A stretch of 64,000 nt of DNA from the human T2T-CHM13v2.0 reference genome, Homo sapiens. A model generated the notes under the pieces. The model did no database searches. It was not told where the DNA came from and worked only from the letters and a program-made list of their open reading frames with translations. The number at the start of each line of letters is the position of its first letter. Position 1 is the stretch's first letter. The translations under genes were made by a program, and so were the position numbers. This document shows positions 1 to 64,000 of this stretch, piece by piece. The stretch is taken from assembly GCF_009914755.1 (NCBI RefSeq), contig NC_060927.1; one strand, given 5' to 3'.

Positions 1-2489
1 TATCTTAATGCTGCATTAGATTTCAGTTACAATGTTTTTTAAAAAAATCATATTAAATTATTTTTCGTTTTTTAAAAGATGCTTACTATAGATAATTATT
101 TTTATCAAAGCATATTAACATGTATTGATGTAATGTTATGAGTCTTTGCAGAAATAGTAAGTCAATTTGTATAATTAGAGCTACTTATACTGAATTATTC
201 TTGCATTCAAAGCATAATCTCTACTTTGTCACTGAGCATTTTTCCTTTCATATACTCAGGGATTGATATGCTAATGTTTGCCTGAAAACTTTAGACTTTA
301 TATTCATAAGTAAGGATATTGTTCCATAGTTTTCTTGCTTGGTAATCCTCTTAGGTTTTTCTGTCAGTTTTCCTAGCTTGGTAAAATAACTATGATCATC
401 TCCATTCTTTTCTCTATGCTGTGAACATTTTCTATAGTAAATGACATTTCTATTTTCTTCCAATAATACCTTTATTGAACAATATTATATGTCAGGTATT
501 GGGGACACACTCATGAATCATAAAACTACAATGCATCTTTGAAAATAACTTACAGGCGAGTCTATTTCCTGAAAGTTTGAGAGAATTAGTCTGGCCCCCT
601 TTTTGGAGGATGGAGGAGGGCATGTACTTTTTGACAACATTTCCGATTTCTTACATTTTAATGGATATAACCCAGTTTTCTACTTTTATTGTTCATATTT
701 TCTTGGAAAAATATTCATCTCTCAGAAAGTTTGATATTGTCTTTTAATAGATTAATATTCCTCTGTGATTATATTCCACTTACTAACTTAAGTGTTTCAA
801 AATCCTTTTTTCCCCTCTGATGTAATTGTCATATAGTATTTATTATTAAATCTGGAGCAAAGAACAAATTACCCTGCTATTACCACATAGTCTGTTTTTG
901 TCACATAATTGGTAATGTGACAAGAAGAATTGCCAAATCTGAGAGGAACTCATGAATACATTGAAGATAATATTTTTCTTAAATTGTGGAAAATCACTAT
1001 GTTGTGTGACCTTGGGCAAATAAATTACTTGCCTGGGACTCAATTCCTGAACCTATTACTTGAGAAGAATGTGAATTTCTCAAGACCCGTAGGCATGTTT
1101 TCTGAATCTGACCCAGGCACTAGGACGGTGGCTCTGATGTAGCAGGCTTTCAATAATAATTTGTTGAATTGAATTTTCTGCTGGAGGGCAAGGAGCTTGA
1201 TTAGATGACTTGTTGAGGTACGCGCCAATTCTAAGAGCTACCATATTACATTAGAAGAACAATTAAAATGATGAAAAGAAATTATTGTCAAAGAATTAAC
1301 GACATCGCAGAAATATAGAGGCCAGCTAGGGTTTTCCTTTTTATAAATCATCTAGCAGCAGCTTCACTCATTCCTAATTTAGTCATTTACCAGCCACATT
1401 CTTGGAATAATATTTAATTCTTTTATTCTGAACTCAATAAAGCCATTTGTTTTAGCTATTATTTTATAAGGAAAAATGAAATAGCTTAACTGTGTGACCA
1501 AAAACCAGTAATTCATTTGCACATCATGCTTAAATCAGTGAATTTTCTCTTACCAGTGTTTTTTGTTTGTTAATTGTTTTTTCCAAGCCCAGCTCACAGT
1601 GTGTGTTGAAGTGGATAATTCACATGGTTCTGAAAAGAGATAAAGGAAGAAAAAGATGTCACACGTCAATACATTCACGGTTCCCTATTTAATATAAATT
1701 TGAGAGTGAACTTGACGAATTATGAAAGTAATGCCTATTTCTATGTTATTCTCTCTTAGTAGCACGTTGATCCTTGACCATCTTTGTGTTTCTGTTTGTT
1801 TCTCCTCATGGAATGTTTTCCTTCACGTCGAAGGCTGCATTGCCAAAAGCAATGCCTAATGCTTTATTTTAGGATTTCCATTTATTTTAGCTATGCATGG
1901 TAAATATTTTCCCTTACAATCATCCATAATGAATAACTGTATTATCAACACTAGATTTGGAGCAAGATGTGGCATAGCAGAATCTCATGTAAACAATCAC
2001 TCACTGAAAATTCCATGAAGGTATAATCGTTTCGAAAAACTGTTAAGTACTATTATAATCTTGTAAAGGGCAATGGTCATATTAGACAATAATTCTTAAG
2101 TTCTAGATTGTGGGGATCTTACAGACCTGTTACATATATGAAAGTTTAAAAAACAAGATCATCTAATTTAACTCTCATTGGGTAATCATATTTATTTTTA
2201 ACTATTATCTGATGAATTATCTTAATAGAGGCTCTAATATTGAATGTACTCCTACTTTGGATCCAAGACCACTTCACCTTACAATATACTACAGTGACTA
2301 GTAAGCAACTTGCTAATTGTTTTCATCCAGATACCTCCCTCTCCAAAATTAAATCGGTTTTCTGTTTAAAGTAAAATAAATGCATGTGATTGTCTATATG
2401 TCTCAGTTGATTAAGCACAATAAACACATTCTATAAAACCTTTTCTAGAATCTTTTTCTGCAAGCAGCGATAAATAAAAGCATATAATT

Positions 2490-2711
2490 CGTGGACTATA
2501 GTTAATAAAATTTTATCATATTAGAGATTTTGTTAAATAAGTAGATTTTAGCTGCTCCTCTCACAAAAAAGTAACTATGTGAGATGACAGATACGTTGAT
2601 CTGCTTTGATACAGGAATCATTTAACTATCTCTATATATATCCCATAACATCACGTTGTAAACCTAAAAAAAAACCACAATAAAATTTATTTAAAAACAA
2701 TAATAATAAAA
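2490..2711 (+). mobile_element. Old L1M (L1MA/L1MB-type) 3' UTR end
   Basis: gtaactatgtgagatgacagatacgttgatc...cataacatcacgttgtaaacc followed by an A-rich tail resembles recalled L1MA/MB 3' ends. Confidence 0.65.
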
Positions 2712-3883
2712 GACATACATTGCTTCATCCCAACTTCCGCTCTGAGCAAAAGTAGTCACAGTATCTTGGGGATATGCTGTTAATTACTGAGGAAAAGGGA
2801 CTCATCCAGTGCCAACCTTACTTCTAGTGAGATGGATTCACAAAAACGTTAGGGTAAAAACTCATTTCAGCTATCAATACCTATTCTATAAAGAAAAGGA
2901 GAGGTACATAACATCTGAGATTTCTTCTAGTTCAGATGTTTAGGAATCCATGAATTCGTTTCTGTGAATTCTCATAACTGATAATCTTACTTAGAGTCAT
3001 GGTTGAGGACAATAAAAGTAAACTATGACCTGAATGACAAGGAGATTTGAGCAAAAGAGCAATAGTTTGATGATGCTGTGAAAATGTATCATCGTTCCGT
3101 GAGGTTTTGGATTCTTTAGCTTTTGTTCAAAATTGATGATGAGAAATATTTATGCATGGCAGTGAACTGAAGAGGCATAAATCAAAAGGACTTGGTGAAC
3201 CTTGAGTTTTCTGATTTTCATTATGTGAAGAAGCATGCAAAGTACTTTAAAACTGAGTTCTTCCACTCACCTTCTTCGAATGTCAGTGCTCACTGATAGA
3301 CTTCAATGATTTTACTGTGTACCATGGCCAGCAGAAATTTCATGTAGAATACTATCTTCAGAAACCGCCTTCTGAAGCCCTGACACTCCCCTCTTTCCTC
3401 TGAGTAATTCAAGGTATGATGGCACGTCAGCATGAAAGTGAGTTTTCCATTTCATTTCTTCCTAAATTGAAGCTGTTTGATAAATGGCGTACATGCCACA
3501 CAATGATGTATACCCACACTGTGATGTTTGACAGAAAGCAATTTTAAAGCTCTTACCTTTGCATTTCATATACTTATTTTCCAGGTTACCTTGGAAAGTG
3601 ACTAGGGTATCATACCATATACATTCTAACACAGGTTTGCATGTACATTTCAGATAGGAAGAAGGTGAGAGTTGAGTTTGTTTTCCAGTTATAAAAAACA
3701 AACAAATAAACAAAAACCACTTGTCCACCATATGACATCAAATTTCACTACACACTTTGGGTTTAGAAATCCTTTTATTGGAAATTAATTTTGCATATTT
3801 AAAAATAGGACCGAATTTAAGCATCACACCAATATCTTTCATTACATGATAATGTCATATATAAAACAGTTTATAGTTTGATA

Positions 3884-3961
3884 TTGGGTAGGTGCAAAAT
3901 TAATTGTGGTTTCTGCATTGAAAGAATGGCAAAAACTGCAATTACTTTTGCACCAGTCTAC
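3884..3961. mobile_element. MADE1 (Hsmar1-derived MITE), near-palindromic
   Basis: ttgggtaggtgcaaaattaattgtggttt...aaaaactgcaattacttttgcaccagtcta; terminal inverted repeats; TA on both sides (3882-3883, 3962-3963). Confidence 0.9.
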
Positions 3962-4258
3962 TATTACTTGGCTGTTATCTTTCAAAAATCTAATTTGGAA
4001 GACTATCAACTCATAATGATGAAAGGGTACATGAGTTTCCACTTTATAGTAGCACATACTTTTCTTATATTTTTGGGGTTTCACTTGTCAGATTTAACCT
4101 TTTCTAGTGCCTTAGTAGAAGAAAATTACCTACCAAGTGATTGGTGATGAAATCTCATAAATGACAGCTAATTGTCAGCTATTGATTTCAAAACAGTAAA
4201 TTTATGCTCAAGTAATTTTGTTTGCAAATTTAATATGACTGTGTCATTCTCTCATTCC

Positions 4259-4363
4259 TTTTTTTTTTTTTTTTTTTTTTTTGAGACGGAGACTCAGTCT
4301 GACACCCAGGCTGGAGTGCCGTGACGCGATCTCGGCTCACTGCAAGCTCCACCTCCCGGGTTC
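4259..4363 (-). mobile_element. Severely 5'-truncated AluY-like (about 80 nt of right arm plus A-tail)
   Basis: poly-T then gagacggag...cactgcaagctccacctcccgggttc; TSD tgtcattctctcatt at 4242-4256 and 4367-4381. Confidence 0.9.
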
Positions 4364-4679
4364 CACTGTCATTCTCTCATTTCTATTAATTTTTCCGATT
4401 AAAAAAAGAGAGACTGTTTGTGAAGTGGTAAAGTCAACAGAAAATGCAAACACAGATGTACGATACATTGGTGTTTAGATGCAAAATAAGGCAATTTTTG
4501 CTTTTTAAATTCTTTAAGCACTATTTAATTGATAGGAAATAGAAAAACTCCTAGCTGTGATGGAGGGCATTAGAAAGGGCTCTCTACAATCTCTGCAGAT
4601 TCCTCTTAACAATGTAGAAGAGCTAACATAATGAAGTGAAAAATGAGACAAAACACATCCATGTCCAATTCTATTTCTG

Positions 4680-4850
4680 CCATTAGTGGCTGTATCATCT
4701 TGACCAAACAACTTTGGCCTTTCTGAGCTTCAGTTTCTGACTGTGTAAAATTGGCACGGAGATACCTACTAGGTGGAGTTGTTAAGATTTAAAAGCGATG
4801 AAATTTATATGTTATGCCTGACTTAGCGGGTGCTCAATAAATATTATTCT
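4680..4850 (+). mobile_element. MIR fragment
   Basis: ctgagcttcagtttctgactgtgtaaaattgg...gtgctcaataaatattatt, MIR core and 3' end. Confidence 0.7.
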
Positions 4851-6260
4851 TTTCTCATATTTTCCAATTATTAATACTAGAATTTTCACCAACAGAATTT
4901 TTTAAACATTTTAAGTTACCCAGAGTCTTCTAATAGCAACAGCTACTGGAAGCGGCAAGAATTTAACCCTAATCAGCTTAGAAATTATTCTTCCTTTTTT
5001 GAAGCGTAATAGCTGGTTACTTAAGTGGGTGATTATATGACGGAGGTGAAACAGATAAAGCTATAACATCATATAACTGACCATTTATTGATACTTTTTC
5101 ATTATCAAAAAGATATATGTTAATTTTAGGAAAAGATACAGAAGTAGAAAGAATTTTGTTTTTAAAGTTATTTCAGTTCTGTGGTCCAAAACCCATACTG
5201 GCACTCTCCTTTTTCATGCCATGCTTTTGATTTCTCCTCATTTACATTGCCCTGGCAATTATTTCTCTTCTTTAGAAGTGAGCTTCAAATCAAAATAAGA
5301 TTATTTTCTCCTTGGAATACAAGACTTCGGCTAGAATATAAATTCTGTGCTGAATAATAGTGTGTTAAATCATTGCTATCTGAGTTAGTGAGCCATTCAA
5401 ATATTTTTGTTTTCATGCTTATAAGAAATGCAAAACTATCGAAGAGTTAGACTTGGTCATTAACTTAGCTGGTCCTGCTAGCCATCCTATATTATCAATA
5501 GCCATAATTCAACCAATGGTGAATATAGCCAGCCTTGCTACCACTAAAGGACCTTGGAATCTTTACAAGGTGGCTTCAGAGCAGTTTTGAGAGAGTTTAC
5601 AAGGAGATAATGATGATGTGTTAAATTACAAGCCAAATTTTGAAAGGAAGGTTTAAAATGTTAATACTGTCAAGGATTGAATAATCTTGAATTTGAATCA
5701 AAATTGTTTCTTTAGCCTTAATAGCATTAAAAAGATAATATTTAAACATATGGGTCTTTCTATGATGATTTTGGGAGAACCGTAGATTCTAGATATTAAT
5801 TACTTCCTGTTCTCTGCCTATGGAAACAACAACAAAAAAAGCAGAAATAATATATTTACTATTTGTGAATCCCTATTATAGGATAAATGATATACATCTG
5901 GGTGGGGGCTTAGAAAAATTGTTCATTCTCAAATAGATGATAATATTTTTACTTGTTTCTTCACTTGTGTTATTAATAATATTTGTTTTATATAAACTGA
6001 TTTTATTAGCTTGTTTACTTTCTCTGATAGAAAAGCAATACATGTTCATTACAGAATATGCAGAAAATACAGAAACTTTTAAGAAGAAAAATAAAAATAA
6101 TTTCTTCATTTGATGTAACAACTACCTTTCTGTTACTATGTTTCCTTTTCTACATTTTATGTTACTGATTGTTTTGGGTTATTTTTAAATAGTTGATTTT
6201 ATATTAATATATGACTTTATAATAGGATATTGTTGCTAAACTCTTTAACACATATATTTC

Positions 6261-8059
<1,799 letters not shown>

Positions 8060-10264
8060 ATATTTCATCATCTATTGTTATTGCCTTGAAACATTAGTTG
8101 GTGTAATCATGGTATACATTTATTTAATCATTTATTTTTTAAAAATACTAGACTGTTTACTTTTTTCTCTTCTTTTTTAAACATTATAAGTTATATGGTG
8201 ATTAGCATCTATGCGCATAAAATTTTTTCTGATTCTCAGTTTCTTCTTTTTAATAGATTTTTGGAAATTATTGGGTCAATGAGCACAAATATGTTAAGGC
8301 AAATTGGATTCCCAAAGGATTATAATGGTTTACCCTCCTGTGAGCACTTTGCAATTGTGTTTTTTCCACTCTGTGGCTGGCTTTGATATGTGTGGTGATT
8401 GTTTTTCCCTTTCTATTTAAAAAGTCCTTGAATAGATTTGATGACCACATCATTAACTCTTGGTTTTCAAAAAGGTACAGTAAAGCCCCAAAATTGAGGA
8501 AGGCACATTTGAACATCATCGAAAAAACTGTATTTAGGAGCTGAGTGTTAAGAATAGGTGAGAGTAAGGATTACACAGATTCAAAATGCACAGGTTGCTA
8601 GGAAGAGGTAAGATATGTAAAGAGTACTTTTATATTTCTGGGCCAAAAGATCTAGGTGAGGTGACAGCATTTATTGATATGGAAAAAGAGTTCAATCATC
8701 TAAGTTGATTTTTAAAGAATTTCTATCTTCTAGATAAGAAAGTTCTTACAGCTCCACTAATAATTTGTAGGATTATGATTCCTTCATGGTGCCCTAAATA
8801 ATCTCAAGAAAAGGTTAAAATGGACAAATTAAATACTATAACATTTATTCTTATTCATTTTCAAAGATGGCAGAAAATGAAACACAAATAATTATTTGCA
8901 AGTAGAAGCTACTTTATGAACTGGATAAGAATACAGTTCACTTGATCTTTAACAAATGTTGATTTTCATACAAGTATGATTCAGCACAGCCTTGGCTCAT
9001 ACATTCTTTATTCATGAGCTCTGGAAGTGCAGCTCAATATCTCTTGGATGTATATAATTACAAATTAAAACATACCTCTTCCTTTTCATTTTGGTGGAAC
9101 CCTAGGGAACTACCCTCCTAAAGTACCCTGCTACATACATCAAGGTCTACAGAGGCTTTCACATTTATGCTTGAACCAAGGAGTATAACAATATTTCATT
9201 TCCCACTGATGTGCTGTGAGGTGAAAAGTACACTTGGAAATGGTGGGCTGAGAGTAATAATAATATTAATAATTGATGTGTCTGCAGTTCATTTAATCTT
9301 TAAACTCCACAGCTAAGTTGTCATATCAAATTATATAAATTGCAAATAAAAGACCTTTGCACTGATTTGCACATCAAGGTAAAGATGCAACTTGGAAAAC
9401 CCTGAGCTGATTTATTATTCAGTTGCATGGTCTACAGCAAAGCTTGCCAGGCAGCTGAGATTGAATTTCAGGTGTGTGACAAAGAGTTCTTTCAATCAGG
9501 CCTTGAGACAACCAGGTGTGGCCCTCAAGCTGATCATCTCAGATCCTGAGCAACCTCCTCTGGGGCTTGAGCAGTGTCTGAAGGCAGATCCCATGGTTCT
9601 GCAGCCAGTGAGAATGAGTGACTTCCAGCATCTGCTGCTTTGCCCTCATATGCGAATGTCATCAAAGAATGATGCCAACAGCAAAGCACTCTGTGGTTTG
9701 TGAAGAAGGAATCCATGGTACTGTTAAATGAGTTATTTCAGGTGTTCAAGGATGGCAACTGGCATTCCAAAGCCAGGAGATGGCAGGAAGGTGATGAGCA
9801 AAAGAGCTGGGACTTCTGATGGGTCCAGCTCCAGGCAGCAGCCCTGAACCTCTATGATTGATTTTTTGTCACTTCAGTTGGATGGACCCTTTTAGTGGAG
9901 TCCAAGCTAGCTGCAAGTGACTACTATAGTTATGTGTATACTTGAAGCCTTATTATTTTCAGATACTTGTTATAAAATGCTTTGATGAGAGTCTACAACA
10001 ATTTGCATTATTACAAAAAGTCTACATTACATTTTTCAATGAAGGAAAGTGAAGAACTCTTGATTATTTCAATATATTTTCAACTCTTTTCAACTTTGAA
10101 GTTATAAATGTTTTACTTTTCCTATCATCAACTTATACAAACTCATTTTCAATATAAACTCAATGATATAAAGAGATTATCACTAAAACATTTTTGATCA
10201 AGAATGACATGTTAGCCATTTTTACCATAAAGTTTGATGTAAAAAATTATTTTCCTACACACAC

Positions 10265-10698
10265 TGTTATGGGTTGAATTGTGTCTCTCAAGTAGATATG
10301 TTGAAGTCCTAACCTTCAGAACCTGTGAATGTAAACTTTTTTTGGAAATAGGATCTTTGCAGATATGATAAAGTTAGGAAGAGGTCATATTGGATTAGAG
10401 TGGGCCCTAAATCCAATGACTGGTGCCCTCATAAGGAGAAAGAGATTTGGAGACACACACAGGGATAATGCCAAGTGATGACTGAGGCAGAGAGTGGAGT
10501 GATGCATCTACAAGCCAAGGATTGCTGACAACCACCAGAAGCCAGGAAAGGGCAAAGAATGATTTCTCCCTAGAGCCTTTAGAAGGTGCATGGCCCTCCC
10601 GACACTTGATTTTAGACTTCTCTAGCCTTTAGAACTAAATCAATTTATGTTGTTTTAAGTCACCCAGTTTTTTCTTACAACTCTAGGACACTAATACA
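10265..10698 (+). mobile_element. MLT1C-like MaLR solo LTR
   Basis: Begins tgttatgggttgaattgtgtc, ends ctaataca (TG...CA); internal gagtgatgcatctacaagccaagga. Confidence 0.9.
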
Positions 10699-10959
10699 GA
10701 CATACTCTCCAGTTTTTCATTACAATAAAAAATACTTTATTTCAAAGTTTTACATTATTGTTCTATTTAATATCTCCTCAATTTTTGTGTTTCATTTTAA
10801 AATTTTTATATAATATGAAAAATGTAATATATTTTTTACCAAATTCAGTATCATTGTCCCCCAAATCCTCTCCAGTTTCTCAGTAGATGTCAGATAGTTA
10901 TTATAATTCTCTGTATGTGAAAGATGTAAAAACAATGAAGAAATATGTTTCTAGTACTC

Positions 10960-11080
10960 ATAAAGAAGGTATACTCTGAGTTAATTGTGTGGAGTATTCT
11001 GTGTTTATAGGTTCAATTTAATTGATAGTTCCAAAGTCTTCTCTATTCTTGCTGATTTTCTGTCTAGCTGTTCTATCCGT
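10960..11080 (-). mobile_element. Old L1M ORF2 fragment
   Basis: gtcttctctattcttgctgattttctgtctagctgttctatcc resembles antisense L1 endonuclease-region sequence. Confidence 0.5.
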
Positions 11081-14000
11081 TTGGTTGGTTATTTTGTTAT
11101 TTATATCCAGAAGTATCTCAAATAATTACATTTTTCTTATGGGGTTGTATATTAAACAATCAACAAAGGTTTACTGAAATTATAATAGTATCATCAACAT
11201 TACTACTAAAACAAGTTGCACTAACCATTGCTTTAGCTTTCTTAGAACTACACTGTTAGATTTTGTGCCTTTGCAGCTGAAAGCCTCCAAGAGCTATAAA
11301 CTGCAAGTGTGTAACATAAAATTTGATTTACGTAATGGCTTATGAAGAATAAATAATGCTGAATTGTTTCCGCATCTCTTACCCTGAGAGATGATCAATG
11401 AGCATGTGAGGTGGAGAATACAAGACAGCTCTTACCATGTTACTTTGGGAAGCTGATTTTATGATGATGCCATTAACTGATATAGAGAGAAAATTACTGT
11501 TCTGTTGTACATGTACTAATTCTAGAAGGAGATGCTCACGAGTTTTAAAATAGCCACGTTTTTCTAACTTTGGAAGTATGTTGAGGATGGAAGCTTGTTG
11601 TAAGAATCTGCCCAAGTTTACTTCTTTACAAAACACCTCTCCTGTTTGTGCTGTAACTCCTTACATATACAGCTACCTGAGTAGTTTCATTATTGTTCCT
11701 ATCTTAGCCATTTCTGGAGACTGGACCTGGCTTTAATATCCCTCGATGATCCAAATGTCTCCTGAGTGCTCATGGTACTTGATGCTACCAGTGTTCCTTT
11801 CCTATTACCCTGACCTTAACATATACAAGTCAGTTCTTTGTGCTTCTGTTTTATCATCTGCAGAATATTAGGGTTTAAATAGATAAGTATTGGGGTCCCT
11901 TACTTTTATGGTTCTGCATTGCTTTTGTTTCTTCTGTTGCTTATTTAGACTCTAAAATCACATTAAGATGACTCTAAAATTAAGGTATCTAAATTATGAT
12001 GACCATTTCTTTCTCTGAACTTTAACCCCAGAAATTGCTATTATTCATGACTTGTTTTTCAGTTGTTTTGGTCCATTTTGGCTACAACGTTCTAAGCCAT
12101 AAGCACCAACCTCATATGTTTTCAAAGGCCAGGCAAACAACAATAACGAAACTGAGAGTAATATGGAAATATTGGACTTGAGAACATACCCTGACAAAAG
12201 CCAAAGATAATGTGATATGCATACTAAGAAAACAAATTCCAGGGATTGCATTATTTTTGTAGGCTGGAATTTTGCAACTTAAAAATATAAAATTTAGTTC
12301 TTTCCTAGAGCTGTTTTTCTTAAGCCTGTCACCTTTGCTATTTGTTTAGACCATCCTGATGCCCCTCCTCTGAGGTCAATGCTGTAGCTACTCTGGAAGG
12401 GACACCTATAGATGTTGAGATTGAGAACTTGGAACCTTATTGACTTCCCCACTTAAGTGGCAATGTCATGCATCTTCCTTGCCGTAACAGCAGATTCTAC
12501 TATAACAATCTTCCATTTATTTTCATCAACTATTATGTTACCTCCTGTGAAAGAAATGCTAAAAGCACTAACTTTTTTTGATATCTTTCTCTGTTCTTAT
12601 ATTTACTCAGCACAATGGTTTAAGTCATAACCAACATTGAACTCTGGCTTTTATGCTATTTATGTAGTCAGTGCCCATAAATGTATCTTTATGAACCACA
12701 GCCTAAAGCTACCAGGCAGCTTCGCTCTCAGAAGGAAATAATAAAAATATTTTCAGCTGATGCAAATAAATGGCAATCATGGACACTGCAGAAGATAGTT
12801 GAGAAATTCCCAAACTGAAAAGCCTATACCAGAGGAGTGGTTGCGAGGAACTGAGATACTCGCTGTGGCCACCTAGTAGCCCAGTTCATAATGACACCCT
12901 TTACTCTCATGGAGAAAGCCTGTTCCCAGAGTGTTACCCGGGTGCATCACCAGTTTAAGAGCACTCAGTGAGTCATTCATAATGTCAGTCCTTGTCATGA
13001 TTAAAATGTGAGCAAAGATAAGTTTGACTGTCTACTCCAATGATCTTCTGAGATTTGATGAATATTAATTTGTCGAGTCTTCAGTCATCAAAAATGTCAA
13101 TCTAAAAATCCCTCTGTGTAAAAACAGCCAAACAGTGAGCATCGAATCTATGTAACTGGGGTTGGGGGTGTTCAACACTGGGAAGGAGCTCCCTTTTATA
13201 GCCTGCTTCTGATATGACACAATCAACAAATGATCAGTTGCAGTGGGAACCAAAGGTAGGTGGGGCAATTCTTTGTACTTTTCCCCTTCATCCTTTTTTG
13301 GGTGGGGTGGGGTGGGGGGTTTATTCTTTTATTTTCTTTTTATATTTTCTAACCTATAAAATTCAATAACTTATTCATTCACTAATTGAGTAATTAACTA
13401 CCAAACAATTATGTTATTATCAACTTCCAAGGTTTCCCCCCCATTCTCTGATTTCTAGGATGAGTCTCCTTTTTGGATACTTAGACTTCCTTCTGGTGAG
13501 CCAGAACCATGGCTGACCTTAGCTCACAGATTTTTTCTTTCCTGTCCCCAACTACAGAAGGGCTATGGAACAACTCAAATAGCAGCTACTAACAAGTCCA
13601 TAACTGAACAGATGGTTCCTATTGCATAAAAATATTGTCTAAATGGCCCTGACCACTGCTTTGCAGCCTCTTTTCTTCCCACTTTGTCCTTAGCTCCCTC
13701 CCACCAAAACTGCCTAGACTGTCCTGAAGCCTAAGAGGCTAGATCTCTTTCCTCAGCCTTTAAACACCAGATGGCTGTTCCTAATGGAAGGCTTTTAATA
13801 CTGTTTCTAAAACATGTTACTTACAGCCAGCAACCCTATTTCAAACAGACGACAAAACCAGCCAGCATAATTTGATCCATTTTTCCTCTTCTTTACCCTA
13901 TCCCAGATATAACTATCTCTGTAGCTCTCCTCTAGGCCCCCCAGAGGCTTAGGATAGGAGATTAACTCTTCCACTTCTATAAATCTAGTCTCCCTGACCA

Positions 14001-14212
14001 TATGGATTGTACCCCACTCTGTCTACTCACAGACCAAACTCCAACTCTTAACCCCTTATTTTCCAATAACTTCTTTCCTTGTGGCCCCTTCCCATTTGCC
14101 TTCAATCATGTATACTTCTCTCCTACATAAGAAACATGTAAATTCCTTTTCTTGCTCCCCCAGCCCACCATTCAACCATTCAATTGTCCTCTTTATTTTA
14201 ATGCAAACTCTG

Positions 14213-14327
14213 AATATATATATATATGAGTATATATATATATACTATATATATGTGTATATATATATACTATATATATGTGTATATATATATACTATAT
14301 ATATGTGTATATATATACACATATATA

Positions 14328-14385
<58 letters not shown>
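14213..14385. repeat. Compound (TA)n/(TG)n microsatellite containing a 22-26-bp higher-order unit
   Basis: tatatatatactatatatatgtg repeated three times, then (TG)n and (TA)n. Confidence 0.95.
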
Positions 14386-14389
<4 letters not shown>

Positions 14390-14765
14390 TTTCTTGTTGC
14401 TTTCCTGCTTTGACACTGTCCCTCCCACTACCATCACTGCAGAAACTACTCTCTATAAAGATACCAAGATCACCTCTTTTGGTCAAATTCAAAAATCACC
14501 TATTGTTTCTTCTTGTTTCCCATTCTCTGCAACCTGTTGAACTTACAGATTTTTGTTGATATCATAGAAGTTAGAGCAGATGTAACAGTCCTTGGATAAT
14601 TTGAGGAGAAAAATACAGATAAAGAAAAAGGAATGGCCTTCCATGGAGTGGGTTAGTACCTGTCATGGCATGTAGGAAAGACTAAGCAGGCATCCATTTA
14701 TTCTGCTTTTTGCAGCAATGTAGATCCATACTCTTGTCCTTGGAGTAAGAACTTAAGACTTATTT

Positions 14766-15084
<319 letters not shown>

Positions 15085-16049
15085 TTAAGACTTATTTTAT
15101 CAAATTTGATGCCCTATTGCAGCATCCTACTGCCATAACAGAGTGAACTCAGTATTGACCATCTGCTTTCTGAAAGCTCTACTCCCTAGCTGCTGAGGCT
15201 TTAGGTCTCCAACTATATTCCTGGCAGTTTTTTGTGTTTCATATCCCTATCCCTGTTTTAGTTTGCTCTTGAGTTTGGCTTTATGTTTAAGGGCCTTCTG
15301 GTTCTCATGTGTTAGACTGAGCTAACTATCAGACTGGGCCACCACAAAATGAGGAACTTTAAGCAAATAAATCACTGAGACTGGGAGTGCCCAAGGAAGA
15401 AACACTGGCATGATATTCTCCTCTGATAGTTGCCTGCTGCATGTAGAACCTGCTGGCCCACTTTGGCATTGCTATTGGACTGAGGATTGAAGTTTATACA
15501 TCAAAATGATGAAGCACATGTTTTTGTTGACTACTTATCCTTCCCATTGAAATATTAAAAGAAATACAAAAATATAAATAAGGCATTATTCGCACTAAAA
15601 AATCGGAAAGAGACTATAAACAGATCAGAACCTTGAGGGATTTCTGAAAAATGTAAAGCAGAAAAGATTGAAGTGAGAATGAAAAATCAATTTACAGGCA
15701 AAAGATAACACCACCAAAATAAAAATAAAAAGTTTCTGATCAGAATCCAAAAGCTCAATGTCAGAAAACCCAGGGTTACAGGTGGAGAGTGAGCTTGGAC
15801 TTGTTATAAAGTGACTAATCAAAGGACGAAAACAAAACAGAAAAAACCAAACAGACAAAAACCTCTGCAATACTCTCAGAGTTGTTTTCTAAGTCTCAGT
15901 TCTAAGCTACAATATTCGTTCTCCATGTAAAAAGGGAGATCTGCCTTTGGAAATAGCTAGAACGAGTTTGTGGTCCAGAAACCAGAGCTTTGCTCCAGGT
16001 AACTTCTAGCACCATGACTAAACAGACTCTCCACACCTGAAAGGGAGAC

Positions 16050-16290
16050 CAGCCTCCTCTCACTTCCTCCACTGCTCCCACTCTGCTCACATTCCCCCAT
16101 GGTCTGGATGATTGCAAACATCTCCTTACTAGTGCCCCTGCTTCCACGCATGTTCTTCTAAACTCTATTCTCCCCAGAGCACCCAGTGATTCTTTTAGAA
16201 CATGAATGATGTCATGTTGCTCATTCGCTCAAAATCTCACACACATTCCAAAGTTGTAATAGTGACCTCTAAGACCCTATGCAATCAGCC
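16050..16290 (+). mobile_element. L2 fragment
   Basis: ctggatgattgcaaacatctccttactagtgcccctgcttcc...gtgattcttttagaacatgaat, typical of the L2 3' region. Confidence 0.7.
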
Positions 16291-17091
16291 AAAGCAAGCT
16301 AATAGACTGTGTGGTTTTTCACTCTATCAGAACGTACTTCTGACAGTGAATAGTTGTACCGATCAAAGTTGAAAGTTGTCCAGGAAGATATGAAGAACAA
16401 AAGGAGATCAGAAAATTGACAAGAGGGTGATTAAAGTAATTGACCCTAGAATATACATTGTATTGGGAAAAAACATAGGAAAAAATGGACTGAAGTGACA
16501 GGGGAGTTGCCTAAAATGATAACCTGAGTTAGAGTGAAGTATTCCAGCCTTGATTAAATGGAGAGTGATGGGGAAATGGCAGCCATGAGCAAAGCTAGAG
16601 GAGCCACAGTAGTAGGGCATGGAACTTAAAGGAACTGGGGTTTCTCCTAGGGCATGGAGGAGTGATGATCTGGAGTCATCATTGTGAAACAAGGAGGGAA
16701 GCAGCCCAGACTCCGGTGTGACTGATGGATGAGATTGGAGAGAGGTGTGATTTAAGAAGGCTGAAGAGAAAACAATACCGTCAAGGATCACTTTGGTTTC
16801 CTTTAAATTAAGAAACTGGAGGGGCTGTTTAGGAAAAAGATTAAAGAAATTGATGAGATTTTAAGGAGTGCTAATTTTAGAAAATTGGATAAAAGGATTT
16901 TGGAGAGAGAGAAGATATTTTAAGTGAAAAAGCAAGTTTTAGTAAGTAGGTATGATACCGAACATATACATTTATATAAATATTATATATGTGTATGTCA
17001 GACCTTATATCTATATGTGGAAGGACATACAAACCAAAGTCCTAACAATCAGTGTTGGGAAGCCTTCATTATCAATGATTTATAATCCTGA

Positions 17092-17391
17092 TTTTTTTTT
17101 TTTTTTTGAGATGGAGTCTTGCTGTATTGCCCAGACTTCAGTGCAGTGGCGTGATCTTGGCTCACAGCAACCCCCGCCTCCAGGGTTCAAGTGATTCTCC
17201 TGCCTCAACCTCCCAAATAGCTGGGATTACAGGCACGTGCCACCACACCTGCAATTTTTTTGTATTTTTGGTAGAGATGGGGTTTCACCGTGTTAGCCAA
17301 GATGGTCTTGATCTCCTGACCTCGTGATCTGATCTGCCCACCTTGTCTTTCCAAAGTGCTGGGATTACAGGCATGAGCCACAGCGCCCGAC
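17092..17391 (-). mobile_element. AluS (Sc/Sg-like) full length, within an old L1ME-like 3' fragment
   Basis: poly-T, gagatggagtcttgc...gttagccaagatggtcttgatctcc...gcccgacc. Confidence 0.92.
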
Positions 17392-17779
17392 CCTGCTTAT
17401 ACTTTTTTTTATTTTTAGCTGCTATCATGTATTACCTTTGCGATCAGAGTAAATATAATAGAATGTTTTCTAAAACGTACCTGAAGCAAATCAGAGTAAA
17501 TAATTATTGCGCCTTTCGCAAATGTAGGGAGCATCATGAAGCTGTCACAGAATTTTAAAGAGCAGGTGCTAAGAGCGTATACTTCTAGGGGCATGCTTAC
17601 CATTGGACTGAATGATGAGAGTTTGGGGATAAAATTATTTTGTGGGAGGCAGTAAAGTTCAGTGCGATTATACTTTTAAATAAATTTTATTTTCCTTTTT
17701 AAATGAGTCAGGACATCACTCAACTTTCTGAAATGTAAATTTAGCAGTTAAAGATACGGTTTTTCCTAATTCTTAGGTT

Positions 17780-17990
17780 GGGGCAAAAGTATGACAGAAA
17801 GTCGGGATTCAATTCTTTTCTCCACCCCTTACTAATTTTGTGACAATGGGTAAATCACTTGATTTTTCTAAATTGCAGTCTCCTCATCTGTAAGATGGAG
17901 ATAGTAATAGCCACCTATAGGTTTGTTTCTAATAATTAAATAAGACTAAGACTGTGAAGTACAATGCCTGGCGAAGAGTAAGCCCTCAAC
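17780..17990 (+). mobile_element. MIR
   Basis: tgtgacaatgggtaaatcactt...cagtctcctcatctgtaagatggagatagtaatag. Confidence 0.75.
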
Positions 17991-18811
17991 AGAGGGAGGC
18001 TCTTGTTAGCTATTCTTACATGAATTAAGTTTGAAAATGTCTTCAATACTGTCAATTCCTTGTATAATTGTATTACATTTGCAAAAATTTGACAAAAATA
18101 TAAGCAGAATCAAGCTGTAACATGCAAAAAGTTATGCAGTTTGTCAAGAAAATCATTGATCTACTTCACTGATAATTATTGCCTTAAATTAAAAAGACCT
18201 GAAGCTACTCAAACATTTTAAAATCTGGTAAATGTTATCTTAAGTATTCATGTTGGTATTTTCTAGATTAAAATTTATCCTCTTTATAACCTTTCTTTAT
18301 CACATGCTAGGTGTTACAGTATTTTTCTTGCTAAAAAATGTGAAAATGAAACCAGAGACATTTTCAAAAGCCTGCTTTCTGCTCAAAAGAGACTTTCTTC
18401 AAAACTGAAAGCTATAATTCATTGTTTATCTGGGAGAAATTATGAATACTGCCAAATTTTCGGAGATGGAACAGTGAAATTCTGCCTCCAAATCTTCAAA
18501 CACTTCAAAGGCAAAAACATAGTTTTCAGAGGAAAAGAAAAATTCTGAAGAAAACATATCATGGCAATTTCAACCGTTCATTCATTTTTTCAGTGTCATT
18601 ATAAGAACAGCATAAAATTATTTGTTACTGTGCATTGGACCCTATATTGATGACTTCAAATGTATGTTTCCAGACAATGTTCATAGCAAAATTAAATAAA
18701 CCTTGGAATGACTGCTGCAATGGAAGAAGCTGCTACATGAAAGGAATTTTTACAGGCAATACAAACATAAACCCCAAAGTGCAGTTTTACATGAATGACA
18801 TAAAATTCAAC

Positions 18812-18812
<1 letters not shown>

Positions 18813-18856
<44 letters not shown>
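18813..18856. repeat. (TG)n microsatellite, about 22 units
   Basis: Read directly. Confidence 0.97.
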
Positions 18857-18857
<1 letters not shown>

Positions 18858-19360
18858 TCATACCCAGTACTCGCTGGTTTTTATTTAATGTAGCTTTGAA
18901 AAAAAGTCTTGTATCTGTCTCTTGGTAATTATATATTGTTTTGACCTGACCAATCACCACAACAAGCATAGAATGCTGATTTTTTAAATCTATACTGCCT
19001 AAATATTTGTTATATAATGATATCTGGGATGGCAGACATAGATTCAAAGCTCTTATCTATTGAGAATAAATTGTTTTTAAAAAGTATAGAAAATGAACAT
19101 TTTTTCATATTAATAAAAAGAAAGAGATAAATATGAGAGAAGAGCAAAGCAGACATTAATAATCTGTTAGAGGATTTACTTGAGTTTTGGAGTTATTTCA
19201 CGTAACAAATAGGTTTTCTCTTGATTTTCAACAAAAATGGTATTGTTTGACTGATGTACTGGCTCCATGGATCAACAAGAGAAAGTCCAATGATTAATTA
19301 GCTATGTCTGTCATGGGTAAATATGACAAAGTAGAAACAAATGTGCCAAGAAAAGTTTCC

Positions 19361-19539
19361 CCTGTGATTCTCAAAGTGTGGTCTCTGGAGCATCAGCTGC
19401 ACCTGAATACCTTTTAGACATACAAATTATCAGGACCGACTCAAATGTACTGAACCAAAACTGTTGGGACTAGGGCCTAACAATCTGGTTAATATGCCCT
19501 CCGGGTGATTCCAATGCATGCTAACTTTGAGAACTTCTG
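19361..19539 (+). mobile_element. MER5A (hAT-Charlie MITE)
   Basis: gattctcaaagtgtggtctctggagcatcagc...ggtgattccaatgcatgctaactttgagaac; inverted termini. Confidence 0.8.
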
Positions 19540-19964
19540 GGTTAAAGAAGTATCAATCATGAAACTACCTAAATTTATATAATTATCCAAAACAGCATTG
19601 TTTTTGTTTCTTAGCAGAAACTTCTCATTATATTTTCCATTAAAATCATTTTGTTGACTTTTAATTTTCCTGTGCCCTATTTTATTAATCCTTAAACACA
19701 AATTTAAGGTAATTTTGGAGTGGCATGTGTTAAAATTTGTCTTTGGCACCTTATGGCAAAGTGTGATATTTTAGGCTGATAGACATTTTTTACATTCACC
19801 ACAAAGGGCAGTGTTACAAGAAAACTATTGGAAATGACAGAAACTGCATGGAGTCAGGGAATCCTAAAAATGAGTGAAGTACCTGAGATGAGGAGAAATG
19901 AAATAGTAGGAAAGGGTTTTGAAGCATACCCAGAGAGTGGTTCTGACAACTATTAAACTCCTTT

Positions 19965-20375
19965 GTTATCTCACTGCTAACAAACTACTTCCAAACTTTA
20001 GTGTCTTAAGCTAAAGCCATTCTGCATGCTCAAGATTCAGTGGGGTAGAAAGTGGGACAGAGCACAGCAGGAATGGCTTGTCTCTGCTCCATGTGATATA
20101 TGCTGGGGCTAGAATATTCAAGATTATTTCTTCATTCAGATGCCTGGACCCTCAGCTAGGACAGCTTGAAAAGCTGGGGGCTAGCCAGGCCTCAATCTCT
20201 CCAGCAGGTTGGACAGGGCTACCAAGTGGAAGGAGGCAAAACTGCCACTTGAAGAAGGGGCCCCAGGCTGGTACAGAATTAATCTCCCTGTATTCTGTCC
20301 CAATTCAAAAGGTTAGAGAAATAAACTGTACATTCCAATAGAAAAATGATTTGTTGCCGTCTTTAACTCACTACC
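19965..20375 (-). mobile_element. MLT1H/I-like MaLR LTR
   Basis: caaactacttccaaactttagtgtcttaa...acagcaggaatggcttgtctctgctccatg. Confidence 0.65.
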
Positions 20376-20694
20376 CTAATGATTAAATTCTGTTTGAATA
20401 TTTTACTGAGTATTTTGAGAAAACAAAGTAGACTCATTTTGCAGAAATTGCTTTATGTCCATATTTAATGCAATATAAACACATTAAACACTTCAAGACC
20501 ATAATTGTATCTTTCTTAATGTTTGAATTCCCATTTCCTAGTACTGTATCTGGCACACTGTAAGCATTGATTAAATGGATACTGAGAGAATAAATACATT
20601 TGTGAATAAGGATATGTCCATGTCAGCTAGATTATGCAAAAAATAATAATAACCCTCAGGCTGTAATTTCTATTGTTATGATTTCTTTCTAGTT

Positions 20695-21242
20695 TGTTCT
20701 TGATATCTTGGCCATATGCCAATACAGCTACTCTCTAAGAGAGTCCTGATTTGTGGGGAAACTGTCAGGTGAGGCACAACAAGGAAGTGAAACCCAAAAT
20801 GCATAAAATAGAAGAAATCTATTACTCCCAGGTCCTGGGAAGTTTAGGGGTGTCAACAGAAGGCTGACTGGAACCAGCAGGTGAGGACCAAGAGAGCAAG
20901 AAAGACAGACACCAAGCGAAAGAGAGTGAAAGGATTGTGAGACTATTTATTCCTTAGGCTTCGCCTGGGAGCTGTGGATTGTCTAGTCTAAAGAAAACGT
21001 GCCTGAAGCGGGAAACTTAATTACATGACTCTGTTGTTGACCATTAGGTTTTATCATTTAACTATGAGATGTGTTAGATTTTGAATCAGTGAGATGAAGA
21101 ACAAGTACGCTATATTGCAAACAGCCACACAGGGAAGTTTTAACTAGGCCAAAGGTGACAGGGTACAACTGGGTTTCAAGAAAGTTATGCCAGCCTAAAA
21201 ATGAATGCCAAGGCAGCAGCTACATTGAACAAATTTATGACA
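20695..21242 (-). mobile_element. ERVL-class LTR, MER74-like
   Basis: Minus strand begins tgtcataaatttgttcaatgtagctgctgcc...gtaccctgtcacctttggcctagttaaaacttccc, matching my recollection of MER74; exact subfamily uncertain. Confidence 0.65.
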
Positions 21243-21289
21243 CCGTACATCTTACAGCCTGTCTGACTTGGGTGAGTTAAAGCTCTGCT

Positions 21290-21550
21290 TTAAATTGCCA
21301 TCATCGTAGGACCCAGAATGAAGGAGCAGGCACACTTTGCGACATTGTGAGCTTTGTGGAAGATGGAAAAGAGGACATGGTGGAAACCCAAAGGCTCTGA
21401 AGGCTTCTGTTATAATTGGCACACATCCCTTTTGCTTACATCTCATTACACAAAGCAAGCTGATGACCAAGCCTGATATCAAACAGACCAAGATGTATAT
21501 TCTTCCTATAGGGAGGAGGAATAAATATTTTAAATAATAACATTATCCAT
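21290..21550 (-). mobile_element. MLT1J-like LTR fragment
   Basis: ggctctgaaggcttctg...cacacatcccttttgcttacatctcatt...caaagcaagctgatgaccaagcctgatatcaa. Confidence 0.6.
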
Positions 21551-21861
21551 TATGAAAAGATATCTATAGTGATAACATAGACATTATTGCTGGTTTTGTT
21601 TTTTCTGAACAATCACAAGCTTGCAGAAACATCATCTCTTATACAAATTATTAGCATATGATTTTTATATAATATTGTTGTGTATATGCTTTAAAAAGAA
21701 TTCTCAAGATTAATTCATTTCTTGAAAGAGAATTTTGACACATAGCATAATCACAGCAGAATAAGTCTATTAAACTGGGACACTCATAGATAGTGAAAAA
21801 TTGCGAAGTTGATCCTAAAGGCAATCTTTTTGTTGAAGTTAACAGAAAAATAGAAAACAAA

Positions 21862-22804
21862 TGTTAAAGTCTCCCATTATTATTGTGTGGGAGTCTAAGT
21901 CTCTTTGTAGGTCACTCAGGACTTGCTTCATGAATCTGGATGCTCCTGCATTGGGTGCATATATATTTAGGATAGTTAGCTCTTCTTGTTGAATTGATCC
22001 CTTTACCATTATGTAATGGCCTTCTTTGTCTCTTTTGATCTTTGTTGGTTTAAAGTCTGTTTTATCAGAGACTAGGATTGCAACCCCTGCCTTTTTTTGT
22101 TTTCCATTTGCTTGGTAGATCTTCCTCCATCCTTTTATTTTGAGCCTATGTGTGTCTCTGCCCGTGAGATGGGTTTCCTGAATACAGCACACTGATGGGT
22201 CTTGACTCTTTATCCAATTTGCCAGTCTGTGTCTTTTAATTGGAGCATTTAGTTCATTTACATTTAAAGTTAATATTGTTATGTGTGAATTTGATCCTGT
22301 CATTATGATGTTAGCTGGTTATTTTGCTCGTTAGTTGATGCAGTTTCTTCCTAGCCTCAATGGTCTTTACAATTTGGCATGATTTTGCAGTGGCTGGTAC
22401 TGGTTGTTCCTTTCCATGTTTAGTGCTTCCTTCAGGAGCTCTTTTAGGGCAGACCTAGTGGTGACAAAATCTCTCAGCATTTGCTTGTCTGTAAAGTATT
22501 TTATTTCTCCTTCACTTATGAAGCTTAGTTTGGCTGCATATGAAATTCTGGGTTGAAAATTCTTTTCTTTAAGAATGTTGAATATTGGCCCCCAGTCTCT
22601 TCTGGCTTGTAGACTTTCTGCCGAGAGATCTGCTGTTAGTCTGATGGGGCTTCCCTTTGTGGGTAACCCGACCTTTGTCTCTGGCTGCCCTTACCATTTT
22701 TTCCTTCATTTCAACTTTGGTGAATCTGACAATTATGTGTCTTGGAGTTGCTCCTCTCGAGGAGTGTCTTTGTGGTGTTCTCTGTATTTCCTGAATCTGA
22801 ATGT

Positions 22805-22807
<3 letters not shown>
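21862..22807 (-). mobile_element. Inverted 5' segment of twin-primed L1PA3-like element (ORF1 C-terminal half, spacer, ORF2 endonuclease N-terminus)
   Basis: ORF 21839-22303 starts MTGSNSHITILTLN (ORF2p EN); ORF1 stop at about 22367-22369; ORF1 peptide NIQIQEIQRTP at the junction. Confidence 0.95.
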
Positions 22808-26431
<3,624 letters not shown>

Positions 26432-28604
26432 AGAAAAGAAATGTTAAGTCCAAGTCAATAATGTGGTCTGCTTTGACAGCTACTGTCTGAAGCTAAATTG
26501 GCTTGAAGGGATATGTCTGCAGCAAGGGTCAGGCCTGTTGGTGTAGACAAGTTGGTTTGATTTTTAAGTTGCCTTTGTGCCATTCTGGTTTCTATGAATT
26601 TCAGCTTCGCTGTGAATGAAGCATTTCCCCAGAAGCCCTGGGGAAATATTCTGCATGATGCTTGGTGGTTTCAGAAATGGTGGGGACTAATGAAGGATGT
26701 CACATGAAATTGATCTGAGCTTTGCTGAGGCATACTTTGCTCTGTTTTTAAATGCATGCAGTGGGCTATTATTTGGGGGAATTTATCTACCTATGACATT
26801 TATTTCCCACAGGTTTAAAAAAGGGTCTGATTAGCTTCAGAAAATATTTTCAAAGGATTAGACCAAAAGCTGCATGTAACCTGGAAACACGGTAGATCAT
26901 TAACAAATTTCATTTCTTGCCAGATAAATTTACATTCCTTTTCATTTTCTACTTTTGGTTCAAAGGCCACAGTGCCTGGAAAGGAAATAGTCTCTCTAAT
27001 TGCAGATGTTTGTGCCTGCCCAATTACTGCCTTGCCTGTTGCTTTCAAAAGGGAAAATGCAGTTCTGCCAGCCAGAGAACATATTACTACTCTGAAGTTG
27101 GTTGGCAGGTTAGTTTACAGATTAACATTTCGTGGATGCATATTTATGGCCTAGAATCCCAAGTACTCACTTTATAATAGAGCATGTAAGAGAGAGATGA
27201 TAAAGTGGCACAACCCAGCACATCATCCCCATGGCAACTGTATCACAATGAAAAGTTACTGCTGGTGTAAAGACAAAATGCTTTTTTCTGTGGTGCAAAA
27301 TATTACCTTCAAAATCTGCAAACTGGGAAGAGACTCAGATGAGCTATTTCTCTCTCCATTTCTCTTTTTCTTTCTCAATAGTTTTTTTTTTTGTCTTCTC
27401 ACCTTTTCACCAACTTATCCTCTTTTATGTAGCCATGAATTGCCAAGGAAAATGGATATTTTTTTCCTAAACTTTTTTGTCATCCTTAAACTTAAGAGTC
27501 ACAAACGCACTTTAAATAATGCAATTATCAGATAGTAAGGAGGCCATCTCTGAATCACATGGACAACCTAAAGGTCTGGGGCTTTTAATTTCTTCGCAGT
27601 GCTTTGATCCTCCAAATAATGTGTTCTGATTAAAAACACAGAGGAGTATTTGCCTAAAAATTGCTCTGCACCTCTATCACTTGTCTAGGTGAATTGTTCT
27701 GAGCCATAAAAGGGGAAAAGCTTTTATTCATATTGGTAAAAAATGACTGACCAGTTATGTGTATCCAGCATATAGGTGAAAGAAACTGATACTATGAATC
27801 AAGTCTTATTTCCCCCTCACTAGTAAAAAACACAAGTTTCTTGTCCAACATTGCAAACTATGTGTGGAGAAATTGCCAGTTTCCCTAAATCAAAAGCCAG
27901 AAGTCTCCCTTAAACTTGATCCAACTCCTTTACATACTAAATGGCTATTTCTCTTCTAAGTGTGTGGTTATTTCCCTACTTTTCATATGTTAGGAATTCA
28001 AAATGCCCCTAATTTCAGATCATGTTTTGAATCTATTATCTTTTTTATGTGTAGAAAGGGGAAAGAAAAAGTCCCTTTATTGTTGCAACTATATAAATGC
28101 AACTATATATACAACTACATATATATGCACTTATGTCAATATTTTTTGGTAATGTCCACCAAAGGCCTCATGTTTTCAATTTGCTAAGTGGATACTAAAA
28201 ATTAGACAATAACAAGTCAATTAACAGCATTGCCAAGCACTAAATATTTGGCCAGAAATTAATGGTATGTTTGCTTCCACATTTCCAAATTCATCATGAA
28301 GCTTGCTAATCACTTTATGGTCTTCTTTCATTGAGCACAGACACAACCTCAGAATTCTTTTTAACTCAGTTCTCAAAGTAGCCACTATCAATTAATTGGA
28401 ACTAACCCACAACGTAAAAGCCTATTTTCTATTCCCAAACAAAATGATACATTGACTTAAGAAAGGCAATACAGCACTAGGTTAAATCCCTGTCGAAAGT
28501 GTGACTCAATTAATACGATTTCAGCTGCATGAAGAAAATTCAAGCCTTTGGTATTAGATACAAATCCAAAGGAGTCATGGAACACAGCAACAAATAGAAG
28601 TCGC

Positions 28605-28730
28605 TCCTACCGTAGGTGGTAGGCTCCTCAAGGGCAGGGTACCTGAATTATTTATCTTCAGATTCCCAGCTCCCTCTCCAATAATTTGAAATGGTTGGCC
28701 TGAATCAATGCTTGTTCAGTTGAATTGAAA
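28605..28730 (+). mobile_element. L2 3' end
   Basis: aggctcctcaagggcaggg...ttatttatcttcagattcccagc...tcaatgcttgttcagttgaattgaa. Confidence 0.6.
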
Positions 28731-28911
28731 TTCCAGAGAAGCAGACAAAGATAACATGGTATATATAGTCATTCATGAAAATAGGTGAGTACTAAGATAG
28801 ACATGAATCAAGTGACTCTTGATTGAAGCTGTTTTCCCAGTTGCATCATCTATGTTATTTCTTTTGTCTCTTCTACCAATTCTGCCTCTTTCTTTGCCAT
28901 AAGGATGCACA

Positions 28912-29005
28912 CACTTGAGCTCAGGAGTTCAAGGCTGCAGTGAGTTATGATCATGCTACTACACTCCAGCCTGGGTGACAGAGCAACCCCTACTCCCCCA
29001 TAAAA
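28912..29005 (+). mobile_element. FLAM/AluJ monomer 3' fragment inserted in an MLT1 LTR
   Basis: cacttgagctcaggagttcaaggctgcagtgag...ccagcctgggtgacagagc; flanked by repeated ggatgcaca. Confidence 0.8.
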
Positions 29006-29009
29006 TGGA

Positions 29010-29440
29010 TGCACATATGACCTATTTAGCCTAATCTTAGAATCTCAATCCCATGGCTATAGGGATAATGTCCAAGGGATAAGCATACCATCTAAACAAG
29101 ATCAATCGGGTGCTTCACTGGGATTTTTTAAACTGGAGTCTACAAAGAGAAGCCTTCTTTCTCCTCTGGTCATTAAGCTATAAAGACAGTAAATCTTCCA
29201 GTTAACAGACCCTGACTAAAGAGAAAAAAAAAAACAAACCTAGTATGAGATGGTGAAGCAAATAGAAAGAAATAGTTAAGGGCCAAAGAGAGCCATGAGG
29301 AATCTGTTTTTTACTTTTCTGAGCCCAGAAACATCCATGTCCTGTTCCTGGTTTGATCCTGCTGGCTGACACCTCCTTTTTTTATAAGCTAGTTTTGATT
29401 AGATTTCTATTTCTTGCATCCAGAAGAGTTCTATTTAATG
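29010..29440 (+). mobile_element. MLT1K/L-like LTR remnant
   Basis: 3' end ttataagctagttttgattagatttctatttcttgcatccagaagagttct. Confidence 0.55.
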
Positions 29441-29889
29441 TAGTCAACCTTGTGGTTGTTTATCAAGTGGTGTCCAGCAAGTGTGTGAAGTATTTAATCA
29501 AGGAAGTCCAGAAGTTAACAGTATCTGAAGAGCTTTTTAGACAGGCCAGTGGCTAGACTAGAGAGGTGGGAAAGAAGAAAGCAGGACCCTAACTATGTAA
29601 ATGAGGCTTAAAGAGAGAACATCAGTGTTTGAGAGGACCGTCATGAACAAGACAGCACCTTGAACAGAGTGTTCTATCAGGCAAGTTATCAAGAGAGGCA
29701 TTTAGATGCCAAGGAGCTGAGTTAGAGGCTTAGGCACATCTCAGAACAAAGAGAATCCTATCCTAAGACCTGAATAGTGATGTCAGAGCAGGACTAGACA
29801 CAGAATTTCTTGATGCTTTTCTGCTCAATTATTGACTTCATTGTTTTATTCACTGTAGGGTCCAGTAACAGAGCTGCGCTCAGCCTAAA

Positions 29890-32245
29890 GAGGTACCAAG
29901 TCTGGCAGAGGACTAAATGGAATTGGTTTTCAGAAATCCCACCCCTGAAGCTACAAAGCCTCTTCCATTAAAATGAGGGCACTAATTGGGAAGAAATGGG
30001 ATCCGGAAAAGTGGAATGGAAACATATGAAAAGATCTTGATAAATCTGGGGACCTTCAAACATAAAATTCTGTGGACCTCCTTTAGTAGCAGAAGTAGCC
30101 CTTCCATTCTGCCTAAGGAGCTCAGCCGTCATTAGCCTAAAGATCTGTAATAGCCTCCCTTGGCAAGGCACTGCTTGTCCTCTCCAGGAACTACCCTCAT
30201 GACCCTCTTTGCTTTCAGACTTACAATTAGACTCAAATCCCAGCAGAAACCAAAACATGAGGTACAGTTACCTACAAGGAGGCAATGCACATAAAGAACT
30301 ATGTGTTTTTTTCTGATTACATCGACAGAAATTTGAGTGACATTTGTAGGAATAGACATTTAGAATATGGGATTGTGGTGGAAGTGTATAAAATTGGGTC
30401 AGGCTGAATTTATTGATGTGGGCCCACTAAGCATTGATTCTGGATTAAATATTTTATTTCAAGGGGCTAGGGATGACTCTAACATTTGATAGGAGAAATA
30501 TACTAAAATAGGGACCCAGTGATGTTCTGCACTAAATAAAGTCAAAATGCCAAAACTGTCTTATTATACAATAGAGAGAAATATTCAAAGACTTAGAGTG
30601 ATTGGACCGTTAGAATGGAAGTATCAGGTAAGACCTGTGCATTCATCCTAAGAGGGCACAGAGGACACAACTTTTCCCATGACTCTGAGAAATAAATTTG
30701 TGATTCATCCTTGAAAAGCTTTGTGATGGGTCATAAATTATGGTAGGAACCACTATCTTGGACTGGTATCTCTAAAGCCAGTGGGGATAAAGGGGTTCTG
30801 GGGTGTCAGTGGTCAAGAACAAGGTGGGTCTAGTTACCATAGTGGATAGTGTAGCCAAAGTAGTAATCGTAACAGTCGTAACAGTCTGACCCACAGAAAT
30901 CCATAATATTAGCCAGCAGATCATGATGTTTCTAGAGAAGAAATAGATGGTATCTCAGAAGGATAGTGGTGAAAGGAACTCTTTCCATGCACAGAACTTT
31001 GAACAATATACTGGGTTGTTCATTTTCCTGGAAAGAAAATAGCCAGAGGTATGAATCTCTATCAATTTGTGGGCTGTGTCCAATAGTTGGACTGAATGAG
31101 CAAGGACTTGGAGGGAATATAATTAGTAAATTGATGGCAAGGAGGTTTGGTTAAGATATATGTGGATAGATCTTTCCAAGTTGCATAGCATTATAGAGTG
31201 TTAAGATATTCGTGTCCCATGTAAATGGTCACTAAAGAGTGACCTCAGTAAAGGAGAATTTTAGAAATCAAGCGGATGAGACGACCTATTCTATGGATAC
31301 CAGTTAGTGTTTTATCCTGGAAGCTCTTGTCATTACCCAATGGGCTCATGAGGAAAGTCACCATGGTAATAGAAATGGAGGTTATATATGGGCTCAGCAA
31401 CATGGATTTTCGCTGACCAAAGCCAGTGTGATTATGGTCAGTGTTGATTTCTTTAAACAGTGCTGCTTCTTCCACGATGGAAGTTATCAAGTGTAATCAA
31501 CCTATCATGCAGTAGCTGGCTGATCACCCCAAAGAAAGGAGTTGTATCAGCTGCTCAATACTGGCTTTGCCAAAATTTAAATGTTAAAACCCTAATGCTA
31601 ATGTGATTATATGAAAAGGCGGGAAATTTGGGCAGCAATTAGGTCATGAGAGTGGAGCTCTCTCAAATGGCGTTGGTGCCCTTATAAGAAGCGACTAGAG
31701 AACTAGCTAGCTGTCTTTCTGCCATGTGAGGACAAAATGATAAATTGATTGTTTACAATCCAAAAAAGAACCCTCACCAGAACCTGACCATGCTGGCACT
31801 TTATTCTTGGACTTTCAGCCAGTAGAACTGTGAGAAATAAATTTCTATTGTTTATAAGCCACTCATTCTGTGGTACTTTGTCATAACAGCCCCAACTCAA
31901 ACAGTGTGTATATGTATTAAAAGGTATATATGAATGCATTTTTGTGTATATACATACATAAAAATATGTTTTCTTTCCCATTTTATTACTTTGTCATCTA
32001 ACGTAGCTAATAATCATAAACTTTACATCTCAGTTGTTAAGTTACAGCATATCAAAGGAGAATGAAAAGACTGAGGATCACACAATAACTTTGCATCCTC
32101 TTTTGGAGAAATGACTAGCATGATTTTGGTGTTTGCAGGATATTTGTATCATATGAGGAAATAATTTCCTTGTTTATTGTCTTTATTTGGAGATTAAATA
32201 TGGCTTAAGAAGATGTGTTTAGGTGTCAAGTTGATAAGTGGTGGT
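29890..32245 (+). mobile_element. Decayed, internally deleted ERVL internal region (gag, pol RNase H, 3' internal)
   Basis: ggctgaatttattgatgtgggcccactaagc (ERVL gag-like); gatagtggtgaaaggaactctttcc...atgtggatagatc (pol-like); ttgtctttatttggagattaaatatgg...gtcaagttgataagtggtgg immediately before an MLT2 LTR; no intact ORF. Confidence 0.8.
31565..31903 (+). mobile_element. MLT1A0-like LTR nested in the ERVL internal region
   Basis: attaggtcatgagagtggagc...ccctcaccagaacctgaccatgctggcac...agaactgtgagaaataaatttct. Confidence 0.85.
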
Positions 32246-32693
32246 GTGTGATGGCTTTTTTGATGTGTTGACTTGGCTAGGCTATATTATAGTTCCCAGC
32301 TATTCAGTCACATATTAATTTAGGTGTCACTGTGAAGACATTTTGCAAATGTAATTAGAGTGCCTAATCAGTTGACTTTAAGTAAAAGAGGTGATTCTGG
32401 ATGATCTCGGTTTACCTTAAATTTGGACTGAGGCTTCTCCAGGAGAGAGAGGGAGAAAGAGATAGAGGGAAAGAGAGAGAAATTCCACCTGCAGACATTT
32501 GGCTCATTGGCTTACACCTGTAGGTTCCAGTCTTTCTGTGATCTTTCTTTCCTGGATGCCTATCCTACAGAGCACAGAGTTTAAACTTTTGGACTAGCTT
32601 AGCCAGTTGCCAAAAAGATATAAGCCAATTTCATGTAATAAATATATTTTAAAATATACAACACAGATATGCACATATGTATATGTGTGTATG

Positions 32694-32737
<44 letters not shown>

Positions 32738-32778
32738 CTCCTACAGGTTCTGCCTTTCTGGTTAAATCCTGACACATA
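32246..32778 (+). mobile_element. MLT2D/E-like 3' LTR of the ERVL, containing a (TG)n tract at about 32697-32734
   Basis: tgtgatggc...acttggctaggctata...ctaatcagttgactttaagtaa; ends tctcctacaggttctgcctttctgg...cctgac. Confidence 0.85.
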
Positions 32779-33587
32779 GTTTGGGGAATTCCAACCTTGG
32801 CCTCACAGAACAATGTTTAGAAGAGTGGGTTTGAAGCTAAGAGAAAATATGGTAACCAGCATATGGAGTTTTCCATGAAGGGTGGATTAGTGATTCCATA
32901 ACTGCACAAACAGAGGTGGGCTTGGAGAGTGCTGGAAGCTTCCTCTTTTCAGGGGTCTGGAGGAGAAAGGCCCATGTAGGTGACTGTAATGGAAGTCCCT
33001 TCACTCTAGCCATTTAGAAGCAAAATACATGACTGGGTAAGGGTATTATGTGGTTTGTGTGGCCTGGGAGAGAGAGCTCAGTATCTAAAGGACTGTGGGG
33101 TGGGCAGCTGGACCTGTGGTATAGTCCAGAACTTCCAAGGAAAAAACCAGCATAGCATAGGGAAAGAGAGATATTCCTTGCTCCGTCCTTGCTCAGAGGG
33201 CCATGGGAAGACAGCCCTGTGATAGAGGGTGTTGGCTCCCAGGCCTTCCAGAGTCCTCCAGGGCAAGTAGTGCCCCAGGGCCTCTAACTTCTTTCTATTC
33301 CCTGCCATGCTGCTGACAGTGATGGGGTTCACAGGATCAGCAACTATATCAGGATTCATGGCAAAAGCTCTTTATGAAAGTAGTTCATCTGATCCCCAGC
33401 CTCACCAGCAACATTGCAATAGGGACTAGCCTAAAGTAGTATGGGAAACCTGGATATAGAAAAAGAATTGGGGGGATATTCTGGGAGTAGGATGATACTG
33501 CCAGCACATTCTAAGACTCTCAGAAATATTATACCCTTATTCCAGTTATTTTAGTAATTTAAAAAAAACAAAACAAAACAAGAAATA

Positions 33588-33970
33588 AGAGTCACAACTT
33601 CAGTACCTGCAAGGCAGGCAGGTAACATCAATGAATGAAGTGGATCAGGTTGACTTAGCTAGGCTATGTTCCCAGCTATTCAGTAAAACACTAATTTAGG
33701 TGTCACTGTGAAGAGATTTTGCAAATGTAATGAATGCTGACAAACAAGAGAAAACGTGCTCCATCTAAAAAAGGAAACACCATATAGCTCTGGCCTACTG
33801 AAGCCAGGAGGGAGCTTAGCCTACTGCTGCCAGATCTTCTGATTTTAAAGAGAAGCCGGAGAAAATCCAGATTTTGATACATCTTCCAATTTCTTAATGT
33901 GCATCACTTTTTTCAAGTACTGTGTGATTCATATAAAGTACATCTGTGGGCACCTGTTTGCAATCTCAGC
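33588..33970 (-). mobile_element. MER102-like hAT-Charlie element interrupted by an MLT2-derived insert
   Basis: ggcaggcaggtaacatcaatgaatgaag...tgccagatcttctgattttaaagagaagccgga...tttgcaatctc. Confidence 0.75.
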
Positions 33971-35607
33971 TCTAATCGTTAGTGAAATTGGAGTAAAGCA
34001 GAATTAGCTTAATCTCATTTCCTTCCCTTTCCTTTTCCTCCTTCCTGTGGTGCTCTCCAAGTCTGTCTGGTATGTAATCCTTTAGTACTTTCATTTCTCC
34101 AACTAAGAGATTCATTGACTGGTCGTCTCAAATCATATTACAAAGTAAGTAAAAGAGGAAATATCCCTTCTCGTTTTAACAGCTATGAAACCTGAGGCAA
34201 GAAACCTCATAGGTAAACACTGAGACTTATTCAACGCACTGAGTTTAAAAGGACTTGGTGATAAATTTAAATGCAGCTTGATGTTTTAAGAGTGTATTTT
34301 TTTAAAATTTTTTTGTATGTATTTTTGGGTTTTTTTTTTTCAGTTTAATGGCCTTCCAGCAGCACCCAGTATCATGCAAATTTAAATCAGTTTTTAAGGG
34401 TAGCACTTAGAAAGCAATTATCTGAAAGTGCATATTTTGATATGGCATCATTGAACACTAATTAACAACTGGCTTACTGAAGAAGCTGTCAATTCTCTTT
34501 TATCTATGAAATATGCTACCTAAGTTCTGCAAACCTGATCCTAGCCTGCAGTGAGCACCTTCCTAGATTCTTTCCAAAAAGTCATTTTGAATCTGCATCC
34601 CGAATCTATCTGTGGGTTGCGCTGATTTCAAAAAAAAATAACCAAGGAATTTCAGGTAAGGCCCTGACAGAGATGATTATCAGTTAAGTTACCTGCTTTT
34701 AAAATATTTTCTCCCAACATGAATTTGAATATTGGCAGCTGTTTAGAAGGATGAGCTATTTCAGACCAAGAAGCATGGAAAGTAAATTTACCCCTGTGGC
34801 TGCTGGCCATAGAGAATAGGAGTTCAAATGGATTTTCTAAACTGTGCAAGGAATAAAAATTTCTTGTTTTTGTTTCGTGTCTGAATGTTTTCCATGAAAC
34901 TAAAATCGAACACAGAGCAGTTAAAAAGAAATCTGAACATTTTCCTACAGGGGATTTTTGAAATGGATTACTGCTTTTCCTAAGGAAAAAGAAAAAGTAA
35001 AGTGTAGAGCTAAAGGTGGGAATTTTACAAGGTGATAAATTCAAGTCCAAGAAGACTAAGTCATGAAAATTATATCTTCTTTCACGTTTAATAATGCATG
35101 GATCTTTCTATTATAAATATTGATGAAGATATTTATTTTCAGATTACAATGTTACTAAAGATATATATATATACTAATTTATTTATTAAATATAGCAAAC
35201 ACTAGGTTGCCACAAAAGCAAAATGAAACAGAGGAAGTGGCTTTTTATCTAGCTAATTGAGACAAAAACCATCCTATTCAAGGAAAGAGAGATTTGCATT
35301 CTCCAAAACCCATTTCAGTAGTTCCCATTGATCATACGCACCGGATAATAGCTAATTTCTTCATTTTTATTTGCCTATTTGTTTCAAATTATGTTGAGTG
35401 GTGTCAAAACAGGATATTGTTTGGGCAAACACAGAAGCCAGTTCATCTGCTGCTCTTCGTGAGTTCCTTGCCCTGCTCTCTCTGCTTGTGGAGATCAGTG
35501 TCCGGTTATCTACACACATCATGGCAGGTTGCTTATGATGTCTTCAGTATTCCAGTAGTTCCTGTCACAGTCCTCAGGTAAGCTCAGGGCACCTAAGACA
35601 CAGATAA

Positions 35608-36074
<467 letters not shown>

Positions 36075-36099
36075 CAAAGTTGGTATTCTATATGAGAAA

Positions 36100-36300
36100 G
36101 AACTTTGGCTTCAGATAAGTAGGCAATCCTGACTCAGCTATTTATTGATTGCATGAAGTTCGGTGATACATTCAATCACTCTAGAGTCAGTTTTCTTTTT
36201 GTAAAAGTGGGTCACTGCATCATACTACCCTGGGGATTGTGAATTGGCCAGCAGAAATTTTTGCTGCTTAGCAGGTAGTCAAAAAATAATAGCTACTACT
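36100..36300 (+). mobile_element. MIR fragment
   Basis: aatcctgactcagctatttatt...cagttttctttttgtaaaagtggg. Confidence 0.5.
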
Positions 36301-36552
36301 ATCATTATTAAAACTGGCACCTAATTTCATTGTTTTCATTATCCTTCCCTGCCAGCATTACTATGGAGCAGGCAGGTATTTTATATAAAAAGATCTGGAC
36401 ATCTTAAGTAATATAATAAAAAGTACTAGTTGTAGTACAACTAATTTTCTGCAATTTAAAATACTTTTAAGTTTAAAAGGGTTTCTGTATTTACTATTTC
36501 ATCTGATTTTTGAAAGCCTTTAATAATTTGGGAAAATAGCATTATCCTTATA

Positions 36553-37072
36553 TGTCAGTTGGCCTTATTGCATAATAAACCATTCCAAACTTAGTAGTTC
36601 AAGTCAACACTATTTTATTGCTTAGATTATGTGGGTCAGAAAATTTAAGTTGAACTCAGAGGAGAAATTTCATATCAGTTAACCTCAAGATGCTTAAAAC
36701 ACAAGTGAATTATGTTGGCTGAGCATCACCGGGGCTGGTACAGCCAAGACGACCTCACTCACAGGCCTAGACTTTGATTGTTATATAGATACCTTGGTTC
36801 TCTTCCACAAGATCACTCTCTCCACGTGGCCTCTCTCTCCAATAAAATAAACTGGTTCCAAAAGAGCAAAAGCAGAAGCTGTTAGGCCTCTTAAAGCCTA
36901 GGCTGGAACTAACACAGCATCACTTCTACTGAATCTTCTTGGATAAGGCAAGTTATAAAGCCAGATTGAAAGAGAGAGGAAATAGACTCCACTTCTTAAT
37001 GTGAAAAATAGCGTGTGTGTATAGAGGAGTGGGTGGAATGACTGGCAGCTACCTTTGCAGACAATCTGCCCG
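36553..37072 (-). mobile_element. MLT1G/H-like LTR
   Basis: ataaaccattccaaacttagtagtt...tgtgggtcagaaaattt...cacagcatcacttctactg...gactccacttcttaatg. Confidence 0.7.
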
Positions 37073-37190
37073 ACCTCATTTTACACAGGAGGAAACTGAG
37101 GCCAAAGGAAGTTAGGCCACTTGTTTAATGTCACACAGTCAGTACATGGCAGAACTTGAATAAAAACTCAGTTATTAAAGCCCAAGCTCA
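37073..37190 (-). mobile_element. MIR fragment
   Basis: ctcattttacacaggaggaaactgaggccaaaggaagttagg. Confidence 0.8.
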
Positions 37191-39009
37191 ATGGTGATAA
37201 AGAGGTAATGGTGAGAATACTCTTTGGAAAATAGTCAGAGGGAAGGAGACAGTCAACACTGAATAGCCCAGTTGTGGAGGGATATAGATACTTAGAAAGA
37301 CTGCTATATTTCACTGGTTGATGATACTGGAATGGAAGTTATAATACTGCCCATCAACTGGTATTAAAGTGTTCACAAGATGACAACCTGTAGGATTTGG
37401 AATCGCAGTTAACCCTGACTTCTGGATTCTAATCAGCACAGCCACATGGTCAAAGTCCATCACTTCCAGTGTCATTCTAGAGAAGGATTTCATTTAAATA
37501 ATGTATATTTTGCTTCCCAGGGATGAACAGTGTTGCTTTATTCTTTTATATTCAGAACTGCAAGTGTTTCCTGAGGTTCAGCACTGTATTATAACTACTC
37601 TATATTTTGGGGAAAAAAACAAGCTTAAAATGTGCTGAGTCTTAAACTGTTCATGGAATATTAGTTTGATCATCAAGCAGACATTACTGTAATTTTTCCT
37701 ACTACTTCATTTCAAACAAACCAATTATTCCAAGTAAAAAAAAAACAAGAAAATAAACAGAAAGATGAGAGTGGGGTCCCTGGTTTGATAGTCAGGAAAT
37801 TCAAACAGGGACCAAATGATACAGGTCTTATCCCAAGAGGTTTGGGGTAAGCACTATAAAATAATTGAGATATCATTCTGAGTTTTGGCTTTGATGGCTA
37901 CTGAGGCATATGTGTCATGGATGGCCATTGGGCATTCTGTGGTGCCACAGTGAACACTTCCTTTTGGAAACAGGCTCAGGACACCTTGGCCTTGGCCTCC
38001 TCAAAGCAACAACCAGAGCCCAAAGCAGTGTAGAGATAATATAAAGGCCCAGCTATTTGAACTATATAAAATTATATTTTCTCTTCTCTGAAGTAACTCC
38101 TGATTAAGTAGTTATGATGTACAGACTCTTAAAACAGTCCTAATTAATATAGTTACATGTGGACAAAGGAGGTGTTATTGCTTCCTTGGCTCCCAATCTC
38201 CAGCTAGGACGTTCAGATGTGTCCCCTATGAATGAATGTGACTGAGGATGGGTAGGATGGTCAGGGGCCCTCTCATAATAAGCCTGGGCTGCTGTTGTAC
38301 CTCTGCTAGGTGGCTTATGTAAGAAAGTGTCAGGATGTAGGGTTATATCTCAGGACATCATCCAATGAGCAAGAAAGCTCACCTGACCACTGCCACCCAG
38401 TATGTGACAGGTGCCAATTGGATTGTCCTTTTTCCCTGACTTCTATTACCCAAGCTAGAGATTGGCCTCTCAATCATCTATCAGCTTCAAATTTACTCCA
38501 TTGAAAGCTGAGACTTACTTCTCTTCAAGTTACTTACTTCTCAGATTGCTGGATTAAATAAGGCACATGCTTTCTGGCTCAACTGTTTTACTTTTCCTTC
38601 TGAAATTCTTTTTGATTTTATTTCATTATTAATTTAATTGTACTAATGACTAAAACTTTCCTCTACTGAAAATTTGTCACAAATATAGACAGCACCTTTT
38701 AATGTTTAATGCTTAAAGCACTACTTTAAACATCTTGAATATTTTCAGCTCTTCATAGTTCTCACTTTCCATTTTTGTCCTCACAGTCAACAGCTTTGTT
38801 AACTATTCCTTAAGGAAACTCCTATGCACACTCCAAATCAACTCTCCCCAGGGAAGAGGGGCTCTGAGGCCAGGGCCAGGCCTGTGACCCAGTGACCAGG
38901 TTCAGACTTTAGGACAGGGCATCAACAGCTACAGGTTGTCATGTAATAAACTCCAGGGGTAGCCCAGAACACAGTTCCTCAGAGAGGAAGCAAATCTCCT
39001 CATAAAAAG

Positions 39010-39230
39010 CTCCTCTTTATTGAGAATGTTCTACTTTCCAGGCACTCTGCTGCACATTTTATGTACACAATATCAGTGAATCCTTACAACAACTGTGAGT
39101 TTGGTGCCATACTGATTTAACAGATGAGTAAACTGAGGCTTACTGTGTCTAAGTAACTCTTGCTCCTTAAAAGACCTGGGAAGTAGAGGAACTTGGATTT
39201 CAGTCCAGTTTTGTCTGACTCTAAAGTATT
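39010..39230 (-). mobile_element. MIR
   Basis: tttattgagaatgttctactttccaggcactctgct...acagatgagtaaactgaggctt...ctgactctaaag. Confidence 0.8.
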
Positions 39231-39760
39231 AAGCTGCATCCTAAATATAATATACAAAACAAAAAACAGGTAGTTTATCAGAGCCTCCAAACCTGTGTTA
39301 AAAGAGCTGAGCACAAATGGAGAATTTGGTGTCAGGTATGAGCAAAAGTTTGAAGTAGAAGATAGGAGGAATAACCTGAATAATTCCCCAGCAAAATTCT
39401 TGTAGTAATTTTGAAAGAGTTTCCACAGCTTGTCCTGGAATGGGAGGGCTTAAGGGTACAGTTCCAGAATTAACAGAACCCTTAAGAGAATTCAGTAGTG
39501 CAAAGCGCCACTGCCAGAAAAAGCCCAGGGGAGTACACTGGAGACGTGTGGATGTCTTTCTCTAACAAGTTCTGAACACTCTCCATCTTCTTTTGGGCCT
39601 AGCCACCATTAATCTTTGCATTATAATTCCAAAATTTTGTAATCTGTGAAAGGAATTACTTGCGTATATTCTTTTTAAAATTTTTTATTTCATTTTTATT
39701 GACAAATAATGTGTATATTTGTGGGGTATAATGTGATGTCATGATACATGTATAGATTTT

Positions 39761-40342
39761 AAAAATTTGTATAGATTTAGGGGTACAAGTGCAGTCTTGT
39801 TGCATGGATATATTGCACAGTGATGAAGTCTGGACTTTCAGTGTAGTCATCACCAAACTGGTATACATTGTACTCACTAAGTGCTTTCTCATTCCTCACT
39901 CCCCAACCCTCCCACCCTTCTGAGTCTCCAGTGTCCATTATTCCACACTCTATGTCCATATATATACATTATTTAGCTCACAATTTTAAGTAAGAACATA
40001 TAGTGTTTTACTTTCTGTTTCTGAGTTATTCCATTTAAGATAATGGCCTCCAGTTTCATCCATGTTGCTGCAAAAGACATGATCTTATTCCTTTTATGGC
40101 TGAGTAGTATTCTATGGTATATATATATACCACATTTTCTTCATCCAATCATCTTATGGACACTGAAGATGATCCCCTGTCTTTGCTATTGTGAATAGTG
40201 CTGCAGTAAATACTTGAGTATAATTATCTTTTTGTTATAATGATTTCTTTTCCTTTGGGTAGATACCCAGTAGTGGAATTGCTGGAATGAATGGTAGTTC
40301 TGTTTTTAGTTCTTTGAGAAATCTCTTTACTGTTTTCCATAG
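39761..40342 (-). mobile_element. L1PB-like 3' fragment inserted into an older L1MA 3' end (about 39680-39760)
   Basis: atttaggggtacaagtgcag...gaagtctggactttcagtgta; TSD tacatgtata(g/c)atttt at 39745-39760 and 40343-40358. Confidence 0.8.
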
Positions 40343-40840
40343 TACATGTATACATTTTTGAATTCCAAAATTCTACTTTAGCAATGACAACAAAGATAAA
40401 AAGGGCATACTCTTACAACATAATACACTTTTAATTTATGTAAATAAAATTTTATAACATGATAAAAGAATTTTGAACCCAGAAATAATTTTATTCTTGG
40501 AGAAGGGATATTTTACACAATACTAATTATGATAAATAATATGTATCAAGCACTTACCATGTAGCAGATTTTGTGCTGAGTGCTCTACATCATGTCACTT
40601 ATTCTTTTAAAAAAATTCTTGTGGGTACATAGTAGGTATGTATTTATGGGATACATGAGATGTTTTTATACAGGCATGTAATGTGAAACAAGCGCATCAC
40701 TGAGAATGAGGTATCCATCCCCTAAAGCATTTATTGTTAATGTTACAAACAATCCAACTACACTCTAAGTTATTTTAAAATGTAAAAATAAGTTATTATT
40801 GACTATAGTTATACTACTATGCTATCAAATAATAGGTCTT

Positions 40841-40946
40841 TTTTTTTTTTTTTTTTTTTTTTAGATGGACTGTATCTCTGTCACCCAGACTGGAGTGCAA
40901 TGGAGTGATCTTGGCTCACTGCAACCTTCACCTCCCAGGTTCAAGG
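40841..40946 (-). mobile_element. 5'-truncated AluS in the L1MA 3' UTR
   Basis: poly-T plus about 85 nt of right arm; TSD caaata(a/g)taggtctt at 40826-40840 and 40948-40962. Confidence 0.9.
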
Positions 40947-42599
40947 GCAAATAGTAGGTCTTATTCATTCTTCCTATTTTTTTCTACCCATTAACCATGC
41001 CAGCCTTCCCCCCTCCCCCCTACTACACTTCCCAGCCTTAGGTAACCACTCTTTTACTCTCTATGTCCATGATTTCAATTGTTTTCAGTTTTAGATCCCA
41101 CAAATCAGTGAGAACATGTAATGTTTGTCTTTTCTATGCCTGACTTACTTCACTTAACATAATGATCTCCAGTTCCATCCAAGTTGTTGCAAATGACTGG
41201 ATCTCATTCTTTATGAATGACTGAATAGTACTCCATCGTGTATATGTACCACATTTTCTTCATCCATTCATCTGTTGATGAACACTTAGATTGCTTCCAA
41301 ATCTTAGCTATTGCAAACAGTTCTGCAACAAACATAGTAGTGCAGATATCTCTTTCATGTACTAATTTCCTTTCTTTTGTGTATGTATCCAGCAGGGGGA
41401 TCGCTGGATCATATGATAACTCAAGCTGTTCTCCATAGTGGTTGTACTAATTTACATTCCCACCAAGTATACAAGGGTTCCCATTCCTCCATATCCTCTC
41501 CAGTGTTTGTTATTGCCTGTCCTTTGGATCTAAATCATTTTAACTGAAGTTAGCTGATATCTCATTATAGTCTTGATTTGCCTTTCTCTGGTAATCAATG
41601 ACATTGAACACTTTTTAGTATGCCATTTGCCATTTGTATGTCTTCTTTTGAGAAATGTCTATTCAAATCTTTTGCCCATTTCTTGTCAGATTATTAGATT
41701 TTTTCTTACAGAGCTGTTTGAGCTCCTTATATATCCTGGTTATTAATCTCTTCTAGGATGGGTAGTTTGCAAACATTTCCTCCCATTCTGTGGGTTGTTT
41801 CTTCACTTTGTTGATTGTTTCCCTTGCCGTGAAGAAGCTTTTTAATTTCTTTTTTTTTTAGAGTTGTCAGAAATTTTTATTTATTTTAAGAAGTAACATT
41901 GGTTATTGATTAGACATATATCATTATGGTTTAGAGTATGAGATATAGTGTCCAATGTGGTATTATTAGTTTAATATATATCTACTTGTGGCAATAGTGA
42001 ACAGTTTCAAGAGATGAATACATAATTTAAATTGGAGAATGACATAACTGCACTTTCATTTCAATGTCTGAGTTTGATAACCAAAAGGACTTGCATTTTT
42101 AGATAAAAATTTTCTATTCCCCAAATCTCAAGACCTGGATACAAAATGTAGAGCTGCAGATTTAGGGCCCGAATGGCTGGAGTAGCAGCAGGTGTTACCT
42201 ACACATTTGTGAACATTTTACCAAGATAAAAAAGGGGAAAGTGGAGATTCTCATGTCTGCATGTGTACTCAATGAACACGTTACTCTGATCAGGTTTGTG
42301 GGCCCCATGGTCTCTGAATCAGTTTCAGGGCTGAAGATAACAAGAGTCATTGAGATAAAATCATTGATTGTTGCCCAGTGAAGTTGGTAGAAATTTGGTC
42401 TAGTTTCTCTAGAAGTGACTGTAGAGGACTATAGATACCAAATAGGCAGAAATACAGTTCTGCCTGCATATTTAGGGGACAGCATGCACTTTGTTGCACA
42501 AGTGTGAGTTGACTGGAAGTCTGAGAGGGAAAGTCCCCTCTAGAGTAAATTCTGGTTGGTACCTCATGTGTTTATATCATGTCTGGTAATTATAGATAG

Positions 42600-42976
42600 T
42601 GTTTGGAAAAAATAATTAAAAGAATTTTCTCCAGCCCCAGAAAAACTCCACGGTAGAACAGAAAGAAAACTGTTTTATGTGACATGCGTCATAGTCAATC
42701 TGCTTAAGAGACTGCAGAGACAGAAAGATGGTCACCAAAATTAGTCCACAAGTAGAAGAATTTCCAGCACCATGTCATACATAGTTCATCCTAAATTCAC
42801 ATGGAGATTGAAGAGGCCATCTGTATATGCTAATTGTTTACATTCAATAACAAAAAAACTTTTCACATCTTCATAACAGGAGGTAGTTTAGCTTGAAGCC
42901 AGGTACTTGCTGAAGGTAGGCTTTCACTCTGCTACAAAAATGGTTGAAAAACATTCTATCCTTTTGGCTATTTACA
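42600..42976 (-). mobile_element. ERV1-type solo LTR (possibly MER93-like) inside the transduced segment
   Basis: Minus strand reads tgtaaatagccaaaagg...ttttccaaaca (TG...CA); family name is from recollection only. Confidence 0.5.
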
Positions 42977-43249
42977 TTTTAGAGCAGTGGCTCTGTGCTC
43001 CGTGGCATTCAGCTACAGCACTTGCTTGCTTTTTCCTGGTTGCTAGTGTCCTCTCTTGACCTCTATCATCTGCCACTGAGGCACAGCCTTGAGCACAGCT
43101 CAGTTTATGTGAACCACATTTCCCACAGCAGCACTCTAGTGTCACATCAGAGAGGAAAGCCTGAGCTGCAGGAGAGCCTGCAGGCCTTGTGAGTAGAATT
43201 GCACCTTCACAATAATGGGAATGTGACCAGTGTTTCAGCCCGTCTATTG

Positions 43250-43977
43250 ATGACTTCAGAACAATTAGCATAGTTATGTGTAGTGTTTGCAGACACTACA
43301 CATAACAATACATTCATATACATTAAACAGTATTTTCTTTTTCTTTTCTTTTTTTCTTTGAGACAGAGTCTCACTCTTGCCCAGGCTGGAGTGTAGGGGC
43401 GTGTTCTGCTCACTGCAACCACTGGGACCCAGGCTCAAGTGATTTCTCCTGCCTCAGCCCCCTGAGTAGCTGGGATTACAGGCACACACCACCATGCCTG
43501 GCTAAGTTTTTGTATTTTTAGTAGCGATGGGGTATCACCGTGTTGGCCAGCTTGATCGTGAACTCTTGACCTCAGGTTATCCACACACCTCAGTCTTCCA
43601 AATTGCTGGGATTACAGGCATGAGCCATAAACAGTATTTTTTACAATAGTATGAATATAAAGCCACAATACTTACTTTGAATGAATCACTTAAATGGTTA
43701 TTTTAATATTGTTATTTACACTTTTGAAATATAAACTGTTTTAACTGAAGTATAGTTAAATTTTTTTAAATGACATATACATTACTACTAGTTTATTAAA
43801 ATTATTTATACTTAGATATTTAATCTAATACCCCAAAAAATTTACTACCAAACTGTTACACTTGATATTGGTCTGACATGTTTATTACTTTATTCAATAG
43901 GGATAATTATAAGTAAACACAATTTTAGTATCTTTTATTTCACTCAATTGGAATGCTGCTATTACAAATGAAATAAA
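43250..43977 (-). pseudogene. BNIP3P: BNIP3 pseudogene 3' UTR fragment, Alu-interrupted, carried in the insertion
   Basis: Minus-strand blocks catgtcagac, tttggtagtaaatttt, tataaataattttaata, tttatatttcaaaag, tattgtggc.ttata and ataactatgctaattgttc occur in the same order as in the BNIP3 3' UTR as I recall it. Confidence 0.8.
43337..43627 (-). mobile_element. AluS lacking its first ~12 nt, inside the BNIP3P fragment
   Basis: TSD taaacagtatttt at 43324-43336 and 43628-43640. Confidence 0.93.
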
Positions 43978-43996
43978 GAGGCTTTTAAAATATTTT

Positions 43997-44120
43997 TCTC
44001 CCTCTCCCTTTCCCTCTCCCCCTCCCTCTCCCTCTCCCTCTCCCTCTCCCTCTCCCTCTCCCTCTCCCTCTCCCTCTCCCGTCTCCCTCTGTTGCCCAGG
44101 CTGGACTGTACTGCTGGTGG
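43997..44120 (+). mobile_element. SVA (SVA_A/LAVA-type) 5' end: (CCCTCT)n plus start of the Alu-like domain
   Basis: About 14 CCCTCT units followed by gtctccctctgttgcccaggctggactgtactgc; no VNTR or SINE-R. Confidence 0.88.
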
Positions 44121-44796
44121 GAAGCTTTTTAATTTCATTAAAAAGCCATAACAAATGGACAGATCCCATCTGTCCATTTTTGCTTTGGTTGCCTATGGTT
44201 GTGGGCTATTGCTCAAGACATTTTAGCCTAGACCAATGACCTGGAGATTTTTTCCCGTGTTTTCTTGCAGTAGTTTTATATCTTGAGGTCTTAGATTTCA
44301 GTCTTTAATCCATTTTGATTTTATTTTGTATTTGGTGAGAGACAGGGGTCTAGTTTTATTCTACTCCATATGGATATCCAATTTCCCAGCACCATTTATT
44401 GAAGATATTGTCTTCCCAGTGAATGTTCTTGGCACTTTTGTCAAAAATGAGTTCACTGTAGGTGTGTAGATTTGTTTCTGGGATCTCTATTCTGTTCCTG
44501 TGTTTATGCCAGCCAATACCATGCTGTTTTGGTTATTATAGCTCTGGAGTATTAATATAATTTGAAAGAAGGTAATGTGATTCCTCCAGTTTTGTTCTCT
44601 TTGCTTGGGATAGCTGATATGGTTTTTCTGTGTCCCCACCCAAAACTCATCTTGAATTGTAACTCCCATAATTCCCACTTGTGGTGGGACAAACCAGATA
44701 AGAGGTAATTTAATTATAGGGATGGGTCTTTCCTGTACTCTTCTCATGATAGTGAATGAGTCTCATGAGATCTGATGGTTTTAAAAATGGGAATTT

Positions 44797-45546
<750 letters not shown>

Positions 45547-45754
45547 TCAGATGGAGATGAGGAGCTTGTTGGGAACTGAAGCAAAGGTAACTCTTGTTAT
45601 GTTTTAGCAAAGAGACTGGTGGCATTTTGCCCCTTCCTAGAGATTTGTGGAACTTTGAACTTGAGAGAAATGATTTGGGGTATCTGGTGAAAGAAATTTC
45701 TAAGCAGCAAAGCACTCAAGATATGACTTGGGTGCTGTTAAGGCATTCTGTTCC

Positions 45755-46064
<310 letters not shown>

Positions 46065-49000
46065 CTCAGTTTTATAAGGGAAGCAGAGCATAAAAGTTCA
46101 GAAAATTCGCAGACTGACAATGCGATAGAAAATTCCATTTTCTGAGGAAAAATTCAAACTGGTTGCAGAAATTTGCATAAGTAACAAGAAGCTGAATCTT
46201 AATCCCAAGGACAATTGGAAAATAGTCTCCAGGGTATATCAGGGGTCTTCATGGCAGCCCATCTCACCAGAGGCCCAGAGGCCTAGGATGAGAAAATGAT
46301 TTTGTGGGCCAGGCCCAGGGTCCCTGTGCTGTATGCAGTCTAGTGACTTGGTGCCCTGCATCCCAGCCACTCCAGCCATGGCAAAAAGGGGCCAAGGTAT
46401 AGCTTAGGCCATGGCTTCAGAGGGTGCAAGCCCCAAGCCTTGGTAGCTTCCACATGGTGTTGAGCCTAGGGGTGCACAGAAGTGAAGAATTTAGGTCTAG
46501 GAACCTCTGCCTAGATTTCAGAGGATGTATGGAAATGCATGGATGTCCAGGCAGAAGTTTGCTGCAGGGATGGGGCTCTCATGGAGAACCTCTGCTAGGG
46601 CAGTGTGGAAGGGAAATGTGGGATTGAAACCCCACACAGAGTCCCACACCTAGTGGAGCTGTGGGAAGAGGGCCACTATCCTCCAGACCCCAGAATGGTA
46701 GATCCATCAACAGCTTGCACCATGTGCCTGGAAAAGCTGCAGACACTCAACACTAGCCTGTGAAAGCATCTGGAAGGGAGGCTGTACCCTGCAAAGCCAC
46801 AGGGGTAGAGCTGCCCAAGACCATGGAAATCCACCTCTTGCATCAGCATGACCCAGATGTGACACATGGAGTCAAAAGAGATCATTTTGGAGCTTTAAGA
46901 TTTGACTGCCCCAATAGATTTTTGACTTTCATGGAGCCTGTAGCCCCTTTGTTTTGGCCAATGTCTCCAATTTGGAATGGCAGTATTTATCTAATGCTTG
47001 GACTCCCATTTTATCTAGGAAGTAACTAACTTGCTTTTAATTTTACAGGCTGATAGCCAGAAGGAACTTGCCTCATCTCAGATGAGACTTTGGACTGTGG
47101 ACTTTTGAGTTAATGCTGAAATTAGTTAAGACTTGAGAACTGTTGGGAATGCATGATTGGTTTTGAAATGTGAGGACGTGAGATTTGGGAAAGGGCCAGG
47201 GACTGAATGATATGGTTTGGCTGTGTCCCCACCAAAATCTCATCTTGAATTGTAATTTCCACAATTCCCAATGGGAGGGGCCTGGTAGGAGGTGATTGAA
47301 TTATGGGGGTGGGTCTTTCCTGCACTGTTCTTGTGATAGTGAGCGAGTCTCATGAGATCTGATGGTTTTAAAAGTGAGAGTTTCCCTGTACAAGTTCTGT
47401 CATTGCTTGCCACCATCCATGTAAGATATGACTTGCTTCTCCTTGCCTTTAACCTTCTGCCATGATTGTGAGGCCTCCCCAGCCACTTGGAACTGTAAGT
47501 CAATAAATCTCTTTTTCTTCCCAGTCTCAAGTATGTCTTTATCGGTAGTGTGAAAATGAACTAGTACAAAAGCCTTGGCTATTCTGGGTCTTTTGTGGTT
47601 CCATATAAATTTTAGGATTGTTTTCTCTATTTACGTGAAGAATGCCATTGGTCTTTTAAAGTGGATTGCAATGAAACTGTATATTGCTTTGAGTAGTATG
47701 GACATTTTGACAATGTTGATTCTTCCAGTCCATGAACGTGGATTTTTTTTTTCATTTCTTGCTGTCCTCTTCAATTTCTTGCATCCATGTTTTATACTTT
47801 TCATTATAGAGATCTTTTGCTTCTTTGGTTAAGTCAATTCCTAAGTATTTCATTTTATGTGTGGCTACTGTAAATGGGATTACTTTAAAAATTTTTTTTT
47901 CAGATTGTTTACTGTTGGCATGTAGAAATGCTAATAAGTTTTCTATGTCGATTTTATATCCTGCAACCTTACTGAATTTTTTAATCATTTCTAATAGTTT
48001 TATTGTAAGGTCTTTAGATATTCCCAAATATAAGATCATATCATCTGCAAACAAGGATAATTTGACTTCTTCCTTTCCAATTTGAATGCACTTTATATTT
48101 ATATATTTCTTTTTTATGAGTGCGCTAGGTAGGACCTCCAGTACTATGATGAATAACAGTGGTGAAAGTCAGCATCTTTGTCATGTTATAGATCTTAGAA
48201 GAAAGGCTCTCAGTTTTTCTCCATTCAGTATGATCCTAGCTGTGGGTCTGTTGTATATGGCCTTTATAAAATTTATTCCTTCTATATCCAGTTTTTTAGG
48301 GTTTTTATCATGAAGAGATGTTGAATTTTATCAAGTGCTTTGTTGGCATCAATTGAAATGATCATGTTTGTTGTCCATTCTGTTGATATGATGTATCACA
48401 TTGATTGATTTGCATATCTTTGCATCCCTGGAGTAAATCCCACTTGATCATGAGGAATAATCATTTTAATATATTGTTAAATTTGATTTGATGGTATTTT
48501 GTTGAAGATTTTTGCATAAATATTTATCAATGATATTGGCCTGTAGTTTTCTTTTTTTGATGTGCCTTTGTCTGGATTTGATATCAGGGTAATACTGGCC
48601 TGACAGAATGAATTTGAAAGTATTCCCTCCTCCTCTATTTTTCAAAGTAGTTTGAGTAGGATTGTTATTAGTTCTTTAAATATTTGGTAGAACTCAGCAA
48701 TAAAGCCATCGGGTCCCGAGCTTTTCTTTCCTGGGAGACTTTTTATTATGGCTTTAATGTTGTTACTTATTTTTGGTCTGTTCAGGTTTTGGATTTCTCC
48801 CTGGTTCAATCTTGGTAGGTTGTATGTACTTAGGAATTTGTCCAATTCTTCTAGATTTTCCAATTTATTGGCATATCATTGCTTATATTAGTTGCTAATG
48901 ATCCTTTGAATTTCTGTGGTATTTGTTGTAATATTTCATTTCTGATTTCTGCTTTTATTTATTTGGATCTTCTCTCTTTTTTCTTAGCTGGTCTGATTAA

Positions 49001-52000
49001 TGGTTTGCCAATTTTGTTTTCTTTTTCAAAAAAACGATCTTTTGTTTCATTGATTTTTTAATATTTTTTTAAATTTCAAATTTATTTATGCTCTGATATT
49101 TATTATTTCTTTTCTTCTACTAATTTTTCATTTGGGTTGCACTTGCTTTTCTAGTTCTTAAAGATGCATCATTAGATTATTTACTTGAAGTGTTTTCTCT
49201 TTTTTGATGTAGGCATTTATAGCTATAAGTGTCCCTTTTAGTACTGCTTTTGCTGTATCCCATAGGTTTTGATATATTGTATTTCCATTATCATTTGTTT
49301 CAAGAAAATTTTCAGTTTTCTTCTTAATTTCTTTATTGATCCACTGGTCATTCAGGAGAATATTGTTTAATTTCCATGTATTTGTATAGTTTACAAAGTT
49401 CCTCTTCTTTTTAATTTATAGTTCTATTCCATTGTGGTCAGAGAAGATGATTGATATTATTTCAGTTGTTTTGAATGTTTTGAGACTTGTTTTGTCACCC
49501 AGCATATGGTCTATCCTAGAGAATAATGCATATGCTGAGGAAAGAATGTGTATTCTGCAGCCACTGAATGAAATCTGTAAATATTTATTAGATCCATTTA
49601 GTCTATAGTGCAGACTTTTTTTGTTGATTTTTTATCTGGAAGACCTCTTCACTGCTGAAAGTGGAGTGTTCAATATTCCAGCTATTATTGCATCATATCT
49701 CTCTCTTTACCTCTGGTAATGTGTACTTTATATATCTGGGTGCTCCAGTGTTGGGTTCTTATATATTTAAAATTATTATATTATCTTGCTGAATTGACCC
49801 CTTTATCATTATATAGTTACCTCCTTTGTCTTTTCTTATAGATTTGGTTCTGAAATCTGCTTTTTCTGATATAAGTATGGCAGCTTCTGCTCTTTTTTGG
49901 TTTCCATTGGCATGAAATGTCTTTTTCCATATCTTTATTTTCAGCCTATATGTGTCTGCATAGGTTTAGTGTGTTCCTTTTAGGCAATAGATCAATGGGT
50001 CTTGTTTTTCCATCCATTCAGCCAGTCTATGTCTTTTGATTAAACAGTTTAGTCCATTTATATTTAATGTTATTAGTGATAAGTAAGGACATATTCCAGC
50101 CATTTTGTTATTTGTTTTTTGGTTGTTTTCTGGTCTTATCTTCCTTCTTTCTTTCCTTCCTATCTTCCTTTAGTGAAGGTGACTTTTCTCTGGTGATACG
50201 ATTTAGTTTCTTGCTTTTTATTTTTTGTGTCTCCATTGTATAATTTTTGGTTTGAGGTTATGATGAAGCTTGCAAATACTATCTTATAACCTATTATTTT
50301 ATGCTGATAACAACATTGTTTGCATAAACAAGCAAACAAACAAGCAAAAAGAAAATGAATAAAATGCTACACCTTAACTTTGTCTCCCAGCTTTTAAACT
50401 TTTTGTTGACTGACCTTTCTTAAGACTGAGAATGTCCTGAAAAGTTGATGTAGTTAAAATGTTTGATTGGTTTATCATTTAGTCTTTCTACTTAGGATAG
50501 GAGTAGTTTACGCACTGCAGTTACAATGTTATAATATTCTGTGTTTTTCTGTATGCTTATTATTACCAGTGAGTTTTGTACCTACAAGTGATTACTTATT
50601 GCTCATTAGTGTCCTTTTCTTTCTGACTGAAATACTCCCTTTAGCATTTCTTGTAGGACAGATCTGGTGTTGATGAAATCCCACAGCTTTTGTTTGTTTG
50701 GGAAAGTCTTCATTTCTCCTTCATGTTTCAAGTATATTTTCACTAGATTTACTATTCTAGGGTAAACTTGTTTTTCCCTCAGCACTTTAAATATTTCATG
50801 CCACTCTCTCCTGGCCTATAAGGTTCCCACTGAAAATTTTGCTTCCAGATGTATTGGAGCTCCATTGTATGTTATTTGTTTCTTTTCTCTTGCTGCTTTT
50901 GGGTTCCTTTCTTTATCTTTAATCTTTTGGAGTTTGATTGTTAAATACCTTGAGGTAGTCATCTTTGGGTTATATTTGCTTGGTGTTCTCTAAGCTTCCT
51001 GTACTTGGATGTTGGTATCTTGCCCTAGGTTTGGAAAATTCTCTGTTATTATCCCTTTGCATAAACTCTCTACCCCTATCTCTTTCTCTACTTTTTAAGG
51101 TCAATAACTCTTAGATTTGCCTTTTTGAGGCTATTTTCTAGATTCTGTAGAAGTGCTTCATCGTTTTTTATCCTTTTTTGTTGTCGTTGTCTCATCTGAC
51201 TGTGTATTTTCAAATAGCCTGTCTTCGAGCTCACTAATTCATTATTCTGCTTGATCTGTTCCACTATTAAAAGACCCTGATGCATTCTTCAATATGCCAA
51301 TAGTATTTTTGAGCTGCAGAATTTCTGCTCGATTCTTTTAAATTATTTCAATCTATTTGTTAAATTTATCTGATAGAATTCAGAATTTCTTCTCTGTATT
51401 ATCTTATATTTCTTTGAGTTTCCTCAACACAGTTATTTTCAGTTCTTTGCCTGAAAGGTCACACATCTCTGTTTTTGCAGGATTGGTCCTTTCTGCCTTA
51501 TTTAGTTCATTTGGTGAGGTAATGTTTTGCTAGATAGTGTTGATGCTAGGAGATGTTTTTCAGTGTCTGGTCATTTAAGAGTTAGGTATTTATTATAGTC
51601 TTTACAGTCTGGGCTTATTGGTGCCCATCCTTCTTGGGAACGCTTTCCAGATACTTGAAAGAACATGGGTGTTGTGATCCAAACTATGTATCCTTTAGGG
51701 GGCATCCCAAGCCCAGTAATATTGTGGTTCCTGAAGACTCAGACTCATAGAGGTCTTTCCTGATGGTCTTGAACAAGTTCTGGGAGAATTCTCTGGGTTA
51801 CCAGGGAGAGACTTGTTGTCTTCCTTTCCTTTCCCCAAACAAACAGAGTCTGTCACTCTGTTCTGAGCCATCTAACATGAAGAGTGGAGTGACACAAGAA
51901 TCCCAGTGGCCATCATCACTATGACTGTGCTGGGTCAGACGTAAAGTTAGCACAGCACTGGGTCTTGCCCAGGGCCTGCTCTAATCACATCTTGGCTACT

Positions 52001-53385
52001 ATTTTTATTCAAGTCCCTGGGGCTCCACCATCATCTGGTGGCAAAGCCAGCCTGGCCTGTGTCTTTCCCTTTAGGGTGGCAAGATCCCCTCATCCTTCCT
52101 ACTCTTCACTCTTCTTTCCAAAGTCAGAGAAGCCTTACTCTCTAGCTACCACCATCCCAGGCCACAAGTACTGCCAGACTACTACCAATGTTCCCTTAAG
52201 CCCCAGTGGCTCTTAAATCACCTTGTGGTTAATACTGCCTGGCCTGGGACTCATTCTTCACCACAGTGGGCTCCCCTCTGGCCCAGGGCAGGTCCAGAAA
52301 TGCTGTCCAAGAGTCAATTCCTGGAAACAGGAACCCCAAGAGCCCACTTGGTGCTCTACTTACCTGTGGCCATGCTAGTACTTTTAGCCAGCAAGCCTTA
52401 TAGGCTTACCCAAGGCCCTCGACATAGAACCTGGGTATCACTGCTGGTTATTCAGGGCCCAAGGGCTCTTCAGTTAGCATCTTCATAACGTTGTCAGGAC
52501 TGAGACTTTTCCTTCAGTGCAATGGGTTCCTTTCTGACCTAGGGTGTATGTAGAAATGTCCTCTGGGACCTATGGCCCGGAAAGGAAGCCTCATGACTCT
52601 GACCAGTGCCCTATTCTGCTATGACTTATCTGGTATCCAAAATGCAAGACGATATCCTCTTTACTCTTTTCTCTTCTCTCCTTAAGCAGAAAGGAGGAGT
52701 CTTTTTTGGAGTCAAGAGCTGTGCAGGCAGGAATTAGGGGAGGTGTGATGCCAGCACTCTCTTGGCTTCCCCAGCTGATGTCTCAGTATGTTTTGTGTCT
52801 CCCTGCAACCATCCCCTCCCACCCCAGTCCACTGTCTCTGGGAATATTTCAGTACTAGGACTTGCCTAAGTATTGCAGTACGTATGGCCTAGGCTGCCTT
52901 TCAAGGTTATTTAGAGACACAAAGCACTATAGCCCTCTGCGGTGAGGTTTGTGGGAACTCAGGGTCTGACCATTGGGATCAGGGATTCCCCTCTAGCTAG
53001 GGCTGGTTTAAATACTCCTTCTGCTGGCACGAGTCAGTTGAGTTTGGTCCAGTTTTTCTTTCTGCTCTAACAGGACAGCACTGGGTTCAATGCCTCACAG
53101 TTTCTGTGATATCCCTCCCCCAGTACCCAGAGAAGCTCTCCACATCACACTGCCACTGCTGGCATGTAGGGGAGTAGTGATGATTATTAGAGATTGTTTT
53201 TTATAAATCTCTTCAGTTTGTCTTTCAGCAATGTGGTTAAAACTAGATCCTATGACTGTTCACCTGATTTTTGGTTGTTATGAAGTTTTTTTTTTTCTAT
53301 TTTGCTGGTTGTTAAATTGGTGTTCTTGTGGAAGGAAAACTTGGTGGAGTCTTCTATTCTGCCATTTTGCTTTGCCTTGTTTTTT

Positions 53386-53500
53386 ATGTCATTTATTCTT
53401 ATGTGCAATCCAATGAGGTAACTGCTAGCCTCATTTTACAAATGGAGAAACTAAAGTCTAACAATGGGGCTAAATCTTTGGATTCTAATAGGCATTATCC
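53386..53500 (-). mobile_element. MIR, continuation of the MIR at about 40530-40606
   Basis: ctcattttacaaatggagaaactaaag; collinear with caagcacttaccatgtagcag...tgtgctgagtgctctacat on the other side of the L1MA. Confidence 0.75.
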
Positions 53501-53683
53501 TGATACCAATTAAGTTGTATTCTGTTAACAATACATTTATTTCCCTTAGTCTTGGAAGTGATTCTCCTTACATCTCTCTATATCAATGGCTCCTAGATAG
53601 AAGGCTCATAGTGTAGAAATTTAAATGACCTGTCATCAAAACCTGCCTGGATGCTTGTCTTCTTATTTTATTTTCTTCCGTAG

Positions 53684-53836
53684 CACTGCTGTGCAAACTT
53701 CAAGTGCGTACAAATCACCTAAGTATTTTGTTAAAATGCAGATTCTGATTCAACATATCTGGGGTGTGGCCTGAAATTCTGCATTTATGACCAGCCCTCA
53801 AGTGGTTGGTATGTGGCCAAACACTTCAAGTAGCAA
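53684..53836 (-). mobile_element. MER5A/B
   Basis: aatcacct...tgttaaaatgcagattctgattca...ggcctgaaattctgcattt. Confidence 0.8.
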
Positions 53837-53854
53837 AGATTAGGGCTTTGTTAT

Positions 53855-54509
53855 TGTCTTAATCTGTTCAGGCTGCTAAAACAAAATACCATAGACTGAG
53901 TAATTTATAATCAACTGAAACTTATTGCTGACAGTTCTGGAGGCTGAGAAGTCCAAGATCAAAGCACTATAAGATTCTGATGAGGCCCTGTTCCTTGTAA
54001 ATGGCACCTTCTAGCTGTGTCCTCACATAGTGGAAGGAGTGAACACGGCTCTTCAACCTCTTTTATTAGAGCATTTCTATGGTTTGAGTGTGTCTCCCAA
54101 AGTGCATTTGTTGAAAACTGAATCTAAGTTGTTGATTAGTTATTGCAGGAGTGGGTTCCTGATAAATGGATGAGTTAGGACTCTTTTCTCTCCCTGTCTC
54201 AAACTGTCTTGTCCTTTCACCTTCCATCATGGATGACACAGCAAGAAGGCCCTCACAAGATTCATTCAGCCCTCTTGACCTTGGACTTTACAGTCTCCAG
54301 AAATGTAGGAAATAAATTTATTTTCTTTCTAACTTACCCAGTTTGTGGTATTATGTTATAGGAACACAAAACAGACTAAGACAGGCACTAATCCCATTCA
54401 TAAGAGTAGAGCCCTCATGATCTAGTTGCCTCCCCAAAATCCCACCTCTTAATACCACCACATTTTAGATTATGTTTCAACTGAAGATACAAACATGCAG
54501 ATCCTAGTA
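53855..54509 (-). mobile_element. MLT1A-like LTR interrupted by an MST LTR
   Basis: tgtcttaatctgttcaggctgctaaaacaaaataccatagactg...; resumes ggcactaatcccattcataagag. Confidence 0.8.
54075..54383 (+). mobile_element. MSTC/D-like LTR, internally deleted, nested in MLT1A
   Basis: ctatggtttgagtgtgtctcccaaag...gacacagcaagaaggccctcac...gactaagaca; degenerate 5-bp TSD agcat/ggcac. Confidence 0.75.
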
Positions 54510-56464
54510 GCTTCACACTAGCAATGTTGAATTAATTCTGGGTGTCACTGAGGGCAGCCCCAGCTTAGGTTGTTGGGTGGGTCCCTAAGTGTTACATACA
54601 AACCTTGTTAAGACATGGGAATTCGGACTAAGAGGACAGCATTTTCTGGAGATATCTATTGGCAGATGAGGAAGGGGAAGATTTTACTCTCCTTGCTCTC
54701 CAGTAGCAGCTACAGGTTTGAATTACCGTGCTGCTACAAGCTTACTTTAGAATGTTTACATCAATACCTGGCTCCAGGGTTATTTTTGTTCTATTGGGCT
54801 GGTGATTAAGTGCTATTGTAAGATTAAGAGTTCACAGCTACATGGCTGGTATTGGTAAATAAAATATTTCTGATGATTATTTTTAGCTTTTCCTGAAGGC
54901 TAAATAGAGACCAGGTGCTTTATATTAATGTCAGTGACAGCACAATTCTGCACAGTGAATACATAGAGAGAAGCAAGAGCAACTTGCCTCATTTTATACA
55001 ACCGATGTGCTTTACAAAGTTATCTTTAACTTGAAATTGTGAATATAAGTATAATTTTTCCAATGACTTACACCATGATTTCAGATTAATCTTATATTAT
55101 TTTTATTGCTGTATAATAGGCAATGAGCCTTAGCTTATTTTTCTCTTTTTTTTGTATAAATAATTAACCTTGAAAAAAGTGTCACCTTGCTTGAGAGATA
55201 ATGTACCCAAGAAGGTCAGCAATACAGTATTGCACACATACAATCACACACAGCACACAAAATTCTAGGAGATGGTTTCTTTTTTATTTTTTTAAATTAA
55301 GATCTATAAACTGTTGCTTATCTTTAAATTACACTTAATAAATTCTTCCTAGAGATCAGATCTTGACAACAAACTTACAGTATAAAAGAATAACACGTAG
55401 TAAAAAAATAATTTTTCTCTTTTAGATATGTTTTAAGTTCTAGGATACAAGGGCAGAACATGCAGGTTTGTTTCATAGGTATATACATGCCATGGTGGTT
55501 TGCTGTACCCATCAACCTGTCATCTACGTTAGCTATTTCTCCTAATAATCTCCTTCCCCTAGCCCCCCAGCCCCTGATAGGCCCTGGTGTGTGATGTTCC
55601 CCTCCCTGTGTCCACGTATCTCATTGTTCAACTCCCATTTACGAGTGACAACGTGTGGTGTTTGGTTTTCTGTTCCTGTGTTATTTTGCTGAGAATGATG
55701 GTTTCTAGCTTCATCCATGTCCCTAGAAAGGACATGAACTCTTCCTTTTTTATGGCTGCATAGTATTCCATGGTGTATATGTGCCACATTTTCTTTATCC
55801 AGTCTATCATTGCTGGGCATTTAGGTTGCTTCCAACTCTTTGCTATTGTGAATAGTGCTGCAATAAACATATGTGTGCATGTGTCTTTATAGTATAATGA
55901 TTTATAATCCTTTGGGTATATACCCAGTAATGGGATTGCTGGGTCAAATGGCATTTTTGGTTCTAGATCCATGAGGAATCACCACACTGGTTTTCACAAT
56001 GGTTGAACTAATTTACACTCCCACCAAAAGTGTAAAAGCATCTCTATTTCTCCACATCTTCTCCAGCCTCTGTTGTTTCCTGACTTTTTAATGATCGCCA
56101 TTCTAACTGGCGTGACATGGTATCTCATTGTGGTTTTGATTTGCATTTCTCTAATGACCAGTGATGATAAGCTTTTTTTCATATGTTGGTTGGCCACATA
56201 AATGTCTTCTTTTGAGAATTGTCTGTTCATATCATTTGCCCACTTTTTGATGGGGCTGTTTTTTTCTTGTAAATTTGTTTAAGTTCTTTGTAGATTCTGG
56301 ATATTAGCCCTTTGTCAGATGGATAGCTTGCAAAAATTTTCTCCCATTCTGTAGGTTGCCTGTTCACTCTGATGACAGTTTCTTTTGCTGTGCAGAAGCT
56401 CTTTAGTTTAGTTCGATCCCATTTGTCAATTTTGGTTTTTGTTGCCATTGCTTTTGGTGTTTTA

Positions 56465-56674
<210 letters not shown>

Positions 56675-58726
56675 CTATTGCTTGTTTTCATCAGGTTTGT
56701 CAAAGATCAGATGGTTGTAGATGTGTGTTGTTATTTCTGAGGCCTCTGTTCTGTTCCATTGGCCTATATATCTGTTTTGGTACCAGTACCATGCTGTTTT
56801 GGTTACTGTAGCCTTGTAGTATACTTTGAAGTCGGGGAGCGTGATGCCTCCAGCTTTGATCTTTTTGCTTAGGATTGTCTTGGCTATACGGGCTCTTTTT
56901 TGGTTCCATATAAAATTTAGTGTAGTTGTTTTTTTAATTCTGTGAAGAAAGTCAGTGGTAGCTTGATTATAGCATTGAATCTATCAATTACTTTGGGCAG
57001 TATGGCCATTTTCACAATATTGATTCTTCCTACCCATGAGCATGAAATATTTTTCCATTTGTTTGTGTCCTCTCTCATTTCCTTGAGCAGTGGTTTGTAG
57101 TTCTCCTTGAAGAGGTCCTTCACATCCATTGTAATTTGTATTCCTGAGTATTTTATTCCCTTTGTAGCAATTGTGAGTGGGAGTTCACTCATGATTTGGC
57201 CCTCTGTTTGTCTATTATTGGCGTTTAGGAATGCTTGTGATTTTTGCACAGTGATTTTGCATCCTGAGACTTTGCTGAATTTGCTTATCAGCTTAAGGAG
57301 ATTTTGGGCTGAGACAATGGGGTTTTCTAAATATACAATCATGTCATGTGCAAACAGAGATAATTTGACTTCCTCACTTCCTATTTGAATACCCTTTATT
57401 TCTTTCTCTTGCCCGATTGCCCTGGCCAGAACATCCAATATTATGTTGAATAGGAGTGGTGAGAGATGGCATCCTTGTCTTGTGCTGGTATTCAAAGAAA
57501 ATGCTTCCAACTTTTGCCCATTCAGTCTGATATTGGCTGTGGGTTTGTCATTAATAGCTCTTATTATTTTGAGATACATTCCATCAATACTGAGTTTATT
57601 GAGAGTTGTTAGCATGAAGGGGTATTGAAGTGTATCAAGGACCTTTTCTGCATCTATTGAGATAATCATGTGGTTTTTGACATCGATTCTGTTATTATGA
57701 TGGCTTACGTTTATTGATTTGCATATGTTGAACCAGCCTTGCATCCCAGGCATGAAGCCAACTTGATCATGGTGGATAAGCTTTTTGATGTGCTGCTGGA
57801 TTCGGTTTGCAAATATTTTATTGAGGATTTTTGCATCGATGTTCATGAGGGATATTGTCCTGAAATTTTCTTTTTTTGTTGTGTCTTTGCCAGGTTTTGG
57901 TATCAGGATGATGCTAGCCTCATAAAATGAGTTAGGGAGGAGTCCTCCTCTTTCTATTGTTTGGAATACTTTCAGAAGGAATGGTACCAGCTCCTCTTTG
58001 TACCTCTGATAGAATTCAGCTGTGAATCCGTCTGGTCCAGGGCTTTTTTTGGTTGATAGTCTATTAATTACTATCTCAATTTCAGAACTTGTTATTGTTC
58101 TATTCAGGGATTTGACTTCTTCCTGGCTTAGTCTTGGGAGGCTGTATGTGTCCAGAAATTTATTCAGTTCTAGGTTTTCTAGTTTATTTGCATAGAGGTG
58201 TTTACCATCCATAGATGGTAGTTTGTATTTCTGTGGGATCAGTGATGATACCCCCTTTATCATTTTTTATTGTGTGTTTTGATTCTTCTCTCTTTTCTTC
58301 TTTATTAGTCTGGCTAGCGATCTATCTATTTTGTTAATCTTTTCAAAAAACCAGCTCCTTGATTCATTGATATTTTTGAAGGTTTTTTTGTGCCTCTATC
58401 TCCTTCATTTCTGCTCTAGTCTTAGTTATTTCTTGTCTTTTGCTAGCTTTTGAATTTGTTTGCTCTTGCTTCTCTAGTTCTTTTAATTGTGATGTTAGGA
58501 TGTCAATTTTTGATCTTTCCAGCTTTCTCCTGTGGGCATTTAGTGCTACAAATTTCCCTCTAAACACTGCTTTAGCTGTGTTCCAGAGATTCTGGTACAT
58601 TGTGTCTTTCTTCTCATTGGTTTCAAAGAACCTATTTATTTCTGCCTTAATTTCATTATTTATGCAGTAGTCATTCAGGGGCAGGTTGTTCAGTTTCCAT
58701 GTAGTTGTGTAGTTTTGAGTGAGTTT

Positions 58727-60040
<1,314 letters not shown>

Positions 60041-62427
60041 GAGTTTCTTAATCCTGAGTTCTAATTTGATTTCACTGTCATGTGAGAGACTGTTTGTTAT
60101 GATTTCCATTCTTTTGCATTTGTTGAGGAGTATTTTACTTCCAATTATGTGGTAAGTTTTAGAATAAGTGTGATGTGGTGCTGAGAAGAATGTATAGTCT
60201 GTTGATTTGGGGTGGAGAGTTCTGTAGATGTCTATTAGGTCTGCTTGGTCCAGAGCTGAGTTCGAGTCCTGAATATCCTTGTTAATTTTCTGTCTCATTG
60301 ATCTGTCTAATATTGACAAGCTCTTCTTGTTGCATTGATCCCTTTACCATTATGTAATGCCCTTATTTGTCTTTTTTGATGTTTGTTGGTTTAAAGCCTG
60401 TTTTATTAGAGACTAGGATTGCAACCCATGCTTTTTTTTGGTTTCCATTTGCTTGGTAAATATTCCTTCATCCCTTTATTTTGAGTCGATGTGTATCTTT
60501 GCATGTGAGATGGGTTTCCTGAATGGGTCTTGACTCTTTATCCAATTTGCCATTCTCTGTCTTTTATTTGGGGCATTTAGCTCATTTATATTTCATGTTA
60601 ATATTGTTATGTGTGAATTTGATCCTATCATTATGATGCTAGCTAGTTATTTTACTTGTTTGTTGATGCAGTTTCTTCATAGTGTTCATGGTCTTTACAA
60701 TTTGCTATGTTTTTGCAGTGGCTGGTACTGGTTTTTCCTTTCTATATTTAGTGCTTCCTTCAGGAGCACTTGTATGACAAGTCTGGTGGTGACAAAATCT
60801 CTCAGCATTTGCTTGTCTGTAAAGGATTTTATTTCTCCTTTGCTTATGAACCTTAGTTTGGCTGGATATAAAATTATGGATTGAAAATTCTTTTCTTTAA
60901 GAATGTTAAATGTTGGCCCCCCACTCTCTTTTGGCTTGTAGGGTCTCTGCAGAGAGATTTGCTGTTAGTCTGACCAAATTCCCTTTGTGGGTAACCCAAC
61001 CTTTCTTTCTGGCTGCCGTTAACATTTTTTCCCTTCATTTCAACCTCGGTGAATCTGATGATTATGTGTCTTGAGGTTGCTATTCTCAAGGAGTATCTTT
61101 GTGGTGTTCCCTGTATTTCCTGAATTTGAATGTTGGCCTGTCTTATTATGTTGGGGAATTTCTCCTGGGTAATATACTGAAGAGTGTTTTCTAACTTGGT
61201 TCCATTCTCCCCGTCACTTTCAGGTCCACCAATCAAATGTCGGTTTGGTCATTTCACATAGTCCCATATTTCCTGGAGGCTTTGTTCATTCCTTTTCATT
61301 CTTTTTTTCTCTAATCTTGTCTTCACACTTTATTTCATTAAGTTGACCGTCAATCTCTGATATCCTTTCTTCCACTTGATCGATTTGGCTATTGATAACT
61401 TGTGTATGCTTCACGAAGTTCGTGTGCTGTGTTTTTCAGCTCCTTCAGGTCATTTATGTTCTTCTTTAAACTGGTTATTCTAGTTAGCAATTCTTCTATC
61501 CTTTTTTCAAGGTTCTTAGCTTCCTCGCATTGAGTTAAAACATGCTCCTTTAGCTCAGAGGAGTTTGCTATTCTGAAGCCAACTTCTGTCAATTTGTCAA
61601 ACTCATTCTCTGTCCATTTTTGTTTTCTTGCATGTGAGGAGTTGTGATCCTTTGGAGGAGAAGAGGTATTCTTGTTTTTGGAATTTTCAGCCTTTTTTGT
61701 GCTGGTTCTTCCTCATTTTCATGGATTTATCTACCTTTGGTCTTTTACATTGATGACCTTCGGATGGGTTTTTGTGTGGACATTCTTTTTGTTGATGTCA
61801 AGGCTATTTATTTCTGTTTGTTAATTTTCCTTCTAACAGTCAGGCCTCTCTGCTGCAGGTCTGCTGGTGTTTGCTGGAGGTCCACTCCAGACCCTGTTTG
61901 CTGGAGCATCACCACTGGAGGCTGCAGAACAGCAAAGATTGCTGCCTGTTCCTTCCTCTGGAAGCTTTGGCCTAGAGGGGCACCTGCCAGATGCCAGCTG
62001 GAGCTCCCCTGTGTGAGGTGTCTCTTGACCCCTGCTGTGAGGTTTCTCCCAGTCAGGAGGCACAGGGGTCAGGGACCCACTTGAGGAGGCAGTCTGTCCC
62101 TTAGCAGAGCTCAAGCACTGTGCTGGGAAATCTGCTGATCTCTTCAGAGCTGGCAGGCAGGAATGTTTAAGTCTGCTGAAGCTGCATTCACAGCCTCCCC
62201 TTCCCCCAGGTGCTCTGTCCCAGGGAGATGAGAGTTTTATCTATAAGCCCCTGAGTGGGGCTGCTGCCTTTCTTTCAGAAATGCCCTGCCTAAAGAGGAG
62301 GAATCTAGCAAGGCAGTCTGGCTACAGTGGCTTTGCTGAGCTGTGGTGGGCTCTGCCCAGTTCGAACTTCCTGGGGACTTTGTTTGTTTACACTGTGAGG
62401 GGAAAACCACCTACTCAAGCCTCAGTA

Positions 62428-62661
62428 ATGGTGGACATCCCTCCCCAAACTGAGCTCAAACGTCCCAGGTCAACTTCAAACTGCTGTGCTGGCAGCGAGA
62501 ATTTCAAGCCAGTGGATCTTAGCTTGCTGGGCTCCATGGGGGTTGGATCTGCTGAGCTAGACCACTGGCTCCCTGGCTTCAGCCCCCTTTCCAGGGGAGT
62601 GAATGGCATCTTGCTGGCATTGCAGGCGCCACTGGGGAATGAAAAAAACTCCTGCAGCTAG
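62428..62661 (+). CDS. ORF0-like antisense ORF in the L1 5' UTR (77 aa, coding status unproven)
   Basis: MVDIPPQTELKRPRSTSNCCAGS...MGVGSAE aligns with recalled L1HS ORF0 (MAGAPPPASL...SDCCASN...VGVGPSE); ATG context gtaATGg. Confidence 0.45.
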   Translation: MVDIPPQTELKRPRSTSNCCAGSENFKPVDLSLLGSMGVGSAELDHWLPGFSPLSRGVNGILLALQAPLGNEKNSCS

Positions 62662-63140
62662 CTCAGTGTCTGCCCAAACAGCAGTCCAGTTTTGTGCTTG
62701 AAACCCAGGGCCCTGGTGGCGAAGGCGCCTGAGGGAATCTCCTGGTCTGTGGATTGCGAAGATCACAGGAAAAGCACAGTGTCTGGGCCAGAGTGCACCA
62801 TTCCTCAAGGCACAGTGCCTCACAGCTTCCCTTGGCTAGGGGAGGGAGTTCCTGACCCCTTGCACTCATGGGTGAGGCGATGCCCACTCTGCTTCAGCTC
62901 GCTCTCTGTGGGCTGCATCCACTGTCTAACCAGTACCAGTGAGATGACCCAGGTACCTCAGTTGGAAATGCAGAAACCACCTGCCTTCTGGGTTGATCTC
63001 GCTGGGAGCTGCAGACTGGAGCTGTTTTTATTGGCTATCTTGCCAGTGACCAGAGATGGTTTCTTTATCTGCCAAATAGCAGGGTCCTTTCCACCTTCAT
63101 GAATCTGTAATATGATTCTATGACAATGTATTTTAAGCTA

Positions 63141-63429
<289 letters not shown>

Positions 63430-63449
63430 TATATTAAACTTTAATGTGC

Positions 63450-63580
63450 GTAATTCACTTAGGTATCTTGTTATAGTGCAGATCATTATTTAGTAGGTCT
63501 GGTTTAGACCCAAGATTCTGCATTTCTAACAAGCTCCCATGTGATGCCAGTGATATTGGTGCATGGGCCAATGCTCTACT
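63450..63580 (-). mobile_element. MER5A/B fragment
   Basis: agtaggtctgg...agattctgcatttctaacaagctcccatgtgatgcc. Confidence 0.75.
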
Positions 63581-63764
63581 AAACAATTTTGATTCTTCTT
63601 TCCTCTTCAAGAAATTAAGAATTTCTTTATAGAAACAGGGACATATACACTTAGAAGAGTTTTTATTTAAGGAAGCTCAGGTGAATCTTTATACATTATG
63701 TAAAATATGTATCATAAGGCATATATCTGCCTTAAAAATATATTATTTTTACTACTACGTATTG

Positions 63765-64000
63765 ATTAGAATGGCTACTTTTTAAATTAAAAATTGATAA
63801 CTCAAATTGCAGGGAAAGATATGGAGGAATAGGAACTCTCATTCATTGATGGTGGAAATGCAAGATGTTGCAACTACTCTGGAAGATCGTTTGGCAGTTT
63901 CTTCCAATGATAAAAATAGTCTTATTGTATGACTCAGCAATCATACTCCTAAGTATTTGCTGACTTAAAAACCTATGTACACACAAAATCTGCATGCAAT
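63765..64000 (+). mobile_element. Old L1M (L1MB/MC) ORF2 3' fragment, running off the window
   Basis: ggaactctcattcattgatggtggaaatgcaa...tttggcagtttctt...tgactcagcaatcatactcctaagtattt. Confidence 0.8.

What the first reader, a model, noticed from the sequence alone, without database searches (positions are those of the whole stretch)
41860..43996. Cargo looks like a copy of a pseudogene from a KRAB-ZNF cluster
The BNIP3-like 3' UTR is well diverged, already contains an AluS with its own TSD, and runs on into non-BNIP3 DNA and an LTR before the poly(A). It was therefore copied from a genomic BNIP3P locus rather than from BNIP3 mRNA. Many BNIP3P copies lie in the primate ZNF91-family cluster (19p12), and ZNF91 is a known SVA repressor. 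A donor there is inferred, which would make this SVA-linked export of DNA from the cluster that encodes its repressor.
Basis: partly seen in the sequence, partly recalled or inferred. Interest (0 to 1): 0.7.

Follow-up and report, generated by a model that had tools for sequence, protein, structure and literature searches.

The report
Scrambled copy of zinc-finger intron RNA
A 2.3-kb piece of DNA from the chromosome 19 zinc-finger gene cluster, partly flipped and tipped with a scrap of an SVA jumping element, sits inside an old LINE-1 on chromosome 3; it was likely pasted there by LINE-1 from an intron RNA and is likely a functionless fossil, with no link shown to the SVA repressor ZNF91.

Summary
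The donor guess is right; the anatomy and mechanism are not. The insert (41850-44120, 16-bp target duplication, poly(A)) comes from one BNIP3-pseudogene locus at chr19:20.358-20.361 Mb (94.8-96.5% identity; 74% to BNIP3 itself) and shares its Alu. The copied RNA ran antisense to BNIP3P, on the strand of a KRAB-A exon 13.6 kb downstream, so it was likely an early-polyadenylated intron RNA of a zinc-finger unit. The 'run-on' DNA is the pseudogene's 5' flank. Only about 120 nt of an SVA_A-like 5' end is present, and the reference donor has no SVA at that point. Four further copies that group with the same donor, on chr4, 5, 11 and X, show no SVA. Best model: twin priming with an early switch onto an SVA in a now-lost donor allele (0.5); rival: a switch onto a separate SVA RNA and back (0.33). 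Both have published precedents. No zinc-finger coding DNA was carried, and the event likely predates ZNF91's reported 8-12 My change. The LTR could not be tested. Real, structurally unusual, of modest interest.

The parts
41834..41849 (.). Left target-site duplication, GAAGCTTTTTAATTTC (16 bp), inside an old L1
   Evidence: the flanks are continuous pieces of one repeat matching four other copies in the window; L1 ORF2 identity recalled from translations
41850..41859 (-). Poly(A) tail, not templated in the donor
41880..41885 (-). AATAAA about 20 nt before the poly(A); the only one on the RNA strand of this segment
41860..43243 (-). Non-inverted segment, donor C19:20,358,105-20,359,478: 5' flank of BNIP3P and the first ~70 nt of its coding part, read antisense
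   Evidence: 94.8% over 1389 columns; 54 substitutions in 1370 columns
43120..43131 (-). Candidate internal priming and switch site on the donor RNA; resembles the last bases before the right duplication (12 of 13 nt)
   Evidence: suggestive only, query length chosen after seeing the match
43243..43244 (.). Inversion junction with 1 nt of microhomology
43244..43979 (+). Inverted segment, donor C19:20,360,809 down to 20,360,073: BNIP3P 3' UTR with the RNA running antisense to it
   Evidence: 96.5% over 741 columns; 74% to BNIP3
43324..43640 (-). Alu (43337-43627) with its own 13-bp duplication, inherited from the donor
   Evidence: the same Alu end at this site in 10 of 29 related loci
43980..43997 (+). 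18-nt leader absent from the donor; likely 5' flank of the SVA's own source
   Evidence: leader plus hexamer found only here with up to 2 mismatches
43998..44115 (+). SVA 5' stub: 15.5 CCCTCT-type hexamers and about 35 nt of Alu-like region; no VNTR, SINE-R or SVA tail
   Evidence: SVA_A label recalled
44116..44120 (+). Few non-SVA bases before the duplication; likely the first bases copied from the donor RNA
44121..44136 (.). Right target-site duplication (16 bp, identical to the left one)

Best explanation
This insert is a partly inverted copy of one chr19p12 BNIP3-pseudogene locus, bounded by a 16-bp target duplication and a poly(A), likely made by LINE-1 from a zinc-finger intron RNA that likely carried an SVA in a donor allele since lost. 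Shown: donor, inversion, duplication, tail, RNA strand, SVA stub, and no SVA at this point of the reference donor. Inferred: (1) the RNA began at the promoter of a KRAB-ZNF unit, ran antisense through BNIP3P and was polyadenylated in intron 1; (2) the first nick primed on the poly(A) and copied 1.38 kb; (3) the second nick primed on the same RNA about 120 nt inside that stretch, copied a few bases and jumped upstream by a CTGCTG match into the SVA's Alu-like start; (4) it then copied the hexamers, the 18-nt leader and 736 nt of upstream intron, and joined the first cDNA by 1 nt of microhomology. This happened roughly 13-17 My ago, and the product has no evident function.
For: One donor for both segments; window and donor pair at 100/99 support on the 3' UTR segment. 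Of 34 unit rows examined, 31 lie within 15 kb of a KRAB-A exon, and all 31 lie upstream of it on the RNA's strand; the donor's exon is 13.6 kb away. Undoing the inversion puts the SVA stub in the same sense as the RNA, full to its 5' end. The donor bases before the junction hold an endonuclease-like site with 1 mismatch, found for 14.6% of nearby positions. The last 13 nt before and into the right duplication match the donor RNA near the junction (2-4 of 1000 shuffles; 23-28 of 1000 for a 25-nt query). Precedents: 'twin priming and 5' switching' in 20 tumour insertions (10.1101/2024.08.27.596794, passages); an inferred lost source SVA, and 24 of 55 source SVAs polymorphic (PMC12593883, passages). 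A second, younger SVA sits about 5.3 kb away in the same intron.
Against: The reference donor and 29 of 29 related loci lack SVA hexamers near this site, so the source allele is unseen. No sibling SVA with the leader was found. The priming-site match was tested after being seen; the wrong strand scores 23 against 25 over the whole span, and a weaker second site exists. Without the jump this model needs a gap of over 2 kb, against a median of 14.5 bp in tumours. Exon 1 and the RNA itself were not observed. On the non-inverted segment the window-donor pair has only 87/93 support, and the chr5 copy is as close over its 574 columns.
Confidence: 0.5

Rival explanations
1. Two-RNA chimera: the donor never held an SVA. 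During twin priming the short second cDNA switched onto a separate SVA RNA by the CTGCTG match, ran off its 5' end and jumped back onto the donor RNA.
For: The donor site is empty. The same RNA was copied four other times without visible SVA. A switch from an mRNA onto SVA RNA is proposed for SVA-CKS1BP (PMC12593883). Chimeras with other RNAs by switching or twin priming are described (PMC13174262, passages).
Against: It needs two switches, the second without microhomology, and it leaves the endonuclease-like site at the junction to chance (14.6%). The SVA that would have supplied the leader is also not found.
Confidence: 0.33
2. Two steps on chr3: an ordinary inverted retrocopy came first, an SVA later inserted into it, and a microhomology deletion removed most of the SVA and the rest of the inverted arm.
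For: It accounts for the endonuclease-like site, the full SVA 5' end, the empty donor and the CTGCTG match.
Against: The deletion must stop within about 10 nt of the target duplication and leave it intact, which an early template switch predicts and a later deletion does not.
Confidence: 0.12
3. One reading: an SVA-started transcript read BNIP3P in sense and ran on through flanking DNA and an LTR to a poly(A), as one colinear cargo.
For: SVA sequence lies inside the duplication and the donor is in 19p12.
Against: The two segments map to opposite donor strands, and the poly(A) segment lies 5' of BNIP3P. The donor has no SVA there.
Confidence: 0.02
4. DNA-level duplication or repair capture from chr19, with no RNA step.
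For: The cargo is unspliced genomic sequence, and 21 extra, partly fold-back bases lie next to the right duplication.
Against: Untemplated poly(A) 20 nt after AATAAA, a 16-bp duplication, and sister copies ending in poly(A) at signals of the same donor.
Confidence: 0.03

Closest known systems
L1 twin priming with 5' switching (10.1101/2024.08.27.596794, passages read)
   Same: 5' inversion, short microhomology at the junction, and an inferred upstream jump of the internally primed cDNA.
   Different: There the template is L1 RNA in tumours and the switch leaves an internal inversion; here it is a germline intron RNA, both inverted pieces keep one orientation, and the jump lands in SVA sequence.
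SVA transductions, including SVA-CKS1BP (PMC12593883, section 7 and passages read)
   Same: SVA and pseudogene sequence within one duplication; a lost source SVA and a template switch are both invoked there.
   Different: Here only about 120 nt of SVA 5' end survive, inverted; the pseudogene is genomic and antisense; no offspring family was found.
Processed pseudogenes and retrocopies of polyadenylated RNA
   Same: Poly(A), duplication and 5' truncation; four sister copies are of this plain kind.
   Different: The template is an unspliced intron RNA, not an mRNA.
BNIP3P copies in ZNF91-subfamily clusters (19p12, 7q11)
   Same: The cargo is a direct copy of one of them, with its Alu.
   Different: Those lie upstream of KRAB-A exons and likely spread by segment duplication; this one moved through RNA and lacks 594 nt.

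Membership tests
L1-made retrocopy | Target-site duplication | tested here: met
   16 bp, identical
L1-made retrocopy | Untemplated poly(A) after a signal | tested here: met
   AATAAA at 41880-41885, tail at 41850-41859, absent in donor
L1-made retrocopy | Endonuclease consensus at the first nick | tested here: inconclusive
   TTTC/AT, near the recalled TTTT/AA consensus
Twin-priming insertion | 5' part inverted against the poly(A) part | tested here: met
Twin-priming insertion | Internal priming site close to the junction | tested here: inconclusive
   12 of 13 nt match 112-123 nt from the junction; post-hoc shuffles 2-29 of 1000
SVA transduction | SVA and flank inside one duplication, in the same sense on the RNA | tested here: met
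   stub at 43998-44115, same sense once the inversion is undone
SVA transduction | A source SVA at the origin locus | tested here: not met
   empty site in the reference; other haplotypes and apes not available
SVA transduction | Source element's duplication kept in the cargo | tested here: inconclusive
   only the 5' side survives; endonuclease-like site there, background 14.6%
Processed pseudogene of BNIP3 mRNA | Closest to BNIP3 mRNA, sense, tail at the BNIP3 3' end | tested here: not met
   74% to BNIP3 against 96.5% to the chr19 copy; antisense; inherited Alu
KRAB-ZNF intron-1 RNA | Upstream of a KRAB-A exon on the same strand | tested here: met
   donor 13.6 kb upstream; 31 of 31 near units concordant among 34 rows
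KRAB-ZNF intron-1 RNA | Exon 1, promoter and 3'-end reads at the site | not testable with these tools
   no expression data; the upstream stretch was not read beyond 3.2 kb
LTR at the poly(A) end | Match to a named LTR family | not testable with these tools
   no repeat library; no match outside cluster copies among held sequences; six ORFs gave no Pfam family over cut-off

The most novel reading that the evidence does not exclude
The chr3 insert is the only surviving trace of a vanished SVA_A that once sat, in sense, in intron 1 of a ZNF91-family unit. That one intron RNA served as a long-lived source of at least five retrocopies, before and after the SVA arrived, and the insert records a germline twin-priming jump of more than 2 kb.
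Probability: 0.45. Interest if true: 0.45.

Novelty: new member of a known kind. Interest (0 to 1): 0.3.

Why it matters
It is a clear germline fossil of a complex LINE-1 event (inversion plus template switch into SVA), it may mark a lost SVA allele in the zinc-finger cluster, and it shows one intron RNA yielding several retrocopies over time. It gives a testable prediction for ape assemblies. It does not bear on how ZNF91 represses SVA: no zinc-finger coding DNA moved and no function is indicated.

Tried and rejected
Search for the SVA that supplied the leader: one pattern held a typing slip and found nothing; the corrected one found only this locus. A pattern for SVA tails followed by the leader's end gave 7 matches, of which 1 is an SVA end; that element starts inside its VNTR and lacks the leader. 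The SVA 5.3 kb from the donor has a different 5' end, flank and strand. A near-match to the leader at 34694-34711 is within chance (8 of 100 shuffles). Sibling copies carrying the missing 594 nt: no high-identity hit outside the donor among 40 of 71 candidates scored. A first KRAB query belonged to another subfamily and was uninformative. A 12-kb pairing rule with 40 exons missed the donor's exon; the fuller list and a 15-kb rule include it. The idea that SVA drove all five copies was dropped: the chr5 and chr11 copies keep sequence at an upstream poly(A) signal that window and donor have both lost, so they are older, and none shows SVA. None of the four reaches the SVA junction, so orphan transduction is not excluded outright. 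Six ORFs gave no Pfam family over cut-off. Five papers sought by id were not held.

Full report
Anatomy. The insert sits in an old L1; its flanks are continuous pieces of one repeat that matches four other copies in the window at 70-75% (L1 identity recalled from the translations). A 16-bp duplication brackets it at 41834-41849 and 44121-44136, with ten T at 41850-41859, so the element reads on the minus strand. It therefore ends at 44120, not 43996.

Donor. The best non-self hit for 41860-43320 is C19:20,358,105-20,359,478 at 95%, and the next is 88% (40 of 426 candidates scored). The best for 43629-43996 is C19:20,360,073-20,360,422 at 97%, but on the opposite strand (40 of 59 scored). Alignment to the donor gives 41859-43243 on + (94.8%) and 43243-43979 on - (96.5%), with 594 nt between them absent. 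That stretch holds BNIP3 coding remnants. The BNIP3 3' UTR on chr10 matches at only 74%. Window and donor pair at 100/99 in a 31-row tree of the 3' UTR segment. The Alu end and its duplication appear at this site in 10 of 29 related loci, 6 of which could not be scored, so the Alu marks a sub-cluster and not the donor alone.

The junction at 43243/43244 is an inversion with 1 nt of microhomology. The poly(A) segment lies 5' of BNIP3P, and the RNA ran antisense to the pseudogene. I paired 34 of the 65 rows (the longer matches on C19 and C7) with 63 KRAB-A exons listed. Of these, 31 lie within 15 kb of an exon, all 31 upstream of it on the RNA's strand, and 3 have none that near. The donor's exon is partial and 13.6 kb away; an earlier 12-kb rule on a shorter list did not reach it. 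I infer an RNA from a KRAB-ZNF promoter, polyadenylated in intron 1. Exon 1 was not seen, and I did not name the gene.

Sister copies. Four dispersed matches on C5, C23, C4 and C11 end in poly(A); three have duplications and two have inverted pieces. All four fall with window and donor in one clade of a 32-row midpoint-rooted tree (99/96). None has an SVA motif within 1 kb. Window and donor share the loss of 15 nt that held an upstream AATAAA; the C5 and C11 copies end at that site and keep the sequence, so they are older. Two limits apply: none of the four reaches the SVA junction, and copies of other paralogs could lie among the unscored candidates. The C16 match (73%) was not examined.

The SVA stub. 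After donor position 20,360,073 come 18 nt not in the donor, 15.5 hexamers and about 35 nt of Alu-like sequence that matches the 5' ends of intact SVAs (the SVA_A label is recalled). The donor continues with BNIP3P sequence there, and 29 of 29 related loci lack a run of three hexamers. No other place has leader plus hexamer within 2 mismatches, and the one SVA tail candidate was rejected. The donor bases before the junction hold an endonuclease-like site with one mismatch, as do 14.6% of nearby positions. The last bases before the right duplication match the donor RNA at window-equivalent 43120-43131 in 12 of 13 nt, and an SVA reading like L068 shares CTGCTG with that site. Shuffles reach that score in 2-4 of 1000 for a 13-nt query, 10-29 of 1000 for 15 nt and 23-28 of 1000 for 25 nt. 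The lengths were chosen after the match was seen, the wrong strand scores 23 against 25, and a weaker site exists 43 nt upstream of the junction. This is suggestive, not proof.

Mechanism. The first nick primed on the poly(A) and copied 1.38 kb. The second nick likely primed on the same RNA near the junction, switched after a few bases into the SVA's Alu-like start, and continued through the leader into 736 nt of upstream intron. If the SVA was in the same RNA, one jump suffices but the allele must be lost (0.5). If it was a separate RNA, two switches are needed (0.33). A later SVA insertion with deletion is possible (0.12) but must stop almost at the duplication. Twin priming with 5' switching is reported for 20 tumour insertions, and junction deletions there have a median of 14.5 bp (10.1101/2024.08.27.596794, passages). 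A lost source SVA and an mRNA-to-SVA switch are both inferred for SVA-CKS1BP, and 24 of 55 source SVAs are polymorphic (PMC12593883, section 7 and passages).

Age and the repressor link. Window and donor differ at 73 of 2103 columns, 3.5%. At a recalled rate of 1.0-1.3 per billion sites per year this is about 13-17 My. SVA_A is given as about 13.6 My old and ZNF91's rapid change as 8-12 My ago; the same paper calls chr19:20-24 Mb the most SVA-dense region (PMC6928650, passages). ZNF91's role as SVA repressor is supported (PMC8015857, passages). The insert holds no KRAB or finger sequence, so an SVA-associated event from this cluster is expected by density and tells nothing about repression.

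In print. Searches for BNIP3P with retrotransposition and for ZNF91, ZNF93, SVA and BNIP3 together found no paper. Listings showed none on this locus; those had no occurrence of BNIP3. The T2T repeat preprint reports 76 5' and 55 3' SVA transductions and does not mention BNIP3 in its main text (passages); its supplementary table was closed and may list this event. PMC5640379, PMC10681720 and PMC3921586 were seen as passages and added nothing specific.

Verdict. A real, well-resolved and structurally unusual retrocopy built from known mechanisms. New member of a known kind; interest 0.3.

Noticed in passing
L076 (about C19:20,351,345-20,352,830, + strand): A separate, younger-looking SVA lies about 5.3 kb past the donor's poly(A) site, between it and the KRAB-A exon, antisense to the donor RNA.
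   Followed up: partly
window 44140-44160: 21 extra bases in the L1 flank just outside the right duplication, partly a fold-back of neighbouring sequence; absent from the other L1 copies compared. It may be a repair scar of the same event.
   Followed up: partly
L032:4209-4830 (C5), L033:3920-4693 (C23), L034:3745-4019 (C4), L035:4220-4680 (C11): Four more retrocopies that group with the same chr19 donor, using at least three poly(A) sites; two have inverted pieces.
   Followed up: yes
C19 19.9-24.3 Mb and C7 65-67 Mb: The BNIP3P unit lies antisense and upstream of the KRAB-A exon in 31 of 34 rows examined, so it looks like part of the duplicated gene unit of this subfamily.
   Followed up: partly
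C4, C15, C21, C22 near 45-59 kb: Identical-scoring BNIP3P and KRAB-A pairs near the starts of four chromosomes, in the same antisense layout.
   Followed up: no
L078 (C7:69,302,057-69,304,249): A 5'-truncated SVA starting inside a long VNTR.
   Followed up: partly
window 40837-40945: A short Alu fragment with a long T run inserted in the same old L1, about 900 nt left of the insert.
   Followed up: no
C16:38,545,096-38,546,267: A 73% match to the donor's 5' flank outside the chr19 and chr7 clusters.
   Followed up: no
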